Assembly: GCA_963770545.1 (NCBI GenBank)
Contig: CAVYQF010000036.1
Location: forward strand, 38,253-102,252
Origin: an uncultured Actinomycetes bacterium
Lineage (GTDB): Bacteria > Actinomycetota > Actinomycetes > Streptosporangiales > Streptosporangiaceae
Reading direction: 5' to 3'
Length of the DNA: 64,000 bases
The translations under genes and the position numbers were made by a program. Under the pieces are notes generated by a model. It made no database searches, was not told the DNA's origin, and was given only the letters and a program-made list of their open reading frames with translations. Below are positions 1-64,000 of the stretch, in pieces; the first letter of the stretch is position 1, and each line of letters starts with the position of its first letter.

Positions 1-59
1 GAAGATTACTTTGGGTGACTGACTGATAACAATGCTCGTACCTGGGAAGGGGACAGGGC

Positions 60-566
60 ATGCGCCAGACGTGCCCCCCCGCCCCTCTGCTCACCTGGTC
101 CCGGGACTTCCCCGCGGTGCCGCCCCAGGCCCGGGAGGCGCGGCTGTTCCTGGCCGCCCTCCTCGGCGGCCGCCGGGACGCTGATGAGGCCGTGCTCTGC
201 CTGTCCGAGCTGGTGGGCAACGCCTGCCTGCACAGCCGGTCCCGGGAGCCGGGCGGCCGGTTCACCGTCCGGGCCCAGCTGCGCGGCGAGCAGCTGCGGG
301 TCGAGGTGCGCGACGGCGGCGGCCCGTGGGCCGAGTCCCGCTATCGGGACGACGTGCACGGCCGCGGATTAGTGATCGTCTCCCGGCTGGCCCGGCGCTG
401 CGGCCGCAGCGGGAACGGCCAGTCGGGCTGGCGGGTGTGGTTCGAGATGGACTGCCCGCCGGGTGGCGTGCTGGACGGCCCATCGGGTGGTGTGCTGGAC
501 GGCCCGTCCGGTGACGTGCCGGACGGCTCGCCCGATGACGTGCCGGGCCGCCCGGCCGGTGTGTAG
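60..566 (+). CDS. HATPase_c-type ATP-binding protein (RsbW/SpoIIAB-like anti-sigma kinase fold)
   Basis: 168-aa ORF. The LCLSELVGNACLHS ... GRGLVIVSRLA pattern is typical of the small actinobacterial ATP-binding proteins of WhiJ-type loci. The C-terminal tail is encoded by 24-bp repeats. Confidence 0.7.
   Translation: MRQTCPPAPLLTWSRDFPAVPPQAREARLFLAALLGGRRDADEAVLCLSELVGNACLHSRSREPGGRFTVRAQLRGEQLRVEVRDGGGPWAESRYRDDVHGRGLVIVSRLARRCGRSGNGQSGWRVWFEMDCPPGGVLDGPSGGVLDGPSGDVPDGSPDDVPGRPAGV
461..556. repeat. 24-bp tandem repeat x4 (first two copies near-identical), in frame
   Basis: gggtggcgtgctggacggcccatc / gggtggtgtgctggacggcccgtc / two degenerate copies. Encodes GGVLDGPS GGVLDGPS GDVPDGSP DDVPGRPA. 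Confidence 0.9.
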
Positions 567-790
567 CGGTCGCTCGCACGGGCAGCAAAAACGAGCCGCT
601 CGCGGGATTACTGCCGCGCCCCATGACGTTAGTTTTCATTAAGCAACTATCAAGCCGGACGCGATCGCCCGGGACGAGACTGCCCGGCCGCGGCACCTGC
701 GGGCGGGAACCACCTTGGGAAGGGTAGGCATGCGGGCCTCCTCAGCTGAGCCAGCCACCTCTGCGCAGCCCAACGGCCATCAGCACGAGC

Positions 791-2605
791 ATGAAGCGAC
801 CAGTCGCGGGATCTTCCGGCGTAGGGCCGGGTGGGCGGCCCAGCCGCCAGGCCTGGCACTACAAGTGGATCGCGCTGTCCAACACGACCCTCGGGGTGCT
901 GATGGCGACCGTCAACGCCTCGATCTTGCTGATCGCGCTGCCTGACATCTTCCGCGGTATCGGGGTCAACCCGCTGCAGCCGGGCAACACCAGCCTGCTG
1001 CTGTGGATGATCATGGGTTACCTGGTGGTCACCGCGGTTCTGGTGGTCAGTTTCGGCCGCCTGGGTGACATGTTCGGGCGGGTCAGGATCTACAACCTGG
1101 GCTTCGCCGTGTTCAGCGTGTTCTCGGTGCTGCTGGCGCTGACCTGGCTGCACGGTTCCGCCGCGGCCTGGTGGATCATCGCGGGCCGCGTTTTGCAGGG
1201 CGTGGGCGGGGCCATGCTGCTGGCTAATTCCAGCGCGCTGCTCACCGACGCGTTCCCGACCAACCAGCGCGGGCTGGCGCTTGGGCTGAACCAGGTCGCT
1301 GCCATTGCGGGTTCCTTCATCGGGCTGGTGCTCGGCGGCCTGCTAGGCCCCGTGGACTGGCGGCTGGTCTTCCTGGTCTCGGTGCCGTTCGGGGTGTTCG
1401 GCACGTTCTGGGCCTACCTCAAGCTCCGGGAGCTCGGCGTCCGCCGTCCGGCCCGGCTCGACTGGCTGGGCAACATCACCTTCGCCATCGGCCTGATCGC
1501 GGTGCTGGTCGGGATCACCTACGGCATCCAGCCTTACGGCGGCCACACCATGGGCTGGACCAGCCCGTTCGTGCTGACCGCCATCTTCGGCGGGCTGGCC
1601 GTGCTGGTCGTCTTCTGCTTCGTGGAGACCCACGTTGAGGAGCCGATGTTCCAGCTCCGGCTGTTCAGGATCCGCGCCTTTACCGCCGGCAACCTGGCCA
1701 GCCTGCTGTCCTCACTCGGCCGGGGCGGCCTGATGTTCGTGCTGATCATCTGGCTTCAGGGCATCTACCTGCCCCGGCATGGTGTCAGCTTCAGCGATAC
1801 CCCGCTGAAGGCCGGAATCTGCATGCTGCCGCTGACGATCGGTTTCCTGATCGCCGGGCCGGTGTCCGGCTGGCTGTCCGACCGCTTCGGGGCCCGGCCG
1901 TTCGCCACCGGCGGCATGGTCGTGGCGGCGCTTTCGTTCCTGCTCCTCGAGCTGCTGCCGATCGACTTCACCTACTGGCAGTTCGCGCTGATCCTGCTGC
2001 TCAACGGGCTGGGCATGGGGCTGTTCGCCTCACCGAACCGGGCCGGGATCATGAACAGCCTGCCCCGGGAGAGCCGCGGGGTGGGTGCCGGGATGAGCGC
2101 CACCTTCCAGAACTCAGCCATGGTGTTGTCCATCGGCATCTTCTTCACGCTGATCATCTTGGGCCTGGCGTCCTCGCTGCCGGCCGCGCTCAACCACGGC
2201 TTGGTGGCGCAGGGTGTGTCGCCCGCCGATGCGGCCCGGGTCGCGGCCTTGCCGCCGGTCTCGGTCATGTTCGCGGCCCTGCTCGGTTACAACCCGATCC
2301 AGACTCTGCTGGGCCCGGCGCTCGCCAAGCTGCCGGCCAGCCACGCCGCCTTCCTGACCGGGCGCAGCTTCTTCCCGGCCCTGATCTCCCCGGCGTTCTC
2401 GAATGGCCTGCACATCGCGTTCGACTTCGCCATCGCGGCCTGCCTCATCGCGGCGATCGCTTCGCTGCTGCGCGGACGCCGGTACGTGCACGAGGAGCAT
2501 GGGATCGCGGCGGATGAGCAGCCGTCCGGGGATCTCGGAGGTAGCGGTACAGAGATCCCCGGACGGACATTTACCCCGGTCGGCGCGGTCAGGGAAGCAC
2601 GGTGA
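791..2605 (+). CDS. MFS transporter, DHA2 (EmrB/QacA)-like
   Basis: 604-aa ORF with many hydrophobic helices. The GRLGDMFGRVRIY loop motif and the length fit a 14-TM drug:H+ antiporter type. Confidence 0.85.
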   Translation: MKRPVAGSSGVGPGGRPSRQAWHYKWIALSNTTLGVLMATVNASILLIALPDIFRGIGVNPLQPGNTSLLLWMIMGYLVVTAVLVVSFGRLGDMFGRVRIYNLGFAVFSVFSVLLALTWLHGSAAAWWIIAGRVLQGVGGAMLLANSSALLTDAFPTNQRGLALGLNQVAAIAGSFIGLVLGGLLGPVDWRLVFLVSVPFGVFGTFWAYLKLRELGVRRPARLDWLGNITFAIGLIAVLVGITYGIQPYGGHTMGWTSPFVLTAIFGGLAVLVVFCFVETHVEEPMFQLRLFRIRAFTAGNLASLLSSLGRGGLMFVLIIWLQGIYLPRHGVSFSDTPLKAGICMLPLTIGFLIAGPVSGWLSDRFGARPFATGGMVVAALSFLLLELLPIDFTYWQFALILLLNGLGMGLFASPNRAGIMNSLPRESRGVGAGMSATFQNSAMVLSIGIFFTLIILGLASSLPAALNHGLVAQGVSPADAARVAALPPVSVMFAALLGYNPIQTLLGPALAKLPASHAAFLTGRSFFPALISPAFSNGLHIAFDFAIAACLIAAIASLLRGRRYVHEEHGIAADEQPSGDLGGSGTEIPGRTFTPVGAVREAR

Positions 2606-4358
2606 ACGGGCGCATCATCTCGTTGTCCTCGTGCTCAACGATGTGGCAGTGGTGGACGTAGCTCTGCGGCCCGGTGACGCCCGTGGGCAGGTCAAACTTG
2701 GCTCGGATCCTGGTGAAGTAGCCAGGGTTGGCCTTGACCGTGTCCTTGAAGCCCCGCTCGTCGGGAGTGGGCGGCTCCATCGGGCCGGTCGCGAAAGGCT
2801 CGGGGCTGATGCCGCCCGGTACTCCCTGGGGGCCGCCGTACTTCTTCTGGTAGGCGGCGGCGTCGTAAGGAGTGCGCCCGACCACCTGGAAAGTGACCAG
2901 GTGCACATGCATGGGGTGGGTGTCGGGGGTCATGTTCACCCAGACCCAGTCCTCGACGGTGCCGGCCTTCGGGGTCTCTGTCACCGGCGTCGCCTCGAAG
3001 TCCACCGCGTTCAGGTTCAGGTGCCAGGCCGCCGTCTCCGGGGCGATCTCGTTGAGCGTGATGTACCGGGTCTTGACCGGGTGGTGCAGGCTGGCCCGCT
3101 GCCCGGGCAGGCTGTCCGGGATCTTCCGGGGCCCGCGGTGGGTGACTGAGGTTCCCACCCGGACCTGCATGACCGCGCCCAGCGCAGGCGCCGGAGTGGA
3201 TACCGGGGCCGCGGGTGTGTGGTTGCGCAGTTCCAGGGTCCGGCCGGCCAGCCCGCGGAAGTCGACCAGCATGTCGGCCCGTTCGGCCGGCGTGAGCACG
3301 AGTTCCCTCACCGGGACCGGCACGTCGAACAGGCCGCCTTCGGCGCCGATCTGCCACATCGGCAGGCCGAGGCTCAGGCTCATGATCCGCGCGTTGCACC
3401 CGTTCAGCACCCGGAAGCGGTACATCCGGGGCTCGACATCCAGGTAGGGCCAGACCTTGCCGTTGACCAGCATGTGGTCGCCGAAGTACTCGCCGATCCA
3501 GGTCACCCCGGAGATATCGCTCACCGGGTAGAGGAACTTCCCGTCCGCCCGGAACTGGCGGTCCTGGATGACCAGCGGGATCTCGTACGCCCCGCCTGGG
3601 ATTCCGACCGGGTTGGGTTCGGTGCCGGTGTCGAAAGAGTCGCGGATCAGGTACCCGGCGGCCAGGCCGGCGAACACGTTCAGCCGGGTGATGCCCATCC
3701 CGTGATCATGGAACCAGCGCAGCGAGGCCGGCATCTGCGGCAGTTCGTTGCCGTAGTAGACGGACTGCGTCTCGCCCGGCGCGTAGCCCATCCCGTTGTC
3801 CGTGGTGGGGTTGCCGTCGCTGTCGGCGGCTACGAACCCGCCGTGCAGGTGGGTCATGGGCCGGACCTTCCGGCCGTTCCCATGGGTCAGCCGGGTGTCC
3901 ACGGGGATCCACTCGGGGTAGACCTCCGGCAGATGGTTGGTGTAGCTCACGTGGAGCGGGGTGCCGCTTTCCGCGGCCAGGACCATGCCGAACGAGCCTG
4001 CCTGCCCGGGCAGCCCGGACCCGTCGTCATAAGCCCACACCGGGGTGGGCGGCAGATCGGGATGCAGGCGGCGCTTGATCTCGCGCTGGGTGAACGAGTA
4101 CTGGTTGGTGCCGCTGGGGGTCGCTACCACGATCCCGTTCCCGGGCACCGGGAGTGGCTGGCAGAACTTCCGCAGCTTGCCGCCGGACAGTCTGCTGCCA
4201 GTCAGAGAAGAGGCAGGGCGGCGCCCTAAGCTTTTCGCCAGCCCGCGCTCCGTGGCGGCGGGGAGCGCCAGCAGGGCGCCGGCTCCCATGCTGTACTGCA
4301 GGAAACGTCGGCGCGTTGGGTCATTCACCTGTTCCACCTTTGTTGAGTGGGGCTGCAC
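2589..4358 (-). CDS. Tat-exported multicopper oxidase
   Basis: 589 aa. Twin-arginine leader TRRRFLQYSMGAGALLALPAA. Copper-ligand motifs HLHGG, WFHDHGMG, HPMHVHL and HHCHIVEHEDNEMM. Confidence 0.9.
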   Translation of the reverse strand: MQPHSTKVEQVNDPTRRRFLQYSMGAGALLALPAATERGLAKSLGRRPASSLTGSRLSGGKLRKFCQPLPVPGNGIVVATPSGTNQYSFTQREIKRRLHPDLPPTPVWAYDDGSGLPGQAGSFGMVLAAESGTPLHVSYTNHLPEVYPEWIPVDTRLTHGNGRKVRPMTHLHGGFVAADSDGNPTTDNGMGYAPGETQSVYYGNELPQMPASLRWFHDHGMGITRLNVFAGLAAGYLIRDSFDTGTEPNPVGIPGGAYEIPLVIQDRQFRADGKFLYPVSDISGVTWIGEYFGDHMLVNGKVWPYLDVEPRMYRFRVLNGCNARIMSLSLGLPMWQIGAEGGLFDVPVPVRELVLTPAERADMLVDFRGLAGRTLELRNHTPAAPVSTPAPALGAVMQVRVGTSVTHRGPRKIPDSLPGQRASLHHPVKTRYITLNEIAPETAAWHLNLNAVDFEATPVTETPKAGTVEDWVWVNMTPDTHPMHVHLVTFQVVGRTPYDAAAYQKKYGGPQGVPGGISPEPFATGPMEPPTPDERGFKDTVKANPGYFTRIRAKFDLPTGVTGPQSYVHHCHIVEHEDNEMMRPFTVLP

Positions 4359-4496
4359 GGGCCGCCTGCCGTGGCCCGGTCCGGACCGTCCACCGACCGC
4401 TGAGACTCAGCGTTCCTGCTGACCATGGTCAGCGAATCCTCCTCATTGCATGCCTGGCTCGCCGGGCCGGTAAGGGCCGGTCGGCCCGGCCGCTTC

Positions 4497-4557
4497 CGCC
4501 AGAGGTCCCGGCCAGCCCGCCAGAGGTCACGGCCAGCCCGCCAGAGGTCCCGGCAGC
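4497..4557. repeat. 21-bp tandem repeat x~2.8 in a divergent intergenic region
   Basis: cgccagaggtc[c/a]cggccagcc repeated, between the multicopper oxidase start and the cysK start. Confidence 0.9.
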
Positions 4558-4640
4558 CACGGTCCTCCCGGTTCACCGGCGGCGAATGGTGTGATTGGGG
4601 GAAAACACGGGCCAGAGAGGCCACGGGAAGGGACTGACCC

Positions 4641-5573
4641 ATGCGGATCGCCGAGGACGTCACGAAGCTGACGGGTAACACACCGCTGGTCCGACTGCAG
4701 CGGGTGACCGATGGGGCCACGGCCCCGGTCGTGGCGAAGCTAGAATTTTTCAACCCGGCCAGCAGTGTCAAGGACCGGATCGGCGTCGCCATGATCGACG
4801 CGGCCGAGCGGGACGGGCTGATCGGGCCGGACACCATCGTCCTGGAACCGACCAGCGGCAACACCGGCATCGCGCTGGCCATGGTCTGCGCGGCCCGCGG
4901 TTACCGCTGCCTGCTGACCATGCCGGAGACGATGAGCCGGGAACGGCGCCAGCTGCTCCGCGCACTCGGTGCGGACCTGATGCTCACGCCGGGTCCCGAC
5001 GGCATGCCCGGCGCCATCGCCAAGGCCGAGGAACTGGCCAAGAGCGATCAGCGGTATTTCATGCCGCAGCAGTTTGAGAATCCCGCGAACCCGGCCATCC
5101 ACCGGGCCACCACCGCCGAGGAAGTGTGGCGGGACACCGACGGCGCGGTGGACATCTTCGTGGCCGGCGTCGGGACCGGCGGCACCATCAGCGGGGTCGG
5201 TGAGGTGCTCAAGGAACGCAAGCCCTCGGTGCGGATGATCGCGGTCGAGCCGGCCGCGTCCCCCGTGCTGTCCGGCGGCCCGAAGGGCCCGCACCCGATC
5301 CAGGGCATCGGCGCCGGCTTCGTCCCGGACGTGTACGACGCCGGCGTCGTCAACGAGATCCTCCCCGTCGGCAACGACGACGCGCTGGACATGGCGCGCC
5401 GGCTGGCCCGGGAGGAGGGCATACTGGGCGGCATCTCCTCGGGGGCGGCGGTCTGGGCCGCGGTCCAGGTCGCGCTCCGGCCGGAGAACGCCGGCCAGCT
5501 GATCGTGGTGGTGATCCCGGACTTTGGGGAGCGCTACCTGAGCACGCCGTTGTTCGCTGGCCTCGACGGCTAG
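4641..5573 (+). CDS. cysK: cysteine synthase A (O-acetylserine sulfhydrylase)
   Basis: 310 aa. Motifs [11 protein letters not shown] (PLP lysine), [10 protein letters not shown] and GTGGTISG, plus full-length colinearity with CysK. Confidence 0.95.
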
Positions 5574-5575
5574 CG

Positions 5576-6373
5576 ATGCTCGCTGCCCTGCGGGCGGACG
5601 TGCGGGCGGCCCGGGAGCGTGACCCGGCCGCCCGCAGCACCGCGGAACTCGTCTTGTGCTACCCCGGGCTGCATGCCGTCTGGGGGCACCGGGTCAGCAG
5701 CTGGCTGTGGCGGCACCGCCGGACCCTGCTGGCCCGGCTCTGCTCCGCCTTCACCCAGCGGGTCACCGGGGTGGACATCCACCCGGCCGCGGTCCTCGGC
5801 CCCGGGCTGTTCATCGACCACGCCATCGGCGTGGTGATCGGGGAAACCGCCGAGGTGGGCGCGGATGTGACTATCTACCACGGGGTCACGCTCGGCGGCA
5901 CCAGCCTGGACCGCGGCAAGCGGCATCCCACGGTGGGTGACCGGGTGACGATCGGGGCGGGAGCCAAGGTGCTGGGCCCGATCACGATCGGGCACGACAG
6001 CCGGATCGGCGCCAACGCCGTCGTGGTCAAGCCGGTACCGCCGGACTCGGTCGTCGTCGGCGTGCCCGGACACGTGATCATGCGCAAGCACGCCCGGTCC
6101 GCGACCGGGCCTGCCGATCTCGACAACGCCATCCTGCCCGACCTGGTCGGCGTCAGCCTCCGCGCGCTGCACGACCGGATCGAGGACCTGGAAGCGCGCG
6201 TCAACGGGAGCCGCCCGCCGGACCCGGCGGACCTGGGGGACCGGGCGGACCTGGCGGAGCGGCGGACCGGGCGGACCTGGCGGAGCCTGGCGGACCTGGC
6301 GGACCTGGCGGACCTGGCGGACCCAAGCCCAGCGAGTAACGACGTCTGGTACGAACAGGACTTCTCCATCTGA
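5576..6373 (+). CDS. cysE: serine O-acetyltransferase with a repeat-rich C-terminal extension
   Basis: Starts 2 nt after the cysK stop. [25 protein letters not shown] followed by the hexapeptide-repeat region [37 protein letters not shown]. Confidence 0.9.
6225..6325. repeat. nested 9-bp (ggcggacct) and ~22-bp tandem repeats inside the cysE 3' end
   Basis: ctggcggacctggcggacctggcggacctggcggaccc encodes [11 protein letters not shown]. An upstream gaccgggcggacctggcggagc unit occurs twice. Confidence 0.9.
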
Positions 6374-6375
6374 AA

Positions 6376-7191
6376 GTGAATAGCGACCTTTCTGGGGACG
6401 TGATGACAGGCGACAGCGACGTGGATCTGGACGGCACCCGGGCCCTGGTCACCGGCGGGACCAGCGGGCTCGGCCTGGCCATGGCCAGCGCGCTGGCCTG
6501 GGCCGGCGCCACAGTCGTGATTACCAGCCGGTCGGCGGAGCGGGCGGCCGCGGCCGCCGCCCGGCTGCCCGGCGCCGTGGGTGTCGCCGCGGACGCCGGT
6601 GACGAGGTGTCGGTCGCCCGGGCGGCCGATCAGGCCTGGTCGTGGCTCGGCGGCCTCGATCTCCTGGTCAATAACGCGGGCCTCGGGATGCGAACGGTCA
6701 ACCCCCGCTTCATGGCCGAGCCCCAGGGATTCTGGGACGTCCCGCCCGCGGGCTTCCGCGCGGTGGTCAACGTGAACCTCACCGGGTACTTCCTGATGGC
6801 CCGGGAGCTCACGCCGCGGATGCTGGAGGCCGGGTCCGGGCGGATCGTCAACATCTCGATGAATCACGCCACGATGAACCGCCGCGGCTTCGTGCCGTAC
6901 GGGCCCTCCCGGGCCGGCGCGGAGGCGCTGTCCCGCATCATGGCGGCCGACCTGGCTGGCACGCCGGTCCGGGTCAACATGCTGCTGCCGGGCGGGGCTA
7001 CCGACACGGGGATGGTGCCCTCCGGGGACCGTCCCGCCGGGCTCACCCTGATCGACCCGGCGGTCATGGGGCCGCCGATCGTCTGGCTGGCCTCGCCGGC
7101 GGCGCGCGACGTGCACGACGAGCTCATCGTCGCCACCGGGTTCGAGGCGTGGCTGGCCGCCCGGAGCCAGGATGTATCCCCTGGACCTTGA
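6376..7191 (+). CDS. SDR-family oxidoreductase
   Basis: 271 aa. TGGTSGLGLA dinucleotide motif and NNAG motif. GTG start 2 nt after the cysE stop. Confidence 0.85.
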   Translation: MNSDLSGDVMTGDSDVDLDGTRALVTGGTSGLGLAMASALAWAGATVVITSRSAERAAAAAARLPGAVGVAADAGDEVSVARAADQAWSWLGGLDLLVNNAGLGMRTVNPRFMAEPQGFWDVPPAGFRAVVNVNLTGYFLMARELTPRMLEAGSGRIVNISMNHATMNRRGFVPYGPSRAGAEALSRIMAADLAGTPVRVNMLLPGGATDTGMVPSGDRPAGLTLIDPAVMGPPIVWLASPAARDVHDELIVATGFEAWLAARSQDVSPGP

Positions 7192-7193
7192 GC

Positions 7194-7236
7194 CGGGACG
7201 CCGGCCTTCCGGGACGCCGGCCTTCCGGGACGCCGG
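7194..7236. repeat. 16-bp tandem repeat x~2.7
   Basis: cgggacgccggccttc repeated. It fills the whole gap between the SDR stop and the LLM ATG. Confidence 0.9.
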
Positions 7237-7986
7237 ATGTACCGGTGGACCTTCGACCACTTCTATCCGATCATGTCCGACTCAACGGGGCCCTGCCTGG
7301 GGGGCTGGGTGACCCTGACCGCACTGGCGCAGGCGACTAGCCGGCTGCGGCTGGGCACGCTGGTCACCGGCATTCACTACCGGCATCCCGCGGTCCTGGC
7401 GAACATGGCCGCCACCCTCGACATCGTGTCTGGCGGCCGCCTGGAGCTGGGCATCGGCGCTGGGTGGAATGAGGAAGAGTCCGGCGCCTACGGTATCGAG
7501 CTGGGCGGCCCGGCTGAGCGCAGCGACCGGTTCGAGGAGGCGTGCGAGGTCATCGTCAGCCTGCTGACGCGGGAGACGACCGATTTCACCGGCCGGTACT
7601 ACCAGCTCGCCGCCGCGCGGTGTGAGCCGAAACCCGTGCAGCAGCCGCACCCGCCGCTGGTCATCGGCGGCAGCGGGGAGCGGCGTACGCTCCGCACCGC
7701 CGCCTGGTTTGCCCAGCACTGGAACTTCGTCGGCGGGGCGCCTGAGGAGTTCGCCCGCAAGCGTGATGTGCTTCATGCCCACTGCCACGACATTGGGCGC
7801 GACCCGGCGGAGATCGTGCTGTCCAGCCATGTCCGGCTCGGCCCTGACGGCGAGATCGGGCCGGCCATCGACACCGTGGGCGCGCTGGGCGCCCTGGGCC
7901 TGGACCTGGCGATCATCATCCTCCCGCCGCCGCACGACCCCGCCGTGCTCGCCCCGCTGGCCGATGCCCTGGCCCCACTCCGCTGA
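7237..7986 (+). CDS. LLM-class (luciferase-like) F420-dependent oxidoreductase, apparently N-terminally truncated
   Basis: 249 aa. Aligns by eye with the second LLM gene (18444..19340) from its residue ~45 onward (W.FDH..P......G...EGWT.L.ALA..T.RLRLG.LVT). It lacks the first beta-alpha unit, and an in-frame TGA at 7189 blocks upstream extension. Confidence 0.65.
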   Translation: MYRWTFDHFYPIMSDSTGPCLGGWVTLTALAQATSRLRLGTLVTGIHYRHPAVLANMAATLDIVSGGRLELGIGAGWNEEESGAYGIELGGPAERSDRFEEACEVIVSLLTRETTDFTGRYYQLAAARCEPKPVQQPHPPLVIGGSGERRTLRTAAWFAQHWNFVGGAPEEFARKRDVLHAHCHDIGRDPAEIVLSSHVRLGPDGEIGPAIDTVGALGALGLDLAIIILPPPHDPAVLAPLADALAPLR

Positions 7987-8007
7987 CCTCCGGACGGCCC
8001 CGTGCGA

Positions 8008-8643
8008 TCAGGTTCCGCCGGTCAATGACCGCGCCTCTGGGGGGCCGACTACGAGATCGTGAAGGTCGCCGCCCACCTCGAGCCGACCCGACTGCCCGAG
8101 CCCGCCGGCCTTCACCGGCTCGAAGCCGGCCGTCCGGATCAGCTGCTCGACCCCCTGGCCAGCACGGTCGTCGTCGGTCGCGTAGAAGAGGACCGCCAGC
8201 TCGGGCGACCGGTTGCTGGAGGACTCGAAGAGACCGGCCGACATGGTTCCAAACGCCATGGCCAAGCGGGCCCCGGCCGGCAACCACCCGGCGACAACCT
8301 CTCCAGAGGATTGCCCTGTCGGCAGCAGACGCGAGAGGTTGCCTTGTGCATCGACACCGAACGGGTTGCTCGGAACGACCACGAGCTGGCCGGTTAGCGG
8401 TCCGGCGATCTCGTCTATGACGCCCTTCAGCACCCCAAACCGCAGCGCGAGGACCACGGCATCGGCGCCCCGCAACGCGTCGCCGTTGTCGACGGCCACG
8501 ACCGCAGCCTGGCCGATCTCTGCCGCCAGTCTCCGGGCCGACTCATGGTCGGCGCTCGAGAGCCGCAGGGTCTCGCCGCCTGAGGCGAGTTCGCGGGCGA
8601 TGGCCGATCCGATCCCTCCGGTGCCGATGACCGCGGTGGTCAT
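8008..8643 (-). CDS. NAD(P)-binding oxidoreductase, NADPH-dependent F420 reductase-like
   Basis: Rossmann motif MTTAVIGTGGIGSAIA. Start moved to the internal ATG at 8643; the upstream part of the track ORF is Arg/Pro-rich shadow sequence. Confidence 0.7.
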   Translation of the reverse strand: MTTAVIGTGGIGSAIARELASGGETLRLSSADHESARRLAAEIGQAAVVAVDNGDALRGADAVVLALRFGVLKGVIDEIAGPLTGQLVVVPSNPFGVDAQGNLSRLLPTGQSSGEVVAGWLPAGARLAMAFGTMSAGLFESSSNRSPELAVLFYATDDDRAGQGVEQLIRTAGFEPVKAGGLGQSGRLEVGGDLHDLVVGPPEARSLTGGT

Positions 8644-8653
8644 GATCCGGCAT

Positions 8654-9118
8654 TCATCCGGGCCCGCCGCCGGGCGTACCCGACGGCCAGTGGGCGGGTG
8701 ACCAGTCACCCTCGGGGTCGGTGGTCTGACCCACCTCGATGAGATAACCGTCGGGATCGCGGATGTAGCAGCGGATTTCGTACTGGTGCTGTTTCGGCGG
8801 CGTCAGGAATTGAGCACCCCGGGCGCTCCATTCGGCGTACACGGCCTCGATGTCTTTGACCCGGATATTGAGGAAGCTGCTGACCCGGTCGGGATCACGC
8901 GGCGTCTCCAGGGTGACCGTGGGCTTGTCGTCGGTCGGTCCTCCGCCGACATTGATGATGATCCAGCTGTTGGACAGCGCGACATAGGTCACGTCTCCGG
9001 AGAAGGCCACCCGGCCGCCGAGTACTTCGGTGTAGAAGCGGCGAGAGCGCTCGACATCGTCGGAGACGATGAAGTGGGCCAGCACAATGTCCTCTGGGGG
9101 CGGTGGGAGCTCGGCCAT
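8654..9118 (-). CDS. VOC (glyoxalase/bleomycin-resistance) family protein
   Basis: 154 aa. LAHFIVSDDVERSRRFYTEVLGG ... IRDPDGYLIEV is the typical VOC module. Confidence 0.8.
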   Translation of the reverse strand: MAELPPPPEDIVLAHFIVSDDVERSRRFYTEVLGGRVAFSGDVTYVALSNSWIIINVGGGPTDDKPTVTLETPRDPDRVSSFLNIRVKDIEAVYAEWSARGAQFLTPPKQHQYEIRCYIRDPDGYLIEVGQTTDPEGDWSPAHWPSGTPGGGPG

Positions 9119-9245
9119 CTGGCACCTCCACTGGTTGGGTCCTACACCCCGCTTACGACGGGTGCAGCGCCCCGCCGCGGCATGCCAAGGAGTCTAACGC
9201 TGTCGAACCGGCCGGCCCGGTCCCGCCTCCCGGGTTGCTCAGGGC

Positions 9246-10028
9246 TCAGCGTGAGAGCAGCTCGAGTTCGCCGGAGTTGATCCGGGCGGTGATCGAACGG
9301 TCCGCGGTGCTGGCTTGCGGGATGCCCGCGTGGACGTACCCCGAGGTGACCTGCGGGCGGATCCGGTAAGGGATGGTGGCCGGCAGGTGCAGGGTGGCCT
9401 GCGCGGAGACGAGCGTCAGTCCGACCCGCCCGGGCGGGGATACGAACCAGGCGCTCAGGTGCCCGGAGGTGATCGACGCCGCGAGGCTCGGTGAACGCAG
9501 CCCCGTCGCGCTGATGTCCACGCTCCGGGCGCTGATCCGCAGCGGGCCCGCCAGTCCGGTCGCGATCACGTGTCCGGACGGCTGGCGCAGCACGATCCCG
9601 CAGTGCTGGGGGACCACGAGCCGCAGGCGCCCGGTGCACGGGCTGTGCGCCGCGCACCGATAGGCTAGGTGCAGCACGCCGTCAGCCAGCCGGGGCCCGG
9701 TCACGAGCACCGCGTAGCGTCCGGTCCAGTGGACCGGCCCGGACAGCGTGACCTGGCTGGTCCGCGCGGCGATGATGTTCAGCTGCCCGGGCGGTGCCCG
9801 GAGATCGACGGTGCGCACGGAGTCCGCGGCGACTGAGACGGCACGGGTGTCGCTGGGCCCGTGCCCTCCGTCCCGGGCGGCCGCGGCCAGCACGAGGGTG
9901 AGCACGACGACGGCGACGACTCCCACCACGAAGCCCGCGACGCGCCCTGGCGGCCGCGCTGCGGCAGCGGCGCCGCCCCCGGCGGCTGGCCCGCTGGGCG
10001 GCGGAGGGTCAGGCGGAGTGATGGCCAC
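9246..10028 (-). CDS. membrane-anchored hypothetical protein (DUF4097/adhesin-like repeats)
   Basis: GTG start at 10028, Pro/Gly/Ala linker, one TM helix (GFVVGVVAVVVLTLVLAAA), then a beta-rich region. The upstream 100 codons of the track ORF are antisense to the small gene at 10200. Confidence 0.5.
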   Translation of the reverse strand: MAITPPDPPPPSGPAAGGGAAAAARPPGRVAGFVVGVVAVVVLTLVLAAAARDGGHGPSDTRAVSVAADSVRTVDLRAPPGQLNIIAARTSQVTLSGPVHWTGRYAVLVTGPRLADGVLHLAYRCAAHSPCTGRLRLVVPQHCGIVLRQPSGHVIATGLAGPLRISARSVDISATGLRSPSLAASITSGHLSAWFVSPPGRVGLTLVSAQATLHLPATIPYRIRPQVTSGYVHAGIPQASTADRSITARINSGELELLSR

Positions 10029-10199
10029 GCGCCCAGAGTGCCCTAATCGTGACGTTTGATGCACGCGGTCCGCGGTTTGCCTTGCCGTTCTCGGGTACCT
10101 GGCGGCCGTTCCAGGTAAAAAGCGGCGGGACGCGGGTGTTTGGCCCGGCTTCGCCGCCAAAGCCCAGTCAGCCGCACCATTGCCGGAAGGACTGCCCCC

Positions 10200-10370
10200 A
10201 TGCTGGGTTTCGTCGCAGCCATTCTCTTTGCCATTGCCTTCATCATCAACGCCGCGAACGTGTCCATCAGCAACGCCATCTTCTCGCCGACCAGCCTGAT
10301 GCTGCTCGGCCTGGTCTGCCTGGCCCTGCACCTGTCCGGGGTGGGCACCAGCTGGAAGTACCGCCGCTAG
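10200..10370 (+). CDS. small two-TM membrane protein
   Basis: ATG at 10200 preceded by ggaagga (10186-10192). 56 aa, MLGFVAAILFAIAFII...LMLLGLVCLALHL. Confidence 0.45.
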   Translation: MLGFVAAILFAIAFIINAANVSISNAIFSPTSLMLLGLVCLALHLSGVGTSWKYRR

Positions 10371-10409
10371 CCGGCGTGGCTACCGGGGCGGCTCTCCCGG
10401 CATTCCGGG

Positions 10410-10475
10410 ACGGCCCGCCCCGGCGGCCCGGCCCGCCCCGGCGGCCCGGCCCGCCCCGGCGGCCCGGCCCGCCGT
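10410..10475. repeat. 18-bp tandem repeat x~3.6
   Basis: ccggcccgccccggcggc repeated, in the intergenic region upstream of the FAD/Fe-S oxidase gene. Confidence 0.9.
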
Positions 10476-10554
10476 CCTGCTAGCCCCCCGGACCGGGCCC
10501 GCCGCCCAGCGGGGCAGGGCCCGGTGCGCCAGGCGGTCGCCTGGTCACGGCAGG

Positions 10555-13404
10555 ATGACAGGCGTGGATCCAGCAGACATCGCCCAGGCCCTGCGCGCGG
10601 CGATGCAGGGCGAGGTGGATTTCTCCTCCCGCCGCCGCGCCGAGTACTCCAGCGACGCCTCGAACTACCGGGTCGTGCCCCAGGTGGTCGCCTTCCCCCG
10701 GGACGCCGGCGACATCGTGGCCGTGGCGGAAGTGTCCCGGCAGACCGCGACGCCCCTGACCACCCGGGGGGCCGGCACCTCTATCGCGGGTAACGCGGTC
10801 GGGCCGGGAATCGTCCTGGACACCTCACGGCACCTGGGCCGGATCCTCGACCTCGACCCGCAGGCCCAGACCGCGAAGGTTGAGCCCGGGGTGATCCTGG
10901 CCAGCCTGCAGGAGGCCGCAGCCCCGCACGGGCTGCGGTTCGGCCCCGACCCGTCCACCCAGTCCCGGGCCACGCTGGGCGGAATGATCGGCAACAACGC
11001 CTGCGGGGCCCACGCCCTGGCCTACGGCCGCACCGCCGACAACGTGCTCGACCTCGACGTCATTGATGGCACCGGCCGGCGCTTCACGGCCAGCAGCGGC
11101 CTGGACCCGGTGCCCGGCCTGGACAAGCTGGTCTCGGCCAACCTGGCCCTGCTGCGCACCGAGTTCGGGCGGTTGCGCCGCCAGGTGTCCGGTTACTCCC
11201 TGGAGCACCTGCTGCCTGAGAACGGGGCCAGCCTGGCCCGGGCCCTGGCCGGCACCGAGGGCACCGTGGTCACCATGCTGGGCGCCACGGTCCGCCTGGT
11301 GCCGGTGGCCCGGGCGCACGCCCTGGTCGTGCTCGGCTACCCCGATGTGGCCGACGCGGCCGACGCGGTGCCCACCGTCCTGGCCCACTCCCCGCTGGCG
11401 GTTGAAGGCCTCGACGCCCGGATGGTCAACGTGGTCCGCCGGCGCAAGGGTTCCTCCCGGGTGCCCGGACTGCCCCCCGGTGATGCGTGGCTGATGGTGG
11501 AGATGGGTGCGGAGTCCGCCGCGGAGGCCCTGGCCCTGGCCGAGGCCATGGCGGCCGAGGCGGGCGCCCTGGCGGCCAGGGTGATCCCGGCCGGGCCGGA
11601 GGCGTCGGCGGTCTGGCGTATTCGGGAGGATGGCGCAGGGCTCGGCGGGCGGACTCCGGATAACCGGCCGGCCTGGCCCGGCTGGGAGGACGCGGCCGTG
11701 CCGCCCGCCCGGCTCGGCACCTACCTGCGGGAGTTCCGGGCGCTGATGGGCTCCTATCAGCTCGACGGGCTCCTCTACGGGCACTTCGGAGATGGCTGCA
11801 TCCACGTCCGGATCGACTTCCCGCTCGACCGGCCGGACGGCGCAGCGGTGATGCGCCGGTTCCTGACCGACGCGGCGCACCTGGTCACCGCGCACGGCGG
11901 CTCGCTGTCCGGGGAGCACGGCGACGGCCGCGCCCGCAGCGAGTTGCTGCCCGTGATGTACTCACCCGGCGCCCTGGCCGCGTTCAGCGGGTTCAAGCAC
12001 CTGCTGGACCCGGCTGACCTGCTCAACCCGGGGGTGCTGGTCCGCCCCCGGCCGCTCGACGCCGACCTGCGCCGTCCGGCGGCTCTCCCGCTGCCCCGGC
12101 TGGGGGGGTTTGCGTTCGATGAGGACGACGGCGACCTGACCACGGCCGTGCACCGCTGCGTGGGGGTGGGCAAGTGCCGGGCTGACTCCTCCGGGACGGG
12201 CGGCTTCATGTGCCCCTCGTACCTCGCCACCCGGGATGAGAAGGATTCCACCCGGGGCCGGGCCCGGGTGCTGCAGGACATGGCCAATGGCACCCTGATC
12301 TCCGGCGGCTGGCGGTCGCCGGAGGTGCATGACTCGCTGGACCTGTGCCTGTCCTGCAAGGCCTGCTCGGCGGACTGCCCGGCGGGCGTGGACCTGGCCC
12401 GGTACAAGTCCGAAGTGGCCTACCGGGCCTACCGCCGCCGGCTGCGGCCCCGCTCGCACTACGCGCTCGGCTGGCTGCCCCGCTGGTCCCGGCGGGCGGG
12501 CGCTGCGCCCCGGCTGGTCAACGCGCTGCTGCGGATCAGGCCGCTGGCCAGCGCGGTGCTCGCCGCGGGCGGGATGGACACCCGGCGGGCGATCCCTGCT
12601 TTCGCCCCGGTCCCGTTCCATCGCTCTAACGGATCACGATCAGCCCTCCGGCACGCGCCAGCGTCCGGGGGCGGACAGCGCCCCGTGGTGCTCTGGGCCG
12701 ACTCCTTCAGCGATGCCTTCGACCCCGAGGTGCCGGAGGCCGCCCTCACCGTGCTCGGCCAGGCCGGCTACCAGGTGATCGTCCCCGAGCGTTCGGCGTG
12801 CTGCGGGCTGACCTGGATCAGTACCGGCCAGCTGGACGGGGCCCGCCGCCGGCTGGGCGGGCTGCTGGACATCCTGGGCCCGTACGCGGAGGCGGGGATC
12901 CCCATCGTCGGGCTGGAACCCTCCTGCACCGCCGTGCTCCGCTCGGACCTGGCTGACCTGTTCCCCGGCGACCCGCGCGCCGCCGCGGTCGCCGCGGCGA
13001 CCCGGACCCTCGCCGAACTGCTCACCGCGCCGCCGCCGCTGGGCCCGGGACCGCGGTGGGCGCCGCCGGACCTGGCCGGTACGCAGATCATCGCCCAGCC
13101 TCACTGCCATCACTACTCGGTGATGGGCTACGGCCCGGACCTGACCCTGCTGTCCGCCGCGGGGGCCGCGGTCACCACGCTGGCCGGGTGCTGCGGCCTG
13201 GCGGGGAACTTCGGCATGGAGAAAGGCCACTACGAGGTCTCGGCGGCGGTCGCGGAGCTGGCTCTGCTGCCCGCGCTGCGGGGTGCCGCTCCCGGCACGG
13301 TCTTCCTGGCCGACGGGTTCTCCTGCCGCACCCAGGCCGACCAGCTCGGCGGGGTCCGCGGCACGCACCTGGCCCAGCTCCTCGCCGCCCGCCCCCAGCC
13401 CTGA
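10555..13404 (+). CDS. FAD-binding oxidase fused to a (Fe-S)-binding/CCG-domain module (GlcD-GlcF-like, D-lactate/glycolate oxidase type)
   Basis: 949 aa. N-terminal FAD_binding_4-like region (TTRGAGTSIAGNAVG). Central Cys clusters CVGVGKC..C and CLSCKACSADCP. C-terminal CCG-like motifs (CCGL.W, GCCGLAGNFG). Confidence 0.9.
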   Translation: MTGVDPADIAQALRAAMQGEVDFSSRRRAEYSSDASNYRVVPQVVAFPRDAGDIVAVAEVSRQTATPLTTRGAGTSIAGNAVGPGIVLDTSRHLGRILDLDPQAQTAKVEPGVILASLQEAAAPHGLRFGPDPSTQSRATLGGMIGNNACGAHALAYGRTADNVLDLDVIDGTGRRFTASSGLDPVPGLDKLVSANLALLRTEFGRLRRQVSGYSLEHLLPENGASLARALAGTEGTVVTMLGATVRLVPVARAHALVVLGYPDVADAADAVPTVLAHSPLAVEGLDARMVNVVRRRKGSSRVPGLPPGDAWLMVEMGAESAAEALALAEAMAAEAGALAARVIPAGPEASAVWRIREDGAGLGGRTPDNRPAWPGWEDAAVPPARLGTYLREFRALMGSYQLDGLLYGHFGDGCIHVRIDFPLDRPDGAAVMRRFLTDAAHLVTAHGGSLSGEHGDGRARSELLPVMYSPGALAAFSGFKHLLDPADLLNPGVLVRPRPLDADLRRPAALPLPRLGGFAFDEDDGDLTTAVHRCVGVGKCRADSSGTGGFMCPSYLATRDEKDSTRGRARVLQDMANGTLISGGWRSPEVHDSLDLCLSCKACSADCPAGVDLARYKSEVAYRAYRRRLRPRSHYALGWLPRWSRRAGAAPRLVNALLRIRPLASAVLAAGGMDTRRAIPAFAPVPFHRSNGSRSALRHAPASGGGQRPVVLWADSFSDAFDPEVPEAALTVLGQAGYQVIVPERSACCGLTWISTGQLDGARRRLGGLLDILGPYAEAGIPIVGLEPSCTAVLRSDLADLFPGDPRAAAVAAATRTLAELLTAPPPLGPGPRWAPPDLAGTQIIAQPHCHHYSVMGYGPDLTLLSAAGAAVTTLAGCCGLAGNFGMEKGHYEVSAAVAELALLPALRGAAPGTVFLADGFSCRTQADQLGGVRGTHLAQLLAARPQP

Positions 13405-13468
13405 CCGTGGTCGGCGCGGCGGCGGCCTCCCTTCCTCCACAGTCACACTGGTCCCACCAGCCCACATT

Positions 13469-13530
13469 TCACGCGCGACGTGCGCGCCGTAAACGGACAA
13501 GACACCCGCCGGGACGCACGTCGCGCGTGA
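13469..13530. repeat. perfect 16-bp inverted repeat with a 30-nt spacer
   Basis: tcacgcgcgacgtgcg (13469-13484) and cgcacgtcgcgcgtga (13515-13530) are exact reverse complements. Confidence 0.95.
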
Positions 13531-13655
13531 TATGTCGGCGCCAGCCGCCTGGCCGGGCCCCGGCCTGATCGCGTCTGGTCCGCACTCAGCGGCCGACCTG
13601 GCGCGATCACCAGGAGACGGGCAACTGGTTTTGACGGCGTGGTAGACAGGCAGGC

Positions 13656-14108
13656 ATGGCAAGGATTCTCATCTCCGCGGAGCGCGTGGTGGCAGCGCCT
13701 GCAGAGACGGTCTACGGCTACATCGCGGACATGCGCGAGCATCATCCGCGTTTCCTGCCCCCGGCGTTTTCAGACTTCCGGGTCGAGTCCGGTGGCGTGG
13801 GGGCGGGCACGGTCGCGCGATACAAGATGACGGCGGGCGGCCGCACCCGCGAGTACGAGATGAAGGTCGCCGAGCCCGAGCCGGGCCGGGTCCTCACCGA
13901 GTCCGACGCCGGCTCCAGCGCGGTCACGACGTTCACGGTCTCCCCGCAGGGCGGCTCGTCGCTGGTGCAGATCTCGACCACCTGGGACGGGGCCCACGGG
14001 ATCGGTGGCTTCTTCGAGCGCAGGTTCGCGCCGAGGGTGATGCGGGCCATCTACGTGGACGAGCTCAACCGGCTTGACGCGTACGCGCGCGAGCACCGCT
14101 CCGCATGA
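13656..14108 (+). CDS. SRPBCC (polyketide cyclase/dehydrase-like) family protein
   Basis: 150 aa. The pattern I.A....V..YIADM..HHP.FLP and the length fit SRPBCC ligand-binding proteins. Confidence 0.75.
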   Translation: MARILISAERVVAAPAETVYGYIADMREHHPRFLPPAFSDFRVESGGVGAGTVARYKMTAGGRTREYEMKVAEPEPGRVLTESDAGSSAVTTFTVSPQGGSSLVQISTTWDGAHGIGGFFERRFAPRVMRAIYVDELNRLDAYAREHRSA

Positions 14109-14222
14109 GCCGGTAATCCCCCGGGCAGCACGCCCTATTAACCTCCGGGCAGCACGGGCCCTATCATTGGTCACGCTCGGGAGCGGGTAGTCAGTCAACG
14201 GTCTTAGGCAGGCGAAATCAGA

Positions 14223-15077
14223 ATGGCGGAGGATGGCTGGATGAACGGGGACTCCGCCGACGCGGGCGAGCCGCAGGTCGACCTGCAATTGGATCGGCCG
14301 CACCCCGCCCGGGTCTACGATTACCTGCTCGGCGGGAAGGATAATTTCGCCGCCGACCGCGCCGCAGCGCAGGCCGGACTGGAAGCCAATCCCAATTCAC
14401 GGATCCCGCCCCGGGAGAATCGCGCGTTCATGCGCCGCGTGGTGCGCTACCTCGCGCGTGAAGCGGGGATCAGCCAGTTCCTGGACATTGGCACGGGCAT
14501 CCCGACCTCCCCGAACGTGCACGAGATCGCGCAGGACGCAGATCCGCAGGCCCGGGTCGTGTACGTGGACAACGATCCCATCGTGCTCGCGCATGCGCGG
14601 GCGCTGCTGACCTCCGGACCGGTGGGCAAGACCGCCTACATCGACGCCGACGTGCGCAACGTCAGCAGGATCCTCCGCTCCGCCGACCTGCGGCAGACCC
14701 TGGACATGAACCGGCCCGTCGGGCTGCTGCTGATAGCGGTCATGCACTTCATTGCCGACGAGGACGACCCCTGGAACCTGGCTGCCCGGCTGCTCGACGA
14801 ACTGCCCGCTGGCAGCTACCTGGCGCTGTCCCATCTCACCGGGGACTTCGACCCGGCCGCCTGGCAGGGAGTAGCCGCGGTGTACCGGCGAAGCGGGGTA
14901 ACCATGCAAGTCCGTCCCCTGGCGGCCGTCGAGCAGTTCTTCACCGGCCTGGATGTCCTGGACCCTGGTGTGGTGTCACTGCCCAGATGGCGCCCCGACC
15001 CCAGCGACCTCGGCCAGGCGGCGCAGCCAACCGACGCAGCTGTCTCCGTCTACGGTGGCCTGGGCCGCAAGCCCTGA
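14223..15077 (+). CDS. SAM-dependent methyltransferase (actinobacterial SAM_MT/Methyltransf_19 type)
   Basis: ARVYDYLLGGKDNFAADR, NRAFMRRVVRYL, QFLDIGTGIP and YVDNDPIV are hallmarks of this family. Confidence 0.85.
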   Translation: MAEDGWMNGDSADAGEPQVDLQLDRPHPARVYDYLLGGKDNFAADRAAAQAGLEANPNSRIPPRENRAFMRRVVRYLAREAGISQFLDIGTGIPTSPNVHEIAQDADPQARVVYVDNDPIVLAHARALLTSGPVGKTAYIDADVRNVSRILRSADLRQTLDMNRPVGLLLIAVMHFIADEDDPWNLAARLLDELPAGSYLALSHLTGDFDPAAWQGVAAVYRRSGVTMQVRPLAAVEQFFTGLDVLDPGVVSLPRWRPDPSDLGQAAQPTDAAVSVYGGLGRKP

Positions 15078-15144
15078 AAGCCGGATTCCATCGCCCCCGG
15101 TGCGATCGCCCCCGGTGCGAAGGGGGAGTAGCGGTGCCAAGATC

Positions 15145-15456
15145 ATGACCGTGAGGTTGACGCTGTGTGTCCTGCTCTGGGCGCGGCCCGGGACCGAGGA
15201 CGGCCTGATCGCCTACGAGGACCGCGTCCTGGGCATGGTCCCTGAGCACGGTGGGCGGGTCCTGCAGCGGGCCCGGGGCGGCGGAACGGCCGGGCAGCCG
15301 CTGGAGATCCAGCTCCTGGGATTCCCCTCAGCGCAGGCGCTCGACGCGTACATGACGGACGACCGCCGGCAGTCGCTCGCCGGCCAACGGGACCAGGTCA
15401 TCGCGAAGACCGAGGTCATCGAAGTCCAGCTGGTGCAGGCTGCCCCCGAGCCGTAA
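15145..15456 (+). CDS. small alpha/beta-barrel protein (DUF1330-like)
   Basis: ATG at 15145 with ggggag upstream. 103 aa, MTVRLTLCVLLWARPG..LIAYEDRVL..HGGRVL. The family call is tentative. Confidence 0.45.
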   Translation: MTVRLTLCVLLWARPGTEDGLIAYEDRVLGMVPEHGGRVLQRARGGGTAGQPLEIQLLGFPSAQALDAYMTDDRRQSLAGQRDQVIAKTEVIEVQLVQAAPEP

Positions 15457-15516
15457 GCCGGGCGGACCGCGGCCATGACAGGACGCTGGCCGCAGACACC
15501 ACGCCCGGCTGAGTGG

Positions 15517-17616
15517 TCACGGGGCAGGCATCGTGGCGATGACCCGCTGGCCCCGGTAGTGGCCAGACAGGTGGGCCACCGAGTGCCGGACGTAGTCGAA
15601 GTACCAGAGCCGGATGGAGGCGGAGGTCCCGCCCGGCCCGGCTATGGTCAGCCGCGCCCAGACCTGGCCGCGGGCCTGGTTCCATCGGACGGTCCCGCTG
15701 ACCCGGGTGTCTGACGTCCAGCGCACCCGGGTGAGGCGGATCCCGATGCGGCTGCCGGTGCCGGTGAACCGGAAGGTGCCGCCGCGCAGGCCCCAGCCCT
15801 TCACCCCGTCGCCGTAGTACCAGCGCCAGGCCGCGTCACCGACGGCGGCGGCGCCGACGGCGGCCAGCCGCAGGCCGGTGCGGCCGGCCTGATCACCCGG
15901 CCCGGCGGTGGCAGGCGTGACGCGGGGGAGCGTCGCGGGGAAGGTGCCCACGACCCGGACCTCCGGCGTCCGCCCGGCGCAGGACGCGTTCATCTGCTTC
16001 AGGGCGGCCGGATCCCTGATGAAGGTCTGCACCAGTCCGGAGGCGCAGCCGACCGGGTCATCCATGGCGTTGACGTGCGTGTCGTTGTGGATCAGGATCC
16101 AGCGGGCCGATGGGCCCATGTCCCGGGTGGCCTGGCGGCCCTCGGCCGGGGTGGTGAGCGAGTCGAGGTCGCCGGACAGCACCAGCACCGGCAGGTTCGG
16201 CGGCGCGTAGGGAGGCGGGGTGGTGATCGGCGGGTCCGGGTGAGCAGGGGCGGGCCAGTCGAGGCACGCGTCGAACTCCTCTTCCGGCTCGGTGACCCAC
16301 TCGTGGACGGTAAACGGGGTAAACATGCCGGCCGGGAGCGCGGCGACGGTGCGCGCGTACTGCCCGGCCCGCTGGGCCGGGTTCTGGCTGTAGCTGAATG
16401 GCTGCGGGTAGTCCAGGCAGGTCGTGGCCTGATAGAGGCCGTCGTTGAACTCCCGCACCGGGCCTGAGGTCCCGGTGTAGATGTCCTGCTCGGTCAGCCG
16501 CAGCAAGGGCGCGGGATCGTGGTCGCGCAGCAGCGCCCGCCCGGCCGCGTCGAGTTCCCGGTAGACACCGCTGTCGGAACCGGCGTCGTTGACCATCTCG
16601 GACAGCTTGATCGTGGTGACCCGTTCGGTGACCTTGTTTCCGAACGGATCTCTCGTCCGGCCGGTGACCGGGTGACGGCGCAGGTATGCGGCGAGAACGC
16701 TCAGCCGGGCCCACGCGGACCCGGGCGCGGCCCGGTGGCAGGCGACGCTGCGCGAGCACGAGATGTCGAACGCGCGCCTCGCGGTCAGGATCGTCTGCGG
16801 GTAAAACGGGTCCTTCCCGCTGACCGGGTAGGCGGCGTCCAGTGTCACCGAGCGGAGCATCTTCGCATACCGCGCGGTGAGTACCTGCCCGAAGAAGGTC
16901 CCGTAGGAGTCACCGTAGAAATCGACTCTCCCGGTCCGCAGCCTGCGCAGCAGCAGCGCCACGTCCCTGGCTGCGTTCGCCGTCGTATACAGGTCGCTGG
17001 CCTGCACGTACCCACCGCCCGGCAGCTTGCGCGTGTGGTCCAGCTGCCGGCCGCACTTGCCGGTATCGATCGTGTAGGCGGCGATGCCGTCGGCGGTCTT
17101 CCAGCGCTGCAGCGGCTTGCAGAGGAACGCCGAGGAATTCCCGGTGCCGCGCAGATTGACCAGGAGCAGGTTGCGCCGGGCCAGCAGCGGGCGGAACGTC
17201 CCCCGGTAGTCCGCCGCGTAGTCAGTGGTCGGGAAGCCAGGGCCACCCTGGACCGCGAGGATCGTTCCCACTGCCCTGCCGCTGGCCGCCGGGTACCACT
17301 GGAACCCCAGCTTGATATGGCCCGCTGCCCGGTCCCGGTAGTCCAGCGGCACATTGATCCTGGTGCACCAGGCCAGGCGGGAGACCTGGCACGGCGGGAT
17401 CGTCACCGAGCCGACCCGGATCGGGTGACGCTGCGCCGCGGAATCTGGCCACGCGGTCGCAGCGGACTGGGCTCTGGACACCCGGCCGCCGCTGGCCCCC
17501 GGCGGCCCGGAGCTCGCGGATACCGGGGCGGCACCGAGGAGGACCGCCACGGCCACCGCCCCCGCCGCAGCCCGGCCAAAGAATCCCGCCCAGGACGGCA
17601 CATGAGACATGGGCAC
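15517..17616 (-). CDS. secreted alpha/beta hydrolase (tripeptidyl-aminopeptidase-like)
   Basis: 699 aa. Signal peptide AGAVAVAVLLGAAPVSASS. QGGPG oxyanion-type motif and nucleophile elbow GDSYG. Long C-terminal domain. Confidence 0.8.
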   Translation of the reverse strand: MPMSHVPSWAGFFGRAAAGAVAVAVLLGAAPVSASSGPPGASGGRVSRAQSAATAWPDSAAQRHPIRVGSVTIPPCQVSRLAWCTRINVPLDYRDRAAGHIKLGFQWYPAASGRAVGTILAVQGGPGFPTTDYAADYRGTFRPLLARRNLLLVNLRGTGNSSAFLCKPLQRWKTADGIAAYTIDTGKCGRQLDHTRKLPGGGYVQASDLYTTANAARDVALLLRRLRTGRVDFYGDSYGTFFGQVLTARYAKMLRSVTLDAAYPVSGKDPFYPQTILTARRAFDISCSRSVACHRAAPGSAWARLSVLAAYLRRHPVTGRTRDPFGNKVTERVTTIKLSEMVNDAGSDSGVYRELDAAGRALLRDHDPAPLLRLTEQDIYTGTSGPVREFNDGLYQATTCLDYPQPFSYSQNPAQRAGQYARTVAALPAGMFTPFTVHEWVTEPEEEFDACLDWPAPAHPDPPITTPPPYAPPNLPVLVLSGDLDSLTTPAEGRQATRDMGPSARWILIHNDTHVNAMDDPVGCASGLVQTFIRDPAALKQMNASCAGRTPEVRVVGTFPATLPRVTPATAGPGDQAGRTGLRLAAVGAAAVGDAAWRWYYGDGVKGWGLRGGTFRFTGTGSRIGIRLTRVRWTSDTRVSGTVRWNQARGQVWARLTIAGPGGTSASIRLWYFDYVRHSVAHLSGHYRGQRVIATMPAP

Positions 17617-17687
17617 AAGATCTCATCCGGGCCAGGTTCAGGCAAGACAAAGACCTGGCCTACCACCTGCGCAACCGGAGACGGTGC

Positions 17688-18275
17688 CTACCTGATCCGC
17701 AATCCTGCGATGACGAGCGCGACCATGCGGCGTGCGTCGTAGCGGGGGTTGTTGTCCGCGCCGATACAGAGATTGCCGACGCCGAGCAGCAGTTCGTAGG
17801 CGTCCATGCCGGGGAGAATCTCGCCCGCCGTGGCCGCGGCGTCGAGCAGCTGGGCGCACACGGGGACGAGGCGGTCCAGGAAATAGGCGTGCAGGGTCTC
17901 GAAGGCGGCCTTGTCGGACTGCAGTGCCCCGGCGAGACCGTGCTTGGTGACCAGGAAGTCGACGAAGAGGTTGATCCACTTGGCCAGGGCGTCGTGTGGC
18001 GTGCTGCTGTTCGCCAGCAGGGCCGGGCCCGCCTCAGCGGTTGCCTCGACCTGGTGCCGGTAGACGGCGACGATGAGATCGGCTCGCGTCGGGAAGTGAC
18101 GGTAGATCGTGCCCACGCCCACGCCAGCCTGGGCCGCGATCTCGCGCACGGGCACATCGACGCCGGAAGTAACGAAAGCCGCAGCCGCCGCGTCCAGCAA
18201 CGTCTCCTCGTTACGCCGGGCGTCGGCCCGCTTCCGCGGGGCTGGCGGTCCTGATCCGCTGGCGATATCGGCCAC
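17688..18275 (-). CDS. TetR-family transcriptional regulator
   Basis: 195 aa. HTH region RRNEETLLDAAAAAFVTSGVDVPVREIAAQAGVGVGTIYRHFPTR. Confidence 0.9.
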   Translation of the reverse strand: MADIASGSGPPAPRKRADARRNEETLLDAAAAAFVTSGVDVPVREIAAQAGVGVGTIYRHFPTRADLIVAVYRHQVEATAEAGPALLANSSTPHDALAKWINLFVDFLVTKHGLAGALQSDKAAFETLHAYFLDRLVPVCAQLLDAAATAGEILPGMDAYELLLGVGNLCIGADNNPRYDARRMVALVIAGLRIR

Positions 18276-18307
18276 TGCGCCGCTACCTTCGTCCCTCCAC
18301 TTGGCAA

Positions 18308-18351
18308 ACGGAACCGTGTTCCGTATGCTAGTTAACGGAACAAGGTTCCGC
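18308..18351. promoter_or_regulatory. two palindromic operator-like sites in the TetR/LLM divergent region
   Basis: ACGGAACcgtGTTCCGT (18308-18324, perfect 7+3+7) and ACGGAACaagGTTCCGC (18335-18351, one mismatch). Confidence 0.55.
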
Positions 18352-18443
18352 TTGCTCAGGATGCCACACCGGGCAGGCTAAACCCAAGTCATGCGCGGCG
18401 ACGTCGCTGATCGCCGGCACCGCGACGCGTATCCCGCCCCGTA

Positions 18444-19340
18444 GTGGAAAGGACGAACGGACCCATGCCGCCAGCACCCCCGCCTCGTTTCGGGATCGCG
18501 ACCGCACCGCAACAAGTCGGCTACCACGACATCCTGCAAGTGTGGCGGGAGGCGGACGCGATCCCGCAGATCGAGCATGCGTGGCTGTTCGATCACCTCA
18601 TGCCGATCGGCGGCGACCTGGATGGGCCGATCTTCGAAGGCTGGACCCTGCTCTCGGCCCTCGCCGCGCAGACCCAGCGGCTGCGTCTTGGCCTGCTCGT
18701 GACCAGCAACCGCTTCCGGCCGCCCGCGATGCTGGCCAAAATCGCCACGACCGTCAACATCGTCTCCGGTGGACGGCTTGACTTCGGGATCGGCGCAGGC
18801 TCGCGGCCCGACATCCCGCGGGCCCGGCGGGAGTATGAAGCAAACGGCTTGCCCTACCACGACTTCGGCCATTCCGTAGGGAACCTGGCCGAGGCCTGCA
18901 CCGTGATCCGGCGGTTGTGGACCGAGACCGAGCCGTTCGACTTCGAGGGCACCTACATCCAGCTCACCGGGGCGTTCGGCAACCCCAAGCCCCTTCAGCG
19001 CCCGTACCCGCCCATCCTCATCGGCGGGCGCTCGGCGGGCGTGCTCCGTGTGGTCGCCGAGCACGCCGACCTGTGGAACATCCCCGGCGGCGACATCGGC
19101 GACGTCGTCAGCCGCAGCGCGCTGCTGGACCGCTACTGCACCGAGATCGGCCGCGATCCCGCCGCGGTCACCCGCTCGATCCACCTGTCGGTCTCCTACG
19201 ACCAGCCCGGCCGCACCCGGGCCGCGATCGGCGAGGCGATCGACGCCGGCTTCCGGCACATCGTCCTCGGACTGCCGGCACCCTACCCGGCCGGCGTCGC
19301 GCAGTGGGTCACCGACGAGCTCATCACCACGTCGGCCTAG
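18444..19340 (+). CDS. LLM-class F420-dependent oxidoreductase
   Basis: 298 aa, full length. RFGIATAP start, GGRLDFGIGAG motif and typical C-terminal region. Confidence 0.9.
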   Translation: MERTNGPMPPAPPPRFGIATAPQQVGYHDILQVWREADAIPQIEHAWLFDHLMPIGGDLDGPIFEGWTLLSALAAQTQRLRLGLLVTSNRFRPPAMLAKIATTVNIVSGGRLDFGIGAGSRPDIPRARREYEANGLPYHDFGHSVGNLAEACTVIRRLWTETEPFDFEGTYIQLTGAFGNPKPLQRPYPPILIGGRSAGVLRVVAEHADLWNIPGGDIGDVVSRSALLDRYCTEIGRDPAAVTRSIHLSVSYDQPGRTRAAIGEAIDAGFRHIVLGLPAPYPAGVAQWVTDELITTSA

Positions 19341-19351
19341 AGTCCTGCCGC

Positions 19352-19909
19352 TCAGAACACGTGGCCCAGCAGGTCTACCTCACCCTCGGGCCAGGCCCGC
19401 GCCCCGATCGCCTTCACCATCAGCGCACCGGTCTGCGCCGCCCTGGCCAGCCCGAGCGTGGTGTGCTCGTGGATCTTCACCCAGGTGCAGGGGTTCGCCG
19501 CGCGCGCCCATCCGTTCCAGGTGTAGACGCGGTCGTCGTCGGCGAAAAGGATGACAAAGTCCATCGCGCAGGAACGCGCGAACTCGGTGACTTCCGCGAG
19601 CAGCCGGGCCGCCAGGCCGTGCGACCGCTCGCCCGGCAGCACGCACAAGTCGACGACACCGAACGTCCGGATGACGTCGCTGCCCGCCCGGATCACCCGG
19701 AGTTCGACGCCCATCTGGCCCGCCAGGACCCCATGGGCCAGCGCCAGGTAACGGAAATGAGGCGGGAGCTTGAAGTAGCTCCGGCTGGGATATCCGGGAA
19801 AGCACCTCTGCAACAGCGCCTGCAGCTGCTGCCCCAGCTGCGCGCCGATCTCAGCCTCGGCGACCCGGGCCAGCGTGATCGCCTCGCTCGCGTCCCGCTG
19901 CGTCGCCAT
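19352..19909 (-). CDS. GNAT-family N-acetyltransferase
   Basis: 185 aa. Acetyl-CoA loop-like GERSHGLAARLL. Size and layout resemble small aminoglycoside-type GNATs; substrate not inferable. Confidence 0.75.
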   Translation of the reverse strand: MATQRDASEAITLARVAEAEIGAQLGQQLQALLQRCFPGYPSRSYFKLPPHFRYLALAHGVLAGQMGVELRVIRAGSDVIRTFGVVDLCVLPGERSHGLAARLLAEVTEFARSCAMDFVILFADDDRVYTWNGWARAANPCTWVKIHEHTTLGLARAAQTGALMVKAIGARAWPEGEVDLLGHVF

Positions 19910-20028
19910 GCCCGGACTCTACCGGGCAGGTCAGATCGCCTCCGGGCATCCGCCAGGCGACAGGTTACGGTGGCCTGGATGCCACCAGATGATGCGGCGC
20001 CCCGGCTGAGAGGAGGGCGGCATCCGCG

Positions 20029-20826
20029 ATGCGGATCCTGAGCTGGAACCTGTGGTGGCGCTACGGGCCCTGGGAACAGCGCCGGGAGGCGATTGCCGCC
20101 ACGCTGGCCGAGGCCCGGCCCGATCTGTGCGGCCTGCAGGAGGTCTGGGGAGCGCCGGGAGAGAACCTGGCCGCCGACCTGGCCGGGCGGCTGGGAATGC
20201 ACTGGTGCTGGGCCAAGGCCGCCAAGAGCCGCGAGGGCCTGTCGATAGGCAACGCGATCCTCAGCCGATGGCCGATCGCCACGCACGCTGAGGCCATCTT
20301 GCCGGCCGGCGGGCTGGAAGGCGAGGCCAGGGTGGCGGCGCATGCGCGCATCGAAGCGCCAGGCGGCGCACTGCCCCTGTTCACCACCCACCTGACCTAC
20401 GGGGTGGGCCGTTCGCAGGTCCGCATGGAACAAGTCCGCACGCTGGCCGGCTTCGTGGCGGAGCACGCCACGGACTGCGCCTACCCGCCCGTGGTCACCG
20501 GCGACCTGAACGCCGAGCCTGGGTCGGATGAACTGCGGCTGCTGGGCGGGGTCCTCACCGCCCCGGCGGTGCCGGGCCTGGTGCTCGTGGACGCCTGGCG
20601 CTACGCCGATCCCGGCGACCCCGGCTTCACCTGGGATCACCGCAACGGTTATCAGGCCGAGACGGTGCTCCCGGATTCGCGGATCGACTACATCCTCTCC
20701 GGCCTGCCCAGGCAGGGCCGTGGTCGGGTCCGGCGGGTGGGGCTGGCCGGCACCGCTGCGGTGGACGGCGTCTGGCCATCGGATCATTTTGCCGTCCTCG
20801 CGGACCTGGACCAGGGGACCTGGTGA
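20029..20826 (+). CDS. endonuclease/exonuclease/phosphatase (EEP) family protein
   Basis: MRILSWNLWW, CGLQEV, TGDLNAEP and PSDHFAV are the conserved EEP motifs. Confidence 0.85.
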   Translation: MRILSWNLWWRYGPWEQRREAIAATLAEARPDLCGLQEVWGAPGENLAADLAGRLGMHWCWAKAAKSREGLSIGNAILSRWPIATHAEAILPAGGLEGEARVAAHARIEAPGGALPLFTTHLTYGVGRSQVRMEQVRTLAGFVAEHATDCAYPPVVTGDLNAEPGSDELRLLGGVLTAPAVPGLVLVDAWRYADPGDPGFTWDHRNGYQAETVLPDSRIDYILSGLPRQGRGRVRRVGLAGTAAVDGVWPSDHFAVLADLDQGTW

Positions 20827-21164
20827 CCGCCGATCTGGCCGGCCAGCTCCGGGCGATCTGCCTCGCACTGCCGGGGGTGGCCGAGCGGCCCAGCCACGGC
20901 GCGCCGACCTGGTTCGTCCGGGACAAGAAGGCGTTTGTGACGCTGTGGGCGCGGGGCCATCACGCCAATGACTTTCCGCATCTGTGGTGCGCGGGCCTGC
21001 CCGGAGCCCAGCACGAGCTCGTGTCGTCGGAACCCGGCCGGTTCTTCCGGCCGCCCTACGTGGGCGGCCGCGGGTGGATCGGCGTCCGGCTCGACGGCGA
21101 GGTGAACTGGGCCGAGATCGCGGAGCTGTGCCAGGACGCGTACCGGGCCATCGCCCAGGGCTAG
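20823..21164 (+). CDS. MmcQ/YjbR-family protein
   Basis: 113 aa. [15 protein letters not shown] ... GWIGVRL pattern. Start overlaps the EEP stop (GTGA). Confidence 0.7.
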
Positions 21165-22345
21165 CGGAAGCGGGCGCCCAGGGCGCGCAGCGTCACGAGC
21201 GTGCCCAGGCAGACGGCGGCCAGCAGGACGAACGGGACCAGGTCGGAGGTGGCCTGGGCCAGCGCCCCGCTGGCCGCCGCGCCCACCGTCTGGCCACCGG
21301 CCCAGGCCAGGTTGGCCAGCCCGAAGGCCAGGCCCTGGTTCAGGTTCAGCCGGTGCGCGCCGTCGCTGAGCAGCGCCGAGGCGGGGGTGAACAGCGTTCC
21401 GTACGACGGCATGCCCACGACCAGCAGCGCGATCAGCGCCGCCGCCGGGGCCAGCACTGGCACCAGCAGGCTGACCACCACGGCGGCACACAGCGAGATC
21501 TGGATGGGCACCAGCGCGCCGCGCCGGTCGGACAGCCGCCCGGCCAGCGGGGACAGCGCCGACTCGATCGCCGCGGCGGCCAGGAACGTCCCGCCGATGA
21601 TCAGTGTGGTCGCGCCCAGCTGGGCCAGGCGCAGCGGCACCAGCACGTCCACCACGCCGAACGCGAGCCCGGCCAGCAAGGTCAGCCACATGCCCGCGCC
21701 GACCTGGCGGTCGCGCACCGCGGGAAACGCGGCCCGCAGCCTCTGTGGCTCGGACCGCTTGGGGGCGGGGACCAGGAACGCCACCACCATCAGGCCGATC
21801 CCCGCCACGGCGGCCGCGGCGAAGGCGGGTCCCGTGCCCACCTGCCCGGCCACCGCGCCGACCACCGGCCCGAACAGCGCGCCGACCACCGCGGCAGCCA
21901 GGCCGGTCCCCAGCAGTTCGCCCCGCCGCTCGGCCGGGGCGGCGGTGGCGATCCAGGCCATGGCCGCGGTCCAGGTGCACGCTCCGCCCAAGCCTTGGAC
22001 AAACCGGGCCGCGTCCAGCACCGGGGCGACCGTGGCGAAGCCGAAGACCAGCGTGGACACGCTCATTAGGGCCAGGCCGATCAGCGCCACCGCCCGGTCG
22101 CCGAGGCGCGCGGTGAGCACCCCGCTGGGCAGCGCGCCGACCAGAGTGCCCAGCGGGTAGGCGGCGACCAGGATCCCCGCGCCAGACTTGGACAGGTGCG
22201 CGGTCTGGGTGTAATGCGGCAGCAGGGGAGTCAGCGCGGTGAAGAAGACCGTGTCCACCAGCACCAGCGCGCAGAGGAACCCGATCAGCACCCGCAGCCG
22301 GGTCGGCAGCTTCGGCCGGGTGAGGACGGGCGGAGCAGAGGTCAT
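21161..22345 (-). CDS. MFS transporter (12-TM type)
   Basis: 394 aa and highly hydrophobic. MFS loop motif GRLSDRRGA. Confidence 0.85.
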
Positions 22346-22513
22346 GCCCGCGTCACGCCGTGCTCACGCTATCTACCCGATCTGCCGCGCCTGTGCGGCT
22401 GCCGCCGTAGCCCTACCGCGGGGCCGCAGCGCCAGGCTCCGGCCTCCCGGGCACCGGCCTCCCGGCTCCGGCCCCCGGGTCCGGTCGGCCCCGAGTCCGG
22501 ACTGTACCTTCAG

Positions 22514-23428
22514 TCAGCCCTCTGTGGCCAGTTGATTAAGCCACCGCTGGCTGGCCCGGGTCACCCGCGGCGGGACCGAGAGTTCGTTGAGCAGGTCGCT
22601 GGCCGCGGCCATCTCGTGCTCGCGCCGCCGCGCGTGTTGGTAGCTTCCGCGTTCCAGCCGGTCCAGCGTGCCGGCGTCCGCCGCCGCGAGTTCAGCCGCG
22701 ATGTGCTCGCGCAGCCAGTCCTCGCATCCGGCCGCCCGGGCGGCGTGCAGGGCCTCGATCGCCGCCGCAGCCATCCCCTTGTAGAACACGCTGCGCAGCA
22801 GCTTCCGGGTGGCCGCGGCCCCGGCCGGCCCGGGCAGCACGCTCACCGTGGCCCCGCACGCCCCGAGCAGGCGCGCGACGTCCTCCGCGGCCGGTCCCGA
22901 CACCACCATCGGGGTGTGCAGCCCTCGCCCCGGCACCGGGGCCATGAGGGCGATGTCCGCGAATGGCACCCCGGCCTCGTCTGCGGTCGCGGCCAGGTCC
23001 TGCTTGAATCCGGCGGACGCGGTGTTGGCGTCGGCGTACACGGTCCGGCCGCCCGTCCTGCTGGGCCCGCCCGTCCTGCTGGGCCCGCCCGTCCTGCTGG
23101 GCCCGCCCGTCCTGCTGGGCCCGCCCGTCCTGCTGGGCCCGCCCGTCCTGCTGGGCCCGCCCGTCCTGCTGAGCCCGTCCGACCCGGCCAGGCCGGGCAG
23201 CGCCTGCTCTAGCGCTTTCTCGGCTTCGTTGGCGGTGGTCAGGCTCAGCACCAGGTCAGCGCCCTGGCAGGCGTCCGCGTCGCTGGCCGCCGCCGTCACG
23301 CCAGGTGGCGCAGCCACGGCCGGGTCGTACCCGCGCACCTTCACCCCCGCGGCGGCCAGGTCGCGGGCGATCGCCCCGCCGGCCTCGCCGAGCCCCAGCA
23401 CGGCCACGGTCAGCGCGCCGGGCGCCAT
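22514..23428 (-). CDS. NAD(P)-binding oxidoreductase (6PGDH-type NAD-binding domain + DUF1932-like C-domain) carrying an internal hexapeptide repeat
   Basis: Start set at MAPGALTVAVLGLGEAGGAIA (ATG 23428), 8 nt after the dioxygenase stop. GGPSRT x7 is inserted between the two domains. Confidence 0.7.
   Translation of the reverse strand: MAPGALTVAVLGLGEAGGAIARDLAAAGVKVRGYDPAVAAPPGVTAAASDADACQGADLVLSLTTANEAEKALEQALPGLAGSDGLSRTGGPSRTGGPSRTGGPSRTGGPSRTGGPSRTGGPSRTGGRTVYADANTASAGFKQDLAATADEAGVPFADIALMAPVPGRGLHTPMVVSGPAAEDVARLLGACGATVSVLPGPAGAAATRKLLRSVFYKGMAAAAIEALHAARAAGCEDWLREHIAAELAAADAGTLDRLERGSYQHARRREHEMAAASDLLNELSVPPRVTRASQRWLNQLATEG
23047..23172. repeat. 18-bp tandem repeat x7, in frame within a CDS
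   Basis: gcccgcccgtcctgctgg repeated almost perfectly. Encodes (SRTGGP)n on the minus strand. Confidence 0.95.
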
Positions 23429-23436
23429 CCCGGCGC

Positions 23437-24432
23437 TCACCGGGCGGTCCCGGGTACTTCCGGCCCCAGGTCCGGTCCCGCGTCCACCGGCGGCGTCCCG
23501 TGCGTGTGGAAGGTATCGATCGTCTTCAGCCCCCACGCCTGGCCCTTGGCCCGCTCCGCGCGAGACCAGGAGATCGGCCGCCAGTCCGGGGCGAGCACCA
23601 GCCGCGCGCCGGCGTTGCACAGCTCGATCCGGTTCCCGCCCGGCTCGTACACGTAGAGGAAGAACGTCTGCTGGATGGCGTGCTTGTGCGGCCCGGTCTC
23701 GATGTGGATGCCCGCCTCCAGCATCACGTCGGCGGCGCGGAGGATGTCCTCACGCTGGTCGGTGGCGAATGCGACATGATGCAGCCGGCCGGTGCTGGCC
23801 GTCCAGTCGGACGTGTACACGAGGTCGTAGCTCTTATCCCCAACGTGATACCAGACCGCTGACGGCACCCCATTATCCATAACGATCTGCTCGGTCAACT
23901 CAGCTCCAAGAACCTCGGGCAGGAACCGCGTGACGGCCGGGATGTCAGCAGCCAGGTAGTTCACATGATCCAGCCGCCGCACGTTGGCGCCGCGGCCGGG
24001 GAACGGGGCGGCCTGGTTCTTCAGCGCGGGACGCTGTCCCTCGGGCGGCTCGTACCATTCGCTCTCCCAGTAGATGCCGAACTCGTGCCCGTCGGGGTCG
24101 GTGAACCGGTACGTCGGCCCGATGCCCTCCTGGCCGTCGGTCCAGCCGAGGCCGAGCCCGGTGTCCTGGATGGCCCGCACCCGGCGCTGCAGCGCCTCCG
24201 GCCCGGCCGCGCGCAGCCAGGTCCGGCCGATGCCCGAGGCCGGTGCGTCCACCACGCAGACCGTGAACCGCTCATAGTCGTCCCAGGTGCGCAGGTAGGT
24301 GCGGGTTCCGGCGCGGGCCACCTCGGATAGGCCCATCAGCCGGACGAAAAAATCCACGGTCTCGGCCGGGACCTGGGTGTGGAGCTCCACCGCCGACACG
24401 TGGGCGATGTCACGGCAGCGTTGCGGCGACAC
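23437..24432 (-). CDS. type I (VOC-fold) extradiol ring-cleavage dioxygenase, catechol 2,3-dioxygenase-like
   Basis: 331 aa with four VOC modules. Segments such as FTDPDGHEFGIYWE, RLDHVNYLA, LHHVAFA and YVYEPGGNRIEL match extradiol dioxygenases. Confidence 0.85.
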   Translation of the reverse strand: MSPQRCRDIAHVSAVELHTQVPAETVDFFVRLMGLSEVARAGTRTYLRTWDDYERFTVCVVDAPASGIGRTWLRAAGPEALQRRVRAIQDTGLGLGWTDGQEGIGPTYRFTDPDGHEFGIYWESEWYEPPEGQRPALKNQAAPFPGRGANVRRLDHVNYLAADIPAVTRFLPEVLGAELTEQIVMDNGVPSAVWYHVGDKSYDLVYTSDWTASTGRLHHVAFATDQREDILRAADVMLEAGIHIETGPHKHAIQQTFFLYVYEPGGNRIELCNAGARLVLAPDWRPISWSRAERAKGQAWGLKTIDTFHTHGTPPVDAGPDLGPEVPGTAR

Positions 24433-24475
24433 GACGATTCCTCCTGGCGCTCTCTATCCGGTGTTTCCGGGCCAT

Positions 24476-25135
24476 CTACCGCGGCGCTCTGCCGGCACCG
24501 GCCCGTTCCTCGGCGAGGCTGCCCAGTGCCTCGATGACGCTGGTCATGTGATCCCGCATCGCCGTCTCCGCCGCGATCGGGTCGCGGGCCACCACGGCGG
24601 CCACGATCTGCTCGTGCTGGGCCAGGGACACGGCCGGCCGTCCCGGGATCAGGGACACGCTGAACTGGTGCCGGACCAGCTGGGCCCGGAGCCGTTCGAT
24701 CATGGCGGTGGCGGTGTCGTGGGCGGCGATGGAGCGGATCCGTGCATGCAGCCGCGCGTTGGCGTCGCTGTAGCGCAGGAGCTCGGCCGCTCCCACCGCC
24801 ACCCGCATCTCCGCGACGATGTTCTCCAGTTCGGCCGCCTGGGCCGGGGTGATCCGTTCCGCGGCCCGGGCGGCGGTCAGCCCCTCCAGCAGCCGCCGCA
24901 CCTCGGTGATCTCGATGGCCTCGCTGAGCGGGATGACCCGGACCCGGGCGCCCCGGTGCCGCTGCACATCCACCAGCCCCTCGCTGGCCAGCACCGGGAT
25001 CGCGGCCCGCACCGCGAACCGGCTGCACCCGAAACGCTCGCACAGGTCAACCTCGACCAGGCGCTGCCCGGCCGCGAACTCTCCGGCCAGGATGGCGTCG
25101 CGCAGCGCATCCAGTACGGCCCCCTCGTCGGTCAC
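24476..25135 (-). CDS. GntR-family regulator (FadR-type, FCD domain)
   Basis: 219 aa. N-terminal wHTH (LCERFGCSRFAVRAAIPVLASEGLV) plus an all-helical C-domain. Confidence 0.9.
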   Translation of the reverse strand: MTDEGAVLDALRDAILAGEFAAGQRLVEVDLCERFGCSRFAVRAAIPVLASEGLVDVQRHRGARVRVIPLSEAIEITEVRRLLEGLTAARAAERITPAQAAELENIVAEMRVAVGAAELLRYSDANARLHARIRSIAAHDTATAMIERLRAQLVRHQFSVSLIPGRPAVSLAQHEQIVAAVVARDPIAAETAMRDHMTSVIEALGSLAEERAGAGRAPR

Positions 25136-25137
25136 GC

Positions 25138-25833
25138 TTACCTCTCTTCGCGTCCCGGCCGTTCATATGTCACGCCGAGCCGTTCCAGCACCGGCCGCAG
25201 CTGGTAACGGTCCAGGCCCAGCTCCCCCCGGGCGAAAGCGAGCCGGGCCTCGCCCTCCCGCTGCACCCGGCTCTTCCCGGCCACCGCGACCTGGGCTGCG
25301 GATTCCCGGGGAACGCAGACCACCCCGTCGTCGTCTGCGACCACCACATCCCCCGGCCGGACCAGGGTGCCGGCGATGCTGACGGGCACGTTCACCGCGC
25401 CCGCGAAGGCCTTCTGGGTGCCCTGCGCGCTGATGAACTGCGACCAGATGGGGAAGCGCGCCGCGGTGATCGCGGCGACGTCGCGCACGCCGGTCGTGGT
25501 CACCAGCCCGCGCACCTCACGCGCAGCCAGTGAGGTAGCGATGAGCTCGCCGACGAAGCCGTCGCTGGACGGGGATGTGGTCGTGACCACCAGCAGGTCA
25601 CCCGGCCGGCCCTGCTCTACCGCCACGTGCAGCATGAGGTTGTCGCCCGGCCCGCACAGGACGGTGAGGGCGGTTCCGGCCGCGCGGGCCCCGGCCCAGG
25701 CCGGCCGCAGCGCCGTGCCGAGCAGTCCGGTCTGGCCCGCGGCCTCGTGCACGGTGGCCACGCCGAGGCCGCCCAGTTCGTCCACCACGCCGGCGTCAGC
25801 GCGCGGCGGGTTCACGATTACCACGGGCTTCAC
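25138..25833 (-). CDS. RraA-family 4-carboxy-4-hydroxy-2-oxoadipate aldolase/oxaloacetate decarboxylase-like
   Basis: GTG at 25833 overlaps the upstream stop (GTGA). 231 aa with GVATVHEAAGQTGLL, GELIATS and DDDGVVCVP, characteristic of the RraA/LigK/GalC fold. Confidence 0.8.
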   Translation of the reverse strand: MKPVVIVNPPRADAGVVDELGGLGVATVHEAAGQTGLLGTALRPAWAGARAAGTALTVLCGPGDNLMLHVAVEQGRPGDLLVVTTTSPSSDGFVGELIATSLAAREVRGLVTTTGVRDVAAITAARFPIWSQFISAQGTQKAFAGAVNVPVSIAGTLVRPGDVVVADDDGVVCVPRESAAQVAVAGKSRVQREGEARLAFARGELGLDRYQLRPVLERLGVTYERPGREER

Positions 25834-26561
25834 GACAGTACCCCGCTCACCTGGGGAAAGACCCGCTGGTAGGCCTCCGCGTAGCGGATCGTGGCCGGCC
25901 CGCCGTTCCGCCTGGCCTGCACTCCGCGCCGCTCGGCCAGGTCGGCGTAGTAGCGGACCAGGTGTTCCTGGGACCCCATCGCCGCCATGGCCTGCTGCTT
26001 CAGGTCGAACACGGGCGTGATGTTGACCAGCACGTCCGGCCGGAATTCGCACATCTCGGGCTGATGGGGCTCGAACCGGAACACCGGCGGCGCGCCGATC
26101 ACCGGATGTGCCGACGGCCGGCCCTGCGCCTGGGCCACCATCCGGGCCCGCAGGGTCAGGTCGGCGGCCCGCGGATGATCGTAGTTGTAGGGATCGACCC
26201 GGGAGTGGGTGAGGATCACCCCCGGCTGCAGCTCGCGCATCAGGTCCGCCAGCTGCAGCACCAGGTCCTGGGTGTCCGGCAGGGGATAGTCGCCCTGATC
26301 CAGGAAATGCATGCTCGCTCCCAGGACCTGGCCAGCCGCTTCGGCCTCGGCCCGGCGCATCTCCTTCACTCGGTCCAGCGTCATGCCCGGCTGCTTCCAG
26401 GCCCCGGGCGACTCGCCGTGCTCGCCGTAGGACAGGCACACCACGTGGGCCTCGCCGAAGGCCGCGGTGACGACGGCGATGTAGCCAGCCGCCCGCCACA
26501 CGAAGTCAGCCGCGTGGGCGCTCACCACGAGCAGCCGCCCGAAGCCATCCGTGGTGGTCAC
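25830..26561 (-). CDS. PIG-L-fold protein, GalB-type 4-oxalomesaconate hydratase-like
   Basis: GTG at 26561 overlaps the upstream stop. SAHAADFVWRAAG, VCLSYGEHGES, DPYNYDHP, FEPHQPE and QEHL..YY...A.RRG match my recollection of GalB hydratases rather than classical deacetylases. Confidence 0.75.
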   Translation of the reverse strand: MTTTDGFGRLLVVSAHAADFVWRAAGYIAVVTAAFGEAHVVCLSYGEHGESPGAWKQPGMTLDRVKEMRRAEAEAAGQVLGASMHFLDQGDYPLPDTQDLVLQLADLMRELQPGVILTHSRVDPYNYDHPRAADLTLRARMVAQAQGRPSAHPVIGAPPVFRFEPHQPEMCEFRPDVLVNITPVFDLKQQAMAAMGSQEHLVRYYADLAERRGVQARRNGGPATIRYAEAYQRVFPQVSGVLS

Positions 26562-27634
26562 GCGGTGTCTCCCGGCCTGGTGCTGGGCTGGCCAGGGCTG
26601 GGCTGGCCGGGGCTGGGCTGGCCGGGGCTGGGGCGATCGGCGCCAGCCAGTAGCCGGCTGTTGGACACGATCATGGTGGTGATCTCCTCGTCGGTGAATC
26701 CCGCCACCTGCAGCGCGTCCGCCATCAGCGGCAGCCCGTCCTCCACCGGGGGGTTGTGCGGCTGGCCGAGATCGGTGGTGATGATGGTGTGCTCCGCGCC
26801 GGTGGCCCGGATGTTGCCGACCATCCGGGCCCACTCGTACTTGCCGGTGAACGGCGTGGTGAAGCAGCGTTCCAGGAAGATCCCCTGTCCGGCCAGGGCC
26901 AGCTGCTCGTCCAGGCTCATGTCCTGCTGCGGGAACTCGGGGTGGGTGGCGATGACGTGCCGCACGCCGGCCTCGAGTGCGGCCTCGGCTATCACGCGGC
27001 TCTCGTAGGCGGACAGGTGGCCGGTGGCCACGACCAGCTGGTGGCGCGCGGCCAGCCGGAGCACCTCCACGGCGGCCGGGAGCGGGCGGCCGGTGTCGTC
27101 GAGGACGTCCACGACGGGCACCGTGACGCCCTGGGCGTCCAGGTCACGCTGCAGGGCCAGCCACATCGGCGGGGTCGCGCCCGGGGGCAGGTCGGCGTGC
27201 TTGGCCCGGTGGTTGGCCGCGTCCAGGGTGGGCATCCACAGGATCCGGGCGCCCTCCCGGGCCGCAATCTCGACCGCGATCGGGTTCAGCCCGCCCACCG
27301 AGGCGTTCAGGGTCAGCGCCCCGAGCACCCGGACTTCGCCCCCCAGGGCTTCGTTGAGGACCGCGGCCCGTTCCGCGGTCGGCACGTAGTGCGATTTCAG
27401 GGCGAACCCGGCCAGCCCCACATCCCAGCAGCGGCGGGCTAGCTGGAGATCGGTGACCTGACGGCGCATCACATCGGGCTCGACGTGCACGTGCAGGTCG
27501 TAGGCACCGCGCACCAGCAGCCGGGCCCATTGGCTCGGCTCGGTCGAGTTCAGCACGTCACGGTCATCCGCAGATCGCCACGCATGGGTTACCTCGCCAA
27601 TATTGGCGACAATTTCCCTGACAACTTTGGACAC
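26558..27634 (-). CDS. metal-dependent TIM-barrel hydrolase-like protein (amidohydrolase/DUF6282-like)
   Basis: YDLHVHVEPD HxH-type motif, later GHLS and ATHPEF. C-terminal PSPGQ x3 repeat. Start uncertain: no ATG, and GTG candidates lie around 27600-27634, bounded by the rho stop at 27702. Confidence 0.6.
   Translation of the reverse strand: MSKVVREIVANIGEVTHAWRSADDRDVLNSTEPSQWARLLVRGAYDLHVHVEPDVMRRQVTDLQLARRCWDVGLAGFALKSHYVPTAERAAVLNEALGGEVRVLGALTLNASVGGLNPIAVEIAAREGARILWMPTLDAANHRAKHADLPPGATPPMWLALQRDLDAQGVTVPVVDVLDDTGRPLPAAVEVLRLAARHQLVVATGHLSAYESRVIAEAALEAGVRHVIATHPEFPQQDMSLDEQLALAGQGIFLERCFTTPFTGKYEWARMVGNIRATGAEHTIITTDLGQPHNPPVEDGLPLMADALQVAGFTDEEITTMIVSNSRLLAGADRPSPGQPSPGQPSPGQPSTRPGDTA
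26582..26632. repeat. 15-bp tandem repeat x3, in frame at a CDS 3' end
   Basis: ggctgggctggcc[a/g]g repeated. Encodes PSPGQPSPGQPSPGQ on the minus strand. Confidence 0.9.
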
Positions 27635-27701
27635 GATAGGGGCCGTGATGTCCGGGGTCAAGGGGGGCCAGCAACGCGGACTGCGGATTCCCTCGCACCG
27701 A

Positions 27702-29021
27702 TCAGGTGCTGAGCTGGATCTGACGCAGAAACTCGGCGTTGGAGGCGGTGTTGCGGGTCCGGTCCAGCAGCAGCTCGATGCCCTGCTGTGGGTCAAGCTC
27801 AGCGAGCACCCGGCGCAGCCTGGCCATCACGTCGTGCTCTTCCGGGGTCATGAGCAGATCGTCGCGGCGGGTGCTGGAGGGGGCCGCGTCGATCGCGGGG
27901 AAGATGCGCTTCTCGGCCAGATCGCGGCGCAGCCGCAGCTCCATGTTCCCGGTGCCCTTGAACTCCTCGAAGAACACGTCGTCCATCCGCGATCCGGTCT
28001 CGACCAGGGCCGTGCACAGCAGGGTCAGCGAGCCGCCGTCCTCAACGTTGCGGGCGGCGCCGAGGAACTTCCGTGGCGGGTACAGGGCGCCCACGGCCAC
28101 CCCACCGGCCAGGATGCGGCTGCTGGCGGGCGCGGCGAGGTTGTAGGCCCGGCCGAGGCGGGTGATGGAGTCGAGCAGCACGACCACGTCGCGGCCCTGC
28201 TCGACCAGCCGCTTGGCCCGCTCGATGGCGAGCTCGGCGACCTGGATGTGCTCCTCCGCGGACTGGTCGAAGGTGGAGTAGGCAACCTCCCCGTGTACCG
28301 ACCGGCGCAGGTCGGTGACTTCCTCCGGGCGCTCGCCGACCAGCACCACCATCAGGTGCACTTCGGGGTGGTTGGCGGCCACCGCCGCCGCGATGGCCTG
28401 CAGCACCATGGTCTTGCCGGCTTTCGGCGGCGACACAATGAGGCCGCGCTGGCCCTTGCCGACCGGGGTGACCAGGTCGATGATCCGGCCCGTCACCGAA
28501 CCGGGCGTGGAGTTGTTCTCCAGGCGGAGCCGCTCCTGCGGGTGCAGCGGGGTCAGTTTGGCGAATTCAGGCCGGTGCGGGGCCTGCTGGGGATCGCTGC
28601 CGTTGACGGCGGTGACCGTGACCAGCACTGGGTACTTGTCGAGCCGGTCCCGCTGGCCAGATGAGCGGTCCCGCTGGCCGGATGACTTGCTGGCCGATTT
28701 GGCGGGCTGCGGCGCCCGGGCGGTGCCCTCCACGGCGTCGCCCTTGCGCAGTCCGTACTGCTGGACCTGGGCCTGGGACAAGTACACGTCGTCCGGGCCG
28801 CGCTGGTAACCGGCCCGGCGCAGGAAGGCCCGGCCGTCGATGATGTCCAGCAGGCCTGATACGGGCTGCGCGGGGCTTTCCTGGACCGGGGCCGCTGAGG
28901 CCGGCCGGCTGGCGTTACGGGACTGGCCGGACGCCGAGGACTGCTGGCGCGATGGGCGCTGCTGGGGGGTCGTGCTCCGCGGCGGGGCCGCGGTGTGGGG
29001 AAGGGTGGTAGTTGTGGTCAT
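27702..29021 (-). CDS. rho: transcription termination factor Rho (atypical N-terminus)
   Basis: ATG at 29021. The C-terminal ~330 aa are canonical Rho (GQRGLIVSPPKAGKT Walker A, Q- and R-loop regions, LLCTALVETGSRMDDVFFEEFKGTGNMEL). The N-terminus is a Q/S/P-rich low-complexity region instead of the usual helical bundle. Confidence 0.9.
   Translation of the reverse strand: MTTTTTLPHTAAPPRSTTPQQRPSRQQSSASGQSRNASRPASAAPVQESPAQPVSGLLDIIDGRAFLRRAGYQRGPDDVYLSQAQVQQYGLRKGDAVEGTARAPQPAKSASKSSGQRDRSSGQRDRLDKYPVLVTVTAVNGSDPQQAPHRPEFAKLTPLHPQERLRLENNSTPGSVTGRIIDLVTPVGKGQRGLIVSPPKAGKTMVLQAIAAAVAANHPEVHLMVVLVGERPEEVTDLRRSVHGEVAYSTFDQSAEEHIQVAELAIERAKRLVEQGRDVVVLLDSITRLGRAYNLAAPASSRILAGGVAVGALYPPRKFLGAARNVEDGGSLTLLCTALVETGSRMDDVFFEEFKGTGNMELRLRRDLAEKRIFPAIDAAPSSTRRDDLLMTPEEHDVMARLRRVLAELDPQQGIELLLDRTRNTASNAEFLRQIQLST
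28645..28686. repeat. 21-bp tandem duplication inside rho
   Basis: cggtcccgctggccagatgag / cggtcccgctggccggatgac. Encodes SSGQRDR SSGQRDR inside the RNA-binding (CSD-like) region. Confidence 0.9.
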
Positions 29022-29359
29022 AAAGAGAATTCCTTTCGGAGGCGACCCGTAAATGGGTACGCCAAGATAAGCGCCGGGCGGCGCCGCGGTAATACGCACG
29101 TACATGACACCGGGGGCTATCCGGGGACCGGCGTTCACTGCGCTGGTACCGGAGCCGCTCTACGCCTGGACCTGGACTTAGTTCCTGGAAGACGGAGCCG
29201 GAGGGAAACCCTTTCGCGGGTCGTTGAGTGAGCCGGAACGGCTAGCCGAGAGACCTAGCCGGGCTTGTCATGCACGCTCACCGTATAGGCGGAATTGACA
29301 TCGCCTACTGCGACCATACAGCACAACGCCACCGGGTGGCCAGATAATCCCGGCCGGGA

Positions 29360-29983
29360 TCAGCGGGCGGGCAGGGGAGCGCTCTGGTACTCAGCGGCCG
29401 GACTGGTCTGCGCGAGTACGTGCCGGACCAGGGTGATCAGCACGTTCTTGACCGATTCCCGGTCGCGCGCGTCGCAGAGCACCACCGGCGCACCCGGATC
29501 GAGGTCCAGCGCGATCCGGACATCGTCCACGTCGTAGTGCGGGGCGTCGTCGAAGCAGTTGACCGCCACCACGAACGGAGTTTCGTGCCGCTCGAAGTAG
29601 TCGACCGAGGCGAAGCAGTCGGCCAGGCGCCGGGTGTCAGCCAGGATCACCGCACCGAGCGCACCGTAGGCCAGTTCGTCCCACATGAACCAGAACCGTT
29701 CCTGGCCGGGCGTGCCGAACAGGTACAGGGACAGGTCAGACCGGAACGTGATCCGCCCGAAGTCCATCGCCACGGTGGTCGTGGTCTTGCCGGCCACGCC
29801 ACTAATGTCGTCGACGCCCACGCTCCGGTCGCTGAGCGTCTCCTCGGTCCGCAGCGGCCGGATCTCGCTGACCGCGCTGACCAGGGTGGTCTTGCCCACG
29901 CCGAATCCCCCGGCGATGAGGATCTTGGCCGTGGTCGGTGGGACCGGCTCGTCGGCGCCGGCGTCAGAGTGCGTGTAGTCCAT
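29360..29983 (-). CDS. Ras-like ATP/GTP-binding protein, conservon CvnD-type
   Basis: 207 aa. G1 GGFGVGKTT, G3 FGTPGQERF, then VAVNCFD. Overlaps the upstream DUF742 gene by 20 nt. Confidence 0.85.
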   Translation of the reverse strand: MDYTHSDAGADEPVPPTTAKILIAGGFGVGKTTLVSAVSEIRPLRTEETLSDRSVGVDDISGVAGKTTTTVAMDFGRITFRSDLSLYLFGTPGQERFWFMWDELAYGALGAVILADTRRLADCFASVDYFERHETPFVVAVNCFDDAPHYDVDDVRIALDLDPGAPVVLCDARDRESVKNVLITLVRHVLAQTSPAAEYQSAPLPAR

Positions 29984-30344
29984 CGAGCACGTCCCTCAAT
30001 AGCCGCTCGTTGGTTACCGGCCCCCGGGGTGTCGCGAGGATCCGGATCATGCCGTGCTGGCTCAGGTCGCTGAGCAGCACCCGGACCACGCCGACCGGTA
30101 GATCGATGTCGGACGCCATATCGACGACCGTCATCGGGTCCCGGCACCCAGCCAGGATCCGTCGGTGCTCAGGGCTCAACCTGACCCCAGCGGGGGGCTG
30201 GACGCCCGCCGCCGCCACCACGACGTCGATCATCCCCAGCGATGATCCCGCCGGCCCGGTACGGCCCCTGGTCATAGCGTACGGCCGGACCACGGGTCCT
30301 GCGTCCCGGTCGAGCCACTGGTCCTTCGGGGGAATCATGCCCAT
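29964..30344 (-). CDS. DUF742-domain protein, conservon CvnC-type
   Basis: 126 aa from ATG 30344. VVRPYAMTRGRT ... MTVVDMASDIDLPVGVVRVLLSDL is the DUF742 signature. Confidence 0.75.
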   Translation of the reverse strand: MGMIPPKDQWLDRDAGPVVRPYAMTRGRTGPAGSSLGMIDVVVAAAGVQPPAGVRLSPEHRRILAGCRDPMTVVDMASDIDLPVGVVRVLLSDLSQHGMIRILATPRGPVTNERLLRDVLDGLHAL

Positions 30345-30486
30345 TCCAATCGGGCTCCTGGAGCGCGGGTCACGGAAGGACGGCCCGGCCACGCTGGCAT
30401 TATTGACAGCGCTCGGAGCGCGTCCATTATCTGCAGAGGAGTGCGTGGTGGCCATCTCGCAGCAGCGCCGCGGCCGGTCGATCGCC

Positions 30487-30948
30487 ATGACCCCGGCCGA
30501 GCTCGACGAATTCCTGGCCCAGGCGCACACCTGCCGGGTCGCGACCCTGGCCCCCGATGGCCCGCATGTCGTCCCGCTCTGGTTCGCCTGGACCGGCGGG
30601 GCCCTGTGGCTGAGCTCTCTAGTGCGCAGCCAGCGCTGGGCCGACCTCATCCGCGATCCGCGGGTCGCGGTCGTGGTGGACGCTGGCCAGGAGTACCAGG
30701 AACTACGTGGTGCCGAGATCAAGGGGACCGCCGAGCCGGTCGGTGAGGTGCCACGGCAGGGCACGGACGACGATCCTCAGCTGGCCGCCGCGGAGCTGCT
30801 GTTCGCGCGGAAATACCTGGGCGGCGACACGATGATGCACGACGGACGGCACGGATGGCTGCGCGTCACGCCGCGCAAGATCACCAGCTGGGACTTCCGC
30901 AAGCTGCCGCCCGAACGCACATCTGGCCCCCTGAGCCCGGTCACCTGA
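30487..30948 (+). CDS. pyridoxamine 5'-phosphate oxidase-family (F420/FMN-binding split-barrel) protein
   Basis: MTPAELDEFLAQAHTCRVATLAPDGPHVVPLWF is typical of PPOX-class proteins. The long upstream part of the track ORF was rejected. Confidence 0.8.
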   Translation: MTPAELDEFLAQAHTCRVATLAPDGPHVVPLWFAWTGGALWLSSLVRSQRWADLIRDPRVAVVVDAGQEYQELRGAEIKGTAEPVGEVPRQGTDDDPQLAAAELLFARKYLGGDTMMHDGRHGWLRVTPRKITSWDFRKLPPERTSGPLSPVT

Positions 30949-32074
30949 GCCGCGTGCCAGGCAGAGGTGCACGGGGTGGTGGCGTTTTCTGCGAGATCCA
31001 CGCGTCGATCCGGGCCCACCAGTCGTAGAGCCACCGCTCCTGAGCCTCATGATCGGCGGCCCGTGGAACCTCGTCGGCTGGCACCCGCCACCACCGGGCC
31101 TCGATGACGTGATCCATCGGCAGCGCCCGCCAGACGTCGGCCACGCTGGCCAGCTGGTCCAGCCCCGCGTGCCCGACGAAGATCACGTCAGCGCTGGGAC
31201 ACGCGGTGAGGGCGGCCAGGACGCCGCCGGTACGGGGTGGCAGCAGGTGCGGCATGCCGCGGGCGCGGGCCGCCAGGTCCGCCCGGCCCTGTCGTTCCAG
31301 CCGCCGGATGCCGCGCCGCCACCGCCCCGCGGTCCAGTTACCGCCTTCGGGGAAGATCACGAGTGCCCCGTCGGGACCGAGGCCCGCGGCCAGCCGCCTG
31401 ATCTGGTCGGTGTAGATCTTCTCGCCGGCCCGCTTGGGGGAGATGAACACGTTAGGCACCCGGTTGGCGACCACGTCCAGCCCCGGGTCCAGTTGCAGGG
31501 CGGCCTTCATGACGATCCGGGGCCGCCGGTGGTACACGCTGAGCAGGTGATGCACGAGCAGCAGTGAGTCCCCGGGCCCGGCGTGGCGGCTGAATACGAG
31601 GGCGGGCCGGGCCAGCCGGGCAGCCTGCTCACCGGCGGTCAGTTCTGGCTCGTGAACCTCGATCCGCAGTCCGAAAGTGCGCACCGCCGCACGGTACAGC
31701 CGCCCCAGATACCACTCCATGATCGCGTAGTGGCGGCTCTGGTACGGCTCGGTCCGTAGCCGGCCGCCGAATCCGCTGGTGATCCACAGGGCCAGGCACA
31801 TGAACAGGGCGGCCGTCTCCGCGACCAGCCAGATGAGCGCGAAGCTGAGCAGCCGCAGGGCCCGCAGGCGACCCAGCCAGGAGGCCCGGGGACGCCCCGG
31901 GGCCGGTGCTGACCCTGGCCCTGCTGGCCGTGGGTGGCCCGGCCGGGAGCCCCGGACCAGCCCGAGCAGCACGGCCAGCACGGCCAGTGGGAGGAACAGC
32001 ACGACCACGGCTGCGGCGATCACGATCAGCAGGGGCGCCAGCACGATCCGGCGGACCAGTCTGGGTGGGACCAT
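30941..32074 (-). CDS. membrane-anchored lysophospholipid (1-acyl-sn-glycerol-3-phosphate-type) acyltransferase
   Basis: ATG at 32074, two N-terminal TM helices, HxxxxD-like box FSRHAGPGDS and FPEGG box. Confidence 0.75.
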   Translation of the reverse strand: MVPPRLVRRIVLAPLLIVIAAAVVVLFLPLAVLAVLLGLVRGSRPGHPRPAGPGSAPAPGRPRASWLGRLRALRLLSFALIWLVAETAALFMCLALWITSGFGGRLRTEPYQSRHYAIMEWYLGRLYRAAVRTFGLRIEVHEPELTAGEQAARLARPALVFSRHAGPGDSLLLVHHLLSVYHRRPRIVMKAALQLDPGLDVVANRVPNVFISPKRAGEKIYTDQIRRLAAGLGPDGALVIFPEGGNWTAGRWRRGIRRLERQGRADLAARARGMPHLLPPRTGGVLAALTACPSADVIFVGHAGLDQLASVADVWRALPMDHVIEARWWRVPADEVPRAADHEAQERWLYDWWARIDAWISQKTPPPRAPLPGTRLR

Positions 32075-32102
32075 GCCGCTCCTCCGGTCCCCGGTGACCG
32101 GG

Positions 32103-32963
32103 TCAGCTCCCGGCCAGCCTGGCGAGATAGTTCGCGGAGGCCAGATAAGCCTGCTCGATCCGCATCCCGACTTTAGTCCTGTCGCGGTATCTGAGCTGGG
32201 AGAGATCGGGCGGGCGGGGATCGCCCCCGGACGGCAGCACATGCACCGCTACCGAACTGGGCAGCGCGGACATCTCCTCGTGGAACCGGTGCCGTCGGGC
32301 GATCTCGAACGCCACCAGGCCCACCTCCCAGGGGCGGCGCGGTACGGTCAGCGGGCGTTCGATCCGCCCGACGTGCAAGACGTAGATCGTGCTGGCACCC
32401 AGGCCAACGGCCCGGCCGACCGGGATGGAATCGACCAGCCCGCCGTCGAAGTAGTGCTCGCCGTCCACTTCTACCGGGGGCAGCAGCCCCGGCACCGCAC
32501 AGGAGGCCAGCACGGCGGGCACAATCGGCCCGCTGGTGAACCAGCGGGCGCTGGCGTGCTCGATGCTGGCCGCCACACAATGGAACGGCAGCTCCAGATC
32601 GGCGAAATCCTTCCCGGGCAGGACGCCGCTCAGCATGCGCTCCAGCGGCTCGATGGAATGCAGGTGGGTGCCGGAGCGGGCCAGCCGGGCCAGCCGTCCC
32701 CAGACGCTCTCGCTGAACGCATGCCTCAGCTCATCGCCCTGCCACAAGCCGGCCAGCCGCGCGGACGCCCCGGCCGGATCCGCCGCCAGCAGCGCGCCGT
32801 TGATCGCGCCGACCGACGTTCCCACCACCACATCGGGCTGGATGCCTGCCTCGGACAAGGCGCGGAGCATGCCTACCTCGTGCGCGCCGAGGATCCCGCC
32901 GCCGCCCAGAACAAATGCCGTGTGCACCCGCCCAGCCTCCCCCACGGGGCAGGGGGCAAACAC
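32103..32963 (-). CDS. patatin-like phospholipase
   Basis: Oxyanion GGGGILG, nucleophile elbow GTSVGA and catalytic DGG. Lies 28 nt upstream of the acyltransferase gene. Confidence 0.85.
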   Translation of the reverse strand: MFAPCPVGEAGRVHTAFVLGGGGILGAHEVGMLRALSEAGIQPDVVVGTSVGAINGALLAADPAGASARLAGLWQGDELRHAFSESVWGRLARLARSGTHLHSIEPLERMLSGVLPGKDFADLELPFHCVAASIEHASARWFTSGPIVPAVLASCAVPGLLPPVEVDGEHYFDGGLVDSIPVGRAVGLGASTIYVLHVGRIERPLTVPRRPWEVGLVAFEIARRHRFHEEMSALPSSVAVHVLPSGGDPRPPDLSQLRYRDRTKVGMRIEQAYLASANYLARLAGS

Positions 32964-33025
32964 TGGGGGTTTGCCGGGACGATTCCTGAGCAGGAGAGGT
33001 TAGCCCCCGCTTGTGAGGAGGAAGC

Positions 33026-33478
33026 ATGACATCGGCCGGACCGGGCCTGCGCGGTTCAGGCAGCACGACGCTAGCCACGCCACCGGGCTCCGGTGAGCAG
33101 GTATTCCCGGCGCGACCCGAGCAGGTCGGAGCGGCCCGCCGCTTCGTGGCCCGCCTGCTGGCCGGCACTCCCGTTGCGGACGACGCGGTGCTCTGCGTGT
33201 CCGAACTCGCAGGCAACTGCGTGAGCCACTCGGCGAGCGGCCGCCCGGGGGGTATCTTCACCGTCCGCGTGGAGCGGCACGACGGCGACTATGTCTGGCT
33301 GGAAGTGGCGGACGAGGGCGGCCCGTGGCGGCCGTCGGCTCCGGGCGGGCGGGTGCACGGCCTGGAGATCGTGCGCCGGCTGGCCAGTGAATCAGGCGTG
33401 GCCGGGAGCATGTTCGCCGGCTGGGAAGCCTGGGCCAGGCTGGACTGGCCCGGTCACGAGGCCGCGGGCCGACCTTAG
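33026..33478 (+). CDS. HATPase_c-type ATP-binding protein (anti-sigma kinase fold), paralogue of 60..566
   Basis: 150 aa. LCVSELAGNCVSHS ... VHGLEIVRRLA, the same architecture as the first gene in the window. Confidence 0.7.
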   Translation: MTSAGPGLRGSGSTTLATPPGSGEQVFPARPEQVGAARRFVARLLAGTPVADDAVLCVSELAGNCVSHSASGRPGGIFTVRVERHDGDYVWLEVADEGGPWRPSAPGGRVHGLEIVRRLASESGVAGSMFAGWEAWARLDWPGHEAAGRP

Positions 33479-34365
33479 AAGCTGTACCGCTGCTCCGCCT
33501 CGCGTACTGCCGGGAGCCCGATGAAGTCCAGGAAGTCCCCGAACGCCGGCAGGTCGGCCAGGACCCGGGCCGGGGTTCCGGACCGGGCGATCTCAGCGAG
33601 CACCTGGCGCATCGCGGAGGTCGCCGCGAGCAGCGTGCTGATCGGGAAGATGACGATCTGGTAGCCCAGCTCCCGCAGCCGGTCCAGGCTGATCGGCGGG
33701 GTCTTCCCGCCTTCGGCCCAGTTGAACAGCAGCGGCACGCCCGGGAAGGCCCGTGCGGCTTCGGCGGCTTCGTCCTGCGACGTCACGGCCTCGATGAACA
33801 GGGCGTCGGCGCCCGCCTCGCGATACAGCCGGGCCCGGTCCAGGGCCCGCTCCAGGCCCTCCACTGCCCGGGCGTCGGTCCGGGCGATGATCATGAAGTC
33901 GGGCCGGGTCCTGGCCTCCACCGCGGCCCGGATCTTCTGCGCCATCTCCGCGGCCGGGATGACCAGCTTTCCCTCCATGTGGCCACACTTCTTCGGGGCC
34001 ACCTGATCCTCGAGGTGGATCGCGGCGACGCCCGCCGCCTCGTAGGCGCCGACGGTCCGGATCACGTTCAGCGGGTTGCCGTATCCGGTGTCCGCGTCGG
34101 CGATCACCGGGATGTCCACGCAGCCTGCGATCCGGCGGGCGTTGTCCACCATCTCGGTCATGGTCAGCAGGCCGACATCCGGACGGCCCAGCAGGGCCGC
34201 CGAGGTGCCGAACCCGGTCATGTACACCGCCCGGAAGCCAGCCTCTTCCACCAGGCGCGCGGCCAGCGGGTCGAACGCGCCGGGGGCGACGATGGTCTCG
34301 CCGGATTCCAGCAGCGCCCGCAGGCGGGCCGGCCCTCCGGGTCGCGGGGTCAGCCGGGCCGTCAC
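33475..34365 (-). CDS. isocitrate lyase/PEP mutase-family enzyme (methylisocitrate lyase / oxaloacetate decarboxylase-like)
   Basis: 296 aa. GAFDPLAARL, DADTGYGN, HLEDQVAPKKCGH and IIARTDA motifs. Confidence 0.85.
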   Translation of the reverse strand: MTARLTPRPGGPARLRALLESGETIVAPGAFDPLAARLVEEAGFRAVYMTGFGTSAALLGRPDVGLLTMTEMVDNARRIAGCVDIPVIADADTGYGNPLNVIRTVGAYEAAGVAAIHLEDQVAPKKCGHMEGKLVIPAAEMAQKIRAAVEARTRPDFMIIARTDARAVEGLERALDRARLYREAGADALFIEAVTSQDEAAEAARAFPGVPLLFNWAEGGKTPPISLDRLRELGYQIVIFPISTLLAATSAMRQVLAEIARSGTPARVLADLPAFGDFLDFIGLPAVREAEQRYSF

Positions 34366-34431
34366 CGGACCGCCCGCGCCACCGGGACCGTCCTTCGCGG
34401 GCGGGCCTCCTGGGGGCGGGCTGAGGAGCCC

Positions 34432-34626
34432 TCAGCCACCGCTCTTGCGGCGGAACGCGCGCTTGCTCTGCGCCGGCCCATGGGCGCCGTGTACCTTGCC
34501 GCCGTCCCGCGCGGACTGCCGCGCGTTCAGGTCCGCTTGCTTGCTGCGCTTACGGTCCAGCGCCTCGCGGAACTTGCGCTTCGCGTCGTCCTCGGGACTC
34601 CCTGGTCCCGACGCGGCCTCAGCCAT
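34432..34626 (-). CDS. DUF5302-domain small basic protein
   Basis: 64 aa. KRKFREALDRK...HGAHGPA.SKRAFRRKSG is the conserved actinobacterial DUF5302 pattern. Confidence 0.7.
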   Translation of the reverse strand: MAEAASGPGSPEDDAKRKFREALDRKRSKQADLNARQSARDGGKVHGAHGPAQSKRAFRRKSGG

Positions 34627-34926
34627 GCCGACCTCCTGCCTCTGGCAGCCGGGTCACCCGCGGCCGCTCCTACGGTCCCGGCCGCATGCCGCGCAGCCCA
34701 TCCAGTGACACCTGCGCAGCGATGCCCGTCGCGGACGGCCGCCCAGCGACGGATATCCCCAGACTAGGGGCTCCGGAATCGCCCCGCGCCGCGATGATCC
34801 CGCCGCGATGATCCGGGCCACGGTAAAGCGCTGCCTGAGCTGGAACAGTGCTTCCGGACCGGCAGGGGGCTGGCCCCTGCCGGCAAACCAGTTGCGGACC
34901 CGGGTCTGTGGTGGTGGTCTGCGGGG

Positions 34927-35721
34927 GTGGATGACGCTGGACTGCGGGCTGCCTTTGACGAGCAGGTCCGCCGCCGTCCCCGTGATGACGGGCCAGGAAC
35001 CGGCGCCGAGGCGGACGGGCCGGTCGTCCGCCGGGTCGCGCCCGGCGGGTGCGGCTGGTCCGGAATCATCTGGTCAGACCTGGCCGGCCCGGCCGAGGCC
35101 GACGCGGCCATCGCCGCCCAGGTCCGCTATTTCGGCTCGCTCGGGCTGCCGTTCGAATGGAAGCTCTACGACTACGATCAGCCTTCTGACCTGGGTGGCC
35201 GGCTCACGGCGGCCGGGTTCGTGCCTGACGAGAACGAGGCGGTGATGGTCGCGGAGGTCTCGGACATGCCGGCCGACGTCACGCTCCCGGAGGGAGTGAC
35301 CCTCCGGGAGGTGAGAACCGAAGCCGAGGTGGGGCTGCTCATCGAGGTCCACGAACGGGTCTTCGGGGGGGACCAGTCCCGGCTGCACCAGGATCTGCTG
35401 GCCCAGTTGCGTGAGGCCCCGCAGAGCGGGGCCATGGTGCTGGCCATGGCCGGGGACGAGCCGGTCTGCTCGGCCCGGGTGGACTTCCCGCCCGGCTCGC
35501 AGTTCGCCGGGCTGTGGGGCGGCGGGACGCTGCCCGCGTGGCGCGGACGGGGCATCTACCGCGCCCTGATCGCCTACCGCGCCGGGCTGGCCGCCCGCCG
35601 GGGCTACCGCTACCTGAACGTGGACGCCTCCGCCGACAGCGAGCCGATCCTGCGGCGGCTGGGCTTCCGCTGCCTGGCCCGGACCACGCCCTACCAGTGG
35701 ACCCCGGCGGGAGCCGCATGA
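34927..35721 (+). CDS. GNAT-family N-acetyltransferase (two-domain)
   Basis: 264 aa. C-terminal acetyl-CoA motif [13 protein letters not shown]. Confidence 0.7.
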
Positions 35722-36479
35722 CCACCACGGGCGTGGCCGTGGTCACCGGGGCCGGGTCCGGTCTGGGCCGGGAGATCGCCCGGACGCTGCTCGGGGCCGG
35801 GTGGCAGGTGGCCGCGGCCGGCCGCCGGGAGGAGGCGCTCCGCGAGGCCGTCTCCGGGCCAGGGCTGCCCGCGGGTGCCCGCGCCGCCTTGCCCGTGGTC
35901 ACTGATGTCACCGAACCGGATTCCGTTGCGGGCCTGTTCGAAACCGTGCGCGGCCGGTGGGGACGCGTCAACCTGCTGGTGAACAACGCGGGGATCTTCG
36001 GCCCGGGCGGCGCGGTGGATGAGATCTCGGTGCAGGACTGGCGGCAGGCGGTCGATACCAACCTCACCGGGGCGTTCCTCTGCGCGCAGCAGGCGGTGCG
36101 GATGATGAAGGAGCAGGATCCTCGCGGCGGCCGGATCATCAACAACGGGTCTATCTCCGCCCACGTGCCGCGGCCCAGGACCGTCGCGTACACGGCCACC
36201 AAGCACGCGATGACCGGGCTGACCAAGTCGATCTCGCTGGACGGCCGGGCGTTCGGCATCGCCTGCGGGCAGATCGACATCGGGAACGCCGCCACCGAGA
36301 TGACCGCGCGGATGAAACAGGGGGTGCTGCAGGCCGACGGATCGCTGGCCCCGGAACCTACATTCGGCGCCGGGCACGTCGCCGAGGCGGTCCTCTACAT
36401 GGCCGGGCTGCCCCTGGACGCGAACGTGCAGTTCCTCACGATCACCGCGACGACCATGCCGTTTATTGGCCGGGGCTGA
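35718..36479 (+). CDS. SDR-family oxidoreductase
   Basis: The ATG overlaps the upstream stop (ATGA). [12 protein letters not shown] and Y..TK catalytic motifs. Confidence 0.9.
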
Positions 36480-36487
36480 GCCCGGCT

Positions 36488-36570
36488 CCCAGTTCAGCAG
36501 TCCCAGTTCAGCAGGCCCAGTTCAGCAGGCCCAGTTCAGCAGGCTCAGCTCAGCAGGCCCAGCTCAGCGG
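36488..36570. repeat. 14-bp tandem repeat x6 filling a convergent intergenic region
   Basis: cccagttcagcagg x4, then ctcagctcagcagg and cccagctcagcgg. The last copy overlaps the aldo/keto reductase stop. Confidence 0.95.
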
Positions 36571-37535
36571 CTGAGCCGGGCCCGGAGCAGGCCGGGGAGG
36601 GCCGCCCGGCCGGTGATCGGCTGGAAGCCCTCGGCCGCCGCCCGCAGGGCCCGGTCTTCTTCGTCGCTCAGCTCGATGTCGGCGGCGGCCACGTTGCTCT
36701 CCAGCTGCTCGACGCTGGACGCGCCGGGGATCGCGGTCACGGCCGGGCTGCGGATGACCCAGGCCAGCGCGATCTGGGCCGGGGTGGCCCCATGCTCGTC
36801 CGCCACCCCGCGCAGCACCCCGATGAGCTCGGCGGCCCGCTCGATGTTCTCCGGCAGGAAGAGCGGGTTGGCGCCGCGGACCCGGTTGGCGGGCAGGTTG
36901 TCGCGGTGATACCGGCCGGACAGCAGGCCCTGGGCCAGCGGGCTATAAGCGATGATCACGCGGTCCTGGGCCTCGGCGTAGGGCAGCAGGTCCCGCTCGG
37001 GGGACCGCTCGACGAGGCTGTACTCGACCTGGTTGCTGAGCACCGGGCCGCCCAGCGCCGCCTCGGCGGCCCGCCAGCGGTCCAGCGAGTAGTTGCTGAC
37101 CCCGACCTCACCGATCAGCCCGACGTGCTGCAGAGCCCGCATCCCGCGCATGGCCGGGCCGTCCCTGACCACCGGGTTCTGCTGATGCATCTGGTACAGG
37201 TCCAGGTGCCGGGCGCCGAGCCGGTTCGCGCTGGCCACCGCGCGCTGCTCAACCACCGGGGCGAGCGGCAGCACCGGGAGGATCTTGGTGGCCAGGAACA
37301 CCGAGCTCAGGTCCTCACCCAGGGCCCGGCCGAGGATCCGCTCGCTGCGCCCGTACCCGTAGATCTCGGCCGTGTCGAAGAGGGTCACGCCCAGGTCGAG
37401 GGCCCGGCGCACGATGGCGTGCGACACCTGCTCGGCGTAGGGATCGCCGTAGCCCCATTCTTTCGAGCCGAACTGCCAGGTACCCAGCCCGATCTTGGAA
37501 ATCTGCTTGGCGGTGCCGGTGCCCAGATAGCGCAT
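36564..37535 (-). CDS. aldo/keto reductase
   Basis: Start at MRYLGTGTAKQISKIGLGTWQFG (ATG 37535). DTAEIYG and a typical C-terminal region. Confidence 0.9.
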   Translation of the reverse strand: MRYLGTGTAKQISKIGLGTWQFGSKEWGYGDPYAEQVSHAIVRRALDLGVTLFDTAEIYGYGRSERILGRALGEDLSSVFLATKILPVLPLAPVVEQRAVASANRLGARHLDLYQMHQQNPVVRDGPAMRGMRALQHVGLIGEVGVSNYSLDRWRAAEAALGGPVLSNQVEYSLVERSPERDLLPYAEAQDRVIIAYSPLAQGLLSGRYHRDNLPANRVRGANPLFLPENIERAAELIGVLRGVADEHGATPAQIALAWVIRSPAVTAIPGASSVEQLESNVAAADIELSDEEDRALRAAAEGFQPITGRAALPGLLRARLSR

Positions 37536-37665
37536 CCCCCTAGTGTCCGCCACGACGCCGCAGCCTGGTGGCCCGGGGCTGGCTGTCGCCCGGCGGCCTG
37601 CGCCTGGTCCGTGCCCGAGCAGCGGGAGATGCTGGTCGCTGGCCTTTCCGCGTGTGCGGGCGGTG

Positions 37666-37986
37666 ATGATTGGCGGCATGGGAGATTCCGCGAACGCCGG
37701 TGACGTGCGGACCGGGCCGGGGCGCACGCCGTACCTGCCTGAGCCGACCGGTCCGGGCCCGGTCGGTACCACGTCCTTGTACCTGAAAGACGCCTCCCGT
37801 CGCGATCCCTGGGCCGCGGGGGTGAGCGCACGAGAGCTGATGGTCTCCCTGTGGTCTCCGGCGGCGCCCACGGACGAGCAGCGTGTCCGGGCCTTCTTCG
37901 ACCAGCACCTGCGCGGCAGGCCACAAGCGCTGCTGGACCAGCCGTCATCACGCTACCCCGAGGTCACCTTCTGCTCCCCGGACTGA
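37666..37986 (+). pseudogene. remnant of a secreted alpha/beta hydrolase (PAF-acetylhydrolase/lipase-like) with the catalytic core deleted
   Basis: The N-terminal-type segment PEPTGPGPVGTTSLYLKDASRRDPW...ARELMVSLWSPA is joined directly to the C-terminal-type segment VRAFFDQHLRG..LLDQPSSRYPEVTF. About 100 codons remain, where I expect roughly four times that. Confidence 0.5.
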
Positions 37987-38216
37987 AACGCCAGCACCGC
38001 AGCCAGGGCATGACGCTTCTCCGGGCGACAATGACAGGCCCGTGAGGAACCGCCAAGATCCGCAGGTCAAGACCGTCTGGGGCACCGGCGAGGACCAGGC
38101 CACAGGCCAGGCCCGAATCGCGCGCAGCGAACCTCGCGGTGCTGGCCATGCTCTCGCTCCCAGACGTATCTTGTGGTCGGGGGATTGGTCATGGCTATAC
38201 GGGAGGACCCACGCTC

Positions 38217-38645
38217 ATGAGCACATCGCCGCTTTCTCCACAGGAGATCCGCGCTGCCGCCGCGGCGCACCAGGAGCTTGGCCCCGAATACGGCGACGCG
38301 GTGATCGAGTCCTTCCTGGAACGGGTTGACCGGGAAATCACCGCACGTGCCGAAGCGCGTCTCGGACCCGTGTCCCGCGAGCAGCCGGTCCAGCCAGCAC
38401 AGTCCAATAGCCGCCGCACGCTGCTGACCGGTGTTGCGATCGGCATTTTCGTCACCGGTGTGCCGTCCATGATGGTCGCGGCGAGCGCGGGTGGCGTCAT
38501 CGCCAAGGATGAAACACAAGTTCTTCTCATCATGGCCGTCCTGTGGGCGGTAGCGGTGGCCGTAGCAGCGTCCGCGATTCGTGTCCGCCTGGAGCTGCGG
38601 CGCAAGGAAACCGGCGCTCGCCAAAGCGGCCGCCCGGCCCGTTAG
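38217..38645 (+). CDS. hypothetical membrane protein
   Basis: ATG at 38217 with gggagga at 38201-38207. A soluble N-terminal half, then two TM helices. Confidence 0.5.
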   Translation: MSTSPLSPQEIRAAAAAHQELGPEYGDAVIESFLERVDREITARAEARLGPVSREQPVQPAQSNSRRTLLTGVAIGIFVTGVPSMMVAASAGGVIAKDETQVLLIMAVLWAVAVAVAASAIRVRLELRRKETGARQSGRPAR

Positions 38646-38783
38646 GACCACCCCCGTCTGATCGTGCATCAGAGGGTGAAGTGGGTTGCGGGTCCAAGAG
38701 GCGAGCTGGGCCCGGAGTGCTGACTGAAGCCTGGTTTGTGCGGGCGCCACCGTGTTGTCGGGGGTGCGGCCTTAGCCTGGCCG

Positions 38784-39739
38784 CTGACAGGGGAGTATGG
38801 GGCTCCGGAGGAGCGCTTCGAGGGTCTGGTCGGTGAGCTTCTCGGGTAGACCCGGGCGTGGTCCCGGCCCCCGCGGGGGCAGCGGCTTCGGCCGCAGCGC
38901 GCTGCGCTGGGAGAAGAAGAATCTTGCGGGTGACTCTGCGCGGGCCTGGTATCACTGCACAGCCTGCGGGCACGGCTTCGAGCCGCGCGACGCCCAGCTC
39001 GGGATCGCCGGGCAGAGCATGTCGGAGAGGCTGCGGAAGATGACCGCGCGGGCGGCCGCCGTGGTGCCATTCGCGGCAGCCGTACGCCTGGTAGCAGAGC
39101 TGGCCGGGCTCACACTCACCGGCAAGCGCGAAGGGCGGAGAGCCGAGGCTGACGGGCAGGCCGCCGCCGCGGTGATCGAGGCGCGGGCCGCCGCGGTCCA
39201 GGCGCGTGCGCTGGTGCCGCTGCCGCCCGCCCGCTCCCTGACATGCTGTATGTCGCGATCGACGGGACCGGGGTTATGGTGACAGAGGCTGAGGCTGAGG
39301 GATGGACAGGAAAGGGTGAGGACGGTAATGCTCGCAACAGCGAGATGAAGATGGATGTCGCGTTCACCCATAAAGCTGCCGATGAGAACGGCCGAAGGTC
39401 CGCGACCCGGCGTCCTCCTCGTATGTGCCCACCTTCGCCTCGGCCGCCGCGTTCGGCACGCTCATGGCCGCAGAGGCCCGCGCCGCGGCGCGAGACACAT
39501 CTGCCAGGTGGTCATCCTCGGCGACGGGGCAGCGTCCATCTGGAATCTTGCCGGGCAGCACTTCCCGGGGGCCACCCAGGTCTCGAGGTGTTAGCGCGAT
39601 GCTGGTCCGCGGGCGCTTGGTGGTGAAGCTCCCGGCGCCGCGGGTTGACGCGCTGGTCCCCGCCGGTGACGGGGTGCATTTCGATGCGAACAAGGGCACA
39701 ACCACGAAGTTTCTAACGCACTCCAGGGACGACGGCTGA
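38784..39739 (+). pseudogene. degenerate second copy of the TfoX-like gene (see 40439..40777), split by a transposase fragment
   Basis: 38748-38925 and 39597-39690 are colinear with 40403-40580 and 40586-40690. This copy has CTG in place of the GTG start, an in-frame TAG (gggtagacc), an indel, and ~650 bp of foreign sequence after the EKK codons. Confidence 0.75.
38940..39594 (+). mobile_element. internal fragment of a DDE transposase gene, ISKra4-family-like, frameshifted
   Basis: WYHCTACGHGFEPRD.QLGI (zinc-ribbon-like), LTCCMSRSTG/LYVAIDGTGVMVTEAE..GKGEDG.AR. (first catalytic D region), then in other frames VVILGDGAASIWNLAGQHFPGATQ. Both the N- and C-terminal thirds of a full transposase are missing, and I found no terminal inverted repeats. 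Confidence 0.6.
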
Positions 39740-39807
39740 CCTGCTTCGACCTGAGGACCAGCCCACTGGGCTGAGATGAAGGCGGTCAACCGTCCACCCG
39801 GTGCGGG

Positions 39808-40395
39808 ATGCTGGCAGGCATGACCGACGACTCACGCAATGACACGACCATCCGCGAGGCCCGTGCGGAGGACCGAGCCTCGATAGTTGGCGTCGCTGAG
39901 GCGTCCGGGTTGTTCCCGCCAGGTGAAATGCTCGAAATTCAGGCCACGCTGGATTCCTTCCTCTCCGGTGCGGCCGCAGGGGGCCGCTGGCTCATCGATG
40001 ACGCCGGTCGCGGTGCTGAAGGCATCGCCTACTACGCCCCTGAGCGGATGACCAGCGGTACCTGGAACCTCTACCTTCTGGCCGTGCGTCCAGGCCGGCG
40101 CGGGCATGGCCGGGGAACCGCACTCGTGCGCTACGTCGAGCAGGACCTGCGAACCCGCGGAGCGCGAGTGCTGCTCATCGAAACGTCGGGAGTGCCTGAG
40201 TTCGCCGGTCAGCGCGCCTTCTACACACATCTTGGCTATCAACAAGAGGCACGTATCCGGGACTTCTACGACGCCGGTGATGACAAGATCGTCTACTGGA
40301 AGGCGGTCGCCGCCGACGATCCGCCTATCTGGATCGAGCCCCACACTGACGAGCGTCCGTCAGGCCGCCGCCGAGGAAGCCTGGCGGAGTCCTGA
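39808..40395 (+). CDS. GNAT-family N-acetyltransferase
   Basis: 195 aa. Acetyl-CoA motif VRPGRRGHGRGTALV. Confidence 0.8.
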   Translation: MLAGMTDDSRNDTTIREARAEDRASIVGVAEASGLFPPGEMLEIQATLDSFLSGAAAGGRWLIDDAGRGAEGIAYYAPERMTSGTWNLYLLAVRPGRRGHGRGTALVRYVEQDLRTRGARVLLIETSGVPEFAGQRAFYTHLGYQQEARIRDFYDAGDDKIVYWKAVAADDPPIWIEPHTDERPSGRRRGSLAES

Positions 40396-40438
40396 TTTCC
40401 CGCACCGTGTTGTCGGTACCGGGGCCTAGCCTGGCCTC

Positions 40439-40777
40439 GTGACGGGAGAGCATGGGGCGCCGGAGGAGCGATTCGAGGATCTGGTCGGTGAGCTGGTCGG
40501 ATGCCCGGGCGTGACTCCGCCCAGCGGGGGGAGCGGCTTTGGCCGGAGCGCGCTGCGCCGGGAGAAGAAGATCTTCGCGATGCTGATCCGCGGCCGGCTG
40601 GTCGTGAAGCTCCCGGCGGCCCGGGTCGACGCACTGGTCGCCGATGGGGAAGGTGTGCGGTTTGATGCGAACAAGGGCACACCGATGAGGGAGTGGCTCA
40701 GCCTGGCCCCGGAGTCGGAGCTGTCCTGGCTGCCGCTGGTCCGTGAGGCACTGGACTTCGCCCAGGCCAGGCGCTGA
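40439..40777 (+). CDS. TfoX/Sxy N-terminal-domain-like protein
   Basis: 112 aa, GTG start. FGRSALRREKKIFAMLIRGRLVVKLPAARVDALV..G.GVRFD...G..MREWL pattern. Confidence 0.6.
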   Translation: MTGEHGAPEERFEDLVGELVGCPGVTPPSGGSGFGRSALRREKKIFAMLIRGRLVVKLPAARVDALVADGEGVRFDANKGTPMREWLSLAPESELSWLPLVREALDFAQARR

Positions 40778-40821
40778 ACCGGCTTGATCTGCTCGTGATG
40801 CAGGCCACTTAGGGTGACAGC

Positions 40822-42054
40822 GTGGCGGCTTTTCAGCGGGACGAGGCACCGCGCCAGCGGTTCCCTGCCCTCGACCCTGAGCCGCCGCCCCCACCCTGGT
40901 GGAGGCGGCTACTAGTGCCCCTGTGCGTGCTGGCCGCGGTCGCGGTGGTGGTGACGGCGGTCCGGTGGCTGCCCTCGGTCTTCGCCGGTTCCCCCGCCCG
41001 GCCCGCAGCGGCCGGGCGCGCAGGGCACCGGCAGGCAGCGGCACCGGCGGTCCGGGCGGGCGGCCGGGTCGTCGTCGTCACTCCGTCCGGCGAACTGGCC
41101 CTGGCCAACCCCGACGGCAGCCATCTCGCCCGGGCGGGCGGCTTCGGGAACGTGGGCGACTCGGTAGCGGTGTCGCCAGACAATCGCTACATTTCCCTGT
41201 TCAACGGGCAGGTGATCAGGATCAGCCCCGGCCCCGCGCTGGCCAGCTTCCCGGGCAAGGTCCAGCTCAGCAGCAACACCACCGTCACACTGCCGGATCC
41301 CTTCGCCGATCACGGGCAGGCCGTGGTCATGCTGCAGGACTTCGGCGAGCCCGCTTACTCGTCCACCAACCCCATCTCGGTCATCTCGATCGCCACCGGT
41401 CGGTCGGTGTCGCTGGGCAACGGGGACCAGGTGGCCGGGGACCCGGCGGCGGCCGGGGTCTTCACTACCGTGAGCGCGCCTGTTGCGGCGGGTGCGGTCT
41501 CGTTCGTCACCGCCCCAGACGCCAGGGTGGTGATCCGCGACGCGGGGCGGCCGCCGGTGCTGCTCGTCACGGCCCGGCAGCTGACCCGTGATCTGGGCCT
41601 GCCCCGCCGCCTGGCGGTATCGCTCGCCGTGTACCCCAGCCCCCGCGGAACCGAGGCCGCGGTGACGGTCCGGCCGGCCGCTGGCGGCCCAGGTGGGGGC
41701 CTGGTCATCCTGACCCGGTCCGGCCAGACCGTCGCCCGGCTCCCGGCCTCGCCAGGCGCGGCACCGGCCCCGGGTGGCCCGGCCTGGTCACCCTCCGGGA
41801 AGTCGCTGGCCTACCTGGGCACTACCAGCGGCGGTTCCCCGGAGCTGAGCATCTGGTCAGCCGGCCGTCGGCCGCTCGAATCCAGCCCGCTCCCGGCGTC
41901 GGCCGGCCGCTACGGCGAGTGTGTCTGGGCGCCGGACGCCACCTGGGTTCTCTGCCCGGCGTCCGGCGGGTCGCAATGGGTGATCGCCCCGGCGGACGGG
42001 GGGCAGCCCGCCGTCGCCCCCGGGCCCGGAGTACCGGTCGCGTGGCTGCGATGA
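40822..42054 (+). CDS. membrane-anchored exported protein with TolB/PD40-like beta-propeller character
   Basis: GTG start and one TM helix (LLVPLCVLAAVAVVVTAV). WSPSGKSLAYLG..SG.PELSIW-type repeat. The stop overlaps the permease ATG (ATGA at 42051). Confidence 0.5.
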   Translation: MAAFQRDEAPRQRFPALDPEPPPPPWWRRLLVPLCVLAAVAVVVTAVRWLPSVFAGSPARPAAAGRAGHRQAAAPAVRAGGRVVVVTPSGELALANPDGSHLARAGGFGNVGDSVAVSPDNRYISLFNGQVIRISPGPALASFPGKVQLSSNTTVTLPDPFADHGQAVVMLQDFGEPAYSSTNPISVISIATGRSVSLGNGDQVAGDPAAAGVFTTVSAPVAAGAVSFVTAPDARVVIRDAGRPPVLLVTARQLTRDLGLPRRLAVSLAVYPSPRGTEAAVTVRPAAGGPGGGLVILTRSGQTVARLPASPGAAPAPGGPAWSPSGKSLAYLGTTSGGSPELSIWSAGRRPLESSPLPASAGRYGECVWAPDATWVLCPASGGSQWVIAPADGGQPAVAPGPGVPVAWLR

Positions 42055-45000
42055 CCCGGCTGGCCGCGGTCCTGCGCGGGATGCGGCAACGGGGCGGCAC
42101 CACCGTGATGATCCTGGCGGTGGCCCTGGTGGCCACTGCGGCGGCAGCCACCGGCCCCATCTACTACCAAGCGGCGCGGACTTCCATCCTGCGGGACACC
42201 GTGGCCCGGACTGGATTCGCCGGCCGTGGCTACGAGGCCAACCAGACCGGCGCCATCCCAGGGCTGCTCGCGCAGCTCGAGCCGGTGGTGCGCGGTCAGC
42301 TGGATCATAGCCTGGGCAGCCTGGCGGGACTCTTCGCCGCCCCTGTCTACGCGGTCGAGAGCACGGTGGCCTATCCGCAGTACCGCGCCTCGGTCCCGAT
42401 CGTCTGGCGCAGCGGCGTGTGCGCTCAGCTGCGCATCAGCGGCCGCTGTCCCACGGCGCGCGGGGAGGTGCTGGTCAGCCGCCGGATGGCCGCCCTGACC
42501 GGCTGGCACCTCGGCCAGCACATACGGTTCGCCCCCTGGCCGGCCTTCACCATCACCGGCCTGTACGGGCAGCCGGACCAGGGCCGCGGATACTGGTTCG
42601 GCCGCGGCTCCCTCTACTTCTCGGCCACGTCCGCGGCAACTGAACAGGCGAGCACCGCCAGCTCGATCGATGCGTTCTTCACCCCGCGGGCCACCCTGGA
42701 GCAGGCGCCCGCGCAACAGCAGGGCACCGCGGTGGTGGACGATCTGCTTGTCCAGTCCCGGCTGACCGGCAGCGAGGTCGCCCCGCTGGCGTCCGGGATG
42801 ACGGCCTTCACCACCTCCCCCGCGTTGCAGCAGCAGCAGGTGCTGGTGAGCACCGCCATCCCGGCCACGCTCCAGGCGGTGCAGACCAGCTGGCGGACGG
42901 TGGAAATCCCGGTCGTGCTGATCACCGCCCAGTTGCTAGCCGCCTGCCTGCTGCTGCTCTTCTTGTCGGTTACCGACGCGATCGACGCCCGCGGGCACGA
43001 CGTGTCCCTGGCCAAGCTGCGCGGGCGTGGCGGCTGGCGGACGATCGTGTTCGGGATGTCCGAGCCGGTGTTGCTGCTCGCGCTGGCCCTGCCCATCGGC
43101 ACCCTGTGCGGATGGGCGGCGACGGCGGCCCTCAGCCGTGTGCTGCTGCGTCCGGGCACCGCAGTGGCGCTGCCCCCGCTGGCCTGGGCTGCGGCCGGCC
43201 TGGCCACGGCGGGCGGCCTGCTGGCCGTCCTGCTCGCCGCCCGCCGGACCCTGCGGCGGCCCGTCGTGGAGGAATGGCGCCGGTCCGGCCGCAAACCCGC
43301 CGGGCGCGGCTGGGTGGCGGACGCGGTCCTGGCCACCGCGGCCGTGGCCGGCCTGCTGGATCTGGCTGTCACCGGGCAGATCGGGTCGGCCCGGCACGGT
43401 GCCCTGGGCCTGCTCGTCCCGGGATTGCTGGGCCTGGCCATCGCGGTCATCGCCTCGCGGCTGCTGCCGCTAGCCTGCCGGTCGGGCTTCGCCCGGACCG
43501 GCACCGGGGGCAGTATCGGCCTGTTCCTCGCGCTCCGGCATGTCGCCCGCCGCCCGGGCGGGACCCGGACCACGATCGTGCTCGCGACCGCGTTCGCCCT
43601 CAGCACGTTTGCGGTCACCGCGTGGGCCGTGGACCGCAACAACGAGCACCTCGTCGCCGCGGCCCAGGTCGGCGCGCCAGTCGTGCTCACGGTCGGGGTG
43701 CCGGCGGGCAAGAACCTCGGGACCATCGTGGACCACGCCGATCCAGGTGGCCGGATGGCCGCCGCCGTGGACCGTTACGTCAGCCTGTCCAGCGGCAGCG
43801 CGGGACTGACCGTGCTGGCCGTGGACCCGCAACGGTTCGCCCGGGTCGCGACGTGGCGTCCAGGATTCACCTCCCGGTCGCCTGCGGAGCTGGCCGGGAA
43901 GCTGGCCCCGCGGGCCCCGGCCCCGGTCATCCTCCGCGGCAGCGCGCTGCGTATCACCGTGGACGTCCACACCCTGTCGCCGCCGGGCTCGGTGCTCTCG
44001 GCGGACGTCAGCACCGGGGCGTCGCCGGTGATCCTGGGCCCGTTACCTGGCCACGGCGTCTCTACGGTGACCGCGCCGCTGGTCGGCTGCCCGTGCGTGC
44101 TCCAGGATCTTGACCTCACCCCGCCGACGCACTTCCTGCTGAGCCCGGTGACCGGGTCGGTCACCATCACGGCGGTGCAGGTGCACGGCGCCGCCGGCTG
44201 GGTGCCTGCCGCGGCCGGGCTGCTGTCCACCGCGGCGCGGTGGCGTCCCGGGCACCAGGACAACCCGCCGGACCGGGTGAGGGGATCCGCGGTCGGCCTC
44301 GACTGGAAATTCGCCGGGCATCCGCACCAGGGCGCCCTGCTGGTCTCCGCGGACCGGCCCTCCCCGCTCCCCGCGGTGGTGTCCAGCGCGATGCTCAGCC
44401 ACGGCGAGCAGTTCGCGTCCGGGGTGGGCCTCGACGGCAGCCCGCTCGAATTGCGGGTGATCAGCGCGGCCAGCGTCGTCCCGGGATCCCCGCAAGCCGG
44501 GGAGCTCGTGGACCGCAGGTACGCCGAGCTTGCGGCGGGAGAAAACTTCCCGGACGCGAGCCAGCAGGTCTGGCTCGCGGCCGGGGCCCAGGCCAGCATC
44601 GAGCCGCGGCTGAAGACAGCCGGGCTGCGGGTGCTGTCGGCGAGCACGACCGCGTCGGTGGCTGCGGGTTTCGCCCGGCAGGGGCCCGCCCTGGCCAGCG
44701 TGCTGTTCCTAGCGGACGCGGCGGCCGCGGCGCTGCTGGCTGCGGGGGCAGCCGTGCTCGGCCTGTACGTCTCCGCGCGCCGGCGCCGGTACGAGTATGC
44801 GGCGCTCGCGGCGTCCGGGGTCGCCACCGCCACGCTGCGCCGGGCCGTCCTCACCGAGATGGCCATGGTGCTCGGTTTCGGCGTCACCATCGGCATCGGC
44901 AGCGGGCTGCTCGCCGCGGTCTTGGCCCTGCGCACGGTGCCTGAGTTCCTGACCACGCCGACGGCCCCGCTGTCCTATGTTCCGGCGGCGGCGCCGCTGG

Positions 45001-45110
45001 TCGCGCTGCTTGGCGGGGCGGTCGCGCTGCTCGTGGTCCCCGCAGTCACGGCGAGCGTGCTGCTGATCCGTGGGGTCAGCCTGGACCAGCTCCGGGAGAC
45101 ACCGACATGA
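42051..45110 (+). CDS. large ABC transporter permease with two FtsX-type modules
   Basis: 1019 aa from ATG 42051. TM helices cluster in two blocks separated by long extracytoplasmic regions, the usual layout of actinobacterial FtsX-like double permeases. Confidence 0.8.
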   Translation: MTRLAAVLRGMRQRGGTTVMILAVALVATAAAATGPIYYQAARTSILRDTVARTGFAGRGYEANQTGAIPGLLAQLEPVVRGQLDHSLGSLAGLFAAPVYAVESTVAYPQYRASVPIVWRSGVCAQLRISGRCPTARGEVLVSRRMAALTGWHLGQHIRFAPWPAFTITGLYGQPDQGRGYWFGRGSLYFSATSAATEQASTASSIDAFFTPRATLEQAPAQQQGTAVVDDLLVQSRLTGSEVAPLASGMTAFTTSPALQQQQVLVSTAIPATLQAVQTSWRTVEIPVVLITAQLLAACLLLLFLSVTDAIDARGHDVSLAKLRGRGGWRTIVFGMSEPVLLLALALPIGTLCGWAATAALSRVLLRPGTAVALPPLAWAAAGLATAGGLLAVLLAARRTLRRPVVEEWRRSGRKPAGRGWVADAVLATAAVAGLLDLAVTGQIGSARHGALGLLVPGLLGLAIAVIASRLLPLACRSGFARTGTGGSIGLFLALRHVARRPGGTRTTIVLATAFALSTFAVTAWAVDRNNEHLVAAAQVGAPVVLTVGVPAGKNLGTIVDHADPGGRMAAAVDRYVSLSSGSAGLTVLAVDPQRFARVATWRPGFTSRSPAELAGKLAPRAPAPVILRGSALRITVDVHTLSPPGSVLSADVSTGASPVILGPLPGHGVSTVTAPLVGCPCVLQDLDLTPPTHFLLSPVTGSVTITAVQVHGAAGWVPAAAGLLSTAARWRPGHQDNPPDRVRGSAVGLDWKFAGHPHQGALLVSADRPSPLPAVVSSAMLSHGEQFASGVGLDGSPLELRVISAASVVPGSPQAGELVDRRYAELAAGENFPDASQQVWLAAGAQASIEPRLKTAGLRVLSASTTASVAAGFARQGPALASVLFLADAAAAALLAAGAAVLGLYVSARRRRYEYAALAASGVATATLRRAVLTEMAMVLGFGVTIGIGSGLLAAVLALRTVPEFLTTPTAPLSYVPAAAPLVALLGGAVALLVVPAVTASVLLIRGVSLDQLRETPT

Positions 45111-46099
45111 GCCCCAGGGCGGGCAGCAGCCCGGGCGGCGGCTTCGCGGCGGGCGGCAGCTTCACGGCAGGCACGGGCCACGGCGCAGATCATGGCGGCA
45201 ACGGCGCGGCCGAACGTGATGCGAACGGCACAGTGCTGGTGCGCTGCGAAGGCCTGGTCCAGGTGTACGGCGACCCTGGCGAGGAGATCACCGCGCTGCG
45301 CGGAGTGGATCTCGCCGTGGCCGAGGGAGACACGGTCGCGCTGCTTGGCCCCTCGGGAGCCGGGAAGTCGACGCTGCTGTGGCTGCTGGCCGGCCTGCTG
45401 CGGCCCACGGCCGGCGTGGTCGAGGTCTGCGGACGGCGCGTCGGCGACCTGACCGGCCGGTCCGCCGCCGACATGCGGCTGCGGGACGTTGGGGTCGTGC
45501 TCCAGAACCCGGGCCGCAACCTGCTGCACAACGAGACCGCCCTGGGAAATGTCCTGTTCGCGCAGGGCCCGACCCGGCGGTCCCGGGCGGTCAAGCGGCG
45601 CCGCGCCGCGGGCCTGCTCGACGCGGTGGGGCTGGGCCCGGCCACCCGGCGGACCGCGGGCCGGCTCTCCGGCGGCGAGCAGCAACGCCTCGCCCTCGCG
45701 GTCGCCCTGGCCAACGGGCCCCGCCTGCTGCTGGCCGACGAGCCGACCAGCCAGCTCGACCACCAGTCCGCCGCCGCGGTGGTCGACCTGATCCGCGCGG
45801 CCAACGAGGACCTCGGCACCACCGTGGTCGTGGTGACCCACGACCCCGACGTCGGCAGCGCGCTCGGCCGGACCGTGACGATCCGCGACGGGCGGGTGGG
45901 GGCCGAGGGGCACCAGGGTGAGGACTACCTCGTGGTCTCCCGGGACGGCTCGGTGCAGCTGCCGGATGAGATCCTGCGCAGCTCGCTGCCGCCCGGGTCG
46001 CTGGCCCGCGCGGTGGCGACCGCGGAAGGCGTGGAACTGCGGCGGGTCGACCTGGAGCGGGGCTCCCGTGGTGACGGGCCGGACCGGGGACGGGGCTGA
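45107..46099 (+). CDS. ABC transporter ATP-binding protein (MacB/LolD-type) with a ~100-aa C-terminal extension
   Basis: ATGA overlap with the permease. Walker A GPSGAGKST, signature LSGGEQQR and Walker B LLLADEPT. Gly-rich N-terminal tail. Confidence 0.9.
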   Translation: MSPRAGSSPGGGFAAGGSFTAGTGHGADHGGNGAAERDANGTVLVRCEGLVQVYGDPGEEITALRGVDLAVAEGDTVALLGPSGAGKSTLLWLLAGLLRPTAGVVEVCGRRVGDLTGRSAADMRLRDVGVVLQNPGRNLLHNETALGNVLFAQGPTRRSRAVKRRRAAGLLDAVGLGPATRRTAGRLSGGEQQRLALAVALANGPRLLLADEPTSQLDHQSAAAVVDLIRAANEDLGTTVVVVTHDPDVGSALGRTVTIRDGRVGAEGHQGEDYLVVSRDGSVQLPDEILRSSLPPGSLARAVATAEGVELRRVDLERGSRGDGPDRGRG

Positions 46100-46100
46100 C

Positions 46101-46721
46101 ATGCTCGACGCGCGCGGTTTGCGGTACATCCGGGACGGCCAGGCGATCCTGTCCGGAGTGGACGTGATGGTGGACCCCGGACAAAGCCTGGCCGTGACCG
46201 GCCCGTCCGGGTCCGGCAAGTCCAGCCTGCTCGCCGTGATCGCGGGCCTGGTGCAGCCCGCGGCCGGCGAGGTGTACCTGGACGGCGCGCCGCTCACCCG
46301 CTTCGCCGGGCCGTCCAGCGGCGTGGCCCTGGTGCTGCAAGGCTACGGCCTGGTCTCGCTGCTGACCGCCGCGGAGAACATCGAGGTCGCGCTGCGGGCC
46401 GCCGGGCGGCCGGCCGCCACGGCCCCGGGGTCGGCCCGCAGCGCCCTGGCCGACCTGGGCCTGGAGGCGCACGCGGACCAGCTGGTCGGGGAGCTGTCCG
46501 GCGGCCAGCAGCAGCGGGTCGCCGTGGCCCGGGCGCTGGCCCTCAAGCCCAAGCTGCTGATCGCGGACGAGCCGACCGCCGAGCTCGACCCGGCCGCCCG
46601 GGCCGTGGTCCTGGCCCGGATCTTCGATGTGGTCAGCCGCGGCGGCGCCCTGGTGGTGGCGACACACGACCCGGAGGTGGCCGGGCGGTGCGACCGCGTC
46701 CTGGATCTGCACGCCGCGTGA
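46101..46721 (+). CDS. second ABC transporter ATP-binding protein
   Basis: ATG 1 nt after the upstream TGA. GPSGSGKSS, LSGGQQQR and LLIADEPT. 206 aa. Confidence 0.9.
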   Translation: MLDARGLRYIRDGQAILSGVDVMVDPGQSLAVTGPSGSGKSSLLAVIAGLVQPAAGEVYLDGAPLTRFAGPSSGVALVLQGYGLVSLLTAAENIEVALRAAGRPAATAPGSARSALADLGLEAHADQLVGELSGGQQQRVAVARALALKPKLLIADEPTAELDPAARAVVLARIFDVVSRGGALVVATHDPEVAGRCDRVLDLHAA

Positions 46722-46856
46722 CTCCCGCCGTTCCGGGTGGGCGGGCACCAGAGGGCGTTAGGGATAGAAAGGGCCGGCCGCGGAATCGGCGGCGCGCAGG
46801 TGGGCCTCCGGACCGCCGCCGTGCCGGGATCCGGGACGGGGGCGGATGATAGGGGC

Positions 46857-47783
46857 ATGGACGCTGGGGAGCTGGTCACCGGCGGGCAGGCCGGTTACTC
46901 CGGGGTCTGCCCCTTCACCGTGGACAAGCCGGTCATGCGGCAGCGGTGGGAGCGGCTGACGTTCCTGCACTGGGCCTACGACCCGGACGTGGTGCAGCGG
47001 CTGCTGCCCGCTGGCCTCACGGTGGACACCTTCGACGGGGTGGCCTGGGTGGGCCTGGTCCCGTTCTTCATGCGCGTGCACACGCCGGGAGACCGGGGCG
47101 TCCCCTGGGTCTCCAACTTCTGCGAGACCAACGTGCGCACTTACGCGCGAGACTGCGAGGGCCGGGCCGGCATCTGGTTCCTGTCGCTGGACGCCGCGCG
47201 GCTGGGGGCGGTCGCGGTGGCCCGGTCCAGCTACCGGCTGCCCTACTTCTGGTCCTCGATGCGGCTCACCTCGCAGGCCCAGCCCGGCGGAGAGGTGGAG
47301 GTCGCGTATTCCTGCCAGCGGCGGGTGCCTGGGCCGCGGACGGCGATCAGCCAGGTCCGGGTCCGCGGCGGCGCGCGTTATCGGCCAGGCGAACTCGGTG
47401 ACCGGGATCACTTCCTGACCGCCCGGTGGGTGCTGTTCAGCGTGCTGGCCGGACGGCAGTTCTTCGCCCGCGCCGAGCACCCGCCTTGGCCGCTGCATCG
47501 CGCGGAGGCCCTGACCGTGGACGACGCCCTGATCAGCGCGGCCGGCCTTCCCGATCCCTGCGGCGAGCCCCTGGTGCACTATTCGCCGGGGGTCGATGTC
47601 CGCATCGGCCGGCCGGAGACCTACCGCTACGCCGGCCGGGAGTGCGGGCCAGGACCTGCCGGCCGGGCTAGACCTGCTGCCCGTCCACGGTCAGCTGGAC
47701 GCGGTCGGGGTAGAAGCACATCAGGCCCGCGACCTGCGCGGCCTCCGGGATCGGCGACTCGTAGCTCCACACCAGGTCGTTGA
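46857..47783 (+). CDS. DUF2071-domain protein; 3' end doubtful
   Basis: RWERLTFLHWAYDP..V..LLP.GL..D.F.G.AWVGLVPF.M is the DUF2071 signature. The last ~60 codons are Arg/Pro/Gly-rich and run antisense into the DUF427 gene. Confidence 0.65.
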   Translation: MDAGELVTGGQAGYSGVCPFTVDKPVMRQRWERLTFLHWAYDPDVVQRLLPAGLTVDTFDGVAWVGLVPFFMRVHTPGDRGVPWVSNFCETNVRTYARDCEGRAGIWFLSLDAARLGAVAVARSSYRLPYFWSSMRLTSQAQPGGEVEVAYSCQRRVPGPRTAISQVRVRGGARYRPGELGDRDHFLTARWVLFSVLAGRQFFARAEHPPWPLHRAEALTVDDALISAAGLPDPCGEPLVHYSPGVDVRIGRPETYRYAGRECGPGPAGRARPAARPRSAGRGRGRSTSGPRPARPPGSATRSSTPGR

Positions 47784-48027
47784 GGACCTGGCCGCCGACC
47801 TCAGCCGACCAGTACGACGCCTCACCCTTGAATGGGCACGTCGTGTGCAGGTCAGTGGCCCGCAGCAGGTCGGTCCGCACATCTTCGCGGGGCAGGTAGT
47901 ACCGGGTCGGCAAGCCTGTCTCGTCCAGCAGGACCGGCCGGTCGGTCTCGGCGACCTTCTCGCCGCCGATGGTGACGACGACGTGCGCGGTCAACGGGGT
48001 CGTGGTGATCGTGTGCCCTTTAGCCAT
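47668..48027 (-). CDS. DUF427-domain protein
   Basis: Start at MAKGHTITT (48027). YYLPREDV...CPFKGEASYWS...VWSYE.P motifs. Confidence 0.8.
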   Translation of the reverse strand: MAKGHTITTTPLTAHVVVTIGGEKVAETDRPVLLDETGLPTRYYLPREDVRTDLLRATDLHTTCPFKGEASYWSAEVGGQVLNDLVWSYESPIPEAAQVAGLMCFYPDRVQLTVDGQQV

Positions 48028-48140
48028 ACCGGGTGAACCTCCCGGCGCGGGCATTGATTCCGCCCCGTTTGCTTCTGGCGCTGGCCACCAGTCCCTCGGC
48101 CTCGATCGTGTTTGACATCTGTCGTCCCGTCATGAGTCGC

Positions 48141-48162
48141 TTGGACATGCTCAGCGTCGCCG
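48141..48162. repeat. perfect 22-bp palindrome
   Basis: tcagcgtcgcc|ggcgacgctga. Confidence 0.95.
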
Positions 48163-48288
48163 GCGACGCTGACAGGTCACGGCCACCTCACTGACATGTC
48201 GCGGCCAGTCCCCGGGCATACGGCCAGGCCGCTGACAAGGTGAGGTCCGGGCCTGGCTCAGCCCGCAGGCGGGCGCCCCCGGGCCGCA

Positions 48289-48372
48289 GCGGCTCACTCC
48301 GGGGTCAGCCGGACCCGGCCCCGGGCCACGGCGGCTCATTCCGGGGTCAGCCGGACCCAGCCCCGGGCCAGG
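48289..48372. repeat. 42-bp tandem repeat x2
   Basis: gcggctcactccggggtcagccggacccggccccgggccacg / gcggctcattccggggtcagccggacccagccccgggccagg. Confidence 0.95.
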
Positions 48373-48393
48373 CGAGCCCTGGGTCAGACGAAC

Positions 48394-49349
48394 TCAGCCC
48401 TGGGTCAGCAGGCGGATTGGCTTCTCCTGCTGCCAGGCCGCGATGTCCTCGACCGCGTCCTCGTACCAGTGCCTCATGGTGCGCTCGGTCACGTACCCGA
48501 GGTGCGGGGTCAGCACCGTCCGCGGCGCACGCCGGAGCGGGTCATCCACCGGCAGCGGCTCGGTGCCGTACACATCCAGCCCGGCCCCCGCGATCCACCC
48601 CTCATTGAGCGCCCGCAGGAGCGCCGCGGCGTCGATGATCGGCCCTCGTGAGGTGTTGATCAGGTAGGCGGTGGGCTTCATGGCGCGCAGTTCGCGTTCG
48701 GTGATGAGGCTGCGGGTCCGGTCGGACAGCATCAGGTGGACGCTGACCACGTCGGCCCCGGCGAACAGGTCCGCCTTGCTCTCCGCCCGCACGCCCGCCT
48801 CGGCGGCCACGCCGGATCTAGGTTCTGGCTCCAGGCGATCACGTCCATCCCGAACGCCTGGCCGATGCGGGCCATCTGGTGGCCGATGCGACCCAGGCCT
48901 ACCAGGCCGAGAGTAGTGCCGAGGAGATCGGTGCCCACGGTGTGCTGCCATCCGCCGTCCCGGACCGAGTCCGCCTCCTCGGGCAGGTGCCGGACCAGGG
49001 CGAGGATGAGGGCCCAGGTCAGCTCGGCGGTGTTCGAGGTCCGCGGGCCGCCGGTGCCGGACACGACCACGCCCTGCGCGGCGGCCGCCTGCAGGTCGAT
49101 GGAGGCGTTCTGCATGCCCGTGGTGATCAGCAGCTTCAGGTCGGGCAGCCGGGCGAAGAGTTCGCGGTCGAAGCGGGTCCGTTCCCGCATGGCCACGATC
49201 ACGGCCGCGCCGTCCAGCGCAGCCACCAACGCCTCTCCGGTCAGGTGCTCGCGGATGGCCACCCACTCCGCCCCGTCCGGCCGTCCCGCCAGCGAATACT
49301 GCTCCACTAGCCCCTGATAGTCGTCCAGGGCCACCACCCGCACCGTCAC
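48394..49349 (-). pseudogene. D-2-hydroxyacid (phosphoglycerate-type) dehydrogenase, frameshifted
   Basis: The N-terminal 2/3 lies in ORF 48732..49349 (GLVGLGRIG NAD motif). The C-terminal 1/3 lies in another frame of ORF 48394..49368 (NTSRGPIID, GAGLDVY, TPHLGY). The frames join at ~48811 (..CTAGATCCGGCGTGGCC..). Confidence 0.75.
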
Positions 49350-49372
49350 ACCGCCTCCAGCCCATCACGATT

Positions 49373-49428
49373 GGCCTGCCCAGCCTGGCCTGCCCAGCCT
49401 GGCCTGCCCAGCCTGGCCTGCCCAGCCT
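49373..49428. repeat. 14-bp tandem repeat x4
   Basis: ggcctgcccagcct x4, immediately upstream of the dehydrogenase pseudogene start. Confidence 0.95.
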
Positions 49429-49549
49429 GACGTCCCTGGTAGACGCCTGAAGCAGCCATGACGATATCTGGCCAACCCGAAGCGGGCGCTCGTCTACCCA
49501 GTCTCATCTGACACAGGCTGTGGCGCGCAGGCCACAGCGTTTGAGCGGT

Positions 49550-50175
49550 TCAGGACCCTCCTGCCGGTGCACTCGGTGCCGGAGCGGTGTCGGCGTTCAT
49601 GCCTGTGACCAGCGCGGCCACGATCCGCCGCACCTGCTGCCGGAGGCCTGGTGCACCGCTCTGGCCGGTAATGATCAAGTGGTGGACCGTACCGAGGAGG
49701 GTGAACGCCAGCGTCTCGGTGTCGGCGCCTGATCCAACCCGGCCCAGCTTCTTCTCAGCGTCGAGGTAGGCGGCGAAATACCGCTCGATGTTGCCGAGCC
49801 CCCCGCCCGGCCTACGTCGTGCTCCAATGCCGGGCCGAGTTCCGGTTTCGTGGCGACCAAGCTCATCAGTGCCTGGGCGCTCGCGCCGAATACCGCCACC
49901 ATGGCTTCGGTGAGGTTGCCAGTGATGCTGCCCTGCCCAGCGCGGGCCGGCAGGGCCGCGGCACCTGCCGCGATCGCCTGGAGTCTGCTGGCGACGAACG
50001 ACGCGAGGAATTCGTCGAGATCGCGGAAGTGCCGGTGCAGCACTCCGTTGGCGACTCCGGCCTCGGCGGTGACAGCCCTAGTGGTCAGGGCCGCCGGGCC
50101 GTCCCGGGCTAGCACCCGGTCCGCCGCGGCAAACAACTGCTCGCGGACCTCTGGTATCGCCACACCGCGTGCCAT
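49550..50175 (-). pseudogene. TetR-family regulator, frameshifted in a G-run
   Basis: The N-terminal HTH and core lie in ORF 49675..50196. After the GGGGGG run near 49795-49802, the plausible continuation LGNIERYFAAYLDAEKKLGRVGSGADTETLAFTLLGTVHHLIITG...GGS* lies in another frame and ends at 49550. Confidence 0.7.
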
Positions 50176-50240
50176 CTGCCTCGTCGTCCTCCGCAATCAT
50201 CGTCCAGCCGCAACCGTACCGGGACGCGCGGGTTGCAAGT

Positions 50241-50280
50241 ATGGACGCTCGTCCATTACGGTATGGACAGTTGTCCATAC
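50241..50280. promoter_or_regulatory. two palindromic operator-like sites between the TetR pseudogene and the ABC operon
   Basis: ATGGACgctcGTCCAT (50241-50256) and GTATGGACagttGTCCATAC (50261-50280). Both are perfect. Confidence 0.6.
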
Positions 50281-50298
50281 TAACGCCGGGAGGATGCT

Positions 50299-50427
50299 AT
50301 GGGCGGCAGCGGAAGCGGCGGCCAGACCGCGATGATGGTCGTCTGGGTGATCCTGGTCCTTGTGGCCGTGGGCGGCGGCGCTGGCCTGTACTCGCTGGCG
50401 CGGCGGCGCAGGGCGCGGCGGCCATGA
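50299..50427 (+). CDS. possible 42-aa single-TM leader protein
   Basis: ggagga at 50289-50294, ATG at 50299, MGGSGSGGQTAMMVVWVILVLVAVGGGAGLYSLARRRRARRP. The TGA overlaps the ABC ATPase ATG (ATGA). It is below the ORF-track length cutoff. Confidence 0.4.
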   Translation: MGGSGSGGQTAMMVVWVILVLVAVGGGAGLYSLARRRRARRP

Positions 50428-51321
50428 CCGTCATCGAAGTCCGCGGCCTGGCCAAGCGGTTCGGCTCAGGCCATGTGGTCGACGGCTTGAGCTTCGCGGT
50501 GGGGGCTGGCACCGTCACCGGATTCCTGGGGGCGAATGGCGCAGGCAAGACCACGACGCTCCGCATGCTTCTCGGCCTGGTGCGGCCCACCAGCGGACAG
50601 GCCACGATATGGGGCAGCCCGTACCGGGAGCTGGGGCCCCGGCGGCGCCGGGTAGGGGCCGTGCTGGAGGCCTCAGGGTTCAACCCCGGCCGCACCGTCG
50701 CGGATCACCTGCGGGTCCGCTGCGCCGCGACCGGAACCGCGCGTACCCGGATCGGTGCGGTGCTGGCGGAGGTCGGGATGGGCGAGCTGGCCGGGCGCCG
50801 GGCTGGGAGACTGTCGCTCGGGGAACGGCAGCGGCTGGCCCTCGCCGGGGCGCTGCTCGGCGAGCCGGAGGTGCTGATCCTGGACGAACCGGCGAACGGG
50901 CTGGATCCGGCCGGCGTGCTGTGGCTGCGCGGTTTCCTGCGCCGTCTCGGTGACGAGGGCCGTACCGTGCTCGTGTCCAGCCACATCCTGGCCGAGGTGG
51001 CCCAGTTCGCCGATCACGCCGTTGTCATCGACCGGGGCCATCTCGTCTCGGCCGGGCCGATGACCGAGATGGTCAAGGCCGCGCGGCAGGTGATCGTGGT
51101 GCACACCCCGCGCCCGGAGGCGCTGCGCGCTGCGCTGATATCGGAGGGAGCGGCGGTGCAGGCCGCTGGGCCGGGTGGCTGGAAATCAGCGGACTGGGCA
51201 CCGGACAGGTGGCCACGCTGGCCGCGGCGCTGGGCATCCCGATCTCGAGATGACCGCGGACGCGGGCAGCCTGGAGGAGGCCTTCCTGCGGCTGACCGCC
51301 GCGGAAAGGAGGCCGGGATGA
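50424..51321 (+). pseudogene. ABC transporter ATP-binding protein (ABC-2/DrrA-type), frameshifted near the 3' end
   Basis: GANGAGKTT, LSLGERQR and LILDEPANGLD are intact. After ~51175 the expected tail GLEISGLGTGQVATLAAALGIPISEMTADAGSLEEAFLRLTAAE is in another frame. Confidence 0.7.
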
Positions 51322-52175
51322 CCGAGGCACTCACGCGGAGTTCCTGAAGTTGCGTACCACCCGGGTGGTGGCCGGAATGACGGGCCTCGCCGTCGCGCTG
51401 ACCGCACTGATCGCGGTACTGGAGGCGGTCACCGCCGGCACCGGGAAGGGAATGGCCATCCCGTCGCTGGCCACTGACGGCGGTCTGCGGGACAACCTGG
51501 CTGGCACAGGGTTCGCGCTGCTCGTCGCCGCCCTGCTCGGCGTCGTGAGCGCAGCAGCGAGTTTCGGCTCAAAACCGCTACCGACACCTACCTCGACCAG
51601 CCAGGCCGCGGCCGGGTGCTGGCGGCAAAGGCTATAGCTGCGGCGGTCGCCGGCGCGGTGCTCGGGATCGCCGCCGCGGCTGCGGCCGCCGGGACCGCGC
51701 TCGGCTTCGCCGCCTCCCGGGGCTACGCGCTCGCGCTCCCCGATCCCACCATCGCCCGCTACGCCTTCGGCACCGTCTTGGCTCGGCCCTGCTGGCCGCG
51801 GGCGGCGTGGGTGCCGGATCGCTGATCCGTCACCAGACAGGCGCGATCATCGCGGTGGTCGCCTGGGGGCTGGTGGTCGAACTGGTCGTGGGCGCGACAG
51901 TGACCACGGTTGGCAGCGACCTGCCCTATACCGCGGCGGCCATGATGGCCGGGGACAGCAACGGCGGCGGCATGCCACAGATCCCGCGCGGCGTGGCAGC
52001 GCTGCCGTACCCGGCCGCGAACACCGTGCTGACGGCCGTCGCCGTGGTGCTCGCCATCGTCGCCGCGCGCACCACCGTCCGCCGCGACATCACTGAGCAG
52101 TGCGCGCCGCCCGGCGCCACTTCATCTCCCGCCTGCGTGCCAACTCGCCTGGCCTGCCCGTTATCGGGGTGCTGA
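51318..52175 (+). pseudogene. ABC-2-type permease with at least three frameshifts
   Basis: The reading frame must switch near 51336 (..AEFLKLRTTR), ~51555 (..EFRLKTATDTYLDQPGRGRVLAAK) and ~51780 (..GSALLAAGGVGAGSLIRHQ) to give one continuous permease. It is split over track ORFs 51350, 51616 and 51807. Confidence 0.7.
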
Positions 52176-52499
52176 CCTCGCCAGGGCGGCGTGTGCTGGC
52201 ACCGGGAATCAGCGGGTTCATGCCTGTCAATCGCCAGTAGTAGACCACCCACGGCGTGTATGGTCGGAAACCGCTGCTATAGCGACAGATTCTGCACACA
52301 AACCCATCCAGGCAGTCATGATCGGCCGCCGATCGCAGAGACCGCCCCGAAGCCGATGGCGTCGCAGCAGGTCACAGCCGGTGCATTGGCTGATGCCCGC
52401 GGGGGTGCGCATCCACTGGCGGAAAATGACCACAATCGGCACCTCTCGCCCAGTCCTTTCACGGCTGCAAAGGCGGCGCAGGGAAGTCGGTCGAGTCAG

Positions 52500-52878
52500 T
52501 TAGGCCTGCTCATGGGTCAGGTCGACGATGCAGAACTGGTTGCCGTCGGGACCTTCCAGCACAATGAAGTCCGGATCGTCCGGGTAGCTGTCCCAGTCCG
52601 CCCCGCCTGGCGCCCAGCGACACCAGCCTGGCAGCTTCGGCCTCCTGTTCGTCTGCATCGGCGACATGCAGGTCAATGTGCAGGCGCGGGTGACCTTCCG
52701 GCGGCGTCTGGCTGAGCTGGAGTGCGATCGCCATTCCGGCCCCGTTCGGTGGCACAAGCACCTTTGCCCATCCACCGAATCCATCCTCGCGCAATTTGTA
52801 CCCCAGCGCCGCTGACCAGAATTCCGCGGTCCGCTGCACGTCGGTGACTCCGAGCACCACCACGCCGAACCTCGGCAC
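52500..52878 (-). pseudogene. VOC/glyoxalase-family protein, frameshifted
   Basis: VPRFGVVVLGVTDVQRTAEFW...LHVADADEQEAEAARLVSLGARR continues as ADWDSYPDDPDFIVLEGPDGNQFCIVD in another frame. There is an extra G in the cgggg run near 52612. Confidence 0.65.
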
Positions 52879-53187
52879 GGGCCCGAACTTACCGAGCACC
52901 GCTGAGTGGAGACGCTGAGCCCGCCCGCGCGTGTCGCTGGCACACCCGGTCCGGCCCCCCTTGTCTGGCGGATCATTCCACGTCCAATTCAAGGCTGCTC
53001 TGTGGGGACTTGGTGTCGAACCAGACGGATTTCCCGATGGCGTGGTGTCGTACTGCAGCAACAGGCGGACCGCCAACCAGTGGAACCATGACGAGGTCCC
53101 ACGCAGCGCATCCCGTGCCTGGGAAACGACGGCTCTTACTGAGACGCGGCGTCCGGGCGACTCCGTGCGCGCCGCCCGGCACCACCC

Positions 53188-53481
53188 CTACCCGTTCCGT
53201 TCCTGCTCGTCCCGTATTGATTCGGCTGCAGCTTCCGCAAGTGTGCGGTAATCGTCTATGGATATATCCCCGCGATGGTAGGCCGCAGCCACTTCATCGA
53301 AGGATCCTGGGACAAGCGGATCGGGATCGGCCGCAGCGGCCGCTGCTCGCTCGAGGTAGTTCTTTGGCTTGGGTCCGCGAGTTGAGGGCCACGATCTTTC
53401 GCGGAACCGCTGAGCAACTTCGCTTACGCTGATCGAGCCTCGCTTCAAGGCTTCGATCAGTTCAGTCACCTCAGTGCTCAC
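53188..53481 (-). CDS. 97-aa acidic hypothetical protein, last gene of the cassette
   Basis: The GTG start overlaps the zeta-like gene stop (GTGA, 53478-53481). I recognise no family. Lower GC than the surrounding genome. Confidence 0.5.
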   Translation of the reverse strand: MSTEVTELIEALKRGSISVSEVAQRFRERSWPSTRGPKPKNYLERAAAAAADPDPLVPGSFDEVAAAYHRGDISIDDYRTLAEAAAESIRDEQERNG

Positions 53482-54803
53482 AGCCCTTGCTCCTTTTGTT
53501 TACTCAACTCGGCCTCTTCGGCCTTACTTCGATCAACCAGCGTGGCCGAGCAGCCATCCACTGAGTTGTCTTTGATCTCCCAATCATTGACGATTGCTTT
53601 TATGCCTTCAAAAGTCTTCCTATTGCCGCTACCCCATTCTTTATCGGTTTGGTGGAGTATCACTTCGGGCGGGATCAGCCTGCCGCCAAAGCCTTCCCCT
53701 GAAAACCACTTGTCCTGGTCTTCCCAGTATCTTAACTCGGTCCTCCGAAGGCTCGTCTCGATAGGGATTTGAACAAAGAGCGCGTCAACCTTGGTATAGC
53801 CTGCTTCTCTTAAATCCGCGATTCGCTGCTCAGTCTTCGTCTGGTCGGACATTGTTATGTCCCATATCAAATTCTTGCCGTCTGCCTGAGCGCGTATGGC
53901 TAGTTGACGGGCAAGGTACGACGATTCTTCGTGTACGAGCTCTGACGCCTCCATCGGGGACAGTCCCTCCACTTCGGGTATCATCCCATGGCGGGCCATT
54001 TCCTCTTTGAGGCTGTCTGGATTGATTGTTAAGTACTTCGACCTGTCAATCTCCGGGTGGTTTGCCAAGACAGTAGTTTTTCCTGCTCCACTTAGACCGC
54101 CCGCGATTATGGCTTCGTGATCGCAAGGAACATCGGCCGCGCCCGAGTAAATTTCATCCAGAAGCGCTTGATGAAGAACGGTTCGTTCGCTTGACCAGAT
54201 CTCACCCTTGGGATCAATTGTATGCAGTTCGTCAGAGGAGAATCCTTCGTTGTCAGCCTTGTCGAGACGTGCAAAGACGTCGGCGATGTGCTCAGCACGC
54301 TCCTGTTCAGTGTGTGGGCGGACAACCGCAACCGCCTCGTAATCGGGCTTGACGGAATCGTCATGGTGGCTTCCTGGGGCGAGGTCGAGCGCATTCTCGT
54401 TTTGTCCATTAGAGTCCCCATTTAATTTTGGTTCGTCTGTCAAAGCTTGACTTTGCGTCTGGCGCCCTGGGATGTCTAAAGCTGGTTCGGCGTGTTCTTG
54501 GCGGCTTCGGGGTTCGGCGGTCTCGCTGGCTTCGGCCGGGTCGGGTGGCGGGTCGGCTGTGTCGGAGCCTTCGGGGGAGTCGTCGGAGCCTTTGGAGGGG
54601 TAATCGGCGGGTTCGGGGGACTCATTGGCCTGAACGGCGTTGTCTGTTGATTCGGGCTTATCTGTTGCTGGGAGATCCTCCTTCGGCTGGGAGGTCTCGG
54701 GTAGGGGAGGAGTATCTGGTGCGGCGGGCTCGGTCAATCGGGGGGTCTCGGTGGCACGCTCACGGTCGTCGTCTCCACCGTCGGGGAGCATGTCAACGTT
54801 CAT
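53478..54803 (-). CDS. zeta-toxin/PezT-like P-loop kinase domain protein with a ~150-aa acidic low-complexity N-terminus
   Basis: 441 aa. Walker A GGLSGAGKTT at 54072-54101, encoded with A/T-ending codons (GGC GGT CTA AGT GGA GCA GGA AAA ACT ACT). The downstream layout (INPDSLK.., LIWDITMS, VQIP.E.SL.R...R) resembles zeta-family kinases. Confidence 0.7.
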   Translation of the reverse strand: MNVDMLPDGGDDDRERATETPRLTEPAAPDTPPLPETSQPKEDLPATDKPESTDNAVQANESPEPADYPSKGSDDSPEGSDTADPPPDPAEASETAEPRSRQEHAEPALDIPGRQTQSQALTDEPKLNGDSNGQNENALDLAPGSHHDDSVKPDYEAVAVVRPHTEQERAEHIADVFARLDKADNEGFSSDELHTIDPKGEIWSSERTVLHQALLDEIYSGAADVPCDHEAIIAGGLSGAGKTTVLANHPEIDRSKYLTINPDSLKEEMARHGMIPEVEGLSPMEASELVHEESSYLARQLAIRAQADGKNLIWDITMSDQTKTEQRIADLREAGYTKVDALFVQIPIETSLRRTELRYWEDQDKWFSGEGFGGRLIPPEVILHQTDKEWGSGNRKTFEGIKAIVNDWEIKDNSVDGCSATLVDRSKAEEAELSKQKEQGL

Positions 54804-54806
54804 GCC

Positions 54807-57800
54807 TCACCTTCCGACTCCAGAAGCGGTGATGCCCGTGCTGCCCCGCAGATAGTCCAGGGGCCAGCGGCAGTCGTGGAGTTGGGTGAGCGCCTCGGAC
54901 AGGCGCTGCTCCCAGTCCTCGTCCCCAGACTTGGCACCGACGACTGTCTCCACAGTGGCTGGCCGCACGGTCCCGAACGCGATCCGCCGGACATCAGCCG
55001 GATCGCGCTGGTCTGCGTCGTACCAGCGCTGAACCACGCCGATCTGGCTGGCGCAGGTCTCGCCGGAGATGGACCGGCCGGCGCTGGCTTCCCATTCGGC
55101 GGTCTGCGGATGCCGGCCGGATCCCGGGGTCTTCCGGTCCAGGGTTTTCAGGTCATCCAGGATGAGGGCCCACCGAAAAGCGGGGGCCAGCCACTGCGGT
55201 TCGGGAAACTCACACTCCCGTCCGCCGTCCGCGATCCAGCGGCGCAGGGCCGCCGCCACGTGAGACGCCAAGGCGTCCGCGCTGACCCGTGTGGAGAACG
55301 TGCTGGCTCTGGCGGCTACCGCCGCGTCCACGGCATGCGACACGGCGCAGTCCCGGACACGTACGTCGGCGGACAAGGCCGCGACCCGGTGAGCGAGTTC
55401 GCTGCCGGTGACGGGAGTCGGCATGAGCCATCCGGTCAGGTGGGCCAGTACCGCCACCTCGGCCCAGAGGACCAGGCCAGGCTCGGCGATGAGAGTCCGT
55501 TGGGCGGCCCGCATGTCCCGCAGCGTGCAGGGGGTGGCCCGGCAGTCCGGCCCGCAGGTGCCCGACCGCGGCGACACGATGCCGGCCGGGGACGCGGTGA
55601 CCGCCGCGGCGGTGGCTTCCCGGGCGGTACCGTCCGGCATCGCCGCGAGCACGGGGTAGTCCATCCCGTCGCTGAAGACCGCGGCCTGGCCGGGCGGCAG
55701 GGTGACTAGGTACCTGGACTGGGAGTCCGTCATGTTCATGGTCGCCCCGACCATCTCGCGGTCGTCGGCCGCGGGGAGCCGGTGCACGATCTTGACGGCG
55801 GTGTTCTTGACCGCGTCGGGGATGATCTTGGCGGGGATCTGCTCCGCGATGATCAGGCCCTCGCCGTACGCGCGGATCTCGGCGAGTAGGCCGGCGAACA
55901 TTTCCACCGCGTGCGCGGTGGCCCCGGTCCCACTGCGGTGGTCTTCCGGCCGGCGCAGCAGCCGGTGGGCTTCCTCGAACACCGACAGGTGGCGCAACGC
56001 AGGGTTGGTGGCCGCGCCGCTAGCCCGGGCTTGCAGCCGCAGGTGCTCGGTCAGCTGAATCAGCACGGTGCCCATCAGGAACGCCTTGTCCCGGTCGTCA
56101 CCGACGTCCTCGATCTCGAACACGACGTTGCGGGCCATCAGCTTCCCGAAGTCGATCGGGTGACCGCCCTCGAAGAACCGGCCCGTGGTGCCCAGGCGCA
56201 GGCTCGAGACCCGGACCGTGATGAACCCCCGCACGTTGTCGGTGATCTCGCGGCCGTAGCCGATTTCAGACACGATCCGCTCGGCGGCTGCCTGCAGGTC
56301 ACCCAGGGTCGGGTACCGGGGCTGGACGCCCGGCGTAACCGGCTCGCCCAGCGCCAGGTCCCAGCCCGCCTCTTCGTAGACCCGGGTGACCGCGGCGGAC
56401 AGGACCTGCGGGAATGGCTCGTCGGCCGCGAACGAGGCCAGGAACAGCGCCCGGACCAGGTCGGCGTGGGTCTGCAGCGGGAAGCGCCGGCCCGCTGCGT
56501 CGACGGCCGGGGCCAGGGGGTTGATCCCGGCGGCGATCTGGTCCGCTTCACCGGGACGGATGCGCACCACCCCGCGAGCCGTCCCGTTCAGCCGGACGCT
56601 CATCAGCCGGTACTCGGCTTTGGCTGGCTCGACGACCAGCCAGGGCAGGCCGGCTCCAGACGCCCCCTCCAGCAACGCCCGCACGGTCTGCGATTTCCCC
56701 GCTCCCGTCGCGCCGCAGACGAAGACGTGCCGGTTCAGCGAGGCCGTTGGGAGCGACAGGTTCCCGGCCGGTACGCCGTTACGGTCCAGTACCTGGCCCA
56801 GGGGCAGCGGCGCCGCCCGGTTCTCGTCTCTAGGCGGGGGCTCGGGGGTCACGTCGAATTCAGGCCGCAACGCCAGCCGCACGCCGGGGACCTCGACCTC
56901 GGGCACCCGCGCCAACGTGGCCAGCAACAGGGTGCTCGCGTGGAAGGGGAAGGCCGCTGAGGAATCCGTCCGTGACGGAGCAAGGACATCAGGCTGCGTG
57001 CCGAGGAGTTCTGGGAGTGGTTCCGTTAGGGAAATTGAAGGGGTAAGCGCGTACGGAAGGCCGTGCAGGTCCGCGGAAGCGCAGAACAGGCCGGCGACGC
57101 GGGCGGCGGCGGCGGGATCGGGCGCGCCGGCCAGTATGTGCAGCTGCCACAGGCCCGAGGACAGGGCCTGGCGTAATTCGGTGTGGCGTTGTTCGAGGCG
57201 GTGCGCCTGGACCGCCTTTTCCGGGTCGCGCTCGGCCATGGCCGACGCCAGCCGCTGCCTGTCGGCCACCTGGGCGGCGTAGTCTGCGATCTCCGAGCGG
57301 GCGAGGGGGTCGGCGAGGATCAGCCAGCCGAAGGGCCCATCCCAGGCGGCCAGTAGGCACTCCTCCAGCGAAGCGCGATCCAGTTGGAGGTTGGGGCCTT
57401 CCTCGGCCAGGAGGCCGTCGGCGATCCCGCTGATCCGGGTCCAGCAGGGCAGGGCGTTCATCGCGGCGGCCATGCCTCCGGGCGCGATGACCTGGCCTAA
57501 TGCCCCGGCTGGTAAGGCCAGCGAGATTTCGTGGCCTGGGCCGGGCCGTGGGCTGCCGCGGAGGGCTGAGCCGGCCAGCAGGACGTCCACCGGGCCGCCG
57601 GACGCGACGCGGACCCAGCCGATGGCGACGGGGCCCGCATCTGTCTGCCGGCTGATCCCCGCGTGGTAGGCAGAGGCCAGCGCCGCGGCGCGTTGTGGGC
57701 GTCCGGTGTCACGGTCCGCGGGATGGGACGGATCGGCGGCGGCGTCCTGCGGGTGACGGGGGATCCGGGTCACGCGGCACGCGTCGAGGTCAGACAGTCG

Positions 57801-57923
57801 CTGCCACGCCGTTCCCGTCATCGATGTCCCCAGGCTCCGTCGGCTGAGTGCCTTGAACCTCAGGGTAATCAGGCGGTGCACAATTTGTGTGCGGACGTTC
57901 GTGATTCGTAGCATTTCCCTCAC
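54807..57923 (-). CDS. large HerA/FtsK-superfamily (DUF87-like) P-loop ATPase with unassigned N- and C-terminal domains
   Basis: Walker A GATGAGKS at 56691-56714 and Walker-B-like LSVFEEAH at 55965-55988, with IIAEQIP downstream. Start uncertain: GTG 57923, ATG 57914 or ATG 57821. Confidence 0.75.
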   Translation of the reverse strand: MREMLRITNVRTQIVHRLITLRFKALSRRSLGTSMTGTAWQRLSDLDACRVTRIPRHPQDAAADPSHPADRDTGRPQRAAALASAYHAGISRQTDAGPVAIGWVRVASGGPVDVLLAGSALRGSPRPGPGHEISLALPAGALGQVIAPGGMAAAMNALPCWTRISGIADGLLAEEGPNLQLDRASLEECLLAAWDGPFGWLILADPLARSEIADYAAQVADRQRLASAMAERDPEKAVQAHRLEQRHTELRQALSSGLWQLHILAGAPDPAAAARVAGLFCASADLHGLPYALTPSISLTEPLPELLGTQPDVLAPSRTDSSAAFPFHASTLLLATLARVPEVEVPGVRLALRPEFDVTPEPPPRDENRAAPLPLGQVLDRNGVPAGNLSLPTASLNRHVFVCGATGAGKSQTVRALLEGASGAGLPWLVVEPAKAEYRLMSVRLNGTARGVVRIRPGEADQIAAGINPLAPAVDAAGRRFPLQTHADLVRALFLASFAADEPFPQVLSAAVTRVYEEAGWDLALGEPVTPGVQPRYPTLGDLQAAAERIVSEIGYGREITDNVRGFITVRVSSLRLGTTGRFFEGGHPIDFGKLMARNVVFEIEDVGDDRDKAFLMGTVLIQLTEHLRLQARASGAATNPALRHLSVFEEAHRLLRRPEDHRSGTGATAHAVEMFAGLLAEIRAYGEGLIIAEQIPAKIIPDAVKNTAVKIVHRLPAADDREMVGATMNMTDSQSRYLVTLPPGQAAVFSDGMDYPVLAAMPDGTAREATAAAVTASPAGIVSPRSGTCGPDCRATPCTLRDMRAAQRTLIAEPGLVLWAEVAVLAHLTGWLMPTPVTGSELAHRVAALSADVRVRDCAVSHAVDAAVAARASTFSTRVSADALASHVAAALRRWIADGGRECEFPEPQWLAPAFRWALILDDLKTLDRKTPGSGRHPQTAEWEASAGRSISGETCASQIGVVQRWYDADQRDPADVRRIAFGTVRPATVETVVGAKSGDEDWEQRLSEALTQLHDCRWPLDYLRGSTGITASGVGR

Positions 57924-57971
57924 TTGGCGTCGCTGGCTGGGGGGTTGCGGACGGCCGGGAAAGCTCCGGGA

Positions 57972-58295
57972 TTACCCGCGCGGTGACGGGGTGAGCGCCG
58001 CGCGGAGTTCGCTGATGTCTGCGGTGATGACGAGCCAGGGAGTGCCGGTTGTACCGGGCTTGGCGCGGGCGACGTACCGACGGGCGCGACCTGGATAGCA
58101 CTCAATGCCAAGGAAGTGGTCTGGGCATTGCCCGGCGAGGGTGGCTAACTCGCGGTGTGCCCGCTGTTCGGCAAGGAGGACGGCCTGCGGATGCTCTAGG
58201 GCGGCCCTCGTGATTTCGGTGAGGGCTGTTGGTGGAGCGGGTTCCTGCTCCTGGTCGCTGATGGTGCGGGGGGCGGCTGGGTCGTTGCGTGTCAT
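57972..58295 (-). CDS. 107-aa hypothetical protein, first gene of the cassette
   Basis: ATG start and TAA stop, same strand as and ~50-150 nt upstream of the ATPase gene. I recognise no family. Confidence 0.45.
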   Translation of the reverse strand: MTRNDPAAPRTISDQEQEPAPPTALTEITRAALEHPQAVLLAEQRAHRELATLAGQCPDHFLGIECYPGRARRYVARAKPGTTGTPWLVITADISELRAALTPSPRG

Positions 58296-58347
58296 GTCGG
58301 CGTGCTCCGAGTGGCTGGATGGCCGTGATGAGACGCGTATCAGTATA

Positions 58348-58369
58348 GCTCTATAAGAGCTCTATAAGA
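58348..58369. promoter_or_regulatory. AT-rich 11-bp direct repeat x2 containing the 8-bp palindrome AGAGCTCT, in the divergent promoter region
   Basis: agctctataag agctctataag, with AGAGCTCT at 58356-58363. Lies between the 107-aa gene start (58295) and the GntR start (58428). Confidence 0.45.
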
Positions 58370-58427
58370 GCACTACGAAAGCTCTCTGATTGATATACGC
58401 AGGTCAGGGGTAGCTACTGTCACGTGG

Positions 58428-58676
58428 GTGAGCGACATAGCCGCGCCGGGTGGAGGTCAGGAGGAACTCGCCTATGTCCGCGTCGCTAAGGACATCGCGG
58501 CTCGGATTGCCTCAGGAGAACTGGCTTCAGGCACTCGGTTGCGCGCTGAGCGGGACCTGGCTGCTCACTACGGCGTCTCCTACGGGACAGTGCGCCGCGC
58601 CATGAAAGAACTCCGCGACCAGGGTCTGATCGCCACGATCCATGGACGCGGAACCTTCGTGAACAACCCGTCTTAG
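58428..58676 (+). CDS. GntR-type winged-HTH protein without an effector domain
   Basis: 82 aa, GTG start. Y..VA.DIAARI.SGEL..G..L..ERDLA..YGVSYGTVRRAMKELRDQGLI....GRGTFV is a complete GntR wHTH followed directly by a stop. Confidence 0.75.
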   Translation: MSDIAAPGGGQEELAYVRVAKDIAARIASGELASGTRLRAERDLAAHYGVSYGTVRRAMKELRDQGLIATIHGRGTFVNNPS

Positions 58677-58690
58677 ACACCTGATCCCGG

Positions 58691-58810
58691 GGGACGGCGC
58701 GGCGCGCGGTGGCCCTGCTCCGGGTAGAGGGAGCGGTGGCCGTGCTCCGTGAAGAGGGATTGGTGCCGACCATCCCCCAGCGCGGCAGCTACGTCGCTCA
58801 GAGAGCATGA
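58691..58810 (+). pseudogene. remnant of a second GntR wHTH (C-terminal half only)
   Basis: Translates as GTARRAVALLRVEGAVAVLREEGLVPTIPQRGSYVAQRA*. This matches only the recognition helix and wing of a GntR domain, and there is no start. Confidence 0.5.
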
Positions 58811-58986
58811 TCGCGTTACCGTGGTGGATTTGGCCCCGCCCGCGGGGCAAAAGCTACCACGCTAACGCGTCGCTGCGGAGTCCCCGGCGGAGTTCTCCGT
58901 GGGTCAGCGGCGCAGACCCCCCGCCGCGCAGACCCCCCGCGGCGCCGACCCCCCGCGGCGCCGACGGCGCAGACCCCTCAGCGGAG

Positions 58987-60747
58987 TCAGCGGCGCAGAC
59001 CCCCCGCGGAGCCAGCGGCTGAGTCCCCACGAGAGACCCCGGTCCCGTCTATAGCGGAGTCCCCGGCCGGGTAAGCAGCCGAGCCAGCATCCAACCCCGC
59101 CGCAGAGCCCCCGGACCCAGAGCCCCGCAACGGGACCTCGCAGAGGGCGTCCAGGTACGTCTTGGCCCAGTACGCCACGTCATGCTCCAAAACCCTGCGC
59201 CGCATCGACCGCATCCGCCGCCGGGCTTCAGCGGGGGAGACGGTCGCGGCCCGGACGATGGCGTCCTTCAGCCCCTCGATGTCGTGCGGGTTGACGATGA
59301 ACGCGCCGCTCAGCTCGTCCGCCGCGCCGGTGAACTCGCTCAGCACCAGCGCGCCGGTGTCGTCGTAGCGGCAGGCCACGTACTCCTTGGCGACGAGGTT
59401 CATCCCGTCCCGCAGCGGGGTGACCAGCATCACGTCAGCCGCCAGGTACAGCGCGGCCATTTCTTCCCGGGGGTAAGACTGGTGCAGGTAGTTGATGGGG
59501 GCGACGCCTACCTCACCATGCTCCCCATTGATCCGGCCGACCGTGACCTCGACGGCGTCCCGCAGCTGGCGGTACTCCTCCACTCGCTCCCGGCTCGGGC
59601 TGGCCACCTGGACCAGCACCGCACCAGGCGGTCCGAGCCGGCCCTCGTCGAGGATCTCGCCGTAGGCCTTGAGCCGGTGCAGGATGCCCTTGGTGTAGTC
59701 CAGCCGGTCGATGCCCAGCAGCACGATGTCCGGTTTGCCCAGGGCCTCGCGGATCTCCTGGGCCCGGGCTCGCACATCCGGCTCCCGGGCGATCTTCTCG
59801 AATCCGCGCGTGTCGATCGAGATGGGGAACGCCGCGGCGCGGACGTCACGCCCGCTCTGGAAGTGATGCTGCGCCACCCGCTGGCGCCGGATGCTTCGCC
59901 CGGTGGTCTGCGTGGTCGAGTCGTCGAACTCGGCGTCCGGGACCCGGATCAGCGAACCTCGGGTGGCCAGTCCCGCTGCCCGGCGGCAGGCGCGCAAAAA
60001 GTTGGTGGCGTCACTCTGCCGCTGGAATCCCAGCAGGTCCGCGCCGAGCAGCCCACGGACGATCTGCCGCCGCCAGGGCAGCTGGGCGAAGATCTCGTAA
60101 CCGGGGAACGGGATGTGGGTGAAGTGGCCGATGCGGACGTCGGTCCGCAGTTCGCGCACCATCCCGGGCACGAGCTGGAGCTGGTAGTCGTGCACCCATA
60201 CGGTCGCGCCGCGGGCGGCCTGGGCCACGACGACCTCCGCATAGCGCCGGTTCACCCGGACATACGCGTCCCACCACTCACGGTGGAACTCGGGTTGGGC
60301 GATGACGTCGTGATAGAGGGGCCACAGCGTGGCGTTACAGAAGCCTTCGTAATACTCGGCGACCTCTTCTTCCGACAAGCCCACGCTGACCAGGTGCATC
60401 CCGTTGGTGTCGAACGGCTCCGGCGCGTCGCCCGCCGTGCCCGGCCAGCCCACCCAGGCTCCACCGGCGGAACGCATCACCGGTTCGAGCGCGGTCACCA
60501 GGCCACCGGGGCTGGGCCGCCACTCGGTTTCGCCGTCCGGTCCCTCGGTCCGGTCCACCGGCAGTCGGCTGGCCGCAACCACGAAGTTGTACTCGCCGTA
60601 AGCAGCCGTGGTCTCATCCTCCCTGTCGCTGGGCTCATACTGTCCTCGGCCAGGCCGGGGCCGGCCCAGGCGGGCGCTCGTTACCGGCCAGCAGTTCCCC
60701 CGGCTGGCCCCGCGAAACAAGCCTATCCCGTGCGTCAGTTGCGGCAT
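58987..60747 (-). CDS. otsA: alpha,alpha-trehalose-phosphate synthase (UDP-forming) with a repeat-derived C-terminal tail
   Basis: FVVAASRLPVD, GGLVTAL, WVHDYQL, GFFLHIPFP-like HFTHIPFPG, LGIDRLDYTKG, PLRDGMNLVAKEY and LSEFTGAA motifs. Start set at ATG 60747, because the track ORF start overlaps the upstream stop. Confidence 0.85.
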   Translation of the reverse strand: MPQLTHGIGLFRGASRGNCWPVTSARLGRPRPGRGQYEPSDREDETTAAYGEYNFVVAASRLPVDRTEGPDGETEWRPSPGGLVTALEPVMRSAGGAWVGWPGTAGDAPEPFDTNGMHLVSVGLSEEEVAEYYEGFCNATLWPLYHDVIAQPEFHREWWDAYVRVNRRYAEVVVAQAARGATVWVHDYQLQLVPGMVRELRTDVRIGHFTHIPFPGYEIFAQLPWRRQIVRGLLGADLLGFQRQSDATNFLRACRRAAGLATRGSLIRVPDAEFDDSTTQTTGRSIRRQRVAQHHFQSGRDVRAAAFPISIDTRGFEKIAREPDVRARAQEIREALGKPDIVLLGIDRLDYTKGILHRLKAYGEILDEGRLGPPGAVLVQVASPSRERVEEYRQLRDAVEVTVGRINGEHGEVGVAPINYLHQSYPREEMAALYLAADVMLVTPLRDGMNLVAKEYVACRYDDTGALVLSEFTGAADELSGAFIVNPHDIEGLKDAIVRAATVSPAEARRRMRSMRRRVLEHDVAYWAKTYLDALCEVPLRGSGSGGSAAGLDAGSAAYPAGDSAIDGTGVSRGDSAAGSAGGLRR

Positions 60748-60776
60748 TGCTACCGCTGACGGTACTTCTATACCCA

Positions 60777-63700
60777 CTAACGAAGGGCGGGGTCCCTCTC
60801 CCCGAGCGGACCGCCCTGAGCCGCCGCGGGACTGCCGTCCACTCCTGGAGCGGTCCCACTGGTCGGCGGCGGGCCCGCGTGGTTCAAACCCGCGGGGGGC
60901 TGCGGCCCAGTGGGAGTCTCCTGGCCGCTGTTACGGGGCGCCCGGTTCCGGGGCAGGAAGTTGAGCAGCACGGCGAGCAGGATGATGCCGCCGAGCAAGG
61001 CCAGCCCGGCCCACCAGCTGTTGCGCAGCCACGGCAGGACATCGCGCGGGACCCACCCGGCCGTGCTGCTCCCCTTCTTGCCCCACAGTTCGGCGCGCAC
61101 CCAGGGGACGGTGAGCACCCCCACGGCCGCCACCGCGGTGAAGCCGATGAGCGCGCCGAGCAGGCCCCGGTGGATACCCCAGGCCCCGAGGGCGATCAGG
61201 TACAGGCCCACCAGGGCGACGACCGTGCCGGTCAGGCCGATGATCAACGCTCCCTGAGTGGCCATGACGATCCCGACGATGGCAAGTCCCAGGCCGACCA
61301 GCAGGACGTTGCGGCTGCTCCCGCCGACGGCCTTAGTGGCCTGATAACCGGTCCGGGTCACGGCCCGGGCACTGGTCAGGATGGGCCGGATCGATTTCGG
61401 CACTTCCGGGGCAACGGTAAGAGCGGCGGTAGCCACCGCGCCGGCCTTGGTGGCGGTCTCGAGGAAGACCGGGGTGCGCTCTTCCCCGGCCAGGGTCTCC
61501 TCACGCACGGGGCAGGTCGGCAGCAGGGCGGCGAGGTCCTTGGCGCTTCCCGTGTCCTTCACGCCGCGCACGCGGGTGACCCACGGGTCCGGCGACTTGC
61601 CCGTCAACTTGGCCGTGTGCCCGTCATTGGGCGCCATGCACTCCGCAACGGTAGGCAGTTCATTGGCAGCAATGCGCTCCTGCCAGGCCTGGGCCAGGAA
61701 CAAGGCAGAGCTGGGCAGGCTGACCGGAATCGCGGCGTTGGGGTCGCCGAGGAAGTCGAGGTCCTTCTCCAGGCAGTCACCGGGCAGGCCCGCGGGCAGC
61801 CCGAGGGCCTCGCGCAGCACGGTCGCGAAGTTTCTGGCCCGCTCGGCGCGTGGCCAGTCGTAGCGGTTCTCGATCACGGCCAGGATGCGCCGTGGGTCCA
61901 GCAGGATGTGCACCAGCCAGCCGCTGCCGTCCAGGCGTCCCCACATCCAGTCGTAGGCGCGCCAGGAATTCTTGTAGAAGGCGGCGAAGTGGTGCAGTTC
62001 CACCCCGCGCAGCTTGGTTACCCGGTCCTGGTTTGGCGACAGCAGCGTCCGGGTGTTGGCGCTGACCTGAATGAACTCCACCGGCTGGTCGATCACCGGC
62101 TGAGCGGGCTGCAGGGCCCGCTCGGTGACCGTGAGGTTGAGCAGCAGGTCTATCATCGCCGCCGGATCGCTGGCCAACCCCAGGTAATCACGGTAGGTCG
62201 CCAGCCCCTGGGCGGCTTCCCGGCGTGATTTCCGGCCGTCAGCGATGGTCAGAGGGGCGAGGTCGCGGAGCAGATCGATGGCTGCCACCGCGAGTTCCTG
62301 CCAGGCATTGGCGAGCGAGGCCGAGCGGTCAGTCCCGATGAGCAGAACCCGGCGCTTCTGATCAGCCAGCGCCAGGACGAGTGTGGTGAGGCTGGCCGGA
62401 GGCCGGCCTGCCGCCGGTTCCGCGCCCTCACGCACGGTGCGGGCCACGTCCAGGTCATCGTCGTCTCCGGAAGGCAGACCCTCCAGGGCGGCGGTGATGG
62501 CAGCGTGATGGCGGTCGAGCATCTGCCGCTGGCCGGGGTCAGTAGCCCGCTGATAACCCAGCCGGATCAGGTGCTTCAGCGTACCGTGAGCCCCGCGCAC
62601 CGCGGGAAGACCGAAACGGGCCGCCCGGCCGACCGGGTCGGGGGCGAAGTCCTCCCAGGCGGCCGAGGCCGCCCCCTCGTCCCGGAGCATGTCGCCCGGC
62701 GTCTGGTCCTGGTCTGCCACTCCCGCCGCTCCCGTCGGGCCCGGGGCCGGTCCGGCGCCCAGCGCGGCCGGATTCCACCCCGCGCCCAGGATCGTCGTCA
62801 TCGCCGTGGTCAGCCGTTCCTGTTCCGGGGTGGTCGCGGAGAGGCTGGCGGGCAGGAGAGCCGTGTCCCAGCCCTCCGGCAGGCGCTCCAGGGCCGAGAC
62901 CGCGCGCATGACCTCGGCGAGCAGCGGCTGGGCCAGGCCCCGGCCCTGCTGGATCTGGTAGTCAACCAGCAGGGTGGGGGTGACCAGGCGGCCCGGAGAC
63001 AGGCGGGCCCCCATGCCTGCGAGGGCCCGGCGCAGATCGCTCGCGGCGGTGAGCTGGTCATTGTGGTCCCGGATCAGCTGCAGCTCACTGGCGACAGACT
63101 GGCTCAGCTGGGCGTCCAGGTCCATCTTGAGCGCCTGGACCAGGGTCGGCGGTTTCGCCCACTGGTCCGCGGGCGGCGACTGCCCGGCGTTGGCCGTCAC
63201 CCCGCCATCGGGAACCACGAACGCCAGGACCCGGCGGACCTCCCGGGCGGCCCGGCGGCTGAACACGGTGGACAGCAGCGGGGCGATCGGCCGGTTCGCG
63301 AGCAGGCCGCCGTCCGCGACCCAGTGGCTGCGGGTCATGTTGGCAAAACCGGCCATGTCGGGCCGGGGCGGGACACCCTTCACTCCGGTGACCTTCTGGT
63401 GGACCGGGACAAACGAGGGCTCAAACGCCCCCGGGAACGAGGCACTACACCGCGCCGCCAGGGCCAGGGCGTCCAGGGACGACCGGTCCGCAGGATCAGG
63501 CGCGAGATCGTTCTGGTGGAACGTGAAGAGGCCATGGTGGTCCACATCGGGCACCACGGTTCCGTAGTCGTCGGTGAACCGGCTCGTCTCCCCGGACATC
63601 ATCGTCGTGGTGATGAACACGGTGGTGTCGGGCGGAGTGACCGGAGCGAACGGTTCCCCCGTCTTCGGGCGCCCGGCCCAGAATTCCTCGATCCCCTGGG

Positions 63701-64000
63701 CCAGCTGGGTGAACAGCACTTTGTCGCCCTGCATGAGGGACGGGGGGTTGCGTTCCCCGGGATCTCGCAGGAGCAGGTCCATCGAGCCGGTCCTGAGCCA
63801 TAGGTCACGCAGCAGGGCCAGATCGGATCCCGCCGCGCTGGACAGCCCGAGAAGCGCGGCGTTGACCCCGCCGGCGCTGGTCCCCGCGAGCACGTCCACC
63901 GTGACGGTGATGTCGAGGCAGTCCAGGAGTCCCCGGTACAGATTGCGTACCTGCGCGTCCCAGTCCGCTGGAGAGGCTGGTCCGCGTCTGGGACCGGTCC
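60777..64000 (-). CDS. very large patatin-like phospholipase (DUF3376-type) with a C-terminal multi-TM region; 5'-partial
   Basis: The nucleophile elbow AGTSAGG sits right at the track ORF start, and the frame stays open upstream to the window end (..DWDAQVRNLYRGLLDCLDITVTVDVLAGTSAGG). Catalytic-Asp context WVADGGLLANRPI. Four or more TM helices in the last ~200 aa. Confidence 0.8.
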   Translation of the reverse strand, partial: TGPRRGPASPADWDAQVRNLYRGLLDCLDITVTVDVLAGTSAGGVNAALLGLSSAAGSDLALLRDLWLRTGSMDLLLRDPGERNPPSLMQGDKVLFTQLAQGIEEFWAGRPKTGEPFAPVTPPDTTVFITTTMMSGETSRFTDDYGTVVPDVDHHGLFTFHQNDLAPDPADRSSLDALALAARCSASFPGAFEPSFVPVHQKVTGVKGVPPRPDMAGFANMTRSHWVADGGLLANRPIAPLLSTVFSRRAAREVRRVLAFVVPDGGVTANAGQSPPADQWAKPPTLVQALKMDLDAQLSQSVASELQLIRDHNDQLTAASDLRRALAGMGARLSPGRLVTPTLLVDYQIQQGRGLAQPLLAEVMRAVSALERLPEGWDTALLPASLSATTPEQERLTTAMTTILGAGWNPAALGAGPAPGPTGAAGVADQDQTPGDMLRDEGAASAAWEDFAPDPVGRAARFGLPAVRGAHGTLKHLIRLGYQRATDPGQRQMLDRHHAAITAALEGLPSGDDDDLDVARTVREGAEPAAGRPPASLTTLVLALADQKRRVLLIGTDRSASLANAWQELAVAAIDLLRDLAPLTIADGRKSRREAAQGLATYRDYLGLASDPAAMIDLLLNLTVTERALQPAQPVIDQPVEFIQVSANTRTLLSPNQDRVTKLRGVELHHFAAFYKNSWRAYDWMWGRLDGSGWLVHILLDPRRILAVIENRYDWPRAERARNFATVLREALGLPAGLPGDCLEKDLDFLGDPNAAIPVSLPSSALFLAQAWQERIAANELPTVAECMAPNDGHTAKLTGKSPDPWVTRVRGVKDTGSAKDLAALLPTCPVREETLAGEERTPVFLETATKAGAVATAALTVAPEVPKSIRPILTSARAVTRTGYQATKAVGGSSRNVLLVGLGLAIVGIVMATQGALIIGLTGTVVALVGLYLIALGAWGIHRGLLGALIGFTAVAAVGVLTVPWVRAELWGKKGSSTAGWVPRDVLPWLRNSWWAGLALLGGIILLAVLLNFLPRNRAPRNSGQETPTGPQPPAGLNHAGPPPTSGTAPGVDGSPAAAQGGPLGERDPALR

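Follow-up and report, generated by a model that had tools for sequence, protein, structure and literature searches.

The DUF8350 ATPase gene, the kinase gene and the 97-aa gene described here apparently form one module of a widespread and apparently undescribed actinobacterial arrangement. On our tentative reading, to which we give slightly less than even weight, a resident DUF8350 ATPase is coupled to a swappable cassette of a leader-bearing toxin and its neutraliser, and the toxin is probably exported. In the window, i.e. the whole 64,000-nucleotide stretch of DNA that was analysed, the candidate toxin would be a small-molecule kinase of the zeta/AvrRxo1 type and the 97-aa protein its putative immunity protein or antitoxin. 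The features of the locus are:

58428-58676, divergent to the cassette: 82-aa GntR gene (Pfam GntR, 1.8e-17)
57972-58295, minus strand: 107-aa ORF (ORF call)
54807-57923, minus strand: open frame of the ATPase, 1038 aa, up to GTG 57923 (ORF call)
54807-57821, minus strand: ATPase gene, 1004 aa from ATG 57821, DUF8350 (homologue starts, PF27615)
56691-56714, minus strand: ATPase Walker A GATGAGKS, aa 404-411, invariant in 58 homologues
55965-55988, minus strand: ATPase Walker B region LSVFEEAH, aa 646-653, with E650, E651, A652 and H653 nearly invariant
55527-55556, minus strand: ATPase Cys cluster C790-x3-C794-x4-C799 (TCGPDCRATPC), invariant columns at the start of the C-terminal helical domain
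53478-54803, minus strand: 441-aa kinase, toxin candidate with an acidic disordered leader and a zeta/AvrRxo1-like kinase domain (PF06414)
54354-54803, minus strand: P/D/E/S-rich kinase leader, aa 1-150, predicted to be disordered from its composition
54489-54518, minus strand: leader motif AEPRSRQEHA, aa 96-105, consensus [AE][EP]R[ST]RxE[HY]A
54072-54101, minus strand: kinase Walker A GGLSGAGKTT, aa 235-244, invariant in 16 family members
54015-54023, minus strand: kinase NPD, aa 261-263, invariant in 16 family members
53188-53481, minus strand: 97-aa five-helix protein, candidate immunity or antitoxin partner, always 3' of the kinase

Four ORFs of 107, 1038, 441 and 97 aa lie on the minus strand in 53188-58295. 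After the ATPase TGA come GGC and the ATG of the kinase gene, leaving a 3-nt spacer, with GGAAGG upstream of the kinase start; the GTG of the 97-aa gene overlaps the kinase TGA (GTGA) and is preceded by AAGGAG. By this spacer and this overlap the three genes are tightly coupled. Coupling is equally tight in relatives: L004, pSCL4 and plasmids from Nocardia and S. antimycoticus show a 4-nt overlap, and L041 and L069 have spacers of about 2-6 nt. The sequence-only reading of this DNA had reported four minus-strand ORFs between 58295 and 53188, the ATPase motifs GATGAGKS and EEAH, the kinase P-loop, both gene junctions, an acidic P/E/D/S-rich stretch of about 150 residues at the kinase N-terminus and the divergent GntR gene, and all of these were confirmed, the ATPase and kinase motifs from the translations and the acidic stretch from its composition. 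It had also taken the 107-aa ORF to be translationally coupled, a claim that had to be given up. The conserved 'GTAWQxL' start and the homologues put the ATPase start at ATG 57821; therefore, about 150 nt separate it from the stop codon of the 107-aa ORF and there is no translational coupling. Homologues of this ORF were limited to the nearest relatives (L007, L008 and L120). Neither the 107-aa ORF nor the GntR gene is a component of the module.

The neighbours of the ATPase in the window are the kinase, the 97-aa protein, a glyoxalase, OtsA and GntR. Integrase, relaxase and secretion genes were absent from the Pfam-scanned ORFs from about position 36.5 kb to the window end, as the earlier reading had stated. 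The cassette has a GC content of 0.56-0.59 compared with 0.714 for the ATPase gene. The ATPase is a resident, vertically inherited gene of host composition, and the cassette is of foreign composition.

The ATPase matches the precomputed family PF27615 (DUF8350), while the Pfam DUF87/HerA_C match barely exceeds its cut-off. Foldseek with the AF2 model (pLDDT 72) returned VirB4 (4ag6) as the best hit (3e-10), followed by HerA (4d2i), TrwK, DndH-C and TrwB, all with a probability of 1.00. The invariant Walker A and B motifs together with the modelled core fold place the protein in the FtsK/HerA/VirB4 superfamily. The earlier label "HerA-like" consequently stands at the level of the superfamily and no further, since the best fold match is VirB4 and the antiphage-HerA models of NCBIfam stay far below cut-off (31.9 bits vs 800 and 19.9 vs 850). 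In the numbering of the 1038-aa frame, a predicted N-terminal alpha/beta domain (aa ~40-370) precedes a single P-loop core (aa ~373-760) and an all-alpha, Cys/His-rich C-terminal domain (aa ~775-1025). The Cys cluster and the further invariant residues C859, H863, C904 and C1018 may form a metal-binding site, judged from conservation. No transmembrane segment was predicted in the ATPase (maximum KD19 1.59).

Several known identities were considered and rejected. Membership in the defence-type HerA clade does not agree with the low scores of the curated models, and no Sir2 or DUF4297 gene is adjacent. PADLOC HerA models match the ATPase core partially and mad8 matches it at 4e-14; a MADS identity was discarded, since this core match is all there is and the other three proteins match no PADLOC model. 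Type VII secretion was set aside because the ATPase has one P-loop and no transmembrane segment, and the disordered leader has no WXG/LXG Pfam match. Neither VirB6/8/10 nor VirD4 nor a relaxase was present in the ORFs scanned with Pfam from about 36.5 kb to the window end, or in the genes called at six related loci. Type IV secretion or conjugation contexts, which the sequence-only reading had named as evidence against itself, were not found for the ATPase homologues.

The kinase matches Pfam Zeta_toxin (PF06414) over aa 231-385 with 68.5 bits (cut-off 22.3, E = 7e-19), and the AAA_33 kinase model matches as well (6e-11). Enzymes of this family phosphorylate UDP-GlcNAc, or NAD in the case of AvrRxo1, and arrest growth. 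Among proteins of known structure the kinase is closest to the toxins AvrRxo1 and PezT; in a search of the family profile against the PDB the best match was AvrRxo1-ORF1 (4z8q) at a borderline E = 0.029. Kinase and AvrRxo1 have the motifs W..ERR.LH, NPD and VHxESSxLA around the P-loop in common, and the NPD Asp aligns with the AvrRxo1 NPD and with IDGD of PezT. This Asp is the catalytic residue of zeta, PezT and AvrRxo1 (D193 in AvrRxo1). Of the 150 leader residues (aa 1-150), 23 are P, 21 D, 16 E and 13 S, and no more than 15 are hydrophobic. The leader starts with MNVDMLPDGGDD, a start that across the family reads M-x-[VIT]-D-[RKM], and showed no match to known secretion signals. All leader-type kinases that follow an ATPase have its internal motif, and so do the SaEAS-like toxins and the hydrophobic-tail proteins described below.

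The 97-aa protein belongs to a family of 157 clusters with 19 invariant columns, and its AF2 model consists of five helices (pLDDT 78). The claim that it is acidic holds mildly, with 18 D+E against 13 K+R. Neither the sequence profile nor the fold gave a PDB match. In particular, the Arc1 chain was absent from the profile hits up to E = 10 and from the 50 listed Foldseek PDB hits, and neither profile nor model matched epsilon or PezA. Its place beside the kinase makes it a candidate immunity protein or antitoxin.

Kinase and 97-aa protein constitute a strict two-gene pair in which the 97-aa gene always lies 3' of the kinase. Gene-neighbourhood conservation, proposed earlier as a check, supported the pairing with the ATPase: in the ATPase clade of the window, kinase and 97-aa hits were found downstream of the ATPase in every one of ~26 loci, and the three genes are co-oriented and closely spaced. 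Leader-bearing kinases (R[ST]RxE[HY]) had the ATPase upstream in 23/23 informative loci, compared with 0/~45 for leaderless kinases, whose N-terminus reads GHPS[SA] (the 'GHPSS' form). The pair is also an autonomous module, present in ~45 loci without any ATPase. Leader-type kinases are monophyletic, and the kinase-ATPase association rests on few independent evolutionary events. The nearest relatives carry a decayed cassette beside an intact ATPase; in several relatives the kinase and 97-aa genes decay jointly and immunity is not retained. Tandem duplication occurs in L152 and L156. In several contigs leaderless members directly follow pntA/pntB-like (NAD(P) transhydrogenase) genes, which were assigned from their sequences.

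Other DUF8350 clades in Streptosporangiales, Streptomyces and Nocardia carry other leader-bearing toxins with their own small partners in the same position. These toxins start with M-x-x-D-R and an acidic leader resembling that of the kinase. A SaEAS-like alarmone synthetase (profile vs PDB 8VX3, 1.5e-34) with an 84-aa protein occupies the slot next to clade-B ATPases in 13 loci, and a hydrophobic-tail protein with a ~146-aa protein, often in tandem copies, does so in 5-6 loci. Furthermore, three plasmids have sets of their own: pSCL4 of S. clavuligerus encodes an ADP-ribosyltransferase (Pfam 2e-24) and a 134-aa protein, one from Nocardia a GHSLG lipase-like protein and an ankyrin protein, and one from S. 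antimycoticus a RelA_SpoT-like protein, a 94-aa protein and an HD_4 hydrolase. Other ATPase clades therefore replace the pair of the window by at least five different ones, and at least six toxin types have similar leaders. The slot pairs are spread over different ATPase clades, genera and replicons, and their stop and start codons overlap. An Actinoallomurus leader variant, 'PSRA[ED]SRAGAAAANE', is common to a kinase and a synthetase that both adjoin the ATPase, and a chimera of a zeta toxin and an ATPase C-terminus was also found. Cassette type maps onto ATPase clades, indicating co-diversification. The small partners are mutually unrelated (hhalign probability 3.7%) and therefore travel with the toxin and not with the ATPase. 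From their position we infer a putative immunity role for all of them (the 97-aa, 84-aa, ~146-aa, 134-aa and ankyrin proteins, and the 94-aa protein with its HD hydrolase).

The ATPase is found at conserved, core-like chromosomal positions, next to otsA and near crgA/pknAB, and the stretch between it and TetR/2-Hacid_dh varies among relatives. It is often kept with no cassette or with a decayed one. Homologues without a zeta partner had been named in advance as evidence against a system; such loci exist, and often another leader-toxin follows the ATPase, but in ~40% of its loci no cassette adjoins the ATPase. The Actinomadura/Spirillospora clade has a PHP phosphoesterase coupled to the ATPase in its place, hinting at a nucleic-acid function. 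A single genome can carry several paralogous ATPase loci with different effectors (L029/L059/L069 and L051/L053). A conserved two-TM protein, the 'c6' family, lies beside the ATPase in 25 loci and is co-directional with it on three plasmids; basal loci encode it, as do paralogous loci within the same genomes. It is absent from the window, and neither there nor elsewhere in its clade does the ATPase have a linked membrane or channel gene.

We propose that the ATPase, presumably hexameric, would engage the toxin leader, spend ATP to part the toxin from its immunity protein and then hand the toxin on. The toxin would most likely leave the producing cell by a polymorphic-toxin delivery route, and the 'c6' protein, which the window lacks, would cooperate in delivery. 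We lean toward export over intracellular gating because the best fold match of the ATPase is the T4SS ATPase VirB4/TrwK and because the two-TM protein adjoins it so often, including on plasmids. Three published parallels also favour export. SaEAS-type enzymes have been documented as toxins that are exported, and their Streptomyces versions without a signal peptide have 'TrwB/TrwK/TrwI'-annotated neighbours (Ahmad et al. 2025, PMC12691689). In AvrRxo1 a disordered N-terminal secretion signal goes together with a 98-aa chaperone/antitoxin encoded downstream (PMC4938570). Polymorphic toxin systems, finally, are defined by a layout of leader, variable toxin and downstream immunity gene (PMC3482391, Zhang et al. 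2012). The similar leaders, the variety of toxin types and the putative immunity gene directly 3' follow this layout. Against export stand the lack of a transmembrane segment in the ATPase, of a linked membrane or channel gene and of a known secretion signal in the leader. Against our explanation as a whole stand the joint decay of kinase and 97-aa genes, the few independent events behind the kinase-ATPase association, the cassette-free loci, the PHP phosphoesterase clade, the borderline similarity to AvrRxo1 and a 97-aa protein that matches neither Arc1 nor epsilon/PezA.

The abortive-infection or toxin-antitoxin function suggested by the sequence-only reading is one of two live mechanisms, possible but in our estimate the less probable. 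Here an intracellular ATPase would sense an invader, e.g. foreign DNA ends, and free or activate the kinase from the 97-aa antitoxin; the acidic leader could occupy the DNA pore as a pseudo-substrate, and kinase release would shut down the infected cell. The soluble ATPase and the absence of secretion genes nearby fit this, as does a core that resembles the HerA of Sir2-HerA and DUF4297-HerA and is matched by the PADLOC HerA and mad8 models. Defence systems typically combine an invariable NTPase with changing effectors, here nucleotide-modifying enzymes, a lipase-like protein, a membrane-tail protein and a PHP phosphoesterase, and the paralogous loci repeat this pattern within single genomes. 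The joint decay of toxin and partner fits an intracellular toxin-antitoxin pair better than an exported-toxin defence, and leaderless kinase-97 pairs act as stand-alone pairs. However, a separate immunity protein is not known from HerA-effector defence systems, the ATPase occupies core-like positions and not patchy islands, it is kept after cassette loss, and the antiphage-HerA scores are low. The conserved two-TM partner of basal loci would also be left unexplained; that no full-length ATPase homologue was found in phages is neutral.

Coupling to the ATPase might instead be incidental, if an autonomous AvrRxo1:Arc1-like pair were lodged and co-transcribed behind an unrelated housekeeping ATPase. 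The ATPase-free loci, the foreign composition and the variable ATPase-TetR/2-Hacid_dh interval suit such an insertion, and the clade-wide association may reflect a single ancestral event kept by synteny. We consider this unlikely, given a leader confined to the ATPase-linked form, the unrelated leader-toxin-partner pairs with overlapping codons in the same slot, the lineage-specific leader variant that spans toxin types, and the chimera. Least probable is a metabolic or regulatory nucleotide (e.g. NAD) kinase that the 97-aa protein would regulate. The pntA/pntB-like neighbours and the AAA_33 match point in this direction, but Zeta_toxin is the best family and the solved relatives are toxins. 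The strict 3' partner, low GC, frequent pseudogenisation and tandem duplication are traits of toxin cassettes, and at other loci genuine toxin domains (ADP-ribosyltransferase, alarmone synthetase) occupy the slot.

Among known systems, AvrRxo1:Arc1 of Xanthomonas, Acidovorax and Burkholderia, a toxin-antitoxin and type III effector-chaperone pair, likewise has a ~420-440-aa zeta-fold kinase with a disordered N-terminal region, the same toxin-first order, a partner of similar size (~98 aa vs 97 aa) and a GC content below that of the genome (here 0.56-0.59 vs 0.71), the toxin being frequently inactivated (PMC4938570). The window differs in the borderline sequence link, in a partner unlike Arc1 in sequence and fold, in an actinomycete host without T3SS, in other leader motifs and in the coupling to a VirB4/HerA-type ATPase. 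With epsilon/zeta and PezAT it has the Zeta_toxin domain, Walker A, conserved Asp and a small partner in common, but this partner lies downstream instead of upstream and is unrelated to epsilon/PezA, and the toxin has a 150-aa leader and an ATPase linkage. Sir2-HerA, DUF4297-HerA and HerA-NurA likewise place a soluble FtsK/HerA-superfamily ATPase with a similar core beside an effector. In contrast, the ATPase of the window is closer in fold to VirB4 and has large unique N- and C-terminal domains, and DUF8350-linked effectors are swappable, with a disordered leader and their own putative immunity proteins. LXG/WXG toxins of T7SS (EssC/EccC) and T4SS effectors (VirB4/VirD4) resemble the arrangement in a conserved N-terminal part, a variable C-terminal toxin, a directly downstream immunity gene, an accompanying FtsK/HerA-type ATPase and an overlapping repertoire (alarmone synthetases, ADP-ribosyltransferases, lipases). 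They differ in that here a WXG/LXG helical domain, EccB/C/D/E, VirB6/8/10 and a relaxase are missing, the leader is acidic and disordered and not a folded trafficking domain, and the ATPase is a single-P-loop protein without a transmembrane segment. The clade-B synthetases are clear SaEAS homologues, while the window carries a kinase instead. Streptomyces SaEAS members without a signal peptide adjoin genes annotated 'TrwB/TrwK/TrwI'; the DUF8350 ATPase, the acidic leader that the toxins share and their exchange with kinase, ADP-ribosyltransferase or lipase-like toxins do not feature in that paper (PMC12691689). In the searchable literature and the PADLOC models we found no matching described system. 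The comparative results on pairing, leader and swapped toxins therefore largely bear out the earlier claim of an undescribed system, with the 107-aa ORF removed from it, and show it to be modular, built on swappable cassettes.

The four ORFs that the sequence-only reading had placed on the minus strand are present as described:

57972-58295, minus strand: 107-aa ORF
54807-57821, minus strand: P-loop ATPase
53478-54803, minus strand: 441-aa kinase protein with an acidic disordered leader (aa 1-150)
53188-53481, minus strand: 97-aa protein

The ATPase motifs and the kinase P-loop are both real in the translations. The 3-nt spacer between the ATPase and kinase genes reads TGA-GGC-ATG, with GGAAGG preceding, and the kinase and 97-aa genes overlap in GTGA. 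The assignment as a zeta kinase was borne out by a Pfam zeta toxin match to the 441-aa protein (7e-19, aa 231-385), and the divergent GntR winged-helix gene was recovered as an 82-aa gene. The supposed coupling of the 107-aa ORF to the ATPase did not hold. Since homologues of 1004-1016 aa share the same start, the ATPase most likely begins at ATG 57821 (MTGTAWQRL), and the two genes therefore lie about 150 nt apart.

The 107-aa ORF and the GntR gene form a small unit of their own (window 57972-58676), inserted between otsA and the ATPase gene and limited to the closest relatives (L007, L008 and L120; L numbers denote homologous loci used for comparison). The AT-rich spacer between them (58296-58427) carries a direct or palindromic repeat, gctcttatagagctcttatagagcta, operator-like in look. 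Upstream (58987-63899) are two genes. One is otsA, for a GT20 trehalose-6-phosphate synthase (4e-143), and its start (60777) overlaps the stop of the other, which encodes a patatin/DUF3376 protein. Just 3' of the otsA stop, at 58895-58990, we observed four to five copies of G-rich direct repeats (ggggggtctgcgcc and variants). A more distant ATPase homologue (L003) is found near treXYZ-like amylase genes; the trehalose neighborhood of the ATPase is probably mere synteny. Promoter and terminator scans yielded nothing informative.

The precomputed annotation of the protein collection assigns the ATPase to DUF8350 (PF27615). Its composition is host-like (GC 0.714, GC3 0.86, compared with 0.708 GC for the whole window), and it is a resident gene. 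The family comprises >1785 clusters at E <= 0.001, the best 120 of which show ~58-94% identity over roughly the full length. Sampling one genome per species gave 80 ATPase loci from Streptosporangiaceae MAGs, Actinomadura, Spirillospora, Actinoallomurus, Amycolatopsis and Microlunatus. Synteny in the window's ATPase clade follows the order OtsA - ATPase - ... - TetR - 2-Hacid_dh - DUF427. The AF2 model (pLDDT 72) divides into an alpha/beta domain at the N-terminus, the P-loop core, and a C-terminal domain that is all-alpha and has Cys and His residues among its invariant positions; no TM segment was detected in the protein. Foldseek matched the core only, to VirB4 (3e-10), HerA, TrwK, DndH-C, Sir2-HerA and TrwB. 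A PDB sequence search returned weak matches only (HerA cores, 1e-4), and curated antiphage-HerA models scored far under their cut-off. The description as HerA-like was thus right for the superfamily core, which also has weak Pfam DUF87/HerA_C matches, and wrong as far as a specific HerA clade is meant. Because the fold matches are confined to the core and the antiphage-HerA models stay far under cut-off, we conclude that the ATPase is a member of the FtsK/HerA/VirB4 superfamily that belongs to no specific known clade.

Other genes also adjoin the ATPase. In Actinoallomurus locus L046 a PHP-domain phosphoesterase gene (7146-8000) ends 3 nt before the ATPase start, and its ORF family (cluster N7), as judged by clustering, precedes the ATPase in ~17 Actinomadura/Spirillospora-type loci, the PHP HMM match being that of L046. 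This phosphoesterase would be a constant enzymatic partner of the ATPase in place of a leader-toxin. In the ATPase clade that carries synthetase cassettes (L035, L044, L052, L062, L067, L075, L077, L081) the ATPase is followed 3' by a divergent WhiB-like small Cys protein and a putative DNA methyltransferase gene, the latter recognized by eye; together with the invariant Cys cluster in the C-terminal domain of the ATPase, these genes may point to redox or DNA-related regulation.

A kinase-profile search yielded 80 metagenomic loci, and a 97-aa homologue was found directly downstream wherever the contig was long enough. Kinase and 97-aa protein are therefore a strict pair. The 97-aa family (157 clusters, 19 invariant columns) is modeled as five helices, and neither a profile search of the PDB nor Foldseek of the AF2 model found a relative. 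Identification as VbhA was rejected, since the weak Pfam match (0.0055) lies under cut-off. For the kinase, the best solved relative by profile is AvrRxo1 (E = 0.029), with which it shares the motifs W..ERR.LH, NPD and VHxESSxLA; PezT is weaker (0.25 in the PDB sequence search). As in AvrRxo1:Arc1, the toxin gene comes first, its partner of ~98 aa follows, GC is low and decay is common (PMC4938570); no homology between the partners was detected. The Mycobacterium zeta-like TA pairs (MHSD3; Rv0366c/0367c) were rejected as equivalents, because there a short toxin follows an upstream RHH antitoxin.

Two forms of the kinase can be told apart by their N-termini. In type I the kinase is preceded by a long, acidic leader bearing the motif [AE][EP]R[ST]RxE[HY]A; in type II the N-terminus is short and contains 'GHPS[SA]'. 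Of the type I loci with upstream DNA, 23/23 have the ATPase directly before the kinase, whereas it was found beside none of ~45 type II kinases, whose flanks extend over up to 5.7 kb. Type I forms a single clade inside type II, so that kinase capture was essentially one event. The leaderless pairs often lie 3' of pntAB-like genes, directly so in L095, L133, L136, L138, L148, L152 and L160 (NAD(P) transhydrogenase, recognized by eye), a curious neighborhood because AvrRxo1-type kinases phosphorylate NAD. Leaderless pairs are also multiplied, in tandem or inverted, on single contigs (L156 3298-8310, L152 4403-7120, L166 790-3270); such amplification is a typical trait of toxin-immunity loci. A few kb 3' of the pair, NUDIX ORFs occur in L017 (13859-14680), L018 (15650-16516) and L105 (8891-9667; Pfam 2e-14), preceded by an EPRTRxEHA leader motif. 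These could be a displaced or alternative cassette (leader-toxin plus small partner gene), or a detoxifying enzyme.

The predicted association of ATPase and kinase was recovered in all ~26 loci of the window's clade, with kinase and 97-aa genes downstream on the same strand. In several of these, including the three nearest relatives, they persist only as decayed remnants. Two close loci lacking a called kinase gene had at first suggested that the pair is a mere insertion; tblastn revealed decayed kinase remnants in both, and together with the leader analysis this overturned that reading. With just the leader (aa 1-130) as query, phmmer recovered no more than seven close relatives from the whole library; its complexity is too low for such a search to find new toxin types.

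Other toxins take the place of the kinase. In 13 loci a synthetase-domain protein and an 84-aa protein are encoded directly upstream of the ATPase. The C-terminal domain of these synthetase proteins is clearly homologous to SaEAS, an exported alarmone synthetase (PDB 8VX3, 1.5e-34), and the N-terminus starts with MA[TI]DR and carries PEExR[ST]RxELY. In L044, L050, L052 and L062 (about 6700-7450) the synthetase gene is frameshifted and truncated, hence toxin decay occurs in this cassette type too; the 84-aa partner is full length in L044 and L062 and was not recovered in L050 and L052. An Actinoallomurus leader variant is common to a kinase and a synthetase, both ATPase-adjacent. In five to six loci the gene that begins within a few nt of the ATPase stop encodes a leader protein whose C-terminal tail is hydrophobic, and a ~146-aa protein, present once or twice, comes next; neither family has a Pfam match. 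Annotated plasmids of cultured strains revealed three further toxin types 3' of the ATPase, with 4-nt overlaps:

S. clavuligerus pSCL4: ADP-ribosyltransferase (MSTDRE..., Pfam 2e-24) and a 134-aa protein
Nocardia plasmid: 725-aa protein with a 430-aa acidic leader and a GHSLG lipase-like end, and an ankyrin protein
S. antimycoticus plasmid: RelA_SpoT-like protein, a 94-aa protein and an HD_4 hydrolase

Cultured strains with a complete four-gene locus exist, for example S. clavuligerus with pSCL4. On a Streptomyces sp. NBC_00708 plasmid (L170 4518-6059), the product annotated as 'zeta toxin family protein' is chimeric: a classical zeta domain (Pfam 1e-30) is joined to a C-terminal ATPase half of the DUF8350 family, 54% identical to window aa 653-820. 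The chimera may be a Rosetta-stone fusion, or else what a rearrangement left behind.

Cassette types track ATPase clades, and the small partner proteins show no mutual relationship, as expected for toxin-specific immunity proteins. Clade conservation, leader forms, swapped toxins and the mapping of cassettes onto clades together link the ATPase to the kinase-97 pair. A further conserved partner, c6, measures about 600-790 aa, has two TM helices in its N-terminal part and matches nothing in Pfam or, by sequence, in the PDB. It adjoins the ATPase in 25 basal loci and lies upstream and co-directional on 3/3 plasmids. It is absent from the window and its ATPase clade, and does occur in genomes with the window-type clade, beside paralogous ATPase genes (L051 and L053, one MAG).

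A resident ATPase with a swappable leader-toxin-immunity cassette fits a modular conflict system. The ATPase would engage the disordered acidic leader and strip off the immunity protein; up to that point each toxin would be kept bound by an immunity protein of its own. Toxin delivery is the function we favor, tentatively and at somewhat below even chance, because of the polymorphic-toxin layout, an ATPase core resembling VirB4, the membrane protein that accompanies it in basal loci and the lipase-like/ankyrin pair, and because SaEAS-type and AvrRxo1-type toxins are known exported effectors. More doubtful is the specific proposal that DUF8350 and c6 form the core of an unrecognized actinobacterial protein-delivery pathway that recognizes acidic disordered leaders and exports polymorphic toxins; its arsenal would include zeta/AvrRxo1-like kinases, (p)ppApp/(p)ppGpp synthetases, ADP-ribosyltransferases, lipases and membrane-active proteins.

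The main rival to delivery is the ATPase-gated abortive-infection or toxin-antitoxin module originally proposed. The window's clade has no channel gene, toxin and partner decay together, and the Actinomadura clade has its PHP-phosphoesterase partner, all of which argue for such a module; we still rate it as rather unlikely. Mere adjacency of cassette and ATPase fits poorly with the leader correlation and with cassettes having been replaced repeatedly, and appears improbable, and we give very little credence to a metabolic role of the kinase.

Among PADLOC models only generic HerA and mad8 matched the ATPase, in its core, and none matched the other three proteins. Our search of the freely accessible literature (about 8 million papers) found no description of the ATPase-toxin arrangement; the closest published lead is a remark that Streptomyces homologues of SaEAS without a signal peptide adjoin 'TrwB/TrwK/TrwI' genes (PMC12691689). 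If the coupling is functional, it would constitute a new, taxonomically broad conflict system on chromosomes and megaplasmids of Streptosporangiales, Streptomyces and Nocardia, with one conserved ATPase for many interchangeable toxins. DUF8350 and several small hypothetical protein families would gain a function, and the handling of signal-peptide-less SaEAS-type synthetases and AvrRxo1-like kinases in actinomycetes would be accounted for. A gene at the ATPase stop encoding M-x-x-D-R and an acidic leader would then serve as a bioinformatic handle for new toxins and immunity proteins. As a new route of export or as a new suicide module gated by the ATPase, the system would matter to interbacterial competition, phage defense and Streptomyces biology.
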